From positions 3,872,001 through 3,936,000 of the forward strand of contig OZ242010.1 of NCBI GenBank assembly GCA_965204745.1: a DNA stretch of 64,000 bases, given 5' to 3'. A model generated the notes under the pieces. The model was not told the origin of the DNA and searched no databases. It was given only the letters and a program-made list of their open reading frames with translations. The stretch comes from Candidatus Latescibacterota bacterium (GTDB lineage: Bacteria > Latescibacterota > UBA2968). This document shows positions 1 through 64,000 of this stretch, piece after piece (the stretch's first letter is position 1; the number at the start of each line of letters is the position of its first letter). The position numbers and the translations under genes were made by a program.

Positions 1-491
1 CGGTCTTGTGCGACAATGTGCAGTTTAGTGCCGTAATACCACATCTTTTTGGAAGCGCACCGGCCTTTGTTGGCCAGTTGTTCTTCGGCCACACATGCCT
101 TTCCGCTACGTGCCGATTGTGCCATAACAATCGGCATGGAATCCACCCTGTAGGTGTGTTCAGAGACATCGGTTGCGGGACTGTCCTTTTGGATCTGTTC
201 AATCAATGGGGCGAAGACCACACACAAACGGTTCAACCGCTGGATATAGCCTGCATAAGTGGGCAGATGGGGAAACCAGTCGGAAAGATGATCCTTGGTA
301 TAGGTATAAATCGCCTTGATCTGCGTGTGTTGTTGCATGATCCCAAACAGATAGATCGTCAGCACTTCTTCATCTGTGAAGGTCGGCGTATCGTTATTAC
401 TCATGCGTTGTGTATAAAACCACAGATGCTTTTGGTCATACTGCTGACAAATATAGACATACAAGTGAATGAGTTTATCTTGCCAATCCAT
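1..491 (-). CDS. IS982-family transposase, N-terminal part (runs off window edge)
   Basis: Manual minus-strand translation from ATG at 491 (RBS GGAAGGAG): MDWQDKLIHLYVYICQQY...FTDEEVLTIYLFG...WFPHLPTY...RLNR...CASKKMWYYGTKLH, which carries typical IS982 motifs. Not in the ORF track because the stop lies outside the window. Confidence 0.8.
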   Translation of the reverse strand, partial: MDWQDKLIHLYVYICQQYDQKHLWFYTQRMSNNDTPTFTDEEVLTIYLFGIMQQHTQIKAIYTYTKDHLSDWFPHLPTYAGYIQRLNRLCVVFAPLIEQIQKDSPATDVSEHTYRVDSMPIVMAQSARSGKACVAEEQLANKGRCASKKMWYYGTKLHIVAQD

Positions 492-565
492 CGCGTGCTC
501 CTTCCTTTAAGGGTGAAATGGTTGAGCCCTCAAGAAAAGACAAGTACGCGATGGATTCAACTCTT

Positions 566-1646
566 AATAGGACTTACGCAAAAAAGAACGGGACGCCCCC
601 CATCCTCACATTGGAGGTCTGTATGGCGAAACCAACGCGCCTGGATTACTGCCAGTATTGCTTAGTAGTCCGCACAACTATACCCTGACTCATTTCGCAG
701 ATCACAGCGACCAGTTCACGCATGATATGCTCAACCGCACGCTGAGTGGGGATCGCGTCTCGCCGCGTGAGATCTGGAAAAACGTCAAACCCCACCTCAC
801 GTCGACCGCAAAGGGCGTGGTTCTCTTTGATGATACGGTCCAAGACAAGCGCTATGCGAAAAAGATGGCCCTCGTGCGTCGGCAATACAGTGGCAATGCG
901 AAGGGGGTCATCAATGGGATCGGTGTGGTGACATGTGTGTCTGTCAATCCGGTTACCGATCCGTTTTGGTTGATTGACTCTCGCATTTACGACCCAGAAG
1001 GGGACGGAAAAACCAAGTTAGACCCCGTCAAAGAGATGTTGTCACTCTTGGTCTATCACAAAAAGCTGCCTTTTGATCGGGTCGTGATGGATACTTGGTA
1101 TGCCACCAAAGCGGTCATGCTTCACATTGAGCACTTGCAAAAGACCTATTCCTGTCCTATTAAAAAGAATCGCCTCGTGGACGATTCGGCAGGTGAAAAC
1201 CCCTATCAACGGGTCGATGCCTTAACTTGGACAAAACGCGAACAGGCCACAGGAAAACGCATGAAACTCAGAGGGTTCCCCAAAAACCATAAGGTGAACG
1301 TATTCCGGGTTGCATCTCCTACGGGACGCACGGCGTATATCGTAACCAACGACTTGACGCAAACCGACCCGTCGGTGGCACAAGAGGTGTGCCACTTGCG
1401 TTGGAAGATTGAGCAAGTTCACCGGGAAGCAAAACAGGTAACGGGGCTTGAAAAGTGTCAATGCCGATTGGCACGCATTGTGCGAAACCACATTGCGTGT
1501 GCCTTTCTCGTTTGGGGACGACTGACCCAAGTCGCCCATCAGACCGGACAAACCATCTCTCAAGTCAAACATGGCTTATGGGAGGACTATTTGAGACAAC
1601 AACTCAAAACACCGGCGATACCAATGACCCTGGCGTAAGTCCTATT
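566..1646 (+). mobile_element. IS701-family insertion sequence
   Basis: 14-bp terminal inverted repeats AATAGGACTTACGC (566-579) / GCGTAAGTCCTATT (1633-1646) enclose a DDE transposase. Confidence 0.85.
623..1638 (+). pseudogene. IS701-family transposase, apparent 1-bp frameshift near 657
   Basis: GGAGG then ATG at 623 gives MAKPTRLDYCQY, out of frame with ORF 658..1638 (LFDDTVQDK, VMDTWY, RWKIEQVHRE...CQCR). A sequencing error is possible. Confidence 0.7.
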
Positions 1647-1767
1647 TAATATTTTGGCGGAGTTCGTCGAGGGTGTCGCCTTGGGTGTGGATGCCGTATC
1701 CCAGGGCACTGGCGGCGTATCCACCGTCGAGTTCGTCCTCGGTGACTTCAAAGATGATTTCGGCCAT
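1642..1767 (-). pseudogene. HicB-like antitoxin fragment truncated by IS701
   Basis: Manual translation MAEIIFEVTEDELDGGYAASALGYGIHTQGDTLDELRQNIK*; the stop codon lies inside the IS701 inverted repeat. Confidence 0.65.
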
Positions 1768-1832
1768 GGCGATTCTTTCTGCTATGGTTATGCGAATGAA
1801 TTTTGAATGGTCAACCCCTGTATCTGAACCCT

Positions 1833-2225
1833 CTAAAGCAGTACCACACCCTCAAGCTGTGACGCCTCTCTATCAAAGGTGTACAGGGGATTGGCCCCGG
1901 ATCGTTCGGCGGCGGCGAGAATCATCAGGTCGGAAAACCCCGCGCCGCCCATCCGGTAGCGGGATGTTGCATGGATAACATCGCCGGTTGCCTCAATGAC
2001 GAGTCCCTCAGTCACGACCAACTCTTCTAATATCGTCGCGACTTGGTCACGGGAATAGCCGTAAGCGCGTTCCAGCACCCAGACGAGTTCAACGGCAACC
2101 TCACGACAGATATAGCCGGGACGGTCTTCTGTAAGCGATTCCATTAAAGCACGGGCTGTCTCCGCCTGCGCGATGTCATCGCGTACCAAATAGCGGACGA
2201 GGACATTGGTATCGAGCGCGATCAT
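1833..2225 (-). CDS. vapC: VapC-family PIN-domain toxin
   Basis: MIALDTNVLVRYL, E in AVELVWVL, GFSD, YTFD; ATGA overlap with the upstream antitoxin. Confidence 0.9.
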   Translation of the reverse strand: MIALDTNVLVRYLVRDDIAQAETARALMESLTEDRPGYICREVAVELVWVLERAYGYSRDQVATILEELVVTEGLVIEATGDVIHATSRYRMGGAGFSDLMILAAAERSGANPLYTFDREASQLEGVVLL

Positions 2226-2479
2226 GCTTCAGAAATTCCTTCGGCAATGGCCTGCTCCATCTCCTCCACACTGATAGGGGGGCCGTCATAGGGGAGCGCG
2301 CCAAACAGCCGACTGATCGGGAGCACCGGCACAATTTGTACTGTGCTATCGGCAATGAAGTAACGCACGCGATCCCCTGCCTTCAAGCCAAGTGCCTCCA
2401 GCACAGGCTTGGGGAGTGTCGTCTGTCCTTGCCCTGTCACGCGGGATTCGATATTCCGGGTCATGTCTTTCACGATCAC
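2222..2479 (-). CDS. AbrB/MazE/SpoVT-type antitoxin (start may be GTG 2473)
   Basis: SRVTGQGQTTLPKPVLEALGLKAGDRV motif; coupled to the PIN toxin. Confidence 0.88.
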   Translation of the reverse strand: MIVKDMTRNIESRVTGQGQTTLPKPVLEALGLKAGDRVRYFIADSTVQIVPVLPISRLFGALPYDGPPISVEEMEQAIAEGISEA

Positions 2480-2501
2480 CTCCGTTGAACGTCATCATTC
2501 A

Positions 2502-2576
2502 TCAAGCGCGATTCTTTCTGCTATGGTTACGCGAATGGATGCGGACATTGGTATCAAAAAAGTTTTCAACGCTCAT
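2502..2576 (-). pseudogene. Truncated PIN toxin N-terminus
   Basis: MSVENFFDTNV... overlaps the end of the upstream antitoxin, then runs into a repeated 30-bp motif and stops. Confidence 0.55.
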
Positions 2577-2808
2577 TCATTTCCTCCCGCGTCAATTTGC
2601 GTCCGACGAGAAGTTTGCCTTGCAATTTACGCATGACTTTCATGGCTTCGGCGGCTTGATTTTCGCGTTGAACGCAGTCGCCGTTGCGCTGAACGTAGTC
2701 TTTTAGCCACACCTGAAATTGCTCGTTTAAGGTCGTGCGGTTCGCCGTAGCGCATCGGTGTGCGGATGCGATCAAGTTCGCGTCGGCATGCAGGGTAATG
2801 GCTTTCAC
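2566..2808 (-). CDS. Putative ribbon-helix-helix antitoxin (DUF6364-like)
   Basis: GTG start after AGGAG; KAITLHADANLIASA...TTLN...; C-terminal KLTREEMNER is typical of PIN-partner antitoxins. Confidence 0.65.
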   Translation of the reverse strand: MKAITLHADANLIASAHRCATANRTTLNEQFQVWLKDYVQRNGDCVQRENQAAEAMKVMRKLQGKLLVGRKLTREEMNER

Positions 2809-2840
2809 GGGTTCTCTCCTTCGCGCTAAGGGCGTTCGCG

Positions 2841-3581
2841 TCAACGTGAAACGGATTCGGGATTGGGGGTAGCGTCGATGGGTTGTAAGAACGTGTGGAT
2901 GCCGCACTCGGTTTTGGATGTGCCTGCCCAGCGACCTGCACGTTCATCTGTGTTGGCATCGACGGCTTTTGTGCAGGGCCAGCAGCCGATGGTGGCGTAG
3001 CCCTGATCCATCAAGGGATTGTACGGCAAGGCGTGTTCGAGAATATAATCCCACACTTGTTTGCGCGTCCACGGCGCCATGGGGTTGAGTTTGAGCAAGG
3101 CGCGACCGTCTGTTTCGTAGTATTCCAGAATGGGAATTTGGCTGCGGGTATCGCCTTGATCGCGGCGGCGGCTGTTGATCCAGCCGTTCAGTTCGGACAA
3201 TTTGCGTTGCAATGGCTCGACTTTTCGCAACCAGCAACAGCGGTCCGCGTCGCGCTTGTAGAGTTCCGGGCCGTAATCGTGGGCTTGCTCTTCCACGGTC
3301 AAACGGGAATACACGCGCTCGATTTTGATGGCGTAGCGCGCTTCCACGCGGTCGATCAAATGCAGGGTTTCGGGAAACAGAAACCCCGTATCAATGGTAA
3401 ATACGGGGATTTGCGGCGCGACCTTTTGCATCGCGTCGAGCAAGACCATGCCACTCGCGCCGAATGCCGTGCCAAATGCCACGCGCTCGCCCAGCGTTTC
3501 CCAGGCCCAAGTCAAGATGTCTTCCAAGGGTGCGGTTTCAAACGCTTGGGATTGCGCGATCAATTTTTTTCGGGTAATCAC
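2841..3581 (-). CDS. cysH: Phosphoadenylyl-sulfate (PAPS/APS) reductase
   Basis: IDTGFLFPET, CC..RKVEPL, GYATIGCWPCT, ERAGRW, KTECGIH motifs. Confidence 0.93.
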   Translation of the reverse strand: MITRKKLIAQSQAFETAPLEDILTWAWETLGERVAFGTAFGASGMVLLDAMQKVAPQIPVFTIDTGFLFPETLHLIDRVEARYAIKIERVYSRLTVEEQAHDYGPELYKRDADRCCWLRKVEPLQRKLSELNGWINSRRRDQGDTRSQIPILEYYETDGRALLKLNPMAPWTRKQVWDYILEHALPYNPLMDQGYATIGCWPCTKAVDANTDERAGRWAGTSKTECGIHTFLQPIDATPNPESVSR

Positions 3582-3613
3582 ACGCTTCTCCTCTGCTCGA
3601 GTTGTCGATGCAC

Positions 3614-3642
3614 AATATATTTAATCCCATGTACGATGTCAA
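3614..3642 (-). promoter_or_regulatory. Sigma70-like promoter for cysH
   Basis: Minus strand TTGACA-17 nt-TATATT upstream of the cysH start. Confidence 0.65.
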
Positions 3643-3714
3643 GGTGGGGCAAGTCACAGCAACGCGCTTGACCTTTGAAAAACAATGTACTAAATTTATC
3701 GCCTGCTATCGAAA

Positions 3715-3750
3715 AACAAAAAAGCCCTGAAATCGCTGCGATTCAGGGCT
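3715..3750 (-). terminator. Rho-independent terminator after tRNA-Lys
   Basis: AGCCCTGAA...TTCAGGGCT hairpin followed by a U-run on the minus strand. Confidence 0.7.
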
Positions 3751-3760
3751 GTGATGGGTA

Positions 3761-3836
3761 TGGTGAGCGCGGCAGGATTCGAACCTGCGACCCACGGCTT
3801 AAAAGGCCGTTGCTCTACCGCCTGAGCTACGCGCCC
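3761..3836 (-). tRNA. tRNA-Lys(TTT)
   Basis: GGGCGCGTAGCTCAG...CTTTTAA anticodon loop...GGTTCGAATCC...ACCA; 76 nt with encoded CCA. Confidence 0.97.
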
Positions 3837-3859
3837 ATCTGATTTTTTCGGGAAGTGCG

Positions 3860-3888
3860 AATATAGATGTTCTCGCGAGATCTGTCAA
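3860..3888 (-). promoter_or_regulatory. Sigma70-like promoter for tRNA-Lys
   Basis: Minus strand TTGACA-17 nt-TATATT. Confidence 0.7.
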
Positions 3889-3910
3889 GGAAAAGGATGG
3901 AGAAAATCCC

Positions 3911-4990
3911 ATGATGCGCCGCCGCAGGAAAAACCGAATTTACAAATGGTTGTTGTGGATCGTCGGGGTGATCGGAACCCTTGTGCTCGCGCTCGCGCTG
4001 ATCCAAATCGACGATATCGTCATGGCCCAAGGCATTGTCGAACCCGGGGACAAGGTCTATATCGACTCGCCCATGAGCCGCGTGTTGCACGAAGTCTTTG
4101 TCGAACCCGGAGACTCGGTGACAGTGGGCCAACCCGTCGCCCAACTGTACGATGGGGATTTGAAAGCCACGGCGACAACCGCCGAACAGGAAATCAAACG
4201 GGAAATCGCCAACCTCGAAGCCGCGCGCGCCCAACTCGCCCTGTTGCGCGAAAAGCCCACGCAGGAAGAACTCAGGATCGCGGAATCGCGCGTGGAGCAA
4301 GCGCGCATCAGCCTCACGGCGCGGCAGCAAGAGCTCAAACGCGCCGAGGCCCTGTACCAAGGGCAACGTATCTTCAGCCAAGAGGACTACGAGCGCGCAC
4401 AGACCAATTACGACCTCGCGGCGGCCAACCTCAAGGTGGCAAACGAAAATCTCAACTTGGTGCGGCGCGGCCCCTTGGCTTCGGAAATTCAACATGTGGA
4501 AGCCACAGTGCGCCAAACCCAAGCCGCATTGGACAAGGCAAAACACAACAGCGAAGCGGCCCGCGAAGCGTTTGAACGCGCGACCATGCGCTCGCCGGTC
4601 AATGGCGTGGTGGTGCGCCAAGACCTGTACCCGGGCATGCAGGCCAATCAGGGCGCCATTGTCATGATCATCGCAGGCGAGGGCGAGGGCGTGGTGATCG
4701 ACGCGTGGATGCCCGAGACCAGTGCTTGGAAGGTGCTACCCGGGCAATCCGTGGAAATTTTGAGCAATCTGTTCACGGACCGCGAGGGCTTTCTCGGTCA
4801 GGGCGAGGTGTCCGAGGTTCACGGGTACGCGATTCACGAAGGCGGGGTTCGCACGTTTGCGTTGGAGGTCGCGGTCGAGCAGGCGCCCATTTCCCTGAGC
4901 TTTGGCTCCACCGCTGATTTGCGGATCTACGTGGGCAAGCGCAGCATTTTGCAGACGGTACTGGGGTGGGATAGCGCGGTTCAAGAGTAG
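3911..4990 (+). CDS. HlyD-family efflux periplasmic adaptor
   Basis: N-terminal TM helix, lipoyl half-motifs (VEPGDSVTVGQP; MRSPVNGVV), long coiled coil. Confidence 0.85.
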   Translation: MMRRRRKNRIYKWLLWIVGVIGTLVLALALIQIDDIVMAQGIVEPGDKVYIDSPMSRVLHEVFVEPGDSVTVGQPVAQLYDGDLKATATTAEQEIKREIANLEAARAQLALLREKPTQEELRIAESRVEQARISLTARQQELKRAEALYQGQRIFSQEDYERAQTNYDLAAANLKVANENLNLVRRGPLASEIQHVEATVRQTQAALDKAKHNSEAAREAFERATMRSPVNGVVVRQDLYPGMQANQGAIVMIIAGEGEGVVIDAWMPETSAWKVLPGQSVEILSNLFTDREGFLGQGEVSEVHGYAIHEGGVRTFALEVAVEQAPISLSFGSTADLRIYVGKRSILQTVLGWDSAVQE

Positions 4991-5065
4991 TCAGTGGTCA
5001 GTGGTCAGTCCGCCCCCCCCCCATCACCCATAGGGACAGGCACAGGGGCCTGTCCTCAGTCAGTG

Positions 5066-5342
5066 ATGCGAATTAAGAGTTGAATCCATCGCGTACTTGT
5101 CTTTAATTATTGGGACCTACCCCCCTAACCCCCGTTACTCGCTTCGTTGTAGGCTACGCCTGTGCCTGCGAGGAAGGGGGAATAACATCTCTCCGTTGCG
5201 GGGATGAGCCGGAGGAGGGGACATCGTTTTTTAAGACTAGTTCTAAGGGGCGATCCTATAATGGATGAGTCGTTCATGTCTTTAGACGATTGGTTGCGGC
5301 TTGCTTCTTACTTCTTACTCGCTTTCTACTCTTAATTCGCAT
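5066..5342. mobile_element. MITE related to the IS982 end
   Basis: 15-bp TIR ATGCGAATTAAGAGT/ACTCTTAATTCGCAT. Its first ~35 bp are the reverse complement of the IS982 end at ~536-568. Internal GGGACCTACCCCC...GGAAGGGGG palindromic unit. Confidence 0.75.
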
Positions 5343-5351
5343 TTTTAACCA

Positions 5352-6641
5352 ATGACCCTCATGCATTCAGAAAACGAAATCACATCTCGAGACGCGCTTT
5401 GCGACTGGCAGTTGAAACGCTTGCGGAGCCTGCTGTGCGCGGTCTTGGCGGACAATGCGTTTTACCGCGAAAAGCTCACGCGGGCGGGCATTCGGCGGGC
5501 AGAAGACATCCAAACCATCGCGGACTATCGCCAACTGCCCTTCACCACCAAAGCGGAATTGTCCGCGGATCAAGCGGCGCATCCGCCCTACGGCAACAAC
5601 CTCACGTTCCCGGCAGAACACTACCTCCGCCTCCATCAAACATCCGGCACCGCCGGCAACCCCTTGCGCTGGTTGGACACGGAAAGCAGTTGGGCGTGGT
5701 TTGCGCGTTGCTGGCTCCCGGTGTATCGCGGGGCGGGCGTAACCGCAAATGACACCGTGTTTTTTGCGTTTTCATTCGGCCCGTTCATCGGGTTCTGGTC
5801 CGCATTTGAAGCGGCCCGCTTGATGGGCGCGTTGTCGATCTCTGGCGGGGCCATGTCCTCCATCCAACGCCTGCAAGCGATTCGGGATCACGAGGCCACC
5901 GTGCTCATCTCCACGCCCACTTATGCCCTGCATCTCGCAGAAGTGGCCCATGCCGAAGGCATCGACATCGCCAACAGCAGCATTCACACCACCATTCACG
6001 CGGGCGAACCGGGCGCGGGATTGCCCGCAACCAAAGCGCGCATCGAACAGGCATGGGGCGCGCGGTGTTACGACCATGCAGGGGCCACAGAAGTGGGCGC
6101 GTGGGGATTTGAATGCGCGTTGCAAAATGGCATGCACATCAACGAGCGCGAATTTATCTGCGAAGTGATCGACCCCAACACCGGCGAACACGCGCTTGAA
6201 GGCGAACTCGCGATCACCAATTTGGGACGCATCGGCATGCCCGTCATCCGCTACCGCACGGGAGACCGCATCCACCTAAACCCCGAACCCTGCGCGTGTG
6301 GCTCTGTTTTCTCGCGTCTGATAGGCGGCGTGATCGGGCGCATCGACGATGCCGTGATCATCCGAGGCGTGAATGTCTATCCCAGTACCATCGAAAATAT
6401 CGTGCGGAGTTTTCCCGAGGTCGCGGAATTTGCCGTGGATATTTACCGCCGCAGCGAAATGGACGACATGGAAATCCGCTTGGAACTCAACGGCGGGCCG
6501 CAAGGGTCGGTTGCCGATGCCATCGTCCGCGAAGTGCGCCACATCTTGGGCATTCGCGCGGGCGTTCAAACCGTACCGCCCAATACCCTTCCGAGATTCG
6601 AACTCAAGGCGCGGCGATTCAATGATCATAGAGAGAGGTGA
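5352..6641 (+). CDS. Phenylacetate-CoA ligase family (PaaK-like) adenylating enzyme
   Basis: HQTSGTAGNP, AGEPG, IRYRTGD, GRIDD, RGVNVYP motifs. Confidence 0.88.
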   Translation: MTLMHSENEITSRDALCDWQLKRLRSLLCAVLADNAFYREKLTRAGIRRAEDIQTIADYRQLPFTTKAELSADQAAHPPYGNNLTFPAEHYLRLHQTSGTAGNPLRWLDTESSWAWFARCWLPVYRGAGVTANDTVFFAFSFGPFIGFWSAFEAARLMGALSISGGAMSSIQRLQAIRDHEATVLISTPTYALHLAEVAHAEGIDIANSSIHTTIHAGEPGAGLPATKARIEQAWGARCYDHAGATEVGAWGFECALQNGMHINEREFICEVIDPNTGEHALEGELAITNLGRIGMPVIRYRTGDRIHLNPEPCACGSVFSRLIGGVIGRIDDAVIIRGVNVYPSTIENIVRSFPEVAEFAVDIYRRSEMDDMEIRLELNGGPQGSVADAIVREVRHILGIRAGVQTVPPNTLPRFELKARRFNDHRER

Positions 6642-6716
6642 GAGGCAAGAGGTGAGAGGCGAAAAGCGCAAGAGGGGAGAGGCAAGAGGCAAGAGGCAAG
6701 ATACTCTCTTAAAAGG

Positions 6717-7724
6717 TCAAGGGGTTTTCGGGGTGATTCGATAGAATTTTTCGCCCTCAAAATCTTGGTCATGGCGCAACATGCCCCAGATCGAATGGAG
6801 CAACTTTCGCATCACCGCAACGATAGCCTGCAAAGGTTTCTTGCCGCGGGCGATGAGTTGGTCATAGAAGGCTTTGACATGGCCTTCGTGTCTGATGGCC
6901 ACCCAGGCAGGCATATAGAGGGCATGGCGGAGGTACTTATTCCCGGTTTTCGAGATGCGTCTTTGTGGATTGGCGGTTCCGGATTGTTTGGGTTTGGGAT
7001 CCAGGCCTGCATGTGCGACCCACTGGGGCGGTTGCATCTCCTCTGGCAAAAGGGTCAACTCGGCCAAGAGCCGCAAGGCACTCGTTTGCGCGATGCCAGG
7101 CGTCGAGCAGAGGCGTTGGTAGGCACGCTTGAGGGGCTCATCGTGCAAAACGAGATCGAGGGCTTGGCTTTCCAAGTATGCAATCCGGCGTTTGAAGTGT
7201 CGAATATTCACCTGAATATCGCGTGCGATGAGACGTGTGCTGCGGATGTGGTAGCTCTGCGCGTGGTTGCGGCTCTGTTCGCGGATGATCTCCTGCTTGA
7301 GTTGGTCAATGCGTCTGGTGAGGGCTTGCAGTTGAAGCCGTTGCTCGCTCGGCGCTTGCCAAGGCACAAAAGGCATGCGCTCGGCATAGTCGAGGATCAA
7401 CAACGCATCCTTCGCATCCGTCTTCGCCCGTTGCATGCAGGCTTGGGCGTACTTGCTCATCGCTTTGGGATTGACGACCATGACCTTTGTGTGGCGATGC
7501 CGATGCAAGGCCAAGGCCACCCCCAAACTGTAAAGCCCGGTCGCTTCGAGGCACACAGAGACCATGTGCCCGCCCTTCGTGAGCCACTTCAGCAACCGCT
7601 TATGCGCTTGGGGATCATTGGCAAAGGTCGCTTGCATGACAGCTTGTCCGGGTCTGGACAGGGCAACGGACAACGTGCGGGCACTGACATCAATGCCGGC
7701 AAAAGCGGGGTGAGATTTCGACAT
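6717..7724 (-). CDS. IS110-family DEDD recombinase/transposase
   Basis: GIDVS, LEATG, KTDAKDA (DEDD), PKQSG serine motif, GNKYLRHALY, AVMRKL; ATG 7724 follows AGGAGG. Confidence 0.95.
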   Translation of the reverse strand: MSKSHPAFAGIDVSARTLSVALSRPGQAVMQATFANDPQAHKRLLKWLTKGGHMVSVCLEATGLYSLGVALALHRHRHTKVMVVNPKAMSKYAQACMQRAKTDAKDALLILDYAERMPFVPWQAPSEQRLQLQALTRRIDQLKQEIIREQSRNHAQSYHIRSTRLIARDIQVNIRHFKRRIAYLESQALDLVLHDEPLKRAYQRLCSTPGIAQTSALRLLAELTLLPEEMQPPQWVAHAGLDPKPKQSGTANPQRRISKTGNKYLRHALYMPAWVAIRHEGHVKAFYDQLIARGKKPLQAIVAVMRKLLHSIWGMLRHDQDFEGEKFYRITPKTP

Positions 7725-7789
7725 GGGGGCCTCCTGTGATGAGGGGGTTGTAAGGGATCTGGTGCGCGCTCGGGGTCGCGTCCCGACCA

Positions 7790-7980
7790 TTGACGCCAAG
7801 TCTACCGGTCTTGTATATGCAGCCTCAAGGGGCTTAGATACTCTTCGGCATAGACCCGGCGGTCGGGGGGCCTATCTTACCTACAAGGTCATCGCCTTCA
7901 AGAGGGGCCGGCCTTCCCCGAGCCGGGCATCAAGATGGCTTATCTCGATACGAGGGCGCAACTCCTAATTAACCCTTACT
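7790..7980 (-). ncRNA. Predicted IS110 bridge RNA (copy 1)
   Basis: Two stem/internal-loop/hairpin modules with guide segments matching the target site (7899-7907, 7875-7882) and the donor junction (7836-7844, 7809-7816). Ends approximate. Confidence 0.85.
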
Positions 7981-8098
7981 TCCAAGATACAAGAGGGGAA
8001 AGGCGAAAAGCGAAAAGCGCAAGAGGGGAGAGGTAAGACGGAAGAGGGGAGATGGGAGTTTAGAGCGGGCCGCAGGATAAATTGTTAGGAATGTTGCT

Positions 8099-9358
8099 AT
8101 GATCTCGACGCACTACGATGTCATTGTCATTGGTGGCGGGCCGGCCGGGAGTACGACGGCGGCACTCGTTGCGGAGTACGGGCACCGGGTCTTGTTGCTG
8201 GAGCGGGAGGAATTTCCCCGATTTCAGATCGGCGAATCCCTGATGCCCGGCACGTATTGGTCGTTCAAACGCCTGGGCCTGTTGGACAAATTGGAAAAAA
8301 GTGCCTTTGTAAAAAAATACAGCGTGCAATTTTTCAGCAGTTCGGGCAAAGGCTCTGCGCCGTTTTACTTTTTCAAACACGACCCCCACGAAAGTTCCAT
8401 CACCTATCAGGTGTTGCGAAGCGAATTTGATTTGATGATGCTGGACAATGCCCGGGAAAAGGGCGCCGAAGTTGTGCAGGGAACGAGCGTGCATCGCGTG
8501 CATTTCACTGGGGACCGGGCAACGGGCGTCCAGATCAAAGGCCGCAACGGGCAGGGCCAAGACATTCTCGCCGATGTCATCGTGGATGCCACGGGCCGCA
8601 GCGCGCTCATCTCGAGACGGCTGAAAACCAAAACCGTGGAGCCGAAACTCAAAAAAGCCTCCATCTTCACGCACTTCAAAGGCGGGTTGCGCGACCCCGG
8701 CATCGACGAAGGCGCGACCCTGATTTTGCATACCCGCGACAAGGACTCCTGGTTTTGGTACATCCCCCTGCCCGATGATGTGGTCAGCGTGGGCGTTGTC
8801 GGCGGCTTGGATACCCTGCTCCAAAACCGTAGCGGAACGCCGCGGGAAATTTTTGACGAGGAATTGGCAAAGTGCATCCCCATGTGCGAACGCCTCGCGT
8901 CTGCCGAGCAGTTGTTTCCCATGAAAGTCACGCAGGATTTCTCGTACCGATCCCGCGTTGCCGCGGGCGAGGGCTGGGTGTTGGTCGGCGATGCGTTTGG
9001 GTTTATCGACCCGGTCTATTCCTCGGGCGTGTTCCTCGCGCTCAAATCCGGCGAGATGGCCGCCGATGCGATCCACGAAGCCCTTGAAAAGCGCGATTTC
9101 TCCGCGGAGCAACTCGGCAACTGGGCACCGGAATTTCTGCCGGGCATGGAAGCGATCCGCAAGTTGGTCTATGCGTTTTATTCCAAAAATTTCAGTTTTG
9201 CCAAGTTCCTCAAAGCGCATCCCGAATGTATTGACGGCGTGATCAACATCCTCAAAGGCTATGTCTATCGGGAAGACGTCACCCCGATTTTTGAACCGAT
9301 GGGCCGCATGTGCGACCTACCCGAAGATGTGGCACACTACGCCGAAGCCGCGTCTTAA
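8099..9358 (+). CDS. FAD-dependent oxidoreductase, flavin-dependent halogenase-like
   Basis: GGGPAG, IGESL, WFWYIP (WxWxIP) and GDAFGFIDPVYSSGV motifs. Confidence 0.85.
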   Translation: MISTHYDVIVIGGGPAGSTTAALVAEYGHRVLLLEREEFPRFQIGESLMPGTYWSFKRLGLLDKLEKSAFVKKYSVQFFSSSGKGSAPFYFFKHDPHESSITYQVLRSEFDLMMLDNAREKGAEVVQGTSVHRVHFTGDRATGVQIKGRNGQGQDILADVIVDATGRSALISRRLKTKTVEPKLKKASIFTHFKGGLRDPGIDEGATLILHTRDKDSWFWYIPLPDDVVSVGVVGGLDTLLQNRSGTPREIFDEELAKCIPMCERLASAEQLFPMKVTQDFSYRSRVAAGEGWVLVGDAFGFIDPVYSSGVFLALKSGEMAADAIHEALEKRDFSAEQLGNWAPEFLPGMEAIRKLVYAFYSKNFSFAKFLKAHPECIDGVINILKGYVYREDVTPIFEPMGRMCDLPEDVAHYAEAAS

Positions 9359-9392
9359 CCTTTAATTGGGACCTACCCCTGCCCCCTTCGCT

Positions 9393-10706
9393 ATGTCTTC
9401 TCCCATGCGAATTGCCTATATCGCCGCCGGTGCTGCGGGCATGTATTGTGGCAGTTGTATCCACGACAACGCGCTCGCCGTTGCCCTTCAGCGCAAAGGA
9501 ATCGATTTTGCCCTCGTCCCGACGTACACCCCCTTGCGAACGGACGAACCGGGCGCGAGCATCGATCAGGTGTTCTACGGCGGCATCAACGTCTATCTGC
9601 AAGGAAAAATGGGCATCTTTCGGCACACGCCCTGGTTCATCGACCGGCTGTTCAACACCCCGACCTTGCTCAACGGCCTGGCCCGGTTCAGCGGCACAAC
9701 CCGCGCAGAAGACCTCGGCGCGCTCACCGTATCGGTCTTAGAGGGGGAAAACGGGCTGCAAAAAAAAGAACTCGCAAAATTGGTGCGCTGGCTCAAACAA
9801 GACTTCCAGCCGGACTTAGTACACCTGACCAACTCCATGTTTTTGGGCATGGTCAGGGAAATCAAGCGCGAACTCGGCGTCCCGGTCTTGTGTTCCCTGC
9901 AAGGCGAAGACATCTTTCTCGAGGGCTTGACAGAACCGCACAAATCAGCCGCGCAACTCCTGATTCGAGAACGCGCCCGAGACGCGGATGGCTTTGTGGC
10001 CCCGTGCGATTATTACGCCGACTTCATGGCCGATTACCTCGACGTATCGCGCAACCGCATCTCTGTCGCACGCTTGGGCATCAAATTGGACGGGCACGGA
10101 GGACGCGACTCAGCGTTGCCCCCCTCGCCCTTTACCGTGGGCTATCTCGCCCGAATCTGTCCGGAAAAGGGGTTGCACCTCCTCGCGGATGCGTTTCACC
10201 AGTTGGCAGAACAGGTCGGATCGGAAAATGTCAAACTCAGCGTCGCGGGGTACTTGGGCAAACGAGACGCGGCGTACTTTCGGCAAGTGCGCGAACAAAT
10301 CGCATCATGGGGCCTGTCCGATGCGTTCTCGCATTGCGGCGAAGTCAACCGCGTAGAGAAAATCGCCTTTCTCAACAGCATCCACGTCTTATCCGTCCCA
10401 ACGCCTTACCGAGAACCCAAAGGGTTGTTCCTCCTCGAAGCCCTCGCCAACGGCGTTCCAGTCGTCCAACCCCGGCACGGCGTTTTTCCGGAATGGATAG
10501 AACAAACGGGCGGCGGCATCTTGGTCACGCCCCTCTCATCAGAAGCATTGGCCGCCGGCCTGTTGCGGATGATGAACGATCCCGAAGGCAGAAAAACAAT
10601 GGGCCAAACAGGCAAACGCGCCGTGCATCAACGCTTTAGCGACAATGATATGGCAGACGCAATGTTGGATGTCTATCGGAGGTCAGTGGTCAGTAGGTTG
10701 TGTTGA
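9393..10706 (+). CDS. Glycosyltransferase family 4
   Basis: ARICPEKG and EPKGLFLLEALANGVPVV GT-B motifs; the stop codon lies inside a MITE TIR. Confidence 0.88.
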   Translation: MSSPMRIAYIAAGAAGMYCGSCIHDNALAVALQRKGIDFALVPTYTPLRTDEPGASIDQVFYGGINVYLQGKMGIFRHTPWFIDRLFNTPTLLNGLARFSGTTRAEDLGALTVSVLEGENGLQKKELAKLVRWLKQDFQPDLVHLTNSMFLGMVREIKRELGVPVLCSLQGEDIFLEGLTEPHKSAAQLLIRERARDADGFVAPCDYYADFMADYLDVSRNRISVARLGIKLDGHGGRDSALPPSPFTVGYLARICPEKGLHLLADAFHQLAEQVGSENVKLSVAGYLGKRDAAYFRQVREQIASWGLSDAFSHCGEVNRVEKIAFLNSIHVLSVPTPYREPKGLFLLEALANGVPVVQPRHGVFPEWIEQTGGGILVTPLSSEALAAGLLRMMNDPEGRKTMGQTGKRAVHQRFSDNDMADAMLDVYRRSVVSRLC

Positions 10707-11119
10707 CATTTAGGAGCAAAGCAACTGGCTTGAGCGGTTTATCAAGAAAATCAAGCCCTATCGCAGAATATGCTCTCGGTTGGAGAAACTGAAACAGTCG
10801 CTCCTTATCGGGACCTACCCCCCTAGCCCCCCTTCCTGCGAGGAAGGGGGGAACTGTGAGCGGTTTTGCGAGGGGATTGATGAGGAATATTTAATCGCTT
10901 TATGCCCTCGCACAACGCCATCAGAGCCACCATAGCGAGAAGCCATCAAAGGGACTTTACTCCCCTTTCCTCGTAGGAAAGGGGCCGGGGGATAGGTCCC
11001 CTCGCGCAACGCCATCAGAGCAACCTAAGCCATCAAAGGACCAAACGCCTTAAATGAGCAAGAAGCAACACAGTTGCTACTCTGTGCTAACGTCAAAAAA
11101 ATGAAATGTCAACACAACC
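10696..11119. mobile_element. MITE with 16-bp TIR (IS5-like ends), TA target duplication
   Basis: GGTTGTGTTGACATTT / AAATGTCAACACAACC, flanked by TA on both sides; an inverted homolog lies at 20528-20868. Confidence 0.8.
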
Positions 11120-11150
11120 TAGTCAGTCCGCCCCGCCCCCTGTCCAAAGC

Positions 11151-11250
11151 GGTCAGTAGTCAGTGGTCAGTAGTCAGTGGTCAGTGGTCAGTAGTCAGTG
11201 GTCAGTGGTCAGTAGTCAGTGGTCAGTAGTCAGTGGTCAGTAGTCAGTCC
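11151..11250 (+). repeat. Tandem heptamer array (GTCAGTR)n
   Basis: About 14 units of GTCAGTA/GTCAGTG, bracketed by GTCAGTCCGCCCCGC motifs. Confidence 0.9.
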
Positions 11251-11353
11251 GCCCCGCACCCTGCCCTAAGCGAGCAGTGGGTTGTAGGGGCGATGCCCCT
11301 GTGTGCTTAAAGCAGGGGCAGAATCCAGGGACTTTTCTTTTTTAGGAGGTTAC

Positions 11354-11845
11354 ATGCCGACTTCATCTATTGGGCTTACGTGGTTGGTCTTTGCATTGTT
11401 GACCGTTGCATCCTGGGGCTTGTACGGTCTCTTTTTGCACACCGGGCAAATCGCTATGGGCGATCCGGAGAATGGTCGTTACAAAGCCTTTCTCTTTGTG
11501 GGCATTGCCTATTTGTTGACCGCTGTCATCGGCTCTTTGATCGTGCTCGTTGTCAACGGGGCGGACTGGTCATTCCCGGCAAAGGGCCTCACCTGGTCCC
11601 TGTTGGCGGGCATTGTAGGGGCGATTGGCGCGTTTGGCGTGCTCCTCGCGTTTGGTGCAAAGGGCACGCCGCCCGTGGTCATGTCCATTGTCTTTGCGGG
11701 CGCGCCGATTGTCAATGCGGTCGTCTCTCTCATCCTGCATCCACCCGCCGGAGGTTGGGGCGGTTTGAACTGGCAATTTGTGCTCGGCATCGTCCTCGCG
11801 GCCCTCGGCGGTTGTCTGGTCACGTTGTTCAAACCCTCGTCGTAA
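11354..11845 (+). CDS. Small multi-pass membrane protein (DMT/EamA-like)
   Basis: AGGAGG RBS; about 5 hydrophobic helices; SWGLYG motif. Confidence 0.7.
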   Translation: MPTSSIGLTWLVFALLTVASWGLYGLFLHTGQIAMGDPENGRYKAFLFVGIAYLLTAVIGSLIVLVVNGADWSFPAKGLTWSLLAGIVGAIGAFGVLLAFGAKGTPPVVMSIVFAGAPIVNAVVSLILHPPAGGWGGLNWQFVLGIVLAALGGCLVTLFKPSS

Positions 11846-11905
11846 GCAGTTGTTTTTTAGGCGAATGACGTCTTTCTCATTGCCACCCCCTCGTCGTAAC
11901 ACGCC

Positions 11906-12331
11906 ATGCCCAGCGAATTTCACACCACCCGCCGAGTCGCGTTCTCCGATACGGATATGGCCGGCATCGTCCACTTTTCCCGGTTCTTCGTTTTTATGGA
12001 AGCCGCCGAACACGCATTTTTGCGCTCGCTGGGCACGAGTGTTTCAACGGCGTGGCACGGGAATAAGATCGGATGGCCGCGCTTGGAAGCGACCTGCACC
12101 TATCTCAGCCCGGCCGTTTTTGAAGACGTGTTGGACATCCACCTGAAGGTGATCCGCAAAGGCGCGAAATCCCTGACCTACCAATTCGATTTTTCACGCG
12201 GCGAAACCGCCATTGCCCGGGGAAAAGTGAGCGCGGTTTGTTGCATCTGCAATCCCGGTGAGAAAATCAGGTCCATACCCATCCCGGATTTTATCGCCGA
12301 TCAGATTCGAGAAGCGAGAGAGGCACCTTGA
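11906..12331 (+). CDS. Acyl-CoA thioesterase (4HBT/YbgC hotdog family)
   Basis: FSDTDMAGIVHFSRFFVFMEAAE motif. Confidence 0.9.
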   Translation: MPSEFHTTRRVAFSDTDMAGIVHFSRFFVFMEAAEHAFLRSLGTSVSTAWHGNKIGWPRLEATCTYLSPAVFEDVLDIHLKVIRKGAKSLTYQFDFSRGETAIARGKVSAVCCICNPGEKIRSIPIPDFIADQIREAREAP

Positions 12332-12711
12332 CGTTCCGCAGTCATTCAGCGAAGCCATGGCAACCCTGCCATCGCAAAAGACCATCCGCTAAAGCCATCA
12401 CGCACAGCGCGCAAGGCCGTCTCGCAACCAATGTCCATCTGGCAACCCACCTTACAGGCTGACGCATGTCGTTCTGTTACACAAGCGATTTGCGCTGTGC
12501 AAGCCCCTCGGCGTTTGAGAGCGGCATTTTTTGCCTACTTTTTTTTGCTGTTGAAAAAAAGTAGGTCGCCGAAGGCATCGGAGGCAACCAACGAGGCTGT
12601 AGGACCAAACGCTTGAGACGAGCAACGTAGGCATAAGCGTAGCCTGCAATGAGCGGAACGAATAACGGGGGCAGGGGGATAGGGTCCCCACTGACTCATG
12701 GAGAACGCGAA

Positions 12712-13371
12712 ATGGCATTGAAAGTAAAACGCCTGTCCAAACAATTTGGCGACATAGAAGTTCTGCGGGACATCTCCTTTGAAATGGCGCAGGGGCAGTC
12801 GCTGAGCATGATGGGGCCTTCGGGATCGGGCAAGAGCACCTTGTTGCATGTGCTCGGCACGCTGGATCGGCCATCGTCTGGGCGGATCGAAATCGGCGGG
12901 CAAGACCCCTTCGCACTGCCCGAACTCGCGCTCGCGCAATTTAGAAATCAGGGCATTGGATTCGTATTTCAAGAACACCATCTCTTGCCGCAATACTCGG
13001 TTGTGGAAAACGTCTTGATCCCGACGCTGGCATTTGGCAAACCGAGCCGCGAGGCGCGAGATCGCGCCCGAGAAGTGATCGACCACGTGGGCCTGTCGCA
13101 TCGCATCGACCACCGGCCGAGCGAATTATCCGGTGGGGAACGCCAGCGCACAGCGGTTGCGCGCGCCCTCATCAACCGCCCGGCACTGCTCTTGTGCGAC
13201 GAACCCACCGGCAGCTTGGACGGCGCGCGCGCAGAGGAAATCGCGGACCTGATCTTTGACTTGCACCACGCGGAAAACAACATCTTGATCTGCGCCACGC
13301 ACAGCGCCGCGCTCGCCCATCGCTTTGAGCGGCAATTTGAACTGCGGGGGGGAACGTGCTCCGAAGCCTGA
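12712..13371 (+). CDS. ABC transporter ATP-binding protein (LolD/MacB-like)
   Basis: GPSGSGKS, LSGGERQR, LLLCDEPTG. Confidence 0.93.
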   Translation: MALKVKRLSKQFGDIEVLRDISFEMAQGQSLSMMGPSGSGKSTLLHVLGTLDRPSSGRIEIGGQDPFALPELALAQFRNQGIGFVFQEHHLLPQYSVVENVLIPTLAFGKPSREARDRAREVIDHVGLSHRIDHRPSELSGGERQRTAVARALINRPALLLCDEPTGSLDGARAEEIADLIFDLHHAENNILICATHSAALAHRFERQFELRGGTCSEA

Positions 13372-16300
13372 CCTACTTTTGGCGAATCAATCTCGCGGTC
13401 GCGCTCGGCATCGCCGTGGGCACGGCGGTTTTGACCGGCGCGTTGATCGTGGGCGATTCCGTGCGCGGCAGCCTAAAGGACTTGTCCCTCAGTCGCTTGG
13501 GCAAAATCGACCACGCCTTGGTCTCCGAGCGATTTTTTCGCGCACATCTCGCCAGCGATCTCAAAAACGCCCTCGACGACCGCTTTGCCGCGGTGGTCCC
13601 CGCCATCAGCCTGAGTGGAACTGCGATCCACGCCAATGCGCGCACCCGGGCGTCTCGCGTCCAGATTCAGGGCATCGACCACCGATTTGCAAACCTGTTC
13701 GATCACCCCTTGCCCGAGTTGGAACGCGAGACCACATTCCCACCTGTGGTCATCAACGCCGCCCTCCAGCGCGAACTCGACGCGCAACTCGGCGACCCCA
13801 TCCTCCTGTCCTTTGAACAACTCGGCGACATCCACCGCGAATCCCTGTTTGGACGCACGTCAGACGCGCTGCAAACCGTCCGCTTAACCCTGGCCGCTGT
13901 GTTGCCGGACAAGGGCATGGGACGCTTTGGCCTCATCGCCCGGCAAACCGTGCCGCGCAACGCGTACCTGTCCCTGCCCGTCTTGCAACGCGCCTTGGGT
14001 CAACCCAACCGCGTCAACGCCTTGTTCGTCTCGGGCGCGCCCAATGCGGCGTCAGCCCTTCAAACCGCACTTTCCCAAATCGCAACCCCGGACGACCTCG
14101 GCTTGGTCATCCGCCGCGGGGCAGATCACTTCGCTATCGAAAGCACGCAATTCATCCTCAAAGCACACACCGCAGAGGCCATTCAAACACTCGCTGCCGA
14201 CCTCGACGCGCCCGCCATGTCCATCCTCACGTACCTCGCCAACACCGCGCAAATCGGCACGCGGGAACTGCCCTACTTCACGATCTCGGCACTGGACATC
14301 GGCCCTCTCGGCGCGTTCCACCTGACGAGCGGATCGTCCCAACTCGGGGAAACCGACATCTTGCTCAATGCCTGGGCCGCCGAGGATTTGGACGCGCAGG
14401 TCGGCGACGAAGTCGATCTCGCGTATTACGAAGTCGCGCCCGGGGAAAAATTCCTCACCCGCAGGGCCACATTTCAAGTCAAGGGCATTGTCGCCATGAC
14501 CGGCTTGGGGGCAGATGAAACCCTGACGCCCGATTACCCGGGCCTGGCCGATGCCACCAACATGGCCGACTGGGAGGCCCCGTTTCCCATCGACCTAAAC
14601 CGCGTGCGCCCCCGGGACGAAGATTATTGGGACCTGTACCGAGACGCGCCCAAAGCCTTTGTCTCTGCTGGCGCCGGGCAACGCCTGTGGAAAAGCCGAT
14701 TTGGCGCGTTCACCGGCATCCGCATCGGCCCCATCGCCGGGCAAAGCCTCGAAGCCACGCTTGGGCAATTCCGCGACCGCTTGCCCCGTGCCATCGCGCC
14801 CGCCTCCGTGGGCCTCGGCTTTGAGCCGGTCATGCAACGGGGCATTGCGGCCTCTGAGGGCGCGACGGATTTCAGCGGGTTGTTCATCGGCTTCAGCCAA
14901 TTCCTGATCCTCTCGGCGGCCCTGCTCGTGGGCTTGTTATTTCGCCTGAGCGTGGAACAGCGCGGCAAAGAGGTCGGCCTGCGGATGGTCTCGGGCTACG
15001 CGGCAAAAAAAATCCGCCGACAGTTCAGCCGCGAGGGTCTCGGCTTGGCCTGTGTGGGCGGGATATTGGGGCTTGCAGGCGGGGTCGGGTACGCGCATCT
15101 CATCATGGTGGGCCTGCGAACGCATTGGGTCAGCGCGGTTGGCACGTCTGAACTCGCGCTCCACATCCACGCGGGCAGCCTGTTGTTGGGCTATGCGATT
15201 TCCCTCGCCGTCGTCCTGTTGGCGATCTGGCTCACCCTGCGCCGCTTGGGCAACATCTCCATCCGCGCCTTGTTGGCCGGCATCACGGAAGGGGCACGGG
15301 CAAAACCGCGCACAAAGGGGTACGCGCTGATCAGCCTCGCGCTCGCCGCGCTCGCGCTCGCCGGCGCGGTCGTGGTGGGGCCATCAGAGGGCGCGACCTT
15401 GTTTTTTGTCAGCGGCGCGCTGTGGATGGTCGCGGGCCTGTGCTTCTTGTCCCGCCATCTGCGGCGCGGACCTCAAGCACTCGGCAAAGGCACGCTGGGC
15501 ATGGGCATCCAAAACAGCAGCCGCCAACCCGCGCGGAGTTTGGCGTGTGCGTCTCTCATCGGATGCGCGTGTTTTGTCCTCGTCGCCACCGGCGCGAACC
15601 GGCGCGCGGACCTCGGGCAAAACATCGGGCGAGACAAGGCATCGGGCACGGGCGGCTTTGCCCTCATCGCCGAAACAGACGCGCCGATTTATCACGACTT
15701 CCACGCCCGATCCGGGCAATTTGAACTCGGTTTCTCCCAAGCGGACGCAGACCATCTAGCGCGGGCAGAGATCATCCCCCTGCGCGTTTTGCCCGGGGAG
15801 GACGCGAGTTGTCTCAACCTGTACCGGCCCGAAAACCCGCGCGTTTTGGGCGTTCCCGAATCCCTGATCCAGCGCGGCGGCTTTGCCTTTCAGCAAACGG
15901 CAGTGGAAAACCCCTGGGCCGCATTGTCTCGAGACTTGGGCGCAGGGGTGATTCCGGCTATCGGCGATTACAATTCCGCCATGTGGATTTTGCACAAGCA
16001 ACTAGGCGATGAGATCGCCATCAAAAACGACAGGGGCGAGGACGTGACCCTGCGCTTGGTGGGCTTGTTAAAAACGAGCATTTTTCAAAGCGAAGTGCTG
16101 ATTTCCGAACGCCATTTCTTGCAGCACTTTCCCGAGCAAAGCGGGTACCGCGCCTTTCTCATCGACGCGCAACGCCCCGATACCCTCGCCGCACTCCTCG
16201 AAAACCGCTTAAAAGACCTCGGCTTAGACGCCACCCCGACCGCGCAAAAACTCGCCCATTTCCAAACCGTGGAAAACACGTACCTCGCCACGTTTCAAAC

Positions 16301-16661
16301 CCTGGGCGGCTTGGGCCTGCTCTTGGGCACGCTCGGCTTGGGCATCGTCCTGTTGCGAAACGTCATCGAACGCCGCGGCGAATTGGCAATTCTGCGCGCC
16401 TTTGGCTTTCGCCGCGCCTTGCTCGCGCGCATGCTCCTCGCGGAAAACGGCTTTTTGATGCTCGCTGGCTTGGGCATCGGCAGCCTATCCGCGCTCATCG
16501 CCGTCGCCCCCCATCTCATCGCGCACGGCGCGTTGGTGCCTTGGGCATCCCTCGGCCTCACCCTCGCCCTCATCTACGCCACCGGCCTCATCGCCAGTGC
16601 AATCGCCGTCTCCTTCGCCCTCCGCGCTCCGCTCTTGCCCGCGTTGAAGCGGGAGATTTGA
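13356..16661 (+). CDS. ABC transporter permease (FtsX/MacB-like, duplicated)
   Basis: Two permease modules (EQRGKEVGLR; ERRGELAILRAFGF) with large extracytoplasmic domains. Confidence 0.88.
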   Translation: MLRSLTYFWRINLAVALGIAVGTAVLTGALIVGDSVRGSLKDLSLSRLGKIDHALVSERFFRAHLASDLKNALDDRFAAVVPAISLSGTAIHANARTRASRVQIQGIDHRFANLFDHPLPELERETTFPPVVINAALQRELDAQLGDPILLSFEQLGDIHRESLFGRTSDALQTVRLTLAAVLPDKGMGRFGLIARQTVPRNAYLSLPVLQRALGQPNRVNALFVSGAPNAASALQTALSQIATPDDLGLVIRRGADHFAIESTQFILKAHTAEAIQTLAADLDAPAMSILTYLANTAQIGTRELPYFTISALDIGPLGAFHLTSGSSQLGETDILLNAWAAEDLDAQVGDEVDLAYYEVAPGEKFLTRRATFQVKGIVAMTGLGADETLTPDYPGLADATNMADWEAPFPIDLNRVRPRDEDYWDLYRDAPKAFVSAGAGQRLWKSRFGAFTGIRIGPIAGQSLEATLGQFRDRLPRAIAPASVGLGFEPVMQRGIAASEGATDFSGLFIGFSQFLILSAALLVGLLFRLSVEQRGKEVGLRMVSGYAAKKIRRQFSREGLGLACVGGILGLAGGVGYAHLIMVGLRTHWVSAVGTSELALHIHAGSLLLGYAISLAVVLLAIWLTLRRLGNISIRALLAGITEGARAKPRTKGYALISLALAALALAGAVVVGPSEGATLFFVSGALWMVAGLCFLSRHLRRGPQALGKGTLGMGIQNSSRQPARSLACASLIGCACFVLVATGANRRADLGQNIGRDKASGTGGFALIAETDAPIYHDFHARSGQFELGFSQADADHLARAEIIPLRVLPGEDASCLNLYRPENPRVLGVPESLIQRGGFAFQQTAVENPWAALSRDLGAGVIPAIGDYNSAMWILHKQLGDEIAIKNDRGEDVTLRLVGLLKTSIFQSEVLISERHFLQHFPEQSGYRAFLIDAQRPDTLAALLENRLKDLGLDATPTAQKLAHFQTVENTYLATFQTLGGLGLLLGTLGLGIVLLRNVIERRGELAILRAFGFRRALLARMLLAENGFLMLAGLGIGSLSALIAVAPHLIAHGALVPWASLGLTLALIYATGLIASAIAVSFALRAPLLPALKREI

Positions 16662-16670
16662 CGCGCCCTG

Positions 16671-18209
16671 TCATGACCTTTCTTTGCTTTGCTTTTTCAG
16701 CACGAGTTCATAACACGCTGCTTCCCGATCATTTCGCACGAGCAAATAGGGTGCGGCAAACGCGGGGCTGTTCCACGTATGGCTGTTCAAAGCCGGAAAG
16801 CGCGCGCGTTCTCGGTGTGCATCGGGCGACGCATCCACGAGCGCGACCTCGCCGGATTCGGCTTGGATGAGCAACAGATCGCCCACCAAAATGAGTTGCC
16901 CGTGCCCATAGCGTCCGCGCTTCCAGGTGCGTTGTCCATCGCCGAGATCCAAACAGGTCAGAACCCCGTCATCTAGCCCGTACACGTACCCGTCTTTGTG
17001 AACCATATTCGCAAACTTGGCTTTGAGGCGCGGGCTTTTCCATAGCTGAGTCGCGCGCCATTCCCCGCCATCGCTTTGGGCAACTTGGATCAACGCGCTC
17101 CCAACGCCATACCCGGTCGAGACAAAAATCCGGTCGTCAGACAGGGGAATGGGTTGCGCCACATGCTGCGTTATCCCGCCCGCCCACGGATAGGTCCACA
17201 GCACCGCGCCAGACGCGGGATCGTGGCCCGCGACTTGTCCCAAATTAAAAATGAGCACTTGATCCATCCCACCTATCGCGGCCAAACTCGGGGAACTGTG
17301 CCCGGCTCTTGCGCGCCCGCCGCCCCAAATCACGTCGCCGGTCTCGCGATGATACGCCATCAGGGACTGCTCGTTTTGACCGCCCGGACTCGCGATCACC
17401 TTATCGCCGATCACCAAAGGCGACCCGCTCATGCCCCATTCCTTCACGCGCGCGCCGACTTCCTTCACCGTATCGCGCGCCCAAATTTCTCGGCCCGTGT
17501 CCAAATCCAGACACGTCAGTATCCCGGTCGCGCCAAAAGCGTAAACGCGATTTCCCGCCACCGTGGGCGTAGCCCTCGGCCCAATGCCCGCTATCGCGGT
17601 TTCGTAACGCGCCCGCGCTCGATGGCGCCACTTCTCCTTCCCGGTCAACACATCGTAGCACACCACCGTCTCATCCTCGCCCTGCTGTTCCTGCGTCAGC
17701 GCGGATCGTCCCACAATCGCAAACGATGACCACGCCTCTCCAACCGGCACGCGCCAGAGCAACTTGGGCGGATATCGAACCCAATCGGTCTCCAGTTCAA
17801 CACCCGTCAAAATGCCATTGCGGTCAGGCCCTAAAAACTGCGGATAGTCCATCTCGGGATCACTGGAAAATTGACCCGCCCCAGACACCGATGCGACAGA
17901 AGACCAACGCCACGCCACATGAGGCGCCAAATCGCCCGTAAAACCGCGCACCTGAAACGAGACAACGCCCAAGCCGAGCACGAGAATCAGCGCGCCCAAC
18001 CCCTGCAAGCGGACTTTCCACCGCAATCGGGAAAACGCAAAAAACCAGAGACAGAGCAACGCGGAGCCGACCAGGCAGATCAGCATCGTCGGCATCACCT
18101 GCATCTGGCGATTCGGCCTGTCGGGAATCCAGATCATCGCCAACCCGACAATCATCAACGCGCCGATCAAAACAGCCGGCCACCAGCGAATGGATTTTGA
18201 AACGGGCAT
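16671..18209 (-). CDS. Membrane-anchored PQQ-like beta-propeller (BamB-like) protein
   Basis: Three N-terminal TM helices; YPQFLGPDRNG; repeated TG.E.W beta-propeller motifs. Confidence 0.85.
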   Translation of the reverse strand: MPVSKSIRWWPAVLIGALMIVGLAMIWIPDRPNRQMQVMPTMLICLVGSALLCLWFFAFSRLRWKVRLQGLGALILVLGLGVVSFQVRGFTGDLAPHVAWRWSSVASVSGAGQFSSDPEMDYPQFLGPDRNGILTGVELETDWVRYPPKLLWRVPVGEAWSSFAIVGRSALTQEQQGEDETVVCYDVLTGKEKWRHRARARYETAIAGIGPRATPTVAGNRVYAFGATGILTCLDLDTGREIWARDTVKEVGARVKEWGMSGSPLVIGDKVIASPGGQNEQSLMAYHRETGDVIWGGGRARAGHSSPSLAAIGGMDQVLIFNLGQVAGHDPASGAVLWTYPWAGGITQHVAQPIPLSDDRIFVSTGYGVGSALIQVAQSDGGEWRATQLWKSPRLKAKFANMVHKDGYVYGLDDGVLTCLDLGDGQRTWKRGRYGHGQLILVGDLLLIQAESGEVALVDASPDAHRERARFPALNSHTWNSPAFAAPYLLVRNDREAACYELVLKKQSKERS

Positions 18210-18266
18210 AACAAGTCCTTTCAAAAGAGAGGTGAGACGGGAGAGGTAAGATACTCTCTTAAAAGG

Positions 18267-19275
18267 TCAAGGGGTTTTCGGGGTGATTCGATAGAATTTT
18301 TCGCCCTCAAAATCTTGGTCATGGCGCAACATGCCCCAGATCGAATGGAGCAACTTTCGCATCACCGCAACGATAGCCTGCAAAGGTTTCTTGCCGCGGG
18401 CGATGAGTTGGTCATAGAAGGCTTTGACATGGCCTTCGTGTCTGATGGCCACCCAGGCAGGCATATAGAGGGCATGGCGGAGGTACTTATTCCCGGTTTT
18501 CGAGATGCGTCTTTGTGGATTGGCGGTTCCGGATTGTTTGGGTTTGGGATCCAGGCCTGCATGTGCGACCCACTGGGGCGGTTTGCATCTCCTCTGGCAA
18601 AAGGGTCAACTCGGCCAAGAGCCGCAAGGCACTCGTTTGCGCGATGCCAGGCGTCGAGCAGAGGCGTTGGTAGGCACGCTTGAGGGGCTCATCGTGCAAA
18701 ACGAGATCGAGGGCTTGGCTTTCCAAGTATGCAATCCGGCGTTTGAAGTGTCGAATATTCACCTGAATATCGCGTGCGATGAGACGTGTGCTGCGGATGT
18801 GGTAGCTCTGCGCGTGGTTGCGGCTCTGTTCGCGGATGATCTCCTGCTTGAGTTGGTCAATGCGTCTGGTGAGGGCTTGCAGTTGAAGCCGTTGCTCGCT
18901 CGGCGCTTGCCAAGGCACAAAAGGCATGCGCTCGGCATAGTCGAGGATCAACAACGCATCCTTCGCATCCGTCTTCGCCCGTTGCATGCAGGCTTGGGCG
19001 TACTTGCTCATCGCTTTGGGATTGACGACCATGACCTTTGTGTGGCGATGCCGATGCAAGGCCAAGGCCACCCCCAAACTGTAAAGCCCGGTCGCTTCGA
19101 GGCACACAGAGACCATGTGCCCGCCCTTCGTGAGCCACTTCAGCAACCGCTTATGCGCTTGGGGATCATTGGCAAAGGTCGCTTGCATGACAGCTTGTCC
19201 GGGTCTGGACAGGGCAACGGACAACGTGCGGGCACTGACATCAATGCCGGCAAAAGCGGGGTGAGATTTCGACAT
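18267..19275 (-). pseudogene. IS110 transposase, frameshifted
   Basis: An extra T at 18582-18584 (GGTTTGC versus GGTTGC in copy 1) splits the ORF before the QSG serine motif. Confidence 0.85.
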
Positions 19276-19340
19276 GGGGGCCTCCTGTGATGAGGGGGTT
19301 GTAAGGGATCTGGTGCGCGCTCGGGGTCGCGTCCCGACCA

Positions 19341-19531
19341 TTGACGCCAAGTCTACCGGTCTTGTATATGCAGCCTCAAGGGGCTTAGATACTCTTCGGC
19401 ATAGACCCGGCGGTCGGGGGGCCTATCTTACCTACAAGGTCATCGCCTTCAAGAGGGGCCGGCCTTCCCCGAGCCGGGCATCAAGATGGCTTATCTCGAT
19501 ACGAGGGCGCAACTCCTAATTAACCCTTACT
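19341..19531 (-). ncRNA. Predicted IS110 bridge RNA (copy 2)
   Basis: Same sequence as 7790-7980. Confidence 0.82.
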
Positions 19532-19607
19532 TCCAAGATACAAGAGGGGAGAGGGTTGGTCAGTTCCAGTTCATCCTCAAGTTGTCAGTTGTCAGCGGAA
19601 CGCCAGG

Positions 19608-19667
19608 GCTTGATTTTCTCGATAAACCGTTCAAGCCGGTGCATGGCCCGTAAATGTCAACACAACC
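19608..19667. mobile_element. Partial MITE end (same family as 10696-11119)
   Basis: Reverse-complement match to ~10696-10760, including the TIR AAATGTCAACACAACC followed by TA. Confidence 0.7.
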
Positions 19668-19725
19668 TAGCCACGAGCGGGGTACATCTAACGACAGCCA
19701 GAGAACGGCGTATAACTGCGTTTGT

Positions 19726-20397
19726 TCAAAATCTCGTTTTTAACGCGACCATTGTCCGACCCTGCATATCGACAGGCGCGATGTCGATCCACATGCGAGG
19801 GCCGGTTTGTTTTTTCAGGGTGCGCGTGTAGGCAGAGGCGTGGATTGCGCTGGCGATGTGGTTGAGCACGGCGAGGCCCGTGACGAGCGACGCACGTTTG
19901 AGGTATTTGTTGCTGTCGTTGCGCCGGGTTTCATACGCCTGCCTGCGCGCGGATTGCACGCTCGTGTTGTCGGTTGTAAATTCAGAGGGCGCGTCGTCCC
20001 AGCCATAGACGAACTGGTGGTATTTGCCGATGAGTTCGTAGTACTGTTGCGTGTCGTCCTCTTTGGAGGGCAATGCGTGGGTTTCGTGATAGGGGTCGTC
20101 CTGCCGCCTGTTGAAGTCCCGCCATGCCCTGTACCGCGCTGCGTTCCAATGCTGGTCCGCGTACGCGCGAAATTCCGCTTTGATGTCATTCCCCTTGCCC
20201 CGCCATGAAATATAGGCCGTCCATGTGAGGGCCTCCGCGCTCATAAATCCAACCCCTCGCCATTTGGCCCCGGCATACCACTCACCCAACCCCGGCACGA
20301 GCAACGAGAGAAAGAAAGCCGTCTTCGGCGATTTTTCCGCATGCACCTGCCCGCACATCAGGGCAAACGCGAATGCGTAGAGGGTAAATTTTCGCAT
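19726..20397 (-). CDS. Exported/membrane hypothetical protein (DUF5683-like)
   Basis: Signal peptide; KSPKTAFFLSLLVPGLGEWYAG; QQYYELIGKYHQFVYGWDD. Confidence 0.7.
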   Translation of the reverse strand: MRKFTLYAFAFALMCGQVHAEKSPKTAFFLSLLVPGLGEWYAGAKWRGVGFMSAEALTWTAYISWRGKGNDIKAEFRAYADQHWNAARYRAWRDFNRRQDDPYHETHALPSKEDDTQQYYELIGKYHQFVYGWDDAPSEFTTDNTSVQSARRQAYETRRNDSNKYLKRASLVTGLAVLNHIASAIHASAYTRTLKKQTGPRMWIDIAPVDMQGRTMVALKTRF

Positions 20398-20527
20398 GGG
20401 GAAAACTCCTTTTTTTCAGCCATCCGCGTCATCTGCATTCTTATGCGAATGTCTTTGCCTCGTTGTGGCTTACTCGCCCTTTTGTATTTTGAACTGGCTG
20501 TCGCCAGTTGTACCCCGCTCGTGGCTA

Positions 20528-20868
20528 GGTTGTGTTGACATTTTATTTTTTTCACGTTACTCACAGAGTAGCAACTGTGTTGCTTGCTGATTTAATGCGT
20601 CTGGTCCTTTGATGGCTTATATCTCTGGTTGCTCTGATGGCGTTGTGCGAGGGGACCTATCCCCCGGCCCCTTTCCTACGAGGAAAGGGGAGTAAAGCAC
20701 CTTTGATGGCTTAGGTTGCTCTGATGGCGTTGACCGAGGGCATAAAGCGATCAGAAATCCCTCATCAATCCCCTCGCAAAACCGCTCACAGTTCCCCCCT
20801 TCCTCGCAGGAAGGGGGGTTAGGGGGGTAGGTCCCGATGTTGCAGGGCCCGTAAATGTCAACACAACT
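20528..20868. mobile_element. MITE, inverted copy of the 10696-11119 family
   Basis: Same TIRs, TA flanks and internal palindromic units. Confidence 0.8.
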
Positions 20869-20900
20869 TAATTTTTTCCGCGTCCTCCGCTTAATCGCCT

Positions 20901-23900
20901 TTAATCCGCGATCCGTTTTTCCTCCGCGATCAGGTTTTCAAAATACCGTCGGATGAGGGCTTGGTACTCGGCGGAGTAGCCTTGTTTGAGGGCGTCGCGC
21001 ATCAGGCGGCGCAGGGGATTGTCCGCTTCGCCCAAATTTGCGGGGAGCGATCCCGGCCCGCGATAGGTGATGTTTTCGCCCGTGCGCGCTTGGCGTTTTT
21101 TGCTCTTGCCGCGCTCGCGCATGGCGCGTTGCGCGTCGAGCAAGCGAGAGAGGATTTGTCGTTGTCGCGTGAGGGTTTGGGGCGAGATCTGTCGTTGCGC
21201 GAGTTCGCGGGCCGTTTCGCGCATGTCGCCTGCGATTTTGCCCAGGTCCCCGAGCATCTCGCGCCGTTGTTGGGCCAATTCGTCTCGCAGGGCATCGAGC
21301 GCGTCTTGAATGGCGCGTTGTTGGGCCGCGAGGCGTTGCCATGAGGGTTGTTGCCCGGGTCGTCCAAAGAGATTTTCGGTTTGGTCATTGACGTCGCCTT
21401 GTCGTTGGGCGAGGGCGGCCATTTGTGCCATCATTTCTTCAAAGCCGGTGCCGGATTGCGAGGCCGCGAGTTGGCCCAGCGCGCCTTGTACCATCATCGC
21501 GGCAGTGTTGAGCGCGCCCATGGCCTCGCGGGCGAGTTGGGGTGCTCGATCGGCGTGGCCCGCGTTGAGGTGCTCGGCGGCTTCTTCCATTTTGTTCAGG
21601 GCATTGCCCAATGCGGCTTGCGCCCTTGGCGGGAGGAAAAAGCTCTTGCGCGACGCGTCGAGCATGCGGCCCGCCATGCGCGATGCCCCCGCGATGGTGC
21701 GTGCTTGATCCCGGGCGAGGGGTGCGGTTTCGCTGCGGTCTCGCGCTTCATCTGCGCGTTGTGCCGTGCGTTCTTGGGCGCGGGACAAGGCGAGCAAGTC
21801 GTGCAAGACCCGGTTGAGGTCGCGGGCGACTTCGTCTTTTTGCCGCTGGATAAATCGCTGGCGCGCGTCCGCAAATCGCTGGCTGAGGGCTTGCAAATCC
21901 CCGGCGATGGCATCGCTTTTTTGTCGCGCGCTTTGCCGTTGCCCAAACGCCAAGTCCTCGCGCACGCGATCCATGCGGTCGGAAAATTTCTCGCGGCGCA
22001 TGGCGTCGGCGATGCGGTCGAGGTCGCTCGCGGTGGGGTTGTCCATCTCCTGCGCGGCGCGGTGCAATTCTCGGCGCAACTGCTCGGTGTCGCGGGCGAT
22101 TTGCACTTGCCTGCGCGCGAGGTCATCTGCGGGGGCGCGTTCCATGTGCTGCGTGAGTTGGCCTTGGGCGCGGGCGAGTTCTTCGAGTTTTTGGCCGAGC
22201 GCGTCCAGGGTTTGTTGCTGGCGCACGCGCTGGAGCAAGGCCAGGGCGCGGTCGATGCCCTCGTGAAATTTTTCGCGCTCATTCTGAAATTCCGCGAGGG
22301 CTTCGCGCACCATGTCCGCGTCTGCGTTTTGAACGGCTTCGTCCAATTTTTTCATCACTTCCATCAGTTCGGGCGTGCGAATTTGCGAGAGCAAGTCGTG
22401 CAATTCGTCGAGTTTTTGCAAGGTGTCGTCCTCGAGCAACCCGCTGTCTTCGAGTTGGTCGAGGGCGCGGTCGAGTTGCTCGGCGGTGGCTTGGATTTCG
22501 TCGGCGAGTTCGGCCTGCGTTTGGAGTGCTTTTTCAAATTCGCGTTTTTCCTGCCAGTCCAGCGCGTCTTTGGACATGAGTTGCCGCGCCAAGTCTTGCA
22601 GGCGTCGGTCGAGGTCGCGCCCGCGTTCTTGAACGCTTTCGATGTGATCGATGCTCTCGCGCTGCGTTTTCTCTGCGGCTTCGTGGATTTCAAACAAACT
22701 GGGCAAGCGAATGGTGAAGGTGGCGGTTTCGGCATAAGACGGGGTGGGATTGTTGTCGTACGCACGGACGCGGTACGACACGCGGTCCCCCGGCAGCAGG
22801 TTGAGACCAGCCATGTCCCAGTGGTAAGCCGCCTCGACTTCGCGGCCTGGGGACATGGCGATGGGAATGACCTGCGGTTGGCCGGTGTGGTCCACCGCGT
22901 CATAACGCAGTTCAAGGCGGGAAACGCCGTAGTCGTCAAAGGCTTCGGCCAGCAGGGAAACGCGCAGGGACTCGGTGAGATCGACATCGCGGCCCGGATG
23001 CAACAACCGCACCTCTGGGGGATGATCGGGCAGGGCGACGACGCGGTAGGAAACCGGATCCTCGTTGCCGACCATGTGGGCGTCTCGCATCACAACGCGG
23101 TAACGCCCGTCTTTTGCCACTGTGAAGACCACCTGTGCGCGGGACGAATCCACCGCGGCGGGCAGGCGGGATGAGTCGTCAAAAACGAGGGTTGCGGTTT
23201 CGATAGACTTGTTGGCCTCGATGGTCAGCGCGACCTCTGTGCCGGTTGGGACGACGATATCCCCGCCTTGTTGATCGATGCGGTCGGGCAAATGGGTATG
23301 CGGCGGGAACCGGTCATCGTGCGAGATGCGCGTGACGATGGGGCGCGGGTGTACGCTCGCGGTGTAAATCGGGGTTTGCGCGTCGTGGGCAGACAGGCGG
23401 TAGTCGAAGGATCGCGTGACCGCGGGAAAGCGATGAGACGCGGTGGTTTGTTTGACCGGCAAGACAAATGATGCCCATGATTGCGCGCCCGCTTCGCGGA
23501 TGTACAGCCGGGCATTGCGCGGGACGACGCCGGACAGGTGCGCGGTGATGGCGAGCGGCTCGCCTCCGACGACCTCGACATGGCCCGGGCGCAATGCGAT
23601 GTGCGTATCGGGCGGGCGGGTATAGTGCGTTTGCGGAGTTGCGAGGCGTTGCGCTGCGCCGGCCAGTGCGGTGGGCCACAGCGCGTGGAGCAACAGGGCC
23701 ACCACCGCGAGCGCGATGGTCGCCATTGCTGCGCGAATTGGGGGCTTGCGGTCGATGAGCGTTTCAAACGCGAGGTGCTGCGTGGCTTCTTCGGCTTGGA
23801 TGATCGCGGCATCGACCAATGCGGTGGCGTGCCCGTCGCGGTCGCGGTGCCGCCACAACTGGAGCGCGTTGATCAAGTGTTGTTGCAACCCCCCGAAATG

Positions 23901-24230
23901 GCGTTCCACGCGCAGGGCGATCTCGTCGAGCCTCGGCGGCCTGACGATGGGCATGACGCAGAAGTACCCGATGAGGAACGCGACGCACAACGCGCACGCG
24001 CCTTCCAAAATGAGCTTGAGGATCGGACGCAGGTAAAAGATGGATTCGAGCGCGATGAGCACAAGGCCCGCGCCGAGCGCAAAGGCCAGCGCGATGCCCA
24101 TGCCCGTCAGCACCCGATTCGCGGCGATCAATGCGCGTAATCGCGTGAGCCGTTGCGCGAGTTTTTGATGTGCGGATTGTGCAGTCATTGGAATCAGTGG
24201 TTGGTGGTCGGCGGTTAAGTCCTCGTCCAT
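20901..24230 (-). CDS. DUF4175-like large membrane-anchored coiled-coil protein
   Basis: N-terminal TMs, Ig-like middle region (DHPPEV, DDYGV, AYDNN), long Q/E-rich coiled coil, C-terminal YQALIRRYF. Confidence 0.8.
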   Translation of the reverse strand: MDEDLTADHQPLIPMTAQSAHQKLAQRLTRLRALIAANRVLTGMGIALAFALGAGLVLIALESIFYLRPILKLILEGACALCVAFLIGYFCVMPIVRPPRLDEIALRVERHFGGLQQHLINALQLWRHRDRDGHATALVDAAIIQAEEATQHLAFETLIDRKPPIRAAMATIALAVVALLLHALWPTALAGAAQRLATPQTHYTRPPDTHIALRPGHVEVVGGEPLAITAHLSGVVPRNARLYIREAGAQSWASFVLPVKQTTASHRFPAVTRSFDYRLSAHDAQTPIYTASVHPRPIVTRISHDDRFPPHTHLPDRIDQQGGDIVVPTGTEVALTIEANKSIETATLVFDDSSRLPAAVDSSRAQVVFTVAKDGRYRVVMRDAHMVGNEDPVSYRVVALPDHPPEVRLLHPGRDVDLTESLRVSLLAEAFDDYGVSRLELRYDAVDHTGQPQVIPIAMSPGREVEAAYHWDMAGLNLLPGDRVSYRVRAYDNNPTPSYAETATFTIRLPSLFEIHEAAEKTQRESIDHIESVQERGRDLDRRLQDLARQLMSKDALDWQEKREFEKALQTQAELADEIQATAEQLDRALDQLEDSGLLEDDTLQKLDELHDLLSQIRTPELMEVMKKLDEAVQNADADMVREALAEFQNEREKFHEGIDRALALLQRVRQQQTLDALGQKLEELARAQGQLTQHMERAPADDLARRQVQIARDTEQLRRELHRAAQEMDNPTASDLDRIADAMRREKFSDRMDRVREDLAFGQRQSARQKSDAIAGDLQALSQRFADARQRFIQRQKDEVARDLNRVLHDLLALSRAQERTAQRADEARDRSETAPLARDQARTIAGASRMAGRMLDASRKSFFLPPRAQAALGNALNKMEEAAEHLNAGHADRAPQLAREAMGALNTAAMMVQGALGQLAASQSGTGFEEMMAQMAALAQRQGDVNDQTENLFGRPGQQPSWQRLAAQQRAIQDALDALRDELAQQRREMLGDLGKIAGDMRETARELAQRQISPQTLTRQRQILSRLLDAQRAMRERGKSKKRQARTGENITYRGPGSLPANLGEADNPLRRLMRDALKQGYSAEYQALIRRYFENLIAEEKRIAD

Positions 24231-24256
24231 CCGCCTTCTGAATCGGAATTTGGAAT

Positions 24257-24919
24257 TTAATGCATGAGTGCCCAGACGATGACGTTGACGCCCATTTTGA
24301 GGGCTTCGCGTCTTTTTTCGGGCGGGTCATTGTGGACGTCGGGATCGTCCCACCCATCGGCGATGTCGCTGCTCACGTTGTAAAAGACGATCAGGCGGCC
24401 TTCGTGGAACAGGCCCCAAGCCTGCGGGGGATCGCCGTCGTGTTCGTGGATTTTGGGCAAGCCGTTTGGAAAGGAGAACGGCGTTTGAAAGAGGCCATAA
24501 GACGGGGGCAGTTGCACGAGTTCCTTGTCCGGAAATGCGCGGTGAAGTTCTCGGCGAAAGGATTTGTCCAACCCGTAGTCGTCGTTGGCAAAGAGAAATC
24601 CCCCGCGCTCGAGGTACAGGCGCAGGCGGCGCAGTTCTTCTTCGGAGAATCGGATGTTCCCGTGGCCCGTGAGGAACAGCACGGGATAGGCGAAGAGGTG
24701 GTCGTCTGTCAGCGCGACTTGGGCTTCTTGTTCCGCGGTGCGAATGGGCGTGTGTTGCGCGATAAATGCGAGCAAATTGGGAATTTCCGTCGGGCCGTTG
24801 TACCAGTCGCCGCCGCCGTCGTACTTGAGGCGGGCGATAGTAAATGCCGCGGGCGGCTCGCGCAGTTGGGCCACGCAGGGCGCGGCGAGCATGAGAATGA
24901 AAATGAGAAAATGGCGCAT
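24257..24919 (-). CDS. DUF4159 domain protein
   Basis: ARLKYDGGGDWY, GGFLFANDDYG, LPKIHEHDG, DGWDD. Confidence 0.88.
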   Translation of the reverse strand: MRHFLIFILMLAAPCVAQLREPPAAFTIARLKYDGGGDWYNGPTEIPNLLAFIAQHTPIRTAEQEAQVALTDDHLFAYPVLFLTGHGNIRFSEEELRRLRLYLERGGFLFANDDYGLDKSFRRELHRAFPDKELVQLPPSYGLFQTPFSFPNGLPKIHEHDGDPPQAWGLFHEGRLIVFYNVSSDIADGWDDPDVHNDPPEKRREALKMGVNVIVWALMH

Positions 24920-24955
24920 GGTTTTTAGAACGTTGGAAAGAGGCGCGGAGTTCCA

Positions 24956-25279
24956 CTATGGGGCCGTGCGATGGGGTTCGATTTGCAGGAACGTGTACGT
25001 GCAATCGAAATCGACTTCTGACAAACACCGCTTGTCAATGGGAAATGCCGCGCATTGTTGGGGGCGGTTTTCGTAGATGCTACACAGGGTATCCCCGGTT
25101 TCGCTTTTGATGAGAAACGGGCATTTGAACAGCAACTCACAGCAGTTGCCACACTGGTTGCACTCGCCCTGCCTGCGTTCAACCTGCTGCGCGACATACG
25201 CCTTGCGAAACCACACCAGCCAAAATCGCCGCATCTTGCCGATGCCCTGTTCGCACAATTTGCCAAATGTTTTGGTCAT
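24956..25279 (-). CDS. Small Cys-cluster (YkgJ-like Fe-S/Zn) protein
   Basis: CNQCGNCC...CPF...CSIYENRPQQC motif. Confidence 0.75.
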   Translation of the reverse strand: MTKTFGKLCEQGIGKMRRFWLVWFRKAYVAQQVERRQGECNQCGNCCELLFKCPFLIKSETGDTLCSIYENRPQQCAAFPIDKRCLSEVDFDCTYTFLQIEPHRTAP

Positions 25280-25298
25280 GGAGAGTCCTGGGAAGTGG

Positions 25299-25676
25299 TC
25301 AGTAGTCAGCGATCAGCCCCGCCAAAAGCATGGGCAAAGCGAGGAGTTCGCGTTTGAGCGGATCGAGAACATAGCCCAAGGCTTCGAGGGTGACGACACC
25401 CAAGAGATTGCTGTCCCCCGGTTCGCCAAAGATGACGGGCGAGGCGCCACGGTGGGCTTTGTAGCGAAACAGCGCGTCTCCCATGTCGCGTTCAATCCTA
25501 TCGCCATTTGCCAGCGTGAAGGTTCGGCGGGAATGCGGTTGGATGCCCAAGGCTTCTAGCACGGGCCGTTGCACCACAGAGTAGATCGCGCCCGAGTCGA
25601 TGAGAAAGTGCTCGGTTTGAAAGGTTTCTGCGTGCGCGGGGTTGGCGATGTCGATGTCGAGAAATACGAGTCCCAT
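25299..25676 (-). CDS. Clan AA aspartyl protease-like protein
   Basis: FLIDSGA and LLGVVTLEALG motifs. Confidence 0.85.
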   Translation of the reverse strand: MGLVFLDIDIANPAHAETFQTEHFLIDSGAIYSVVQRPVLEALGIQPHSRRTFTLANGDRIERDMGDALFRYKAHRGASPVIFGEPGDSNLLGVVTLEALGYVLDPLKRELLALPMLLAGLIADY

Positions 25677-25683
25677 ACTTCGG

Positions 25684-26883
25684 TTATCCCACCAATGAGA
25701 GGCGCGAGAGGATGTTTTTCGATACTTTTGGCGTGGCGTTTTTTTGCAGTTGCGCGATTTCGCGTTCGATATTTTGCACGTCGCGTTTGGTGTCGTGAAC
25801 CGCGATAGTGAGGTCGCAGTGGTGCGTTTCCCCGGCGTTGAGGCCGATCACGCGCCCGGCGTCGCGTTCAAAGCGTTTGGGATTGGGATAGTTGGTGGCC
25901 GGCTCCAGGCCGGTGACGTACCCATCTCGCAGGGAGGCCGTGTTTTTCCAAAGCGTGAAACACGGCATTTGCTCGCGCGAAAAGTGGAGGGACGATCCCA
26001 GGTTGCCATCGGCGTTTTTGAGCAAGACGGAGGTTTGACCGCCGCGCTTGCCGGCGAGTTCGTAAAAGTACACCTGCTCCACATAGCCCGGCGTGGGGCC
26101 GCTGAATTGGTCGTAAGTTTGGATGGCTTTCTGGGCATGGGGGTCGCGCGGCGACACGGTCTTAAACGGCGCGACCAATGACGCGCCGGCTTCCAAGATG
26201 GGCGCGCCGTAATTGCAGTGGTAGAGGAGTTGCAGTTCCGCGGGCTTGTCGTTGAGATTGGTCACTTGATCCGCGATAGTGAGGCTGTTGCTGCCCAATT
26301 CGGTGGATAGAGCCGTGGTCAGGCGCAGGGCCGGGCCAAACATCATGGTTTCATCCACAATGCCCAAGACCGTGATGCGATGGGGCGGGGACAGGTCGAT
26401 TTGCACCTCCACGTGCCGCGCGGGCAGGTTGGCGATTTTGCCGTGCAGGGGCACGAACACTTCGGCCTCGTTGCCGTTGTTGTCGATCACCACATCCTTG
26501 CCAGGCGCGCCATTGCTGTCTAACCCGCAACGCACGATCCATTCGTTGAACCCCTTGAGCCAGCCCAAGCCGCCTCGGTCATCGAGATCGACAAAGGCCG
26601 GATTGACGAGGTCGCGCACGGGCGATTCCCAGCCCAAGGGAATGCCGCGGTAAATGCCCTTCCAAATACCCATGCCGCGCGTGGGCACGATGAACACAGA
26701 CAGCGCGCCGTTGTCGATTTCGATGAGATCGACCCCGTCTTGCAAGCCGCCTTTGAGCGCGGTTTTTTGCACGCGCCAAGTATGCCCGGTGCCCAGCGGC
26801 AAGGTGGATTCATCGACTGTCCACGCTTCGGTCCAAAGCGCGCGCTCGACATCGGTGAGCACAAAACGGTAAGTGCCTTCCAT
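25684..26883 (-). CDS. Aldose 1-epimerase family protein (DUF4432-like)
   Basis: PTRGMG, LHGKIAN, LYHCNYG, YVTGLEP. Confidence 0.85.
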   Translation of the reverse strand: MEGTYRFVLTDVERALWTEAWTVDESTLPLGTGHTWRVQKTALKGGLQDGVDLIEIDNGALSVFIVPTRGMGIWKGIYRGIPLGWESPVRDLVNPAFVDLDDRGGLGWLKGFNEWIVRCGLDSNGAPGKDVVIDNNGNEAEVFVPLHGKIANLPARHVEVQIDLSPPHRITVLGIVDETMMFGPALRLTTALSTELGSNSLTIADQVTNLNDKPAELQLLYHCNYGAPILEAGASLVAPFKTVSPRDPHAQKAIQTYDQFSGPTPGYVEQVYFYELAGKRGGQTSVLLKNADGNLGSSLHFSREQMPCFTLWKNTASLRDGYVTGLEPATNYPNPKRFERDAGRVIGLNAGETHHCDLTIAVHDTKRDVQNIEREIAQLQKNATPKVSKNILSRLSLVG

Positions 26884-27019
26884 CGGAATATCCTTTGGTG
26901 TGAGATTCGACCTGACGCATTGAAATATACGGGAAAAGCCCAAAAGTGCAAAGCCCGTTGTTGCGCGGCGCAGGTGATTCGCACTTGCAAGCCCTTATGT
27001 TACTCGATATATTCAAAAT

Positions 27020-27223
27020 TATTGGGACCTACCCCCTGGCCCCCTTCCTACGAGGAAGGGGGAAGAACATCTCTCCGTTACGGGAAGGAGCCGGAGGGGG
27101 GGGCATCCATTGTTTGTTTTAAGACAAGTGCTAAGAGACGATCCGATAATGGATGAGTCGTTCATGTCTTTGGGCGATTGGCCGCGGCTTGCTTCTCACT
27201 CGCTTTTTACTCTTAATTCGCAT
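27020..27223. mobile_element. Partial copy of the IS982-related MITE
   Basis: Similar to 5109-5342 and ends in ACTCTTAATTCGCAT; the left TIR is absent. Confidence 0.7.
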
Positions 27224-27250
27224 TGACAACTGACAACTGACAACTGACCT

Positions 27251-28624
27251 ATGAAACAGACCTTCTTCTTCTGCGGAATAGGCGGCAGTGGCATGAGTGC
27301 CATTGCACAGGTGTTGTTGCACCAAGGCCATGTCGTGCGCGGGTCGGATCGCAGCTATGACCAAGGGCAAAATCCGGATTTGTACGCCCGTTTGCGCGCA
27401 TTGGGAATCGCGTTGTTCCCGCAAGATGGGTCGGGCGTGGATGAGCAGGTGGATGTGCTCGTGGTGTCGAGTGCGGTTGAGCCGACGATTTTGGATGTGA
27501 AGAAGGGGCTGAATCTGGGCATTGCGATCCGCAAACGCGCCGAAGTGTTGGCGGATTTGTTTCACCGGGGAACGGGTGTTGCCATTGGCGGCACGAGTGG
27601 CAAATCGACCGTGACCGGCATGATCGGGCATATCTTGTGCAAAACCGGGCGCGATCCCACGGTGATCAATGGCGGGATCATGCGCGATGCCGCACAGGCG
27701 CGGGGATTGGGCAATGCGATCTGCGGGGACGCCGAGTTGCTCGTCATCGAAGCCGACGAGAGCGATGGCACTATCGCGTTGTACAATCCGACCATATCCA
27801 TTCTGACCAATATCTCGCTGGATCACAAGCCGATAGACGAGTTGCAATCGCTTTTTCGGGACTTTTGCATGCGGGCAACAGACGCGGCGGTGGTGAATCG
27901 CAACTGTACGCGGTCAATGGCCTTGACGCAGGGCGTCCCCCGGCGAGTGACGTTTGGCGTGGATTGCGAGGATGTCGATGTGCAGGTGCGCGAGATAGCC
28001 CTGTTGCCGGATGGGGTGGCGTGCGTCATCAACGGGATACCCTGTCGCTTGCGCGTGCCGGGATGGCACAATGCGAGCAATGTAGCAGCGGCTATCGCAG
28101 CGTGTCGCGTGCTCGGGATCAGCGCAGAGCAAGGAGCCGCGGCATTGGCAGATTTCTCGGGCATCAGCAGGCGGTTGGACATGGTGGGCAAAGCCAACGG
28201 CGTGACCGTGATCGACGATTTCGCCCACAATCCCGACAAAATTGCCGCGACTTTGGCGACACTACACGCACAGCCCGGGCGCGTGCTCTCCGTGTTTCAA
28301 CCGCACGGCTTTGTCCCCACGCGATTTTTGAAGGACGGGCTGATCGCGGCCTTTGTCGAAGGAATGACCGAGGATGATCTGGTGATTCTATCCGAGATTT
28401 TTTACGCTGGCGGCACCGCGCACCGCGATATTTCCTCCCGAGACTTGGTCGTTGAAATCTCAAAGGCCGGGCGCCGCGCCAAATACATCCCCAACCGCGA
28501 AGCCATCATCGCCCGCCTGACCGCAGAAGCCCGTGCGGGTGATCGCATCGTCATCATGGGCGCGCGAGACGATACCCTAACCGCGTTTGCAAAAGCGATA
28601 CTGGATGGGATCCGCGAATCCTAG
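27251..28624 (+). CDS. MurC/Mpl-like Mur ligase
   Basis: GIGGSGMS, GTSGKST, EADESDG, DDFAHNP; located outside a dcw cluster. Confidence 0.88.
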   Translation: MKQTFFFCGIGGSGMSAIAQVLLHQGHVVRGSDRSYDQGQNPDLYARLRALGIALFPQDGSGVDEQVDVLVVSSAVEPTILDVKKGLNLGIAIRKRAEVLADLFHRGTGVAIGGTSGKSTVTGMIGHILCKTGRDPTVINGGIMRDAAQARGLGNAICGDAELLVIEADESDGTIALYNPTISILTNISLDHKPIDELQSLFRDFCMRATDAAVVNRNCTRSMALTQGVPRRVTFGVDCEDVDVQVREIALLPDGVACVINGIPCRLRVPGWHNASNVAAAIAACRVLGISAEQGAAALADFSGISRRLDMVGKANGVTVIDDFAHNPDKIAATLATLHAQPGRVLSVFQPHGFVPTRFLKDGLIAAFVEGMTEDDLVILSEIFYAGGTAHRDISSRDLVVEISKAGRRAKYIPNREAIIARLTAEARAGDRIVIMGARDDTLTAFAKAILDGIRES

Positions 28625-28720
28625 CCAACGCCGAAGTCCAGTGACTTTCCGAGGGGTTGGGCGGGGACTGACAACTGACAACTGACAACTGACAACTGCT
28701 TTTCTTTTTTGGAGGAATCC

Positions 28721-29716
28721 ATGAAACGCCTGATCTCATTTCTGAGTACCTGTTTGGTTGCACTCTCGATTCAAGCCGAAGATCTGCCGCGGCGGCCCGT
28801 GGCGACCTATTCCATTGTCGCGCGCGATTCCACCACTGGGCAACTCGGCGTGGCCGTACAGTCGCATTGGTTTTCCGTTGGCCCCATCGTGCCGTGGGCC
28901 GAACCCGGGGTGGGTGCCGTGGCGACGCAATCGCTGGTCGATCCCGCGTATGGGCCGCTTGGCCTAAATTTGATGCGGATGGGCCGCACCGCGCCCGAAG
29001 CACTCAAGGCACTCGTCTCGACTGATGAAGGCGCGGATGTGCGCCAAGTTGCGATGGTCGATGCGAAGGGCAATGTTGCCGCGCATACGGGCAAACGCGC
29101 CATTTTTGCGGCCGGGCATCAGCTAGGTGCGCAGTATTCCGTACAGGCCAATATCATGGAAAAGCCCACGGTTTGGGCAGCCATGGGCGCGGCTTATGAA
29201 TCTGCGGAGGGCGATTTGGCCGAGCGCTTGCTCGCGGCCCTCGAAGCCGCAGAAGCCGAAGGCGGGGACCTGCGCGGGCGACAATCGGCGGCCATTCTCG
29301 TCGTCAGCTCTAAAAATACGCACGAGCCCTGGGTCGACCGCCTGTTTGACCTGCGCGTTGAAGACCATCCCAATCCGGTCGCGGAGTTGCGCCGGCTCGT
29401 CACGTTGCAACGCGCCTATCTCAAGTTGTACGAGGGCGACGAATGGGTTGTCAAAGGCGATATCGAAAAAGCCCTTGCCGCGTACCGCCAAGCCCTTGAG
29501 ATCGTGCCGGACGAGGCCACCAATGGCGAGGCCGCGTTCTGGGTCGGCGTCACCTTGGCGGATACGGGCGATCCGGAGCAAGCCATTCCCTATCTCGCGC
29601 GGGCGTATCAACAGGACAAACGCTGGGCCGAACTCCTCCCTCGCCTACCTGCATCCAAACTCCTGCCCGACGACCCTGCGCTCATCGACCGCTTGGTTCA
29701 AGAAATGAAAAAATAA
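28721..29716 (+). CDS. DUF1028 (Ntn-hydrolase-like) protein with C-terminal TPR-like region
   Basis: Signal peptide; TYSIVARD, GAVATQS, GGDLRGRQSAA, DLRVEDH. Confidence 0.88.
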   Translation: MKRLISFLSTCLVALSIQAEDLPRRPVATYSIVARDSTTGQLGVAVQSHWFSVGPIVPWAEPGVGAVATQSLVDPAYGPLGLNLMRMGRTAPEALKALVSTDEGADVRQVAMVDAKGNVAAHTGKRAIFAAGHQLGAQYSVQANIMEKPTVWAAMGAAYESAEGDLAERLLAALEAAEAEGGDLRGRQSAAILVVSSKNTHEPWVDRLFDLRVEDHPNPVAELRRLVTLQRAYLKLYEGDEWVVKGDIEKALAAYRQALEIVPDEATNGEAAFWVGVTLADTGDPEQAIPYLARAYQQDKRWAELLPRLPASKLLPDDPALIDRLVQEMKK

Positions 29717-29722
29717 AATGCG

Positions 29723-30184
29723 TCAAAATCCGTCCATCCATTCAAACATTTGATAGTGGTTGCCATCCATCCCCAGCGCGCGATAGGTTTTTTGCGCGCG
29801 CTCATTTTCCCGCTCGACATATAGCCTGAGTCCACGCAAATCAGCAGCGCGTTCAACCGCGGTTTTTAACGCTTCGTACATCGCTCGAAAAACGCCTTGG
29901 CGCCGCGCTTTGGGCAACACGTAAACCGAGTGAATCCACACCACAGTGCCGTTGCGCCAATCGCTCCATTCGGGCACGGTCAGCAAACAACCCGCAACTT
30001 CGCCATCGACTTCGGCAATCCAATACGCGCCCTTGTGCGGGTCGTCAAAAACCGCGCGCACGCCCTTTTCCACAGTGGGTCGATCCAGTTCAAATCGCTC
30101 TGTCTCCCACGCCAATCGGAGTTGAAAATCCACGATATAGGGCGCGTCCTCGCGGCGCCCGCGACGAACTTCAATCATCGCCAT
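29723..30184 (-). CDS. GNAT-family N-acetyltransferase
   Basis: EWSDWRNG, SVYVLPKARRQGVF, NERAQKTY. Confidence 0.9.
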   Translation of the reverse strand: MAMIEVRRGRREDAPYIVDFQLRLAWETERFELDRPTVEKGVRAVFDDPHKGAYWIAEVDGEVAGCLLTVPEWSDWRNGTVVWIHSVYVLPKARRQGVFRAMYEALKTAVERAADLRGLRLYVERENERAQKTYRALGMDGNHYQMFEWMDGF

Positions 30185-30192
30185 TTCCTTTC

Positions 30193-30221
30193 TTGACACT
30201 TGGCTTAGCTGTGGGTATTTT
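30193..30221 (+). promoter_or_regulatory. Sigma70-like promoter just upstream of the TnpB element
   Basis: TTGACA-17 nt-TATTTT. Confidence 0.55.
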
Positions 30222-30224
30222 GGG

Positions 30225-31599
30225 GGCAAGTAACAGTTCGCTATAATCGTATCGTATCGTATAAAATCGTATATTATCGAGCGAAAGCAGTTGGTGTTGA
30301 AGATTGGATAGGCCAATGGTTAAGACGCACAAAAATGCACTGAAGCCGAATAAAGCACAGGCGACGCTGTTGTCAAAGCATTGTGGCTATGCGCGTGTGG
30401 CCTATAATCACGCGCTAAATGTGTTCAAAGATGGCTTGGACAATGACGAGTTTAAGTCGCTTTACACGCTCAAGCGCGAGTTCAATGCCGTGAAGAACGA
30501 GGAGTACGAATGGAATGGCGAATTGTCGCAGAACGCATCCAAGAATGCCATCCACCACCTGGATCGGGCCATAAAGAACTGGCGGAACAAGACTTTGCCT
30601 GCGCGTTTTCCAACACACCGCAAACGCGCACACGGCCAGAGCTATCAAGCGGATAACGGCAAAGGCACAGTCAAGGTCTGTGGCAATGTGGTCTTCTTGC
30701 CCAAAATCCGATGGGTCAAGATGGCCGAATCTTTGCGGTTTGATGGCGAGATTGTCCAAGCCACGGTGACCAAAACGCATAGCCGATGGTTCGTCTGCTT
30801 GTCCGTTGAAACAGGCGAGGAGACGCCCGCCAAGCGCGCAGGAGAGACCATCGGCATTGACATGGGCATCCAGACATTGGCAACGTATTCAGATGGACAG
30901 ACCGTGGAGAATCCCCAAGCGTCTCTTGACCGACACTATCGGAAGTTAAGGCGTGTGGATAAGGCTATCGCACGCTCGCAGAATGTCCACGGCAAGAACA
31001 AGCACAGCAACCGCAGGCAACGTCGGTATGACCAAAGACAACGCATTTATGGCCGCATCGCGAACATTCGCGACGACGTTCACCACAAAGCCACATCCGC
31101 TTTGGTGAAAGCGACGACCGTTGGTAAGGTGATCGTTGAAACGCTGAATGTCGCCGGTATGCGCCAAAACAAGTGTCTGTCTCGCGCTTTCCACCGCGCC
31201 GGCATCGCAGGCTTCTTGCGAATGTTGGCCTACAAGTGCGAATGGTCTGGCGTGGTCTTTGAGAAAGCCGACCGGTGGTTTGCGAGCACGAAGACATGCT
31301 CCGACTGTGGCGAGAAGAAAGTCGCCATGGACCTATCAGAGCGCGACTATGTCTGCCTGGCCTGCGGATTGGTCATCAACCGCGATTTGAACGCGGCAAA
31401 GAACTTGGCACACTACGACGCGGCAAGCCATGCCGAGTCGCAAAACGGACGTGGAGATGCCGTAAGACGGACACGAGGTTGTAAGTGCGTGGACGCATGC
31501 CCTGTGAAGCGTCAATCAAATCAACTGTCATTTGCTTTCGCATAACTTTGCGATAGTATGCGATAAATGAATGCGATTTCATACGATTTGAAGGAGCGG
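30225..31599 (+). mobile_element. TnpB-only (non-autonomous) element, probably IS607-type
   Basis: Short ATCGT repeats at the left end and inverse (A/G)CGAT repeats at the right end; GG at both putative boundaries; no TnpA. The right end could be 31609. Confidence 0.6.
30316..31545 (+). CDS. tnpB: RNA-guided endonuclease TnpB
   Basis: N-terminal HTH (CGYARVAYN), RuvC D (IGIDMG), E (VETLNV), zinc finger CSDC/CLAC, D (NRDLNAAKN). Confidence 0.93.
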   Translation: MVKTHKNALKPNKAQATLLSKHCGYARVAYNHALNVFKDGLDNDEFKSLYTLKREFNAVKNEEYEWNGELSQNASKNAIHHLDRAIKNWRNKTLPARFPTHRKRAHGQSYQADNGKGTVKVCGNVVFLPKIRWVKMAESLRFDGEIVQATVTKTHSRWFVCLSVETGEETPAKRAGETIGIDMGIQTLATYSDGQTVENPQASLDRHYRKLRRVDKAIARSQNVHGKNKHSNRRQRRYDQRQRIYGRIANIRDDVHHKATSALVKATTVGKVIVETLNVAGMRQNKCLSRAFHRAGIAGFLRMLAYKCEWSGVVFEKADRWFASTKTCSDCGEKKVAMDLSERDYVCLACGLVINRDLNAAKNLAHYDAASHAESQNGRGDAVRRTRGCKCVDACPVKRQSNQLSFAFA

Positions 31600-31638
31600 T
31601 AAATAACGGATGACACAACTCAACACGAGGAGGTTGCA

Positions 31639-31968
31639 ATGGCATTAGACACGTACAAAGCCGTCAAGAAGCTCCAAGAAGTCGGGTTCGACGAAGCCCA
31701 GGCCGCAATGGTGATTAGAATGATCGGCGAGGCATTTGACAATTCCGTAGCGACAAAGGCCGACATAGCGGCTGTTCGCACGGAGTTGGTGGCACAGGGT
31801 GCGGAGTTGCGCGCCGAGATTCAAGAAGTTCGCGCCGAGTTGCACGTCGAGGCCAAGGCGATTCGGGCTGAAATCCGCGATCTTGAACAGCGCATGACGA
31901 TCAAGTTGGGCGGCCTTCTCGTGCTCGCCTTGACTTTGCTCACCGCCATTAACAAATGGCTTGGCTGA
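31639..31968 (+). CDS. DUF1640/CCDC90-like coiled-coil protein, copy 1
   Basis: DTYKAVKKL..GF, ATKADI, heptad coil, C-terminal TM helix. Confidence 0.8.
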   Translation: MALDTYKAVKKLQEVGFDEAQAAMVIRMIGEAFDNSVATKADIAAVRTELVAQGAELRAEIQEVRAELHVEAKAIRAEIRDLEQRMTIKLGGLLVLALTLLTAINKWLG

Positions 31969-32048
31969 CGATCCGCGAGATCGTTTTTGCGAAAGGGCTT
32001 GTGTCTGAGAAAGATACAAGTGACGCGACTCAACGCGAGGAGGTTGCA

Positions 32049-32399
32049 ATGGCATTAGACACGTACAAAGCCGTAAAGAAACTCCGAGAAGTCGGGTTCG
32101 ACGAAGCCCAAGCCGAAATGGTGATTAGAATGATCGGCGAGGCATTCGACGATTCCGTAGCGACAAAGGCCGACATAGCGGCTGTTCGCACGGAGTTGGT
32201 GGCACAGGGCGCAGAGTTGCGTGCCGAGATTCAAGAAGTTCGCACCGAGATTCGAGAAGTTCGCGCCGAGTTGCACGTCGAGGCCAAGGCGATTCGGGCT
32301 GAAATCCGCGATCTTGAACAGCGCATGACGATCAAGTTGGGTGGCCTTCTCGTGCTCGCCTTGACTTTGCTCACCGCCATTAACAAATGGCTTGGTTGA
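32049..32399 (+). CDS. DUF1640/CCDC90-like coiled-coil protein, copy 2
   Basis: Tandem duplicate with one extra 21-bp heptad. Confidence 0.8.
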   Translation: MALDTYKAVKKLREVGFDEAQAEMVIRMIGEAFDDSVATKADIAAVRTELVAQGAELRAEIQEVRTEIREVRAELHVEAKAIRAEIRDLEQRMTIKLGGLLVLALTLLTAINKWLG

Positions 32400-32422
32400 C
32401 GATCCGCGAGATCATTGTTGCG

Positions 32423-32459
32423 AAAGGGCTTGTGTCTGAGAAAGATACAAGCCCTTTTT
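32423..32459 (+). terminator. Rho-independent terminator (possibly bidirectional)
   Basis: AAAGGGCTTGTGTCT...AGATACAAGCCCTTTTT between convergent genes. Confidence 0.75.
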
Positions 32460-32470
32460 GGTGGGAGGTG

Positions 32471-33208
32471 TCACTGTTGTGATTTCCATTTGTGGTACAG
32501 GGCGAATGTCTCTTCGTCCGGCGGGTAGTATTTGCCGGGGGAGAGATTTTCGCTGTCCAAGCGTCTGCGGATCCATTCTTCGAGATCGTCGTATTCAATG
32601 GCTTTGCGCGCGATTTGCGCGGCGACTTTGCGCGGAATGACCACCACGCCATCGTCGTCGGCCACGATGTAGTCGCCCGGCCTGACGAGCACGCCATCGA
32701 CTTGCACCCAGTCATTGGTCGCATAAGGCGTTCCAACGCGAGTGCCGAGGTTGGAGGTTTTGCCATATCCCCACAGCATCAAGCCATAGTCTTTGACCGT
32801 GTGCATGTCGCGGATGCCGCCATCGCAGATCAGGCCATCCACGCGCCGCTGTTTTAAGCGCAAAAATTTAATGTCGCCGCCGATAGACATCAATTTGGTC
32901 CGCATGGATTCCATCACGATCACATCGCCCGGCCCGGCGAGTTCAAATGCCGCGTATTCGGGCGATGCTTCGCCATCCGGCTTTTCCTCGTCCGCGTCTG
33001 GGCGCGAGGGCACAAAGCGCACGGTGATCGCACGGGCGACCAATCGCTTGCCGGGGGTCATGGTTTGCAGATTGGGCATGTAAGTTAAACGCGCGTCGTA
33101 CCCATTGCGAGCGAGCACATCGACCACAGCCGTTGTGTTCACGCGCTTGAGGGCGTCGCGCGTTTCGCCATCCAAGACGTGATCTGGGGTGGGTTGTAGG
33201 ATTGCCAT
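32471..33208 (-). CDS. RraA/HMG aldolase family protein
   Basis: AITVRFVP, GGDI, DGGIRD, PGDYIVADDDGVVVIP. Confidence 0.85.
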   Translation of the reverse strand: MAILQPTPDHVLDGETRDALKRVNTTAVVDVLARNGYDARLTYMPNLQTMTPGKRLVARAITVRFVPSRPDADEEKPDGEASPEYAAFELAGPGDVIVMESMRTKLMSIGGDIKFLRLKQRRVDGLICDGGIRDMHTVKDYGLMLWGYGKTSNLGTRVGTPYATNDWVQVDGVLVRPGDYIVADDDGVVVIPRKVAAQIARKAIEYDDLEEWIRRRLDSENLSPGKYYPPDEETFALYHKWKSQQ

Positions 33209-33219
33209 GGTTTCTCCTT

Positions 33220-34203
33220 CTATTTTTTGGACTCGTTTTCCACGGCTTGGATCAGCGCGATGATGTAGCCGAATTGAAATGCCCACGCCTGGGTCACGCG
33301 GTTCGAGACGCCTTCGGGAGCCGCGTCGTCCGGGTGGCGAGGGGCGTGGTCGGGCATCAGCATGTACGGATAGCCTGCGCGGTGCAAAATTTTTGCGAGT
33401 TGGTACATGTTGACATCGCCTTCGTCCGGCCACGTCTCGCAAAAGTCGTGCAGGCCGCCGCGGATGTTTCTGAAATGCACGTTAAAAATTTTCTTCTTTT
33501 CCGCGAAATATTGAACGATAGGCGGGAGTTCTTCGGCGGGATTTTCCAAGCCTTCGGCGGCCACGCCGCAACAGAAGTTGAACCCGTGATAGGGGCTATC
33601 GACCAATTCGCTGAACCGCTTTAAGCCCTCAAAGACCGGATAATTCCACTTTTCGATGCCGTTGAGCACGGGCGCGGGTGGGTCGTTGAGGTGGCACGCC
33701 AGTTGAATTTTGTACGCCTCGGCGACGGGTATCACGCGATTGAGAAAGTACGCGGCGCGTTCAAATGCCTCTTCTCGGCTCACGCGCCCGACTTCGGTAA
33801 GCGCGTCATTGTCGTATTCGGCGAGGGAGAAGGCGCTGTACGTCGTGCCGCCGCGGCCCGAGGTGCGCCCGGTGCGCTGTACGAGCCCGCCCGAAGGAGC
33901 GCGCAAGACGCAAAAGTTGTAATTCAAGCCGCGCAACCCGGCTTTGCTCGCGTTTTCGATGTACTCGCAGAAGCGGTCGATGTCGCGGTCGCGCTGCGGG
34001 TCTTTTGCCATGGGGATGCTGTCGATTGGCGGGACGTGAACCATTTCGAGTTCGATCCCATAAGCAGCGGCTTCCTCTCGGTGCCGGGTCAGGGTTTCCG
34101 CGTCCAGGCCATCAACTGTGGCGTCAAAATGGGCGACGCCGTGCCGGGCGAGAAATTCCATTTCGAGTTTCGAGGTGCCGATATACTGCGTGCCTACGTA
34201 CAT
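33220..34203 (-). CDS. Mannonate dehydratase (UxuA-like)
   Basis: VIPVAE, HLNDPP, NVHFRNI, DEGDVNM, MPDHAP. Confidence 0.82.
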   Translation of the reverse strand: MYVGTQYIGTSKLEMEFLARHGVAHFDATVDGLDAETLTRHREEAAAYGIELEMVHVPPIDSIPMAKDPQRDRDIDRFCEYIENASKAGLRGLNYNFCVLRAPSGGLVQRTGRTSGRGGTTYSAFSLAEYDNDALTEVGRVSREEAFERAAYFLNRVIPVAEAYKIQLACHLNDPPAPVLNGIEKWNYPVFEGLKRFSELVDSPYHGFNFCCGVAAEGLENPAEELPPIVQYFAEKKKIFNVHFRNIRGGLHDFCETWPDEGDVNMYQLAKILHRAGYPYMLMPDHAPRHPDDAAPEGVSNRVTQAWAFQFGYIIALIQAVENESKK

Positions 34204-34323
34204 GGGTTGTTCCTTTCGAGAAAAGGGCTTTGGCTATGCCCGTACTTGCGCGTGCGCCAGAGTGACGACAGGTGGTAGGGCGGAGGCGGGGACTGACAAC
34301 TGACTACTGACTCCCATCCGTGG

Positions 34324-35460
34324 TCATCTGCGGTCGCCTTTTATTTGAGATAGGGCCTCGTCGAGGTTTTGGACTGTGCGGGCGATGTTTTGGAGTTTGT
34401 CCAAGCCGAACAGGCCCAGGCGGAAGGTCTGAAAATCTTCTGGCTCGTCGCATTGCAGGGGAACGCCCGCGGCGATTTGCAGGCCCAAGTCCAGAAATTT
34501 TTTGCCGGTGTGGATGTCCGGGTCGTCCGTGTAGCTCACGATGACGCCCGGCGCTTGGAAGCCCGGCGCGGCCACGCTTTTGATGCCCTTGCGGGTCAAC
34601 AGGGCGCGAACTTCGTCCCCGAGTCTTTGTTGGCGCTGGCGGGCGTTATCAAAGCCGAGGGCTTCGGTTTCGCGCATGGCATCTCGAAAAATTGCGAGGG
34701 CGTCCGTGGGCATGGTCGCGTGGTACGCATGGCCGCCTGCTTCGTAGGCTTCCATGATTTGCAACCATTTGTGCAAGTCGCAAGCAAAGCTGGTGCTGGT
34801 GGTGGATTCGATGCGTTCGAGCGCGGTGGCGCCGAGCATGACCAAGGCGCAACACGCGGCACTGCTCCAGCCTTTTTGCGGCGCGCTGATCAGGACGTCG
34901 ACCCCGCAGGCTTCCATATCTACCCACATTGCGCCGGAGGCAATGCAGTCCAAGACGAGCATGCCGCCGACAGCGTGGATGGCGTCTGCCACAGCGCAGA
35001 GGTAGTCGTCGGGCAGGATGATGCCAGAGGCGGTTTCGACGTGTGGCGCGAAGACGAGGGAGGGTTGTTCCGCTTTGATGGTTTGCACGACTTCAGCGAG
35101 GGGCGCAGGTGCAAACGGAGCGTGTTTCTCATCGCCCAGCCGCCGCGCTTTGAGGACGAAAGATCGCGAGGGAATGTCGCCCATGTCGAAAATTTGCGTC
35201 CAGCGGTAGCTGAACCACCCGTTGCGAATGACCAGGCATTTCTCGTCGGTCGCAAATTGCCGCGCCACGCCTTCCATGCCAAACGTGCCACTGCCGGGAA
35301 CGACGACTACGGCGCGGGCGCGATACACGTTTTTGAGGGTGGCGGAAATGTCGCGCATCACGCCTTGGAAGGATTGCGACATGTGGTTGAGCGCGCGGTC
35401 CGTATAGACGACGGAGTATTCCAAGCGTTTATCGGGATCATTGGGATATGAGGTTGCCAT
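34324..35460 (-). CDS. Class V PLP aminotransferase (alanine-glyoxylate/serine-pyruvate type)
   Basis: PGSGT, HVETASG, DCIASG, SAPQKGW (PLP lysine). Confidence 0.9.
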   Translation of the reverse strand: MATSYPNDPDKRLEYSVVYTDRALNHMSQSFQGVMRDISATLKNVYRARAVVVVPGSGTFGMEGVARQFATDEKCLVIRNGWFSYRWTQIFDMGDIPSRSFVLKARRLGDEKHAPFAPAPLAEVVQTIKAEQPSLVFAPHVETASGIILPDDYLCAVADAIHAVGGMLVLDCIASGAMWVDMEACGVDVLISAPQKGWSSAACCALVMLGATALERIESTTSTSFACDLHKWLQIMEAYEAGGHAYHATMPTDALAIFRDAMRETEALGFDNARQRQQRLGDEVRALLTRKGIKSVAAPGFQAPGVIVSYTDDPDIHTGKKFLDLGLQIAAGVPLQCDEPEDFQTFRLGLFGLDKLQNIARTVQNLDEALSQIKGDRR

Positions 35461-35535
35461 GGTTGCCTCCGAGTGATGGGTGCGATCTCCCCCGATTCGG
35501 GAAGGGGAGATGTTCTTTTGGATAGGTTTGGGCGT

Positions 35536-36216
35536 TCATCCTTTGGAAATCAAAATGACATCCGCGCCGATGAACTCGATTTTTGAGTGCCAGAGATGGC
35601 CCAGCCATTCAAAGGTGGCTTTGGAAAAGAAGCAGATGTGCGTGGGATCTCGTTTGTAATGCCAAGTTTCAAATGCGGGTTTGTCGGTTGCGAGTTTGGT
35701 CATGATGCCCAGGACGCCGCCCGGTTTGACGAGGTGGTAAAGCCGTTGCAACTCAAACTGGGGATCGCGCAAATGTTCGCAGACTTCGGTCGCGGTGATA
35801 AAATCGTACGCGCGTTGAAAGACCGCGGGATCGCGCGCATAAAATTTGTCGTAGATGTCTGTCGCATAGCCGCGTTCTCGAAACATAACGGACAAGGTGG
35901 GGCCGGGGCCACATCCAAAATCCAACCCGCACGCGCCCGCGGGAAGACGCGCTTTGAGCGGGTTGTAAAGCCGGGACAAGAACGCCCGGTAGCGCGGGTC
36001 CGCGGGGTCATTGTCGTGGAGGTCGTACCGCTGTTTTTCGAGGCCATCCGACAGGTGGAAGATCGCGGGTACGAAGATCAGCGCGCACGTCGTGCAACGC
36101 AGGTAATCTCGGTATCGATCACAAAAATAGGGCATGGTTTGTTCGCCCTTGCAGAGCGGGCAAATGTTGGACAGCGCGGCGTGCATCGAAGTTTTCCCGT
36201 TGGCGCGAAATCTCAT
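35536..36216 (-). CDS. Class I SAM methyltransferase with N-terminal Zn-binding motif
   Basis: CPLC...CTTC; LDFGCGPGP; WHYKRDPTH. Confidence 0.88.
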   Translation of the reverse strand: MRFRANGKTSMHAALSNICPLCKGEQTMPYFCDRYRDYLRCTTCALIFVPAIFHLSDGLEKQRYDLHDNDPADPRYRAFLSRLYNPLKARLPAGACGLDFGCGPGPTLSVMFRERGYATDIYDKFYARDPAVFQRAYDFITATEVCEHLRDPQFELQRLYHLVKPGGVLGIMTKLATDKPAFETWHYKRDPTHICFFSKATFEWLGHLWHSKIEFIGADVILISKG

Positions 36217-36330
36217 TGTTTTTTGTGTGCAAACAGAATATCATGGGGCGATGATTGTCGGCGGCACGGTCCCGCAGGCGTAAAGGTAACAATTTATTCC
36301 TTTTTCACAACCCCCAAAACGGAGGCATCC

Positions 36331-37959
36331 ATGACCGGTTACGACGCAATGGCAAAAGTGCTCAAAGCAGAAGGCGTGGATTTTTTGATCGCATTTCCCC
36401 ACCAAACCCTCATCGAAGTCGCGGCAAAGGCGGGGATTACCCCCATTATTTGTCGGCAGGAGCGCACGGGTGTGAATGTTGCAGATGGCTTCAGCCGGGT
36501 TTCCAATGGACGAAAATTTGGCGTTTTCACCATGCAACAAGGCCCGGGCGCGGAAAATGCCTTTGGCGGCGTGGCGCAGGCATACGCGGATTCGGTGCCG
36601 GTGTTGCACTTGCCCGGCGGGGAACCGCTCTCGCGGCAGGGCATTCACCCCACATTTGAATCCGTGCGAAATTACCGTCACATCACCAAGTGGGCCGCGC
36701 AAATCTACGCGCCGGAAGACATTCCCGCGATGATGCGGCGCGCGGTCGTGCAGATGAAGAGCGGGCGGTTGGGGCCCGTCTTGCTGGAGATGCCCAAAGA
36801 GGCGATGGCCGTTGACTATCCCGCGGAGGAGGTCGCGTACACACCGGTTCGGATTCGGCGTTCTGTGGCTGCAACTGAAGATGTGCGCGATCTAACGACA
36901 CACCTCCTCAAAGCCTCGCGCCCGGTGATTACCGCGGGGCAAGGCGCGTTGTACGCAGAGGCGAGTGAAGAGTTGATCGCATTGGCCGAATTGACCGACA
37001 TTCCCGTGATGACGACGCTCGCGGGCAAGAGCGCGTTTCCAGAAACCCATCCCCTCGCGCTGGGCACGGGCGGGTTGACGCGCACTTTGATGGTCGAGCG
37101 GTTTCTCGCAGAGGCGGATTTTGTGCTGGGCATTGGCACGAGTTTTACGCGCAACACTTTTACCACGCCGATGCCGGACGGGGTTCTCTTGGGGCAGGTG
37201 ACGAATTGCGCCGAGGATATGGGCAAGGATTACGACGTTGTCGCAGGCGCGTTGGGCGATGCAAAATTGGTTTTGCAGCAACTGATCGACGAGGCCAAGC
37301 AGCAGATCGGCGAGGGCGGACGCGATACGGGTGCGGCGGCGCAGATCGCTGGTGTGCGCGCCGAATTTGCCGCGCAGTGGGAGGCGCGCTTTGCGTCTGA
37401 CGAAGTGCCCATCAACCCCTATCGGGTCATTCGGGAATTGGAAAACGCGGTGGATGTCGGCAATACGATCATCACGCACGATTCGGGCTATCCGCGCGAT
37501 CAACTGGTGCCGATGTGGAAACCCACTGCGCCGCGCGGGTACTTGGGCTGGGGCAAATCGACGCAACTCGGCTATGGCTTGGGCTTGGCCCTGGGCGCGA
37601 AATTGGCCGCGCCGGAAAAGCAGGTGATCAATTTGATGGGCGACGCGGCATTTGGCATGGCCGGGCTGGATTTGGAGACGGCGGTGCGCGCAGAGATTCC
37701 CATTTTGACCGTTGTGCTCAACAATGGGGTGATGACCAAATACGATTCGCACATGCCTTATGCCTCAGACCGATTTGGCAGCAATGAGTTGGGCGGCAAC
37801 TACACCCAAGTCGCCGCAGGACTGGGCGCGTACGCCGAGCGCGTGGATACCCCCGCCGAGCTCGCGACCGCCATTCAACGCGCCCTCGCCGCAAATCGCA
37901 ACGGCAAACCCGCGCTCCTCGAAGTTCTGACCAAGGCCGAGGAAAACGTTCCGCGGTAA
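36331..37959 (+). CDS. Thiamine-diphosphate-dependent enzyme (acetolactate synthase-like)
   Basis: GGAGG then ATG at 36331; RQER, QQGPG, GDAAFGM...LNNG TPP motif. Confidence 0.9.
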   Translation: MTGYDAMAKVLKAEGVDFLIAFPHQTLIEVAAKAGITPIICRQERTGVNVADGFSRVSNGRKFGVFTMQQGPGAENAFGGVAQAYADSVPVLHLPGGEPLSRQGIHPTFESVRNYRHITKWAAQIYAPEDIPAMMRRAVVQMKSGRLGPVLLEMPKEAMAVDYPAEEVAYTPVRIRRSVAATEDVRDLTTHLLKASRPVITAGQGALYAEASEELIALAELTDIPVMTTLAGKSAFPETHPLALGTGGLTRTLMVERFLAEADFVLGIGTSFTRNTFTTPMPDGVLLGQVTNCAEDMGKDYDVVAGALGDAKLVLQQLIDEAKQQIGEGGRDTGAAAQIAGVRAEFAAQWEARFASDEVPINPYRVIRELENAVDVGNTIITHDSGYPRDQLVPMWKPTAPRGYLGWGKSTQLGYGLGLALGAKLAAPEKQVINLMGDAAFGMAGLDLETAVRAEIPILTVVLNNGVMTKYDSHMPYASDRFGSNELGGNYTQVAAGLGAYAERVDTPAELATAIQRALAANRNGKPALLEVLTKAEENVPR

Positions 37960-37981
37960 AGCGACCCGCTTTCAGCCCCTA

Positions 37982-38150
37982 CCGCTGATCGTAGAAGAAG
38001 TCCGCCGCTATCGCTAGGTGTATGCCGAGCGATTGCGCTATGACATCAAAGCGATTTGCCGCGCCGCCCGCGAGCTCAAAAAGAAAAGCGGTCACGAGAT
38101 CGTTTCATTGCCACCGCGACCTGTCGCAACAGCTATGGTACGAAATGATG
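37982..38150 (+). pseudogene. Degraded small hypothetical gene
   Basis: Reads IVEEVRRYR*VYAERLRYDIKAICRAARELKKKSGHEIVSLPPRP with an internal TAG at 38015; resembles the small DPIVEEVR-type proteins found beside PIN toxins. Confidence 0.5.
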
Positions 38151-38151
38151 G

Positions 38152-38576
38152 CGGGGTTGGGCGAGGCGGACTGACTACTGACTACTGACTACTTGGGGGT
38201 TGGGCGAGGCTGTCTCACCTCTCCCGTCTCACCTCTCCCGTCTCACCTCTTACCGAAAGGGGTTGGGCAGGGTAGGGACTGACCACTGACCACTGGCTAC
38301 TGACAACTTGGGGGTTGGGCGGGGTAGTCTCACCTCTCACCTCTCCCGTCTCACCTCTCCCGTCTCACCTCTTACCGAAGGGAGTTGGGCGGGGTAGGGA
38401 CTGACCACTGACCACTGACTACTTGGGGGTTGGGCGGGGTAGTCTCACCTCTCACCTCTCCCGTCTCACCTCTTACCGAAGGGGGTTGGGCAGGGTAGGG
38501 ACTGACTACTGACAACTGACTACTGACTACTTGGTGGTTGGGCGAGGCAGGGTAGGGACTGACCACTGACCACTGG
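38152..38576 (+). repeat. Composite array: GGGGTTGGGCRRGG anchors alternating with two heptamer families
   Basis: Eight anchors, each followed by an (ACTGACH)n or (TCTCACC/TCTCCCG)n block. Confidence 0.9.
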
Positions 38577-38583
38577 ACGCGAT

Positions 38584-38922
38584 ATGTTTGAAACCGATAT
38601 CCTCGACAGAGTGCTGAAAACGCGGCGCGAACAGAGAAATCGAGAGCGGATCGCGCTGATTGGACGGGTGGCTGTTGCGTTGCGCGTTTGTCGAGACAGG
38701 TATGGCCTGCGCGAGGCATGGGTCGTTGGGTCGTTGCTTTTTGCAGATCGATGGGATGAGATGTCCGATGTCGATGTGGCGATTGGCGGGGTTTCAGATC
38801 GCGTTTTAGACGTGATGCAGGTCGTGGAAGACGCTGTTGCGCGAGATGTCGATGTGATCGATCTGGATTCGCACATGTCGGCAGACCGCTTTCGGCGGCG
38901 AGGAATGAAAATCTATGGATGA
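38584..38922 (+). CDS. Minimal nucleotidyltransferase (MNT) antitoxin
   Basis: VVGS...SDVDVAI, VDVIDL motifs; overlaps the HEPN gene. Confidence 0.85.
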   Translation: MFETDILDRVLKTRREQRNRERIALIGRVAVALRVCRDRYGLREAWVVGSLLFADRWDEMSDVDVAIGGVSDRVLDVMQVVEDAVARDVDVIDLDSHMSADRFRRRGMKIYG

Positions 38923-39376
38923 AGCCCGATACGCCCTTTTGAAGGCCGAAGTGGATGATCTCTGTCAGCAGGTCGATCAGGTGTATGCGCGCATTGAGGC
39001 GCGGCGTTCCCAGTTTGTCGATCAGGCGGAAAGCCTCGACAGCATGGGCTACCAACTCCACAACCTCTATTGCGCCTTTGAGCAAGTGTTTGAAGCGATT
39101 GCCCAATTTTTTGAGAATCACATTGAGAGTGGGCGTTATCACACGAATTTGTTGCGCCGCATGCGCCTGACGATTGAGGGCATTCGCCCGGCATGGATAT
39201 CCGAGGAGGCATTCCCCCTTTTGGATGAATTGCGCCGGTTTCGACATTTTTTTCGACATGCGTACGTTTCGGAATTACAATTTGAAAAACTCGCGCATCT
39301 CGTGGAAGTTGCCGTGCAGTTGCGGGACGTTTTCCAACGTGACCGCGAACAATTTTTTGCAAAATTGAAGCCATGA
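38915..39376 (+). CDS. HEPN-domain (HepT-like) toxin
   Basis: LHNLY, RHFFRH (R-x4-H) RNase motif. Confidence 0.85.
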   Translation: MDEARYALLKAEVDDLCQQVDQVYARIEARRSQFVDQAESLDSMGYQLHNLYCAFEQVFEAIAQFFENHIESGRYHTNLLRRMRLTIEGIRPAWISEEAFPLLDELRRFRHFFRHAYVSELQFEKLAHLVEVAVQLRDVFQRDREQFFAKLKP

Positions 39377-39431
39377 ATCATGGCGAACTCCAAGTTGAGA
39401 ATGAGTTGGCCTTAAGATATGCCGAAAAAGA

Positions 39432-40112
39432 TCACGTCAAGGCGGCCAAGCAAGCGTGCGTGTGTGGGAGGGGGTCTATGCCTGTGGCGAGTTGGGTGGC
39501 GCGTGCGTGCGCGAGGAGGAGGTCGAGGTCGTCGGGCGTATCCACGTCGAACCACGGGGGAAGTAGGCCGAGGGTCTTGCCTGCGTGCTTAATTCGGTCA
39601 ATGGTTTGCGACAAGACTTTGGGCGTGCTCCATTCGACGTGGTCGAAAATTTCCGGCGCGGGTTGCGAGACCCCGACGAGGTAGTAGCCGCCATCTGTGC
39701 TGGGGCCTAAGACGACATCGTTGCCCTGCAACAGGTCGAATGCGTGGGCAATGTGGTGGGCGGGAAGAGAGGGGATATCCGTGCCGATGAGAACGGCGGC
39801 TGTTGCCCCGGCGTGAAGTTGTTGCATCAGCGCGTTGTGCATGCGGGTGCCGAGGTCCGCCCGCGCTTGGGGGGTGTACTGCCAAGTGGCACGCCGCTCG
39901 TCACCGCAAAGGATTCGGATATCAATTTCCGAATCGGGCGGGTCAAAGGCGATGACCCGATGATCGATGTCAACGCTTTCCGCCCGTTCCAACACGTCAT
40001 GCACAAACGCAGCGTAGAGCACCGCGACCTGCTCGGGTGCATAGCGCGTTTGCAAGCGCGTTTTAACGGTGCCGGGGATTGGATTTTTGACAAAGACGAT
40101 GAGGGATTTCAT
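39432..40112 (-). CDS. DUF2064/TIGR04282-family glycosyltransferase-like protein
   Basis: KNPIPGTVKTRL, IGTDIP, GPSTDGGYYL, DVDTPDDL. Confidence 0.88.
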   Translation of the reverse strand: MKSLIVFVKNPIPGTVKTRLQTRYAPEQVAVLYAAFVHDVLERAESVDIDHRVIAFDPPDSEIDIRILCGDERRATWQYTPQARADLGTRMHNALMQQLHAGATAAVLIGTDIPSLPAHHIAHAFDLLQGNDVVLGPSTDGGYYLVGVSQPAPEIFDHVEWSTPKVLSQTIDRIKHAGKTLGLLPPWFDVDTPDDLDLLLAHARATQLATGIDPLPHTHACLAALT

Positions 40113-40336
40113 GGGAGGCGAGCGGTGATACCAATTTAAGTTTCAAAATTTTTTTATAGAGCAGACAACTCGGGGCGAGAAAGGAGAAATTCTAACGTGT
40201 CATATTATCGCACTGCACGGGATTTAATCGCAAAGTTGATCAAAAATTACGAGGAAAATGCGATTCATGCCGCATTGCTTCAACACCAAATGCCGAACCC
40301 AACTGGCGAAAAAGTCCAAAGGTTATGCGAAAAAAA

Positions 40337-41359
40337 TTAACGCAACAATTCCTCTGCATACGCAAACAGCGCGGGCGTGCCGCCGGTGTGGACGAGCACC
40401 ACGGTTTCATCCTTGCCGATCTCGCCTCGGTTGACCATATCGATCAAACCCGCGAGTGCCTTTGCCGTGTAAATCGGCTCTAACAAAATCCCCTCGTGCC
40501 GCGCCATCAGCCGCAACGCCGCATTCCCCTCGGGCGTGCAATACCCGTATCCATCCTCTCCGACATACCGATCCGTATTTTCGATCATCGCGTCGTCAAA
40601 CGCGACATCCAGATCCAAAACCTCTGCCATGCGCTGCAACACGCCCAAGAACGCGGCTTTGATATCGTAGGACCACACAATGGGCCGGATGCCCACGATG
40701 CGTACATCCAACCCCAAGGCGGCTTTGCCAAAGATGAGGCCCGGCTGGGTGCAACTGCCCGAACACAGGACGACGGTTGTGGGCGTCTCGCCTATCGCGT
40801 CGAACTGATCCATCATCTCGGCCATGCACAGCGCGTACCCCATCGCGCCAAACGGCCGGTTGGCCGCCTGCATCACCACAAAGGGCTTTCGGCCTTCGCG
40901 CTCAAATTTTGCGAATAGGGCGCGTTTGGCATCGTCCAACAACTCCTGCGTTTCAACAGCCACCAGTTCAACATCCGCGCCCAACAAATCGTCCAACAGC
41001 AAATTGCCCTGCGCGCTGTCGCTTTTGTGATCCTTCACCAAGACCAGCGCGCAACCCATCCCCAGCTTTGCCGATGCTGCCGCCAACTGCCGGCTGTGAT
41101 TGGACTGCGACCCCGCCCCGCCGATCAACACATCCGCACCTTGTGCCAAGCCCTGCGCGATAGTGAACTCCAACTGCCGCGTCTTGTTGCCCCCAAACGC
41201 CAGCCCGGTGCAATCATCGCGCTTGACGTAAATTTTCGGCCCGCCAATCGCCTCTGTCAACCGCCCACAAAAATCCATCGGCGTGGGCAAATGCCCGAGC
41301 AACACGCGCGGCACCTCGCCGATGCGCGTCCTCAATTCGTCTCGAGAAATCACAGGCAT
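40337..41359 (-). CDS. D-cysteine desulfhydrase/ACC deaminase family PLP enzyme
   Basis: KRDDCTGLAFGGNKTR, QSNH, EPIYTAK, HTGG. Confidence 0.9.
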   Translation of the reverse strand: MPVISRDELRTRIGEVPRVLLGHLPTPMDFCGRLTEAIGGPKIYVKRDDCTGLAFGGNKTRQLEFTIAQGLAQGADVLIGGAGSQSNHSRQLAAASAKLGMGCALVLVKDHKSDSAQGNLLLDDLLGADVELVAVETQELLDDAKRALFAKFEREGRKPFVVMQAANRPFGAMGYALCMAEMMDQFDAIGETPTTVVLCSGSCTQPGLIFGKAALGLDVRIVGIRPIVWSYDIKAAFLGVLQRMAEVLDLDVAFDDAMIENTDRYVGEDGYGYCTPEGNAALRLMARHEGILLEPIYTAKALAGLIDMVNRGEIGKDETVVLVHTGGTPALFAYAEELLR

Positions 41360-41410
41360 AACAGAAACCTCCGAAAAGCAACCGCAGATGATTTGACGTA
41401 CTCCAACGGC

Positions 41411-42202
41411 CTATTCTCTATAATCGGCCCAGGCCCTGAACATCTGATAGAGGAGTGTCGGCGACAAGGTTCGTCTTTGCACCATCTTCTTGGCGGCAAA
41501 TGCAAATATAAAAAGAGGGGCCAGTTTGCCATAGATGCGTTTCATGGCCGCTCCCTTGGAGTACATCAAGTTTATGTCGATGGCGCCGCGCGATGCTGTC
41601 GAGTCCATCGGATGGAACGAGATGATGTCGGGGACGAAGATGATCTTCAGCCCCCTGCGGAGTGCGTCTGCCAGAAATATGGGCTCTTCGTCTGAAATGT
41701 ACATGGAGCCACCACCGAATGCTTCGGCGAAATACAGGGCGACCTCTCGGACGCGAGACAGTCGGAAGGCGATTTCCGGTGCCCGGACTTTCCAGATGCT
41801 GATCAGGGAGTGTGGCCGGGGCTGGCGCGGATACGGTTTGCGTAGCACCCCGTCGGGGGCCGTCTTCTCCATGAAGGTGATGATGTCCGCTTCAGGGAAC
41901 CTGGCAAAAGCGTCCTCCACGCGATCACATACGTCGGGAACATAGACCTGATCGTCGTCGCCGATCAGGCAAATCTCCGCCGACGCCAGATCAATCGCCC
42001 GGTTGCGGCTGCGCGACACACCGCGTTCGCGCCGTTCGTCGAAGGCAGCGAACCCAGCGGCGGTGGATCGGTCATAACGTTTGCATGTTGTCTCGTCCCC
42101 ACCTTGGGGGATGAGTTGGTTGACCACGACGCAGATGTTCGGATCCACGCCCGCCCTCGCCGAGTCGAAGCGAGCGTTCACTGAGGACATGAGGATCTGC
42201 AT
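41411..42202 (-). CDS. Glycosyltransferase family 2
   Basis: VVVNQ, GVSRSRN, IGDDD. Confidence 0.82.
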   Translation of the reverse strand: MQILMSSVNARFDSARAGVDPNICVVVNQLIPQGGDETTCKRYDRSTAAGFAAFDERRERGVSRSRNRAIDLASAEICLIGDDDQVYVPDVCDRVEDAFARFPEADIITFMEKTAPDGVLRKPYPRQPRPHSLISIWKVRAPEIAFRLSRVREVALYFAEAFGGGSMYISDEEPIFLADALRRGLKIIFVPDIISFHPMDSTASRGAIDINLMYSKGAAMKRIYGKLAPLFIFAFAAKKMVQRRTLSPTLLYQMFRAWADYRE

Positions 42203-42338
42203 AAGGCAAGCTCCATACGAGGTTTTGTATGCAATGTTGCGCGTCAATTAAGCACTATCTTCAAGCACGCCAAATGCTCGAAACGAGATTTTAGTGCCCA
42301 ATCAAGAGGAATATCTACGTGCATCTCGTTTCTCCTGC

Positions 42339-43073
42339 TCATCTGCACCATTGGGAGTACAGCGCGTCGAATCTTCGTCGAGCTGCGTCGTAAATTGAAT
42401 AATTCGCACATTGAGTGGCTCGCACTGCTTCTTTTTCTTTTGCGCTGAATTTGTCTGGAATCGCTTCGTTGACGTTGAGCCTGTGATACGGAATGTCAAT
42501 CCCGAAGATCGCCGAAAAAAGAACCAAACTGGCTTCGTATTCTTCCGTTATCCCGACGAAGGCGAATCGGTCCATTGGCACGCCACCCATCATCAACGCA
42601 TAGTACGATCTATGACGAGGTCGAGACGCGTACTGCCCGAGTGTCAAAAACCGGCCAGGTACTTTATATTTTTTTTTCGAGCGAAATAGGGACACGTACA
42701 ACTTGGAGGTCAGGAATTTGCCTCTGTATCTGGTATGCCAAAACTGCGGCTGGGGCCTCAACGAGTAGCGATATTGCGAGATAATCCGATCGGTCGGATC
42801 GCGAAAAAAGGCGCATAAGATGGCGCGATCTCCCAGCGGCAAGTATTTGGACGAGACAAAATGGCCGTGGACCGCGTCGTAACTCGCAATCAGTCTGTCT
42901 GTCTGAAAGCGAACCGCGAGACGACCTCGCCAGCGTTTTGGCCAAGAGTAGATAGGAGGCCCCAAAGGCATGTCCTCCCCGTAGTCGAGCAACAGACGTT
43001 TCCCAAAGTGGCTCTTAAGGCCCTTTCTGAAACTGCTACCGGCTGTCTTTTGCATGTGAACGGAAACGATCAT
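42339..43073 (-). CDS. Sulfotransferase family protein
   Basis: HMQKTAGSSF (5'-PSB), GHF, FRDP.DR..SQY, FVGITE. Confidence 0.82.
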   Translation of the reverse strand: MIVSVHMQKTAGSSFRKGLKSHFGKRLLLDYGEDMPLGPPIYSWPKRWRGRLAVRFQTDRLIASYDAVHGHFVSSKYLPLGDRAILCAFFRDPTDRIISQYRYSLRPQPQFWHTRYRGKFLTSKLYVSLFRSKKKYKVPGRFLTLGQYASRPRHRSYYALMMGGVPMDRFAFVGITEEYEASLVLFSAIFGIDIPYHRLNVNEAIPDKFSAKEKEAVRATQCANYSIYDAARRRFDALYSQWCR

Positions 43074-43144
43074 TTGTCGAAGCCTCGAAAATATGCTACC
43101 CGTCGCGCTTGACCTTGGGCATCGCCGCGTGCCCATCCAGAAGT

Positions 43145-44092
43145 TCAAGACCGCTCATCGTCAGAGCGATGAGAGGCGACAAAAATAGCCGTCTTCGTTG
43201 CGAGGTCTGTCGCCTCCATGCCGCGGAACTGTTCTGCTAGTTCCAAGGCACCCCGCTCGATGAGGTTGAGGGCACGTATATCGACAGAGGTATCAACGGC
43301 GAGAATGTCGAATCCGCAATGCTCAAAGATGCGGCGGTAGTCGGACACACGCAGTCGGTTCAAGTACATCAATGCACTGCTGTAGCGACCGTATGTCTCT
43401 TTATCGAACTTTAAGAAGTTGACAGCAGAGATGGTCGGATCGGATGATGCAAAATGATCGGCGAGATCGATCTGATGCACGCAAAGGCCGCCCGGTTTGA
43501 GCAATCGCTTGGCCGTTTCCAACATGCGGTGAAGCGATTTCGGCGAAAAATGTTCCAAACAGTTGTTGGAGCAATGGAGATCAAACTGCTGATCGGACAA
43601 GTCGAGATCGCAGGCATCAGCCGGCGCGAGATAGGAAATATTGCACAGGTCCATTATCTGTTTGACCAACTTTTTCGGCGATTTCGCGTTCAATGCCAGC
43701 AACTCGTCAAGTCGGTCCCCTGCCCTCGCAGGCAACACTTCAGCCAACCATGCCCTGTGAGACCGGTACCAGTTGATATGGGAGCGCACGCGCACAGGCA
43801 TGATATTGCGATGCAAATCGACACTTGTGATCCGATCAGCACCGAGGAGCCACAAGATAATGGGCAGGTTCATTCTTTGGCCCGTTCCGATCTCTACAAT
43901 TGTCGCACCTCGCAAACACCCATACATCTGAATCGCATCGGCTAAAGTAAGTACGCTTTTAATGTGCTCCTTTGGCGAGCGCGGGCAATACAAGTGGTAG
44001 AGCCATTGAATCTGACGATAGCAGGTTCGGGCCAGTGGCAGAGGCAACGTTGCTATCGCCTTCTGTAATTTTGCCTTGGTTGTCCATTTCAT
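43145..44092 (-). CDS. Class I SAM-dependent methyltransferase
   Basis: VEIGTG, SNNCLEH, LKPGG..HQIDLADH, LNRLR. Confidence 0.85.
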   Translation of the reverse strand: MKWTTKAKLQKAIATLPLPLARTCYRQIQWLYHLYCPRSPKEHIKSVLTLADAIQMYGCLRGATIVEIGTGQRMNLPIILWLLGADRITSVDLHRNIMPVRVRSHINWYRSHRAWLAEVLPARAGDRLDELLALNAKSPKKLVKQIMDLCNISYLAPADACDLDLSDQQFDLHCSNNCLEHFSPKSLHRMLETAKRLLKPGGLCVHQIDLADHFASSDPTISAVNFLKFDKETYGRYSSALMYLNRLRVSDYRRIFEHCGFDILAVDTSVDIRALNLIERGALELAEQFRGMEATDLATKTAIFVASHRSDDERS

Positions 44093-44129
44093 ACCGCAAA
44101 ACGCTCCGGAGAAATGACCCTTGTAGCCT

Positions 44130-45164
44130 TTATGTCGGCTTTTGGGGACGGTCGAGTGATGGATCGGGTTGGGCGCAAAAGAAGAAACCGATCCCCCAAC
44201 ACAAGTGCATCGTCACCAAAACCACTGGAAGGATGACCGCGGCGATGTCCCGGCGGCAGATGCCCACGACAACAGCACCTACGATCAACGCAGTGGCGTA
44301 GAGAAGCGGCAACACCATCGCCACAGACGAAAAGCCGGCCAATGCCAACAGGGCAGAGCCAACCAAACCCAATGCGATCAATGGGGCTACGAGATGGCGA
44401 ACCCGCAGTTCGGTCAAATTGCGCTTCAGAATCACCGGCTTCCAGCGGCCATAATCGAAATACTGCCGGGCCAAGGCCCGAAGATTGCCGCGCGGGCGAT
44501 AGAAAGCCGTCATAGCCGGATCGAACCACACCACCTCGCCACCCCGGCGCAGACGCCAGTTGAGTTCTGCATCTTGTCCTCGGCTCAGTGCCGGATCGAA
44601 TCCTCCCACGGCTTCCAGCGCGTCGCGCCGGTACACGCCCAAATAAAAATTGTCAACCGGGCCTTCGGCACCGCCCAAGCGATAGCGCGCATCGCCCGCG
44701 CCCAGCGGCGTGCTGATCGCCAACCCAACAGCGCGTTCAAAAAGGGTATCGCCAACGGGCCGTTGCCGACCGCCCACGACTGCTGCCCCCGTCCTCATCA
44801 GCGACTCAACCCCTCGCTGCAAGTAATCCGGCGGGAGCGTCGCATGGCAGTCGCACCGCACCACGATCTGCCCGCTCGCCTCCTCGAGTGCTGCGTTGAG
44901 CCCGTTGGGCGTGGTCTGTTCCGGGTTGGGGACGATCTGCACGGCTGGGTACTGTTGCCTGACCACCTCTGCCGTCGCCGGGGAATCCGACCCATCGGCG
45001 ACGATCACCTCTATCGCGCCCGCGTAATCCTGCGCCATTACGGAATCGAGCGTGGATGAGATACTGGCTTCGGCATTGCGGGCTGGAATGATCACAGACA
45101 CCAACGGAAGTGTTGCGGAATTTTCATTGGGGCAACCGCTCATGGATTCGACCTTTCCCGTCAC
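44130..45164 (-). CDS. Glycosyltransferase family 2 (ExoA-like)
   Basis: VSVIIPARN, DGSD, RCDCH, QDAELNWRL, C-terminal TMs. Confidence 0.88.
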   Translation of the reverse strand: MTGKVESMSGCPNENSATLPLVSVIIPARNAEASISSTLDSVMAQDYAGAIEVIVADGSDSPATAEVVRQQYPAVQIVPNPEQTTPNGLNAALEEASGQIVVRCDCHATLPPDYLQRGVESLMRTGAAVVGGRQRPVGDTLFERAVGLAISTPLGAGDARYRLGGAEGPVDNFYLGVYRRDALEAVGGFDPALSRGQDAELNWRLRRGGEVVWFDPAMTAFYRPRGNLRALARQYFDYGRWKPVILKRNLTELRVRHLVAPLIALGLVGSALLALAGFSSVAMVLPLLYATALIVGAVVVGICRRDIAAVILPVVLVTMHLCWGIGFFFCAQPDPSLDRPQKPT

Positions 45165-45176
45165 CCTTCGGCGAAT

Positions 45177-45812
45177 TTACCAGAGACTCGCACTGCACGC
45201 GGCCCACGCGCCGAGGATGGTCCGCCGCAAGACCCCAAAGCCTGCCCGCCACAAGAGGCCGAGGTCCGTAAAAAAGGTGCGGCGCGCCAAGTAATCGAGA
45301 TCCAAGCGCAATTTATCGGGCATGACCACATTGAGGTAATATTCTTCTAGGCTTTCGCCAGATCGCTCCAGAAGTTCTTCTTCGCGCAGGTACGCGACAT
45401 TGGCCGCGCTGACGAGCCCGGGCGAGTTGTCGAAAACCCGGCGTTGCTCTGCCGTGTAATGGGCAAAATACCGAGGGTCTTGGGGCCGCGACCCGACCAT
45501 GCTCATCTCGCCTTTTAGGACATTCCAAAGTTGGGGCAATTCGTCCAACTTGTTCCGCCGCAAAATCTGGCCCACGGGTGTGATGCGCGGGTCGCCCGCT
45601 CGCGTAATCCGAGGCCCAAACGGCCCGCCCGCCCACATCGAGCGAAACTTATACATCACAAAGGTTTGCCCATCCTTGCCAATGCGAACAGCGCGATACA
45701 GCACCGGGCCAGGCGAGGTCGACTTAACCAACAATGCCAAGCCCAAAAACACGGGCGAGAGCAAAACGAGACAACCGCCGGCCACGACACAATCAAAAAC
45801 GCGCTTCGCCAT
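45177..45812 (-). CDS. Priming sugar transferase (undecaprenyl-phosphate glycosylphosphotransferase)
   Basis: KRVFD, YKFRSM, DPRITPVG, LDELPQLWNVLKGEMS. Confidence 0.9.
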   Translation of the reverse strand: MAKRVFDCVVAGGCLVLLSPVFLGLALLVKSTSPGPVLYRAVRIGKDGQTFVMYKFRSMWAGGPFGPRITRAGDPRITPVGQILRRNKLDELPQLWNVLKGEMSMVGSRPQDPRYFAHYTAEQRRVFDNSPGLVSAANVAYLREEELLERSGESLEEYYLNVVMPDKLRLDLDYLARRTFFTDLGLLWRAGFGVLRRTILGAWAACSASLW

Positions 45813-46801
45813 CAGCGGCCTCGCTCGGTGATATTTCCCTTTTGATCGGTGGCCGCGAACCCCAGTCGCTCCTTGATCAAGTAGAGCGGCCGTCTTTTCA
45901 CCTCGCCGTAGATGCGCCCCAAGTATTCGCCCATAATGCCGATGAACACGAGTTGCACGCCGCCAAAAAATACGATGGCGATGAACAGCAAGGTCCAGCC
46001 GGTGATCCAGATGTCGAAAAAAATGCGGAGGCCGAGCGCGTACGCAATACCCAACAGAGCCAGGCCAGAAGTGCAAAAACCGCCATAAGTCGCCAAGCGC
46101 AACGGCACCATGGAAAACGATAAAATGCCGTCAATGGCCAAGCGTAGCATCTTTCTGAACGAGTATTTGGTCTCGCCCGCGGTCCGAACCGCCCGCCGAT
46201 AGGGCACCGGCTCTTGGCGAAAGCCGGTCCACGCCACCATGCCGCGCATAAGTCGGTCGCGTTCTGGCATGGCGAGAAAGGCATTGACCACCTTGCGATC
46301 CATCAGCCGAAAATCGCCCGTATCGACCGGGATGGCGACATCGGCGATTCGATTGATGAGGCGATAAAACGCACTAGCGGTCCAGCGTTTGAAAGTCGTC
46401 TCGCCCTCGCGTTCCGTGCGGAGGCCATAAGCGACATCCACCCCTTCGCGCCAGTGCTCGAGCATTTCGAGAATGACGGCGGGCGGGTCTTGCAAATCCG
46501 AGTCGATGATGACCACGGCGTCGCCCTCGGCGCATTGCAGTCCGGCGGTCACGGCGATCTGTTGGCCGAAATTGCGCGACAAGGCGAGCACGCGCACGCG
46601 CTCATCCCTGCGTTGCAACCCCCGCAAAAGTTTCAGCGTGGCATCGCGGCTGCCATCATCGACATAAATGAGTTCAAAGTCGAGTTCGGGAACTTTCTCA
46701 AGCGCGGCGACGAGACCGCGATGCGTCTCGCGGATGACCGCCTCTTCGTTAAAACAGGGCACGACGACGGATAAGAGATTGAGGGCGCGTTCCTTTATCA
46801 T
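45812..46801 (-). CDS. GT2 polyprenyl-phosphate glycosyltransferase (GtrB/ArnC-like)
   Basis: VDDGSRD, RNFGQQ, DSDLQDPP, two C-terminal TMs. Confidence 0.9.
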   Translation of the reverse strand: MIKERALNLLSVVVPCFNEEAVIRETHRGLVAALEKVPELDFELIYVDDGSRDATLKLLRGLQRRDERVRVLALSRNFGQQIAVTAGLQCAEGDAVVIIDSDLQDPPAVILEMLEHWREGVDVAYGLRTEREGETTFKRWTASAFYRLINRIADVAIPVDTGDFRLMDRKVVNAFLAMPERDRLMRGMVAWTGFRQEPVPYRRAVRTAGETKYSFRKMLRLAIDGILSFSMVPLRLATYGGFCTSGLALLGIAYALGLRIFFDIWITGWTLLFIAIVFFGGVQLVFIGIMGEYLGRIYGEVKRRPLYLIKERLGFAATDQKGNITERGR

Positions 46802-48132
46802 TTTTTTTCTTCCTCCAACATCGCCGCAAAGGCCCGGGCCGCTTCTCGTCCCTGTTGGATCGCGTAGTTCGTACCCCGGTCCTGCGGATAGATTTGCGCC
46901 ATCGTCGCCAGCAACAAATTTGCCAACGGTGTCTGCCTATCGGGAATCAGCCGGCGGTAGCCGCGCTCGACAACCGGTTGCGTGTACCGCGCACGCCAAA
47001 CATGGGCATCGAGAACGCGCTCATCCGTCAAATCCGGGAACATCCGGCGCAGGTGTTCCAACGTAAACGCGATCACCTCCTCATCCGGCATCCCATAGAC
47101 TGGATCTGTCGCGGGCAGGTACTTGGACAAATAGACGATGTGCCGTCCCGCATAAGTCGAGGCCGGCTCGAAATTCGTGTGCTCGATAACCGCCACAAAT
47201 GGGAAACTGGGATCATTGACATTTAGCCAATAAATGTCCGAAAGGCTGCGATCCAGTTCTAGCACCACGCAGATATTGGCGAGATAGCGGATGCGCCGCA
47301 GGTGTGCGACGTATTCGTCCGGCGCGTGCGGTGCCATCAGATCCGCGACTATCGGCAACGCGGTCGTGGCGATCACCCCATCGCAGGCTATGGTCGCATC
47401 GGCAGTAATGACATCCGTCACCCGCCCCTGATCCACCCGCAACTCACGCACCGCGGCCCCTGTCACGATCTCGCCTCCTTGCGCGCAAATAGCGTCCGAT
47501 AAGGCATCCGCCAGTGCGGCGAAGCCGCCCCGGTAGTACGCGAGGTGCTCTGTGCCACCCTTGCCGCGGCTACTGCCCCGCAACTTGAGTTTGTTCCAAA
47601 ACCAGACCGCGGCCACTTCTTCTGCCAAGTCCCCGAATTTTCCGCGCAGGAGCGGTTCCCAGACGACCTCGTACACGCGCTCACCGCCCAATTCCCGAAG
47701 CCAGTCCGTGGCCGTGCGGTCTTCCAAATCGCGCCAATCCCGCAATCGGCGCGCCCGCAATGCCAACAGGCCGAGCCGAATGCGGCTCCAGAACGGCAGG
47801 GCCGAGAAGCGCAGGAGATCGAGGGGCGAGGAGATCTTGAAAAATTGATGGGCGTAGTACGTGCCGACACGCGAGGGGCGCAACAAAACGCGATCCGATT
47901 GGCCCAACTCCTCAACGAGTTGCCTGACGTGGACATCGTGCGAGAGCCAGTGGTGATAGAATTTTTCGAGGCGCGTGCCGCCCGCGTTGAAACTCCCGGC
48001 CAAGCCGCCGATTTCGCTATCCCGCTCCAGCACTGTGGCGCGAATGCCGCGCTTGCCGAGTTCGTAGGCCGCTGCAAGGCCGCAAAAGCCCGCGCCGATT
48101 ACCGCGATGTGAGGCTGAGATGTCATCTGCAA
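46798..48132 (-). CDS. NAD(P)/FAD-dependent oxidoreductase (amine oxidase/PPO-like)
   Basis: GAGFCGL, GGLA, FYHH, YPQDRG. Confidence 0.85.
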   Translation of the reverse strand: MQMTSQPHIAVIGAGFCGLAAAYELGKRGIRATVLERDSEIGGLAGSFNAGGTRLEKFYHHWLSHDVHVRQLVEELGQSDRVLLRPSRVGTYYAHQFFKISSPLDLLRFSALPFWSRIRLGLLALRARRLRDWRDLEDRTATDWLRELGGERVYEVVWEPLLRGKFGDLAEEVAAVWFWNKLKLRGSSRGKGGTEHLAYYRGGFAALADALSDAICAQGGEIVTGAAVRELRVDQGRVTDVITADATIACDGVIATTALPIVADLMAPHAPDEYVAHLRRIRYLANICVVLELDRSLSDIYWLNVNDPSFPFVAVIEHTNFEPASTYAGRHIVYLSKYLPATDPVYGMPDEEVIAFTLEHLRRMFPDLTDERVLDAHVWRARYTQPVVERGYRRLIPDRQTPLANLLLATMAQIYPQDRGTNYAIQQGREAARAFAAMLEEEKK

Positions 48133-48144
48133 AGCTCCTATGGA

Positions 48145-49131
48145 CTACTTCTGTTGCGATTTCTTCTTGCAAAGCGAAAACAAGAATCCGATTCCCCAAC
48201 CCAGATGAATTGTCGCCAACACCAAAGGGACGAGGACTGCGGCAAAGTCGAGATGGCGGAGGCCCGTGATCAGGCCGCCGAGGATGATGGTCGCAAAGTA
48301 GATGGATGGCAACACGGACGACCACACCGTGTCGGCCAAAATGAGCACATCAGAGATCACCAACCCCAGCACCAACAAGGGCGCGGCGAGTTGCCGGAGG
48401 CGCAGAGATGAGGGATGGATTTTCAGCACCACCGCCTTCTGATGCCCGTAAAAGAAGTACTGATGAAACAAATCCACCAAATTGCCGCGCGGTTGGTAGG
48501 CGACCTCCAACTTTGGGTCGAACCACACGACCTCCTCGCGTTGCCGTAGCCGATAATTGAGTTCGTAATCCTCATTTGCGATTAAAGTGGGATTGAATCT
48601 CCCCACGGCTTCGAGCTTCTGCCGAGGCCACGCGCCCAAATACACCGTGTCCGTGGGGCCTTCAGGCCCTCCCATGCGGTAGCGCGCCCCGCCCGTGCCC
48701 AGAAACGAGGTGGTCGCCATTGCCACGGCCCGTCCGACAAAGCTCTTTCCGACCGGACGCTGAAGGCCCCCAACATTGGCCGCACCCGTTCTGATCAAGG
48801 TAGCGACAACCCGCTTGATATAGCCTTGCGGCAACACGGCATGGGCATCGCAACGCACGATGATCTCCCCGGTGGCTACCCGCAACGCAGCATTGAGGCC
48901 GGCCGGCGTGATCTGTTGGGGATTGGACACGGCGCGCACGTTTGGATAACGCCGCCAAAGCAGATCTGCGGTCGCCATGGTGTCTGAACCATCGGCTACG
49001 ATCACCTCGATGGGGCCGCCGTAGTCCTGCGACAACACCGAATCGAGGACCTCGGGAAGTGTCGCGTCCGCATTGCGCGCTGGGATAATGACGGATACTG
49101 AAGGGAGATGTTTGGGTTCTGACGCTCGCAT
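48145..49131 (-). CDS. Glycosyltransferase family 2 (ExoA-like, paralog of 44130-45164)
   Basis: VSVIIPARN, RCDAH, EDYELNYRL. Confidence 0.88.
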   Translation of the reverse strand: MRASEPKHLPSVSVIIPARNADATLPEVLDSVLSQDYGGPIEVIVADGSDTMATADLLWRRYPNVRAVSNPQQITPAGLNAALRVATGEIIVRCDAHAVLPQGYIKRVVATLIRTGAANVGGLQRPVGKSFVGRAVAMATTSFLGTGGARYRMGGPEGPTDTVYLGAWPRQKLEAVGRFNPTLIANEDYELNYRLRQREEVVWFDPKLEVAYQPRGNLVDLFHQYFFYGHQKAVVLKIHPSSLRLRQLAAPLLVLGLVISDVLILADTVWSSVLPSIYFATIILGGLITGLRHLDFAAVLVPLVLATIHLGWGIGFLFSLCKKKSQQK

Positions 49132-49185
49132 AAAAATAAAGTCTCGCGGAGAAATGAGACCAAAAACGCATTGGTGTCAAGATAT

Positions 49186-52083
49186 TCAACCGAGACGCGC
49201 TCGTGCGGCTCGAGAATAGATATCGCAGAGTTGCCGAATGACGACCTCGTAATCGTACTCCCGCCGCGCCTTCTGGCGGTTGTATTGTCCCGCACGCCGT
49301 CTCAGAGCAGGATCATCGCGCAACCGGGTCAACGCCTCGACATATCCCATAACGTCGTCAGAATCAGCGAGAAAGCCACCCTCGGGCACGTCGATCATCT
49401 CGGGAATCGCCCCCACAGAGGACGCCACCACCGGCAGGCCAACCGCCATCGCCTCGGCTATGCTGTTGGGAAAACCTTCAAACTCAAACTTGGATGGGAA
49501 TAGAAAGACGTCGCTTTCCGATAGCATCTCGACGATTTCGCGGTTCGCAACCGGCCCCAGCACTTGCACTCGGTCTGCCACCCCTCGCTCTCGGATATGC
49601 CGCAGGAGGTTCGCACGGGATTCGCCGGGCGCGTCTCCCACCAGTTGAAAGCGTGCGTTGGGCAAGTGTTCGGCGACTTCCACAATCGCGTGAACGCCTT
49701 TTGCTTCGACGAGCGCGCCGGTGAAGATGACCCTCAGACGGTCGCGCTGATCCAAAACGCGCTCGGGGATCGTGCGAAAATCTACAAAATTGGGCATGAG
49801 GGGGCAAGTTTTATGTGCGAAATCGCCCAGTTCCAATATGGCGCGGTAACTCGGTTGCCCCAATGCCAGAATTTGTGTTGCGTTGTCGAAGATGATGCGG
49901 TAGGCCCAGCAATAGAATCGCGCCGCGATCCCGTCATCGAGAGGGACTTTGAATGTCCCATGCAGATGCGCGATGTACGGCACTTTGGCCCGCTTTGCGA
50001 TCCATGCGGAGGCCAAATTTCGAGGCATGCCGGTGCGCGTAAGAGAATAATTCAAATGCACGAGGGAAAAACGCCCGGAAGATAATGCGCGCTGGATTTG
50101 CCACAAGATTCGCAGATTGCGCCTAACCTCGGTCAGATTTAGCATGGGCCGTGCGGCTGAATGCCCCCGAAATGCTCGGGTGTCGACGAGTTCAAACGCA
50201 AAGGGCGCGGGCAATCCGCGTTCGCACAAAATTTGCGTCCACGTCTCCATCCCTCCAGGCGGCGGCGGGAGTGGCGACACCAGCAACACCCTTGTCGGAT
50301 GTGGCGACGAGGCGTTGCGAGAAGTTGCAATTCGCTTAATTCCAAACGCTAGTCCAATCAGAAAGAAGTGCCCCCAATCCCCTACGAATGGCCCGTCGTC
50401 ATGAAAGAGAGTGACAACTGTATAGGCGGCTAGAGCACCAAAAACAGCCGTTGGGAGAAAGCAGAGTGTATCATCCTGCGAGCGTGCGATAAACCTTCCC
50501 GAGTCAATTAACGACCGCAACACGAGCACGTAAAACAAAACGAGCAAAATCAAGCCGGGAAACCCATAGTACACGAGAATGAACAAAAACTGGTTATGCG
50601 GAGTGTGGGCAAGCAAAACATTCGCGGTCCCGGTAGCCAGTCTCGCGCTTAGATGTGAACGGTTTGGAAAATACCTACCTGTTCCGAATGGATAGTCCAA
50701 TGAATACCGCAATGCCGAAGATGCCATGAGCATCCGGGATTGGGCAGATCGATCAGAGATCCGTAAGACGCGCTTCGTTGCACCAATTCCCCTCTCCTCA
50801 TGGAAAAGTGTGCCAAGGCTCGGGCCATCACTGTTCAGATAGGGAAAAGAATTCCGCCACTGCTCCCAATGCGTTTCACCGGCCGACCGTAGCCGATACC
50901 GATGCCGACGGCTGACGATGTTCGCCCAGTCACCAGGCTCGCGCCAAGTAAGCACCAAGGTCGGATGCTCTGCTTGGGCAGTGAACTCGCGTTCCGCATA
51001 TCCATGGGCGTTTTGTACGCGCAACTGTATTGTATACGCTCGCCTTGGGACCAGATAGGGAATCAGATGGCCTACGGTCAAGCTGTCACTGCCATTGGTG
51101 AGGCTGTCGAAGCCGGTGGCGAGGCCGGTGATGGTCGGGCTGTCGCTGTCAATAGTCGGGCTATTTCCGTCGCCTGCGAACTTGGCAACGATAGACAGCA
51201 CCTGAAAAAATATCAACTGCCCGATTGCAAGGAGCGCGACGACAAGGAGCCAGCGTCTCCAAATCCACGGTCTTCTCATCGACAGCAAGACGACGATGAC
51301 AGCACTGATCAGCACACCGAGAATCGTTGCACGCATGCTATTTAGGATCATCGCCGATACCATGACCATCAATGCGACATACAACGCAAAAATCCTCTTG
51401 GATGCCCGCCCAAAAGGACTGTATAGAAGCACGACAAGAGCCAAGGGGATGGCAACAGTGAGTTGACGACCAAAAGCATTCCGACCCGGGGTCAGCCCCG
51501 CGACCCCCACCTGACCCCAAATCAATGCCAAGTTGTGCTCGCTCACGGTGACGAGGTGCCGCCATAAAGTAAAGAGCGGATCGCCGAGAAAGGTGACGCC
51601 GAGGCCGAACAGCGCGGACACAAAAGTTGCGAGCATGATCACCTGCACCATGAGCACGACCCGACGAGTGCTATCTACGCATAGATACACCGCGAACAGG
51701 ACACCGATGCCCATGCCCATCTGCGCCAATAGAGTCGGATTGAGCGTGTCGGTGAATAGATTGACCGCCAATGCCCATATCAGTAGCAACAGTGCCACCG
51801 CGATGATCGGAATGACCGGACGAAACTCCTCGACGAGCGCGGAGAGGGCGCGTTTCCCAAGCCGGATCGCGCACAGCAGCGTATAGGCGAGCGACAGGAA
51901 GACCGTGATGGCGGCGAGAATCACATTCGGCCCTCCAAGCGGCAACGGCGTGCTGGCAAACCAGAGATGCGCGACAAGGGTCGCCATCAACAGGACGAAT
52001 ATCAGCCCAATTATTGCGTCGTGCCGGGGATTGGAGAACAGTCGCCGACTTCGGTCTGTGGCTGGAGACTCGGCTTTCAACAT
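49186..52083 (-). CDS. Fusion: O-antigen ligase/polymerase-like membrane domain plus C-terminal GT4
   Basis: About 12 TMs with NSMR and TPHNQF (Wzy_C/WaaL-like); then PPPPGG...EGFPNSIAEAMAVGLPVV GT4 domain. Confidence 0.78.
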   Translation of the reverse strand: MLKAESPATDRSRRLFSNPRHDAIIGLIFVLLMATLVAHLWFASTPLPLGGPNVILAAITVFLSLAYTLLCAIRLGKRALSALVEEFRPVIPIIAVALLLLIWALAVNLFTDTLNPTLLAQMGMGIGVLFAVYLCVDSTRRVVLMVQVIMLATFVSALFGLGVTFLGDPLFTLWRHLVTVSEHNLALIWGQVGVAGLTPGRNAFGRQLTVAIPLALVVLLYSPFGRASKRIFALYVALMVMVSAMILNSMRATILGVLISAVIVVLLSMRRPWIWRRWLLVVALLAIGQLIFFQVLSIVAKFAGDGNSPTIDSDSPTITGLATGFDSLTNGSDSLTVGHLIPYLVPRRAYTIQLRVQNAHGYAEREFTAQAEHPTLVLTWREPGDWANIVSRRHRYRLRSAGETHWEQWRNSFPYLNSDGPSLGTLFHEERGIGATKRVLRISDRSAQSRMLMASSALRYSLDYPFGTGRYFPNRSHLSARLATGTANVLLAHTPHNQFLFILVYYGFPGLILLVLFYVLVLRSLIDSGRFIARSQDDTLCFLPTAVFGALAAYTVVTLFHDDGPFVGDWGHFFLIGLAFGIKRIATSRNASSPHPTRVLLVSPLPPPPGGMETWTQILCERGLPAPFAFELVDTRAFRGHSAARPMLNLTEVRRNLRILWQIQRALSSGRFSLVHLNYSLTRTGMPRNLASAWIAKRAKVPYIAHLHGTFKVPLDDGIAARFYCWAYRIIFDNATQILALGQPSYRAILELGDFAHKTCPLMPNFVDFRTIPERVLDQRDRLRVIFTGALVEAKGVHAIVEVAEHLPNARFQLVGDAPGESRANLLRHIRERGVADRVQVLGPVANREIVEMLSESDVFLFPSKFEFEGFPNSIAEAMAVGLPVVASSVGAIPEMIDVPEGGFLADSDDVMGYVEALTRLRDDPALRRRAGQYNRQKARREYDYEVVIRQLCDIYSRAARARLG

Positions 52084-53174
52084 GGGGTCAAAACTCCTAG
52101 ATGCTGGTCGATCAAGGCTTTCGCCGAGTATGCCCGAGCGCGGGAAATCAATAGGCTTGGCGCGATGGGATTGTCCAAGGTGTCGTGCATTGCCTCTGCT
52201 AGCGCGTGCGAATCGCCAACGGGTACGAGGCGTCCCCACTTGCCGCCTTCCAGTATTTCCCGTGGACCGCTGGGACAATCCGTGCTGATCACGGGCGTTC
52301 CACATGCCATCGCTTCGATCAGCACAAGGCCCAATCCTTCGTACACGGATGATAGGACGAACGCTCTCGACTTGGCCATAAAGGCAAACGGGTTGATCTG
52401 AAACCCGGGGAAATCGACCGCGTGCGCGATTTCGAGGTTTCGAGCGAGATCTATTAGGTCGTGCCGCTCAGGCCCTTCGCCGAGCACGACCAAACGCGCT
52501 GGTCGAGACTTCGCCAACTCGGCAAAGGCCCTGATCAAAGTCGCATGGTCTTTCTGAGGCACGAGGCGTCCGGCCGCGAGGATTACCGGCACGTCTGGAT
52601 CGCCGAACCACGGATGTTTTACCGGTTGTCCCGCGTTTTCGGCATGGTCTGGCCATACACTGGGATAGGGAATGATCTGTATGAGATGCGAGATATTCGG
52701 CGCACTGCGCTTGAGATCGTCCGCAACCCCGTCCGAGCACGCGACGACTGCATTGGCGAATGGCAAGAGACGCCTTTCCAGCCTCAGTGCCAGCCGATCC
52801 TTGAAGCCGGCATTGGCATATTCCATCTGAAAATTATTCTCCCGCCGCGCCACCACGCAAAGTTGCTTGGCGAAGAGCTTCTTCACGATCAACGCGACCA
52901 CATTGGCATGGGGCAAAGTGGAAACGAGCGCGTCTGGGCACTCGCGCCGCAGGTATCGCAACAAAGGCAGAAGGCTCGTCAACGTGCGCCGCGCCTTCAA
53001 GTCTATCAGCCGCACGCCATCCGGCAACAACTCGAGGTATGGGCCTTTGGCCTGGACGAGCACCATATCCACGCACAGGCCGCGCTGGGCAAACCCTTTC
53101 GCCAGGTACAGCATAACGCGCTCTGCACCGCCGCCCTCGAGAGAGGGCAGGTATATCGCTATCCGGCGGCTCAT
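52077..53174 (-). CDS. Glycosyltransferase family 4
   Basis: GGAER, GRLVPQKD, EGLGLVLIEAMACG. Confidence 0.92.
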   Translation of the reverse strand: MSRRIAIYLPSLEGGGAERVMLYLAKGFAQRGLCVDMVLVQAKGPYLELLPDGVRLIDLKARRTLTSLLPLLRYLRRECPDALVSTLPHANVVALIVKKLFAKQLCVVARRENNFQMEYANAGFKDRLALRLERRLLPFANAVVACSDGVADDLKRSAPNISHLIQIIPYPSVWPDHAENAGQPVKHPWFGDPDVPVILAAGRLVPQKDHATLIRAFAELAKSRPARLVVLGEGPERHDLIDLARNLEIAHAVDFPGFQINPFAFMAKSRAFVLSSVYEGLGLVLIEAMACGTPVISTDCPSGPREILEGGKWGRLVPVGDSHALAEAMHDTLDNPIAPSLLISRARAYSAKALIDQHLGVLTPC

Positions 53175-54304
53175 AACTCATTTCTCCCAATCATCGCCAT
53201 GAGTGCCTCTACATATCGCTCGGGCGCGTGATGAGAGACCACCCGGTGGTAGCTTTGATGCCCCATCTCCACCAATCGCTTGCGGTCACTCATTATTTTG
53301 TGCAGGCACGCCTCCAAATCGTCGGGGTCATCGCTGCGAAACACAAAGCCGTTCTCACCGGGGCGGATGTAGCACGAGGTGCCATTGGCATGGCTACACA
53401 CCACCGGAAGGGCGTGTGCCATGGCCTCAAGCGGCGAGATTGCCGCCCAATCTTCCCGAGTGGCGAGGACGAACACATCGTGCGAGGCGTAGCACTGCTG
53501 TACCTCGTGTAACGGCAGGTTGACCTCGAACGCAATCACATCATTTAGAGCCAAGCGCTCGCAGTGCTGTTTGAGGTTCTCCAACTCGTTGCGATGCTCG
53601 GCGGTGACGCATTCGCCAACGATTGTGGCGCGAATCGGATACTGCCGCGAAAGTCTGCAAATGGCATCGAGGAACAGGCGATGGTTCTTGCGCCGCTGAT
53701 ATTGGCCCACTGTCAGGATATTTACCGCGCCATCGGCAAACCATTGCTTATCCCTGGGCGCAGTCTGTGGCGGCATGACAAAGGGCACATAGCGCAACGG
53801 ATTACGCACCGGCATTTGCGGGTTGGGCACGCCGAGCACGGGCGTCATCCATTCGCCCCCGGCGACGCGCTGGAAAAGTGCGAGGATGGCGCGTTTCCAC
53901 CCCTTTAGCCGGCGGTGTTTTGGCGTCTGGATATAGAGAACCAACCGCGTGCCGATGAGCTTTGTCGCCAGCACGGCGAGCAGGCCATACGCATGGAAAG
54001 GGTCGCGCACGATCACGGCCGCTGGGCGCGATCTTCTCATCTCGCGCCAAAACTTGGGCACCGGCGGCATCCCCCCGGTATCATCGAGACTCGCACCGAG
54101 GCATTTTGCAGCCAAGCGACGCAGCATCTCAAAGGTCGGCGAGTACCCCAAAACAGTCGGGACTATGGCCTCATGCGTCTCGTTCTGATAGCGCCGCAAC
54201 ACCAGAAACGACACTTCATGCCCCGCTTCCAAAAGTGCCTTTATGGGGAAGTGCTGGTTCGTGTGGTAAATGGGGGCAGTGTACACCAAGTGCATGGTTT
54301 TCAT
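53171..54304 (-). CDS. Glycosyltransferase family 4
   Basis: RRKNH, SPLEAMAHALPVV. Confidence 0.85.
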   Translation of the reverse strand: MKTMHLVYTAPIYHTNQHFPIKALLEAGHEVSFLVLRRYQNETHEAIVPTVLGYSPTFEMLRRLAAKCLGASLDDTGGMPPVPKFWREMRRSRPAAVIVRDPFHAYGLLAVLATKLIGTRLVLYIQTPKHRRLKGWKRAILALFQRVAGGEWMTPVLGVPNPQMPVRNPLRYVPFVMPPQTAPRDKQWFADGAVNILTVGQYQRRKNHRLFLDAICRLSRQYPIRATIVGECVTAEHRNELENLKQHCERLALNDVIAFEVNLPLHEVQQCYASHDVFVLATREDWAAISPLEAMAHALPVVCSHANGTSCYIRPGENGFVFRSDDPDDLEACLHKIMSDRKRLVEMGHQSYHRVVSHHAPERYVEALMAMIGRNEL

Positions 54305-54331
54305 CTCGCATGTTTCGCAAAGACGGGCGCC

Positions 54332-56281
54332 TTACCCATCGCCAATGCGCCAAGTCTCGCGCCACAATTCAAACATCAGAATATTCCAGAGCTGATATTG
54401 CCAGTTGCGAATGCCGGATATGTGTTCGGCCCACGCCTTCCGGATCGGAACGGGATCGAAATACCCACCCTGTCGGAGTCGATCTTCGGCGAGCAAATCC
54501 TCGGCCCAATCGCGCAACGGGCCCCGAAGCCAGCGTTCTATCGGGATACCGAACCCCATTTTGGGGCGGTCGATGAGCCGCTGCGGGACATAGTTATCGA
54601 GCACCCGGCGCAACAACCATTTTCTTTTGCCATCGCGCACCTTCATCGCAGAGGGCAGGCGCCACACAAATTCGACGACGCGATGATCGAGCAGTGGAAC
54701 GCGCGCCTCAAGGCTCACCGCCATGCTGGCGCGGTCAATCTTGGTCAGGATATCGTCCGGGAGATAGGTCGCCATATCCAAGAATTGCATGCGATCCAGG
54801 AAGTTCGGAATGTCGCATCGAACAGTTGAATCCCAGAGGATTCCCCGCGGCTCTTGACCGCCGCGAACTACGCTGGCCGGATCTTCGCAGTGCGTGAGGA
54901 CCCGCCGGTAAAATGCCTCCTGATCCACCGTGCACAGAAGGCCAGCGACTGTGTGAATTTTGCTACCCACTGTCGGCGGTCTGAATGAGCGCGGCAGCAT
55001 CTGGAACGAGTGGTCCCACGCAGATGGTGTGAGAACGCGCAACACAGAAGCGAGCGCAACGCGCAATGGGCGCGGCCATTTTCCGCTCCATCGCCACAGG
55101 GCTTCCGCCTTAAAATAGTGATCGTAGCCCGCAAACAACTCGTCGCCGCCATCGCCAGACAACGCCACCGTCACATGGTGCCGGGCCATCTCTGCGACCA
55201 GATAGGTCGGAACTTGCGACATATCGGCGAACGGCTCGTCGAAAAAAGAGGCGAGTTGGGGCACCGCCGATAGGACGTGATCGGGTGTGACGTAGAGCTC
55301 GGTGTGATCCGTCCCCAGATGTTCGGCGACCCGTTTCGCGTGGTGTGCCTCGTTGTGGTCTTCATCGTAAGAGCCTATCGAAAACGACTTTACCGGCCGA
55401 CTGCTCTGGGCCTGCATCAATGCCAAGATCGTGGAACTGTCGATGCCACCAGAGAGAAAAGCACCGAGCGGCACGTCGGCGACCATTCGCTGTTTCACCG
55501 CGTCTCGCAAAAGACTATCGAGCGATTCTGCGGCGGTTACGTCGTCTGAGGTGGCGTGCTCGCGCACCCCGTCGCGTGCGACCGTTCGCAAATCCCAGTA
55601 GCGATGTCGCCTTTCCTTTCCCCGGCCGCTGATCTCGATCAGACAACCCGGCTCGACCTTTTCGATCCCCTTGAAGATAGCGTGCGGCGCGGGAACGTAT
55701 TGGTACCAGAGGTACGCGGCGAGCGCGTCCCTATCCACCACTGGGCACCATGCCGGATGATCGACGAATGCCTTGGGTTGAGAGCCAAAGAACAACACGC
55801 CGCCGCACCGGCCCCAATAGAGTGGCTTAATGCCCAGACGGTCGCGCACCAAGGTGAGGCATCGAGTCCGATTGTTCCAAAACGCGAACGCGAACATCCC
55901 GATGAACTTCGACACGGCCCGCTCTATGCCCCAGGCCTCGCACGCTTCGAGAACGACTTCTGTGTCAGAGCCGCCGCGAAACCGATGGTTTCTCCCCCTC
56001 TCGAGTTCGCGCTTGATCTCCGCAAAGTTGTACACCTCGCCGTTATAGGCGATCACCGAGTGTCCACTCGCCGAGACCATCGGCTGGTGCCCCGCCGCCG
56101 ACAGGTCGATGACCGAGAGGCGGCGTTGCCCGAGAGCCATACCCGCAGACGCCGAGACCCAAGTGCCGGCGTCATCCGGTCCGCGGCTTTTGAGACGGGC
56201 CGCCATGCGCGCTACGCGCTGTTCGAGCGCGTCTGCCCCAAGCGCGTTTGGCTCTCCGATAAATCCCACAAAGCCACACAT
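54332..56281 (-). CDS. asnB: Asparagine synthase (glutamine-hydrolysing), polysaccharide amidotransferase type
   Basis: MCG N-terminus, RGPD, NGEVYN, LSGGIDSS, SGDGGDELF. Confidence 0.93.
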   Translation of the reverse strand: MCGFVGFIGEPNALGADALEQRVARMAARLKSRGPDDAGTWVSASAGMALGQRRLSVIDLSAAGHQPMVSASGHSVIAYNGEVYNFAEIKRELERGRNHRFRGGSDTEVVLEACEAWGIERAVSKFIGMFAFAFWNNRTRCLTLVRDRLGIKPLYWGRCGGVLFFGSQPKAFVDHPAWCPVVDRDALAAYLWYQYVPAPHAIFKGIEKVEPGCLIEISGRGKERRHRYWDLRTVARDGVREHATSDDVTAAESLDSLLRDAVKQRMVADVPLGAFLSGGIDSSTILALMQAQSSRPVKSFSIGSYDEDHNEAHHAKRVAEHLGTDHTELYVTPDHVLSAVPQLASFFDEPFADMSQVPTYLVAEMARHHVTVALSGDGGDELFAGYDHYFKAEALWRWSGKWPRPLRVALASVLRVLTPSAWDHSFQMLPRSFRPPTVGSKIHTVAGLLCTVDQEAFYRRVLTHCEDPASVVRGGQEPRGILWDSTVRCDIPNFLDRMQFLDMATYLPDDILTKIDRASMAVSLEARVPLLDHRVVEFVWRLPSAMKVRDGKRKWLLRRVLDNYVPQRLIDRPKMGFGIPIERWLRGPLRDWAEDLLAEDRLRQGGYFDPVPIRKAWAEHISGIRNWQYQLWNILMFELWRETWRIGDG

Positions 56282-56390
56282 AGCGTCCCTTTCACGTTGC
56301 CAAAATCAGCCAAAAATCTCAAGATTCGGAATACCCCACGCGCTGATACAGTGCGATATATTCCTCGACGATGCGAGAAATCGAATAGCG

Positions 56391-57704
56391 CTATAACTGA
56401 TAACTCCGTCTAAGTATCGAGACGATAAAGGGGGTTAAAACGACGACCTCGACCAAAAAGTATGTCGTATTGGCCCAGGCTGCACCCGCCGCGCCATAGA
56501 GCGGCACCAACCACACGATGGCGACAACAGAAGCCACGATCCCCGCTGTGGTCGATGCCAGTAGGGGCCAAAAGCGTCCGCTTGCCACAGGCAGTACACC
56601 GAGCACGAAAGAACTGGTCGCAACAAATGATCCGGGAATCATAATTGACAACAGCGGGGCAGCACCTGAGAACTCGGTGCCCAAGATGAACTGGATTATG
56701 GGTTCTCGAAACGCGCCGAGCAACCCAAATCCCACGACAGCGAATGCGATTGCCAAAAGGGTGAAGCGGAGAACCGTGCGGCGTAATGCCGCGCCTTGAC
56801 GCGAGTACCATTGCCTGCTAAATTCGGGTTGCGTGCTTTGCCTGAGTGGCTCAAACGGCCGGGTTGCCGTGTCGATAATCTGTCGCGCTACACGGTATAG
56901 CCCAACATCGGCGGCACTTGCGAGTTGCGCTAGTAAAATGACGTCTAGATTCTCAGCCAACGCCCATAAACTCGTTCTGCTGAAAATCCCCATGTGGAAT
57001 CGCACCACATCCGGCGGAACTTTGACCGAGAACGAACAGAGGAGAGCCGTCATGCCCGCCCGCCGCACAGACATCGTTGCGACAGCGAACATCACCACGC
57101 CATTCACCACGCCGGCGGTGACATAAGCCATGACGACCTCAATCAACCCACCATCCGTCAACCATGCGATTATGAGCAGGGCAACACGGGTCAGCGTGGT
57201 TGCGATGATAACGATCAATCCCAAAGACACGCGGTCAGCCAACCGCAACACCGCCATCGTCCCTGATTGCGTCGCCCTCAAAATGCCCACGACCCCAAAT
57301 AGGAGCACCGCGTCCGCGTGGACTTGGGCAATCCCCAGCAAGCCGCTTCCCGCAAGCGCGAGGCCAGCGATGAGAGCGTAAGCCACGAGCGATAACCCAA
57401 AAGATGCGACCAGCGCGAAACGCAAGATGCGAGACGCTTCCTCCGTGCGTCCTTCGGCCACGGCCCGCGTTGCGAACGTGGTCACTGTATCGCCGCCCGG
57501 CATTGAGAGCAGGCCATGAATCAATGTGGTAACGGCCATGATAACGGCCAGAACTCCAAAGCCTTCCGGACCGAGAATCCTTGCGGACAAGGACACCTGC
57601 GTCAGACCGCCAAGGAGTTGAACCCCTGTTATCGCGCCCATCCAAAGGCTTTGCCGCGCCACGCGACGGTCTGAGGTGAGGTCAAGGCTCATGGGCATTG
57701 GCAA
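56391..57704 (-). CDS. Polysaccharide flippase (Wzx-like)
   Basis: ARILGPEGFG motif; about 12 TMs; first gene of the glycan locus. Confidence 0.82.
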   Translation of the reverse strand: MPMPMSLDLTSDRRVARQSLWMGAITGVQLLGGLTQVSLSARILGPEGFGVLAVIMAVTTLIHGLLSMPGGDTVTTFATRAVAEGRTEEASRILRFALVASFGLSLVAYALIAGLALAGSGLLGIAQVHADAVLLFGVVGILRATQSGTMAVLRLADRVSLGLIVIIATTLTRVALLIIAWLTDGGLIEVVMAYVTAGVVNGVVMFAVATMSVRRAGMTALLCSFSVKVPPDVVRFHMGIFSRTSLWALAENLDVILLAQLASAADVGLYRVARQIIDTATRPFEPLRQSTQPEFSRQWYSRQGAALRRTVLRFTLLAIAFAVVGFGLLGAFREPIIQFILGTEFSGAAPLLSIMIPGSFVATSSFVLGVLPVASGRFWPLLASTTAGIVASVVAIVWLVPLYGAAGAAWANTTYFLVEVVVLTPFIVSILRRSYQL

Positions 57705-58033
57705 GCGGGAAAAAGGCGGCGCGCATATTCGCTCTGCGAGCTAAGAGACATTCGGTTAAAAATCAAAACACTTCAGCCGTGAAACCAGTTCAATATAAAA
57801 AAAATGAAACTATTGTGAACCTAAATTTTCTTTGCGATATGTTTTCGTATTGACACACGCAATTTCTGTCTGTAAGTATATCGGGAAAAACAGCGTTTAG
57901 CCATCCGCATTTCGTCCCCGTACTCGCCCAAAGAGGTAAGAGGTAAGAGGTGGTAGCGGGGTTGGGCTTCTTGCGTCTGCCCTCTTACGTCTCCCGTCTC
58001 ACGCCTTCCTTACGCCTTTAATTGGAGTTTTTC

Positions 58034-59341
58034 ATGCCAAAAACAGATACGCGCCCCAACATCCTCTTCTTTTTTCCGGACCAACTGCGCTTTGATTGGA
58101 CGGGTAGCAATCCGGACCTGCCATTGCGAACGCCCCATCTGGATCGCTTGCAAAAAAACGGGATGAATTTTCCCAAAACCGTCTGCCCGGCCCCCGTGTG
58201 CGCGCCGAGTCGCGCTTGCCTCGCCGCAGGCACGGAATACGACCAGTGCCCGGTCAAGGGAAATAGCGACGATTATCCCACGGACCGCGCCACGCTTTAC
58301 AGCATGCTCCGCGACTACCACGCGATGGGATGCGGCAAATTCGATCTCAACAAAGGCACTTGCACCTCCAACCTGCCCGCATGGGGCCTGGATGGCAAAC
58401 GACACCTGCGCGAATGGGGATTTTCAGACGGCATCAACAACGAAGGCAAAATCGACGGCGCGAACTGCGGGCGCGACAAACCCCAAGGCCCGTATTTGCA
58501 ATTCCTCGAAGAGCGCGGCCTGCGCCATATCCACCTCGCCGACTTTGCCAACCGCAAAGGCAAACGAGCCACATTTGCCACCCCCCTGCCAGACGATGCG
58601 TATTGCGACAACTGGATCGGGCAAAACGGGCTAGACCTCATCCGTTCAGCACCTGCGGACAAACCCTGGTTTCTTCAGATCAATTTCAACGGCCCGCACG
58701 CGCCGTGGGACATCACGGAAACCATGGAAAAGCTCTACGCAGGGGTCGATTTCCCGCAGCCGAATCGCAACGACCAACTCGCGCCCGCCGAACATGTCGA
58801 AATCCGTCGCAATTACGCCGCGATGATCGAAAACATCGACCACTGGGTCGGTCGCTATTTAGACCTGCTCAAAGATCGGGATGAGTTGGACAATACCCTC
58901 ATCGTCTTTTCGTCTGATCACGGCGAAATGCTCGGCGACCACAATGCATGGGGCAAGGGCAAACCCCTGCATCCGTCTGTTAGCGTGCCTCTCGTCATCG
59001 CGGGGCCGGGCGTGCAACAGGGGATCACCTGCGACCTGCCTATGACCAATCTGGACTTGACCGCCACCTTTCTCGACTACGCGGCCTTGGATATTCCCAA
59101 GGACATGGACAGCCGCTCCCTCCGCAACCTCCTCGAAGGCGCGACCCGCACGCATCGAGACATCGTCCTGTCCGGCCTGGGCAACTGGCGCATGGCTTAT
59201 GACGGTCACTACAAATACATCGAGGGCTTCGGCGACACGCCCCAACTCTTTGACCTCGACGCGGACCCGCTCGAAAACCACAACCGAATCGCGGACCCAA
59301 GCGTCTCGGATCACGCCGCACGATTGAAGGCGGAATTGTGA
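58034..59341 (+). CDS. Cys-type sulfatase
   Basis: RPNIL, CAPSRA formylglycine motif, SDHGEMLGDH. Confidence 0.92.
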   Translation: MPKTDTRPNILFFFPDQLRFDWTGSNPDLPLRTPHLDRLQKNGMNFPKTVCPAPVCAPSRACLAAGTEYDQCPVKGNSDDYPTDRATLYSMLRDYHAMGCGKFDLNKGTCTSNLPAWGLDGKRHLREWGFSDGINNEGKIDGANCGRDKPQGPYLQFLEERGLRHIHLADFANRKGKRATFATPLPDDAYCDNWIGQNGLDLIRSAPADKPWFLQINFNGPHAPWDITETMEKLYAGVDFPQPNRNDQLAPAEHVEIRRNYAAMIENIDHWVGRYLDLLKDRDELDNTLIVFSSDHGEMLGDHNAWGKGKPLHPSVSVPLVIAGPGVQQGITCDLPMTNLDLTATFLDYAALDIPKDMDSRSLRNLLEGATRTHRDIVLSGLGNWRMAYDGHYKYIEGFGDTPQLFDLDADPLENHNRIADPSVSDHAARLKAEL

Positions 59342-59495
59342 AGTATAGACTGACCGCTTGTGGACAGGTGCAGGGTGGACTGGCTACTGATCACTGACAA
59401 CTGACTCCCCCCTTGTATCTTTGGGCGAACTTGCTTCCGCCCAGGCGTAGCCAACGCAGGCGTCTAGTGACTTTGGGGCAATGCGGTTGGGCGGC

Positions 59496-59548
59496 CCTCT
59501 CACTTCTCACCTCTCACTTCTCACCTCTTACCTCTTACCTCTTACCTC
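59496..59548 (+). repeat. Pyrimidine-rich heptamer array directly before the mnmG start
   Basis: CTCACTT/CTCACCT/CTTACCT units abut ATG 59549. Confidence 0.85.
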
Positions 59549-61420
59549 ATGTGGACTTACACCAAAAAATACGATGTCATTGTCGTTGGCGGCGGGCATG
59601 CGGGCGTGGAAGCCGCGCTGGCTTCTGCGCGCATGGGATGTGAAACCCTGTTGCTGACCATGAACCTCGACACCATCGCGCAAATGTCGTGCAACCCGGC
59701 CATTGGCGGCATTGCAAAGGGCCACATGGTGCGCGAAATCGACGCGTTGGGCGGTGAAATGGCCCGCAACATCGACGCTACGGGCCTGCAATTTCGCATG
59801 CTCAATCAGCGCAGGGGGCCGGCCGTGCAAGCCCCGCGCGCGCAAGCGGACAAAAAAGCCTATCAGTTTCGGATGAAAGAAGTGCTGGAAACCCAACCGC
59901 ATCTCGACGTCAAACAGGGCTTGCTCGAAGACCTCATCGTCAAAAACAGACGCCTCGAGGCCGTGGTCACCAAAGCCAAAACGATCTTTGCCGGCAAGAC
60001 CGCGATCCTGACCACGGGCACGTTTCTCAAGGGCCTCATCCACGTCGGCGACTTTTCGTACAGCGCGGGGCGCGCAGGCGAGCAAGCCGCAGACAAAGCG
60101 TCCGATGGCCTGTCGCAACTCGGGTTTGAACTCGGGCGCCTCAAAACCGGCACCCCGCCTCGCGTCAATGCGCGCAGCATCGACTTTGCCGCGTGCGAGG
60201 AACAACCCGGGGACGCGCACCCGCGGCCCTTTTCCTATCAGACGGACCGCATCGCGCAAGAACAACTGAGTTGTTATCTGACCACCACCACGCGAGAAAC
60301 GCACGACATCATCCGCGCCGACCTGGATCGCTCGGCCATGTACAGCGGGCGCATCCGAGGCGTGGGCCCGCGGTATTGCCCGTCTATCGAGGACAAAATC
60401 GTGCGCTTCCCGGACAAGGAAGGGCATCAAATTTTCCTCGAACCGGAGGGGTATCACACCCGTGAGGTCTATCTCAATGGCCTGTCCATGAGCCTGCCCG
60501 AAGACGTGCAACTCCGCGTCGTCCGCAACATCCCCGGCCTCGAGCGCGCCGAGATCATGCGCCCGGCCTACGCGGTGGAATACGACTATGTGCCCCCCAC
60601 GCAAATCCATCCCACGCTGGAAACCAAACCCATTGCCGGCCTGTTTTTTGCCGGGCAGATCAACGGCACGACCGGGTACGAAGAAGCCGCGGGCCAAGGG
60701 CTGATGGCCGGCATCAACGCGGCCTTGCGCGCACGGGGGGAGGACGCCGTGATCTTGGATCGCTCGCAGGCGTACATCGGCGTGTTGATCGACGACCTCG
60801 TCACCAAGGGCACGGAAGAACCCTATCGCATGTTCACCTCATTGGCGGAATATCGCTTGCTCTTGCGGCAGGACAACGCGGACTTGCGCCTGTGCGAACT
60901 CGCCCGAAAAATCGGCCTGCTCTCGGACGCGATGTACGCGCGCTTTTGCAACCGCAAACGCCAAATCCACGCGGAAATCGCCCGCCTGCGATCCACGCGC
61001 CTGGCCCCCAATGACGCGGTTCAAACCGCCCTCAAGGCATTCCAGTCCTCGCCCTTGAGCCGCGCGGCAACGCTCGCCGAACTCTTGCGCCGCCCGGAAT
61101 TGTCCTACGACATCGTCACGCAACTCGCCCCCGCAGGCGAACCCCTGCCCGAAGACGTGTGCGAATCCGTGGAAATCGAGCTCAAATACGAGGGCTACAT
61201 CGACCGCCAGGAAGACCAAGTCCAGCGCTTTCGCAACTTGGAAAAAAAATTCATCCCAAACGACTTTGACTACGCCGGCATCCCGGCCATGCGAAACGAG
61301 GCCCTTGAAAAATTCGCCCGCATCAAGCCCCGATCCCTAGGCCAAGCATCCCGCATCCCCGGCATTTCTCCGTCCGACATCTCCCTGCTGATGATCATGC
61401 TCAAAAAACAGGGGCGATAG
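59549..61420 (+). CDS. mnmG: tRNA uridine-5-carboxymethylaminomethyl modification enzyme MnmG (GidA)
   Basis: [39 protein letters not shown]. Confidence 0.97.
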
Positions 61421-61438
61421 CTTTCACCGAGGTCCGCC

Positions 61439-61894
61439 ATGGGCAACGTCAAAATCATCACCCAAAACCGCAAAGCGCGGCGCGACTACCACATCCTCAA
61501 CACGTACGAAGCGGGCCTGCAACTGCGCGGCACAGAAGTCAAAGCCCTGCGCGAGGGGCGGGCCAACCTCAAAGACGGCTTTGCGCGCATCGAGGATGGG
61601 GAAGCGTATTTGCACAACATCCACATCGGCGAATACGCCCAGGGCAACCAGTTCAACCACGAACCCGAGCGCGCACGCAAGTTGTTGCTCCACCGGCATG
61701 AAATCAATCGCCTGTGGGGGCAAGCCAATGAAAAGGGTTACACCCTCGTTCCCCTCAAACTCTATTTCAAACGCGGCAAAGCCAAAGTCGAACTCGGCGT
61801 GGCACGCGGCAAAAAGCAATTTGACAAACGCCGCGACATCGCCCGCCGAGACGCCCAACGCGAAGTCGAACAAGCCCTCAAACGAAACCGATGA
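61439..61894 (+). CDS. smpB: SsrA-binding protein SmpB
   Basis: [31 protein letters not shown]. Confidence 0.97.
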
Positions 61895-62751
61895 CCAACA
61901 ACACCCCACGAGCGCATCGCATCCTCCTGCCGCCCAATGACCTCGGCTATGCTTACGACCCTCGCGTTGAAGTCGGGCTTCACGGCGAGATCAAATTGTC
62001 GCCCCAAGTGCTCAGCCACTGCCAATGCGGCGGCAAATCGCCATTTATGGTCATGGATCCCCAGCTCGGCGAACCCGTGTGGTGCGCGTGTTATCCCTTT
62101 CGCATGAAGAAGTACCACATCGACAAATACATCCAAAAATCCGGCATTCCCGCGCCCTTTCGCTTCAAGTTTTCCCAAGACTTCAAAGAGCACTACGACG
62201 ACGGGCAACCCATCCCGGGCGCGCGCTTGCTCAAATCCTATTTCAGCACGTTGGTCGATAATATCAACCGAAAAAAAACATCGATCAAAGGCTTCTACTT
62301 GTGGGGCGAGCCAGGGCGTGGCAAAACCTTTTTCGCCTACATCTTGCTCAACGAACTCATCTTCCGATTTGTCAGACCCGGCAAATTCATCTCCCTCTCA
62401 AAGAGTTTTCACGAACTCCGACACACCTTTGACGAAGGCAGCGAAACCCAAGGCCAGGCCATGCCGATGATCGACATGTTGAGCAATGTGCCCTTCCTCG
62501 TCATCGACGACTTTGGCGTTCAGCGCAACACCGAATGGGAAATGGAAATCCTCTACAACCTCATCGACGCCCGATACGCCAACCAACGCCTGACCTTTAT
62601 CACCACCAACCAAAAGGTCAACGACCTCAAAGACCTCGCCCAAGGGCGCATCTATTCCCGCTTGCTCGAAATGTGCCACATCATCGAAGTCAAAGGCCAC
62701 GACTTCCGCGAACTCGGCAACCCCGAAGACAAATGGATCAGTTTGCGGTGA
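61891..62751 (+). CDS. DnaC/IstB-like AAA+ ATPase
   Basis: GEPGRGKT Walker A, LVIDDFG Walker B, ITTN, RIYSRL, DFR; N-terminal CQC/CAC motifs. Confidence 0.85.
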
Positions 62752-62835
62752 GGGGAGAGGGGAGAGGGGAGAGGCAAGAGGTGAAAAGCGAGACGCAAGA
62801 GGGGAGAGGGAAGAGGTGAAAGGCGAAAAGCGAAA
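62748..62835 (+). repeat. Purine-rich heptamer array
   Basis: GAGGGGA/GAGGCAA/GAGGTGA/AAGCGAA units, the same family as the IS110 flanks. Confidence 0.8.
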
Positions 62836-62994
62836 CGCAACACGGATGAACGCGGACGAAAGGCGAGCGGGGATGGGGACGCACATGGCGGGGCAGGGTA
62901 GCGGAAGGGATCGCACGGGTGGTTGGGTGGAAAGGCAGGGCACGCACACGGCGGGGTGGGGTAGTGGAGAGAATCGCATTGGGAGGCTTAGGCC

Positions 62995-64000
62995 ATGGTT
63001 CTCACGGATGCCAGGGTTAGGCGGTCAGTCGCGGGCAAACGTCCCGTTCTGCTCGCTTGCTTACCGCTTCTCCTCGCGCTTTCAACGGTCTTTGTTTTTA
63101 GCCATGACCTGCGAAGTCACCTTGTGCGTTCTGTGGGTCACTCTGACTTTACGAATCATAAAATGGCGATATCCGCCAACCTTTCTCCAGATCACAACTT
63201 CTTGATGTTCTATCGCCAAACGCTCAATGCCGATGGCGCGGTTTCTTACGAACCGCATAATCGCTTTCCCATAGGTGGGTATGTGCTCATCGCGCTGGCT
63301 ATCCTGCCCTTTGGCGATGACTTGGCAACCCAACTCTATGCGGCAAGGACCCTGATGTTGCTGTGCTTTGTTGCCACAGCGCTGCTGGCGTATCTCTGCC
63401 TTTGCCGGCTGACACATCATCCCTGGATCGCCACAACCGCGACGCTCTTGGCGTTCTCATCGTTCTATTGCTTGTTTTACAGCGATATGGTGTTCAATGA
63501 AACGGGGATCGACCTGCTCGGGGTGATGCTGACCTTTCACGGGATGGTCATTTTCTTCGGAGAGGGTCGTTTTCGGCAACTGCTGGTCAAGACGTGCATC
63601 GCGCTGTTTTTGGGCTGGCATGTGTACGCGTTGCTGTTGCCCTTTATCGCGCTCGGAGTGGTGCGAGAATGCCTCCACATGCGTTCAGTCCCTTTCAGGC
63701 TGAAGTGCTCCCGCCTGCTTCGCAGTCGCTATGTGTTGCTCGGCATTGTCGCATTGCTCGTTGGGCTGTCCTTGTTGACCTTTAATTTTGTCAATGAATA
63801 CGTCGCGCTGAAAGGTGAAAAAGCACTGACGGAATTACCGTCTTTCCGGTCTATGATATATCGCACGGGAATAGGTCCGAATATATATAACAAGTACCCC
63901 TTGAGTTGGGATTTCTTCCTGATAGAACAATTCTTTCGTATTGATTTGGTGTGCATGCCGTATTTCATCCTGTCCTGCCTCGATGCACTTCCCCCGGAGT
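62995..64000 (+). CDS. Multi-pass membrane protein, possibly a GT-C-type glycosyltransferase (runs off window edge)
   Basis: Manual translation from ATG 62995 (GGGAGG upstream): MVLTDARV...HNRFPIGGY...YSDMVFNE...LGWHVYALLLPF, with many hydrophobic helices. Confidence 0.65.
   Translation, partial: MVLTDARVRRSVAGKRPVLLACLPLLLALSTVFVFSHDLRSHLVRSVGHSDFTNHKMAISANLSPDHNFLMFYRQTLNADGAVSYEPHNRFPIGGYVLIALAILPFGDDLATQLYAARTLMLLCFVATALLAYLCLCRLTHHPWIATTATLLAFSSFYCLFYSDMVFNETGIDLLGVMLTFHGMVIFFGEGRFRQLLVKTCIALFLGWHVYALLLPFIALGVVRECLHMRSVPFRLKCSRLLRSRYVLLGIVALLVGLSLLTFNFVNEYVALKGEKALTELPSFRSMIYRTGIGPNIYNKYPLSWDFFLIEQFFRIDLVCMPYFILSCLDALPPE

Follow-up and report, generated by a model that had tools for sequence, protein, structure and literature searches.

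An IS110-group insertion sequence of a Latescibacterota bacterium with a predicted bridge RNA whose guides match heptanucleotide-array junctions

The window analysed here is a stretch of 64,000 nucleotides from a Candidatus Latescibacterota bacterium (assembly GCA_965204745.1, contig OZ242010.1, positions 3,872,001 to 3,936,000). It carries two copies of an IS110-group insertion sequence, both on the minus strand. The features of the element and of its surroundings are the following, numbered from the first nucleotide of the window.

6699–7991, minus strand: IS110-group insertion sequence, copy 1, 1293 nt, from the alignment of the 2 window copies and 52 genomic copies
6717–7724, minus strand: recombinase gene, 335 aa, with DEDD_Tnp_IS110 and Transposase_20 domains
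7992–7998, minus strand: left target half CCCCT (7998–7994) and left copy of the CT core (7993–7992)
6694–6698, minus strand: right target half TGCCT, RT positions 1–5
6627–6698, minus strand: heptanucleotide array (CTYNCNT)n at the right end of copy 1; its left-side partner lies at 7992–8053
18249–19542, minus strand: copy 2, at the site CCCCT-CT-TACCT

Copy 1 consists of a non-coding left end of 267 nt (7991–7725), the gene (7724–6717) and a right end of about 18 nt. Its junctions are read with a CT core, as LT-CT-RD on the left and LD-CT-RT on the right, T7991 being the first right-donor base and C6700-T6699 the right-hand CT. Copy 2 differs from copy 1 solely by one extra A in the run 18582–18584, which truncates its recombinase to 262 aa; the bridge RNA regions of the two are identical. 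The empty sites reconstructed in the initial annotation, CCCC-TCTT-GCCT for copy 1 and CCCC-TCTT-ACCT for copy 2, were both recovered from the window copies.

The recombinase matches the Pfam families PF01548 (E 1.2e-24, residues 9–154) and PF02371 (E 4.8e-20, residues 203–287). In phmmer comparisons it aligns over nearly the full length with the IS621 protein (8wt6, E 5.8e-36) and over residues 7–326 with that of ISCro4 (9t56, E 7.6e-40), its closest relative with a solved structure. The IS621 catalytic residues are reported as D11, E60, D102, D105 and S241-G242 (PMC11208158); their counterparts in the 8wt6 alignment are D12, E60, D103, D106 and S248-G249, the chain numbering of 8wt6 being shifted by 2 relative to IS621 residue numbers. 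The frame is intact, at 335 aa, in 51 of the 52 genomic copies. Directly upstream of the start codon and of an AGGAGG ribosome site lies a structured leader, which contains the following features.

7795–7920, minus strand: predicted bridge RNA core, from minimum-free-energy (MFE) folds and from a consensus fold with pair counts over 19 relatives
7900–7907, minus strand: left target guide (LTG) CCCCUCUU, equal to the top strand of LT5 + CT + position 10
7876–7882, minus strand: right target guide (RTG) AGGUAAG, reverse complement of CT + TACCT
7874–7875, minus strand: putative handshake dinucleotide of the target loop, AU, able to pair with donor positions 6–7 (AT)
7836–7844, minus strand: left donor guide AGAGUAUCU, identical to LD (AGAGTAT) + CT
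7808–7816, minus strand: right donor guide AUACAAG (7816–7810), then the putative donor-loop handshake positions A7809 and C7808

In the order of the RNA, a target-binding module (7864–7920) is followed by a donor-binding module (7795–7860). The motifs that the initial annotation had assigned to the minus strand are all present, namely CCCCUCUUG at 7899–7907 and AGGUAAGA at 7875–7882 in the first module, and AGAGUAUCU at 7836–7844 and AUACAAGA at 7809–7816 in the second. So are the module-1 stem CGGGG..GGCC (7920–7910) / GGCC.CCCG (7872–7864) and both apical hairpins (7898–7885 and 7834–7821). The module-2 stem GCCGGGUCUA (7860–7851) / UAGACUUGGC (7804–7795) also exists, except that its last two pairs, UA/UA, are not conserved: pair 81-132, within them, is broken in 12 of 19 sequences. 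Conserved in their place are a 2-nt bulge and an inner helix, UGCCG (7850–7846) / CGGUA (7807–7803).

Folding of the single sequence returned roughly the two modules, scoring weakly above shuffled sequences (z of -2.47 and -1.61), and we therefore relied on comparative data. LTG and RTG are partly complementary to one another and are consequently paired in the MFE folds. The relatives used were two MAGs of sister species of Latescibacterota, one Gemmatimonadota contig and seven more distant genomes of the phylum, in which the recombinase protein is 52–64% identical; together they contributed to an alignment of 19 distinct RNA regions. The consensus fold over these 19 sequences from 10 genomes has four helices with 93.9% of cells paired, and the structure drawn in the initial annotation reaches nearly the same value, 92.5%. 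Compensatory changes occur in 14 of 31 pairs among the 19 aligned regions. When the partners are slid by 1–3 columns, pairing drops to 31–52%, and none of 500 shuffles equalled the observed pairing, a control that is generous because the rows are relatives. Covariance across homologues thus supports two stem/internal-loop modules. A 5' hairpin at 7925–7948 was considered as a further part of the family structure and ruled out, since it is not kept in species C. A search of the region against Rfam gave no relevant family (best E = 1.8).

All four guides contain the core CT; in each loop the 5' strand has the top-strand sequence and the 3' strand its complement. Module 2 had been proposed to match the joined element ends, and it does: AGAGUAUCU equals LD + CT and AUACAAG is the reverse complement of CT + TGTAT. 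The target loop follows the same logic, as had been read from the two window copies, with a first guide equal to the left target plus core and a second that is the reverse complement of core plus right target; 42 of 52 genomic copies pair with their own sites at all 16 guide positions. The wobble invoked for the A/G difference between the two sites likewise holds, since U7879 fits either A or G and sites of both kinds are used. The 3' guides AGGUAAGA and AUACAAGA are placed as originally described, but in each the last base, A (7875 and 7809), more plausibly belongs to the handshake.

One element of the initial reading has to be revised, namely the core of four nucleotides, TCTT. The site of the variant v5 is TCCCT-CT-CACCT and species B has C at position 7. 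With position 10 variable in v5 and position 7 in species B, TCTT is not the core. The one invariant crossover sequence is CT, the same core as that of IS621. It is found at both junctions in 51 of 51 own copies in which the left junction could be parsed, and in all relatives except at the left junction of lineage L080, which has AT. In the main subfamily the donor AGAGTA-T-CT-T-GTAT and the target CCCC-T-CT-T-RCCT have four bases in common, the T's on either side of CT being read by the guides and only incidentally the same in both. The v5 target has C directly after CT where the donor has T, and both target guides carry the matching change (U to C and A to G), an indication that in this lineage the two of them read position 10. 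The register of the left guide is 5 nt + CT + 1 in the main subfamily, where positions -6/-7 vary freely (ct, tt, ca, at), and 7 nt + CT in species C and distant relatives.

The source genome, a single contig of 5.48 Mb, contains 52 full-length copies. Their identities are at least 99% for 37 copies, 96.1% for 8, 95.7% and 94.8% for one each and 88–89% for 5; the left ends of 34 copies are identical. When reconstructed sites were scored against the guides of the same copy, G:U and G:T were counted as pairs. Of the ten copies that fall short of 16/16, four have TACCT as left target (6/8) and two have CCCGT as right target (5/8). Two more have one mismatch in the right target, one carries an extra base and one is a mosaic (602783, by genome position). 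The extra-base copy (5200240), with an additional C after the first base of its left end, is in effect a 43rd match that was mis-scored. Considered by itself, the left target guide CCCCUCUU, which pairs with the bottom strand, gives 8/8 at 45 of 52 copies.

The guide pair CCCCUCUU/AGGUAAG is carried by 45 copies. Of these, 37 lie in CCCCT-CT-TRCCT (CCCCTCTTRCCT) and eight in near variants: four in TACCT-CT-TACCT, two in CCCCT-CT-CCCGT, and one each in sites ending in TACTT and TGCCC. None of the 45 is inserted at an unrelated sequence; insertions of that kind would, by the condition set in the initial annotation, have spoken against guided insertion. Other subfamilies carry the left guides UCCCUCUC, CGCCUCUU and UGCCUCUU. 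The v5 copy (genome position 1297037) combines UCCCUCUC with AGGUGAG and pairs with its site at 16/16; its donor guide mismatches the end of the element at one position. Members of the 88–89% subfamily have CGCCUCUU or UGCCUCUU (CGCC/UGCC-UCUU) together with AAGUAAG. Four of the five lie at YRCCT-CT-TACTT (CGCCT, CACCT or TACCT on the left) and the fifth (1307067) at CGCCT-CT-TACCT; four score 16/16 and one 15. Copy 602783 has guides that suit the sites of the 88% subfamily, yet it is located at a v5-type site and scores 13/16. Over its first ~115 nt it is like the 88% subfamily and from there on like the 96% subfamily; it is probably a mosaic that acquired a different target loop once inserted.

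Insertions are found where two units of a heptanucleotide array (CTYNCNT)n meet, the unit of 7 nt being as long as the core (2) plus the right target (5). The genome has 634 arrays of at least three units, with 2,888 unit junctions, of which those between CTCCCCT and CTTGCCT number 51 (~2%). Occupied and empty sites can be counted as follows.

CCCCT-CT-TACCT (perfect match): 20 occupied, 5 empty
CCCCT-CT-TGCCT (one U:G wobble): 17 occupied, 65 empty
TACCT-CT-TACCT: 4 occupied, 83 empty
CCCCT-CT-TACGT: 0 occupied, 18 empty
CCCCT-CT-TGCGT: 0 occupied, 38 empty
CCCCT-CT-CCCCT: 0 occupied, 45 empty

Occupancy is 80% for the perfect site versus 21% for the site with a G:U wobble (Fisher p = 1e-7); the perfect site is therefore near saturation, with about four times the usage of the wobble site. 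Sites with two mismatches at the distal end of the left target are still occupied at ~5%, and with a C-to-G change at right-target position 4 occupancy is 0/56.

Guides and sites also change together between species. Over 12 lineages, the five right-guide positions form Watson-Crick matches with RT5 in 54 of 60 cases (mean after permutation, 33), and the longest exact LTG runs sum to 82, against 44 after permutation. For the left and for the right target guide alike, none of 20,000 permutations reached the score of the cognate guide/flank combination; the sequences are relatives, so that shuffle counts overstate significance. Species B has the RTG AGAAAAG and sites with CT-TTTCT; its left-target matches are weaker, with longest exact LTG runs of 4 to 8 nt, CT and the next T included. 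Species C has the LTG CUCGCCUCU and the RTG GGGAG with sites CTCGCCT-CT-CCC, and it targets heptad arrays too. Among the distant relatives, the right guides match AACGT, CACTT and CACGC at 5/5 each, CATGC at 5/5 with two wobbles and CACCT at 4/5. In the Gemmatimonadota relative (48% identity), CT-AACGG is the site and CCGUUAG the RTG. Because the donor, AGAGTAT-CT-TGTATCTT, hardly varies, covariation of the donor loop is testable in a single lineage, L064, in which loop and end do covary (guide GAAAAC, end GAAAAC-CT).

For IS621, the dinucleotide that follows each 3' guide is described as pairing with the other DNA after strand exchange, and handshake pairing with the cognate DNA as blocking exchange, the change G166A having strongly cut recombination (PMC11208158). 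Here, the target-loop handshake is AU in 10 of 12 tabulated lineages; in L064 it is GU and the donor has AC. Position 1 of the donor-loop handshake forms a Watson-Crick pair with target position 7 in 6 of 10 lineages: A:T in our element, G:C in species B and L061, A:T in L062, C:G in L064 and U:A in L065. It forms G:T in three (species C, L060 and L063) and is mismatched, C:C, in L066. The main subfamily has T at positions 7 and 10 of both donor and target, which allows A7809 to pair with its own donor at T7 as well as with the target. The element has reached 52 copies despite this potential self-pairing, which is the counterpart of the activity-reducing G166A of IS621.

Two features bear on expression.

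6715–6720, minus strand: TTGACC, candidate -35 of a circle-junction promoter by analogy with IS621; overlaps the stop codon
7984–7989, minus strand: TATCTT, candidate -10 of the same promoter, read from the sequence

TTGA of the right end is kept in all relatives. At joined ends, the spacer between TTGACC and TATCTT would be 18 nt in this element; the 96% subfamily and the other species would have one of 17 nt. By analogy with IS621, for which a promoter formed at the circle junction is described (PMC11208158), joining of the ends would complete a promoter. A sigma-70 scan of 6600–8100 found none in the integrated left end and one promoter-like site inside the gene, at chance level; a terminator scan of the same interval found none. 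As for mobility, one contig from sequencing run X3 skips the element and connects 6693 with 8001. One of its sides measures 37 nt, its likeness is 90% and its heptad count differs, so that it lends modest support to an empty allele. Most contigs at the locus break within the repeat. In a sister genome (G082), 258 nt separate the two genes that flank the element here. Together with the many identical copies, the X3 contig and the spacing in G082 argue for mobility. The element may be active and programmable.

Taken with the recombinase family, the catalytic residues, the architecture, the strand logic and the covariation of guides and targets, which all agree with the bispecific guide RNA first proposed, it is very probable that the region encodes the bridge RNA of an IS110-group element acting like IS621. 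In the mechanism that we propose, a circular form of the element would join its ends and create the donor AGAGTAT-CT-TGTAT. RNA presumably transcribed from the left end would fold into the two stem/internal-loop modules. In the first, AGGUAAG would pair with the top strand, either at CT-TACCT or, through the U:G wobble, at CT-TGCCT. In the second, AGAGUAUCU and AUACAAG would hold the donor junction likewise. A tetramer of the DEDD/serine recombinase would then presumably exchange strands at the common CT, and guide changes in the sister subfamilies would have retargeted the elements to other unit junctions.

Before 2024, target choice in IS110 elements was assumed to be made by the protein. 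If this were so here, the leader could be a cis-acting 5' UTR that regulates translation or stability of the recombinase, as its position directly upstream of the ribosome site and start codon and the absence of a detectable promoter from the integrated left end would suit. Such a regulator leaves unexplained why four loop strands match target and donor strand-specifically, and why loops and sites change together, both among the copies of one genome and over 12 lineages, with little difference between the proteins of the subfamilies. We regard it as highly improbable in place of guiding; a regulatory role besides guiding is possible. The matches between loops and flanks might instead be by-products of low-complexity, pyrimidine-rich sequence, the element sitting in CT-rich repeats and its leader containing CT-rich strings by coincidence. 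The targets are indeed simple heptad repeats, present in 634 arrays, and the partial complementarity of LTG and RTG would fit. However, relatives outside heptad arrays match as well, with 5/5 at AACGT, CACGC, CACTT and AACGG, and the junctions between CTCCCCT and CTTGCCT make up only 51 of 2,888, but CCCCT-CT-TRCCT accounts for 37 of 45 copies. The similar TACGT and TGCGT sites are occupied in 0 of 56 cases and the permutation controls contradict such an origin, to which we give practically no weight.

There is just as little to recommend a seekRNA system of the IS1111 type instead of an IS110-group bridge RNA. Both groups belong to the same family and have DEDD recombinases and a guide RNA. 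In IS1111 elements, the guide RNA is described as lying in a long right end, with subterminal inverted repeats of 7–17 bp (PMC11208160). In our element the RNA-bearing end of ~267 nt is the left one, upstream of the gene, the right end has ~18 nt, too little space for a guide RNA downstream of the gene, and the inverted repeat is a 4-bp pair, AAGA/TCTT, flanking the donor sequence. IS1111 seekRNA elements are thus alike in family and in RNA-guided target choice, and differ in the right-end position of the RNA and the long subterminal inverted repeats.

The bridge RNA of the IS110-group element is best compared with that of IS621 of Escherichia coli, described as 177 nt long (Durrant et al. 2024, PMC11208160; Hiraizumi et al. 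2024, PMC11208158); see also Nature 2026, PMC13626964. IS621 is reported to have a left-end RNA with the target loop first, the donor loop second and the core in every guide (PMC11208160). The two elements share the recombinase family, the five catalytic residues, the left-end RNA, the loop order and the strand logic of the left and right target and donor guides (LTG, RTG, LDG and RDG). They also have in common the CT core in every guide and, after RTG, the AU that is given as the handshake of wild-type IS621 (PMC11208158), and the -35-like TTGACC in the right end of our element is a candidate half of a junction promoter. Protein similarity, by contrast, is at the family level only. The left target guide of IS621 is 7 nt + CT, whereas it is 5 nt + CT + position 10 here and in species B; the IS621 target is a REP element, that of our element a heptanucleotide-array junction; and donor and target of the main subfamily, unlike those of IS621, share T at positions 7 and 10. 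The comparison with ISCro4 (PDB 9t56) covered the protein. ISPpu9 (PMC12288879) and ISPpu10 (bioRxiv 10.64898/2026.03.19.712850) of Pseudomonas putida are alike in that they are described as multiplying in repeated intergenic host sequence. Their targets are reported as palindromic, of REP type, in contrast to the tandem heptanucleotide array and the several guide variants per genome found here. Other bridge-RNA elements are described as targeting REP elements, attC sites and transposon ends. Among the literature matches listed, from a search to which the supplementary bridge-RNA catalogues (PMC11208160) did not belong, none links IS110 to heptanucleotide arrays or to Latescibacterota. By all features that can be defined, the element is a new member of the IS110-group bridge-RNA elements, with a mechanism that has already been described; what it contributes is a natural data set on specificity. 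Its differences from the described elements are the left-guide register, the four shared bases, the tandem-heptad target and the coexisting guide variants.

The relationship between the element and its arrays deserves a separate comment. Two genomes have heptad-targeting elements, with 1,621 and 1,329 four-unit heptad matches; the 19 other genomes of the genus have 0–78, among them a sister species whose element has another target (17). The idea that the element created the arrays was considered and is not supported: genus members without the element also have arrays, in low numbers. The two array-rich genomes are mutual closest relatives, and their arrays and elements therefore represent a single evolutionary co-occurrence. 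It is unlikely, in our estimate, that recombinase and RNA drive expansion or turnover of the arrays through guide-directed exchange of target with target ('half-match' exchange). A weaker version is likelier, and falls only somewhat short of an even chance: coexisting guide variants may act in trans on one another's copies. Action in trans would explain the two copies at CCCCT-CT-CCCGT, whose right guide matches at 5/8. A truncated element of 183 nt (genome position 2972662) carries the guides CCCCUCUU and ACGGGAG, which fit CCCCT-CT-CCCGT. Trans guidance, later homogenisation or 'half-match' insertion, as described for IS621 (bioRxiv 10.64898/2026.08.31.748434), are all possible for these two copies.

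To our knowledge, the phylum has no cultured representatives. The genome described here provides a natural data set on the specificity of a bridge-RNA element, with 52 copies, at least four guide variants and countable empty sites in one closed genome. Natural retargeting through one or two base changes per guide is visible in it, and a donor/target pair with four shared bases has evidently been very successful. The element is also a compact candidate orthologue for the engineering of bridge recombinases.

Tandem heptanucleotide arrays of the form (CTYNCNT)n are abundant in the intergenic DNA of the Latescibacterota genome, where 634 arrays with at least three units are found. Counts of four-unit heptad matches are 1,621 here and 1,329 for the closest relative of this genome, versus 0–78 in the 19 other genomes of the genus. 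Examples of the arrays in the window are as follows:

6627-6698, heptad array
7992-8053, heptad array
38170-38592, heptad array
62747-62831, heptad array

A second heptad family, ACTGACT-like, is also found at 38170-38592 and near 19580-19600. Repeats of other kinds are present in the window as well. A direct repeat of ~150 nt (families D8 and D9; 5165-5312 and 27047-27200) has copies that are 85–88% identical and separated by 21.9 kb; it lies upstream of the gene at 5352. The two arms of an inverted repeat of ~216 nt (I1 and I2; 10807-11025 and 20627-20838) are 92–97% complementary and flank ~9.6 kb containing the second window copy of the IS110-group element.

Outside the window, two full copies of the element, one of the 100% and the other of the 96% identity type, are arranged in tandem at genome positions 1121595-1124179. 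The 12-nt gap between them consists of the right-end tip of the first copy and the core, followed by a single heptad, and the second copy occupies the TACCT-CT-TACCT junction formed beside the first. A miniature derivative of 183 nt, also located outside the window (genome positions 2972662-2972844), lacks the recombinase gene: the left end of the element, up to the right donor guide, is fused directly to the right-end tip GTATCT. Its guide pair is CCCCUCUU / ACGGGAG.

In another genome, a distant relative is present as two identical copies, L063 and L080, whose left junctions differ, being ...GATTGCAT-CT-TGTATC in L063 versus ...CTGCGC-AT-TGTATC in L080. L080 has no CT ahead of the element, and its flank fits the left guide (UUGCGCAU) better than that of L063. 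A non-CT core, or a change of 2 bp where flank and element meet, may account for the L080 junction.

An older subfamily has left truncated relics, 88–98% identical over 60–870 nt, at genome positions 921773, 1263488, 1433019 and 2089465, all outside the window. Every one of them is preceded by the same longer repeat, ending in ...CGCCATTCCCCCTT, and, where the target loop has survived, it reads (U)CCCCCCUU. The shared repeat and the surviving loop sequence together indicate that an earlier guide variant had a different repeated sequence as its target.
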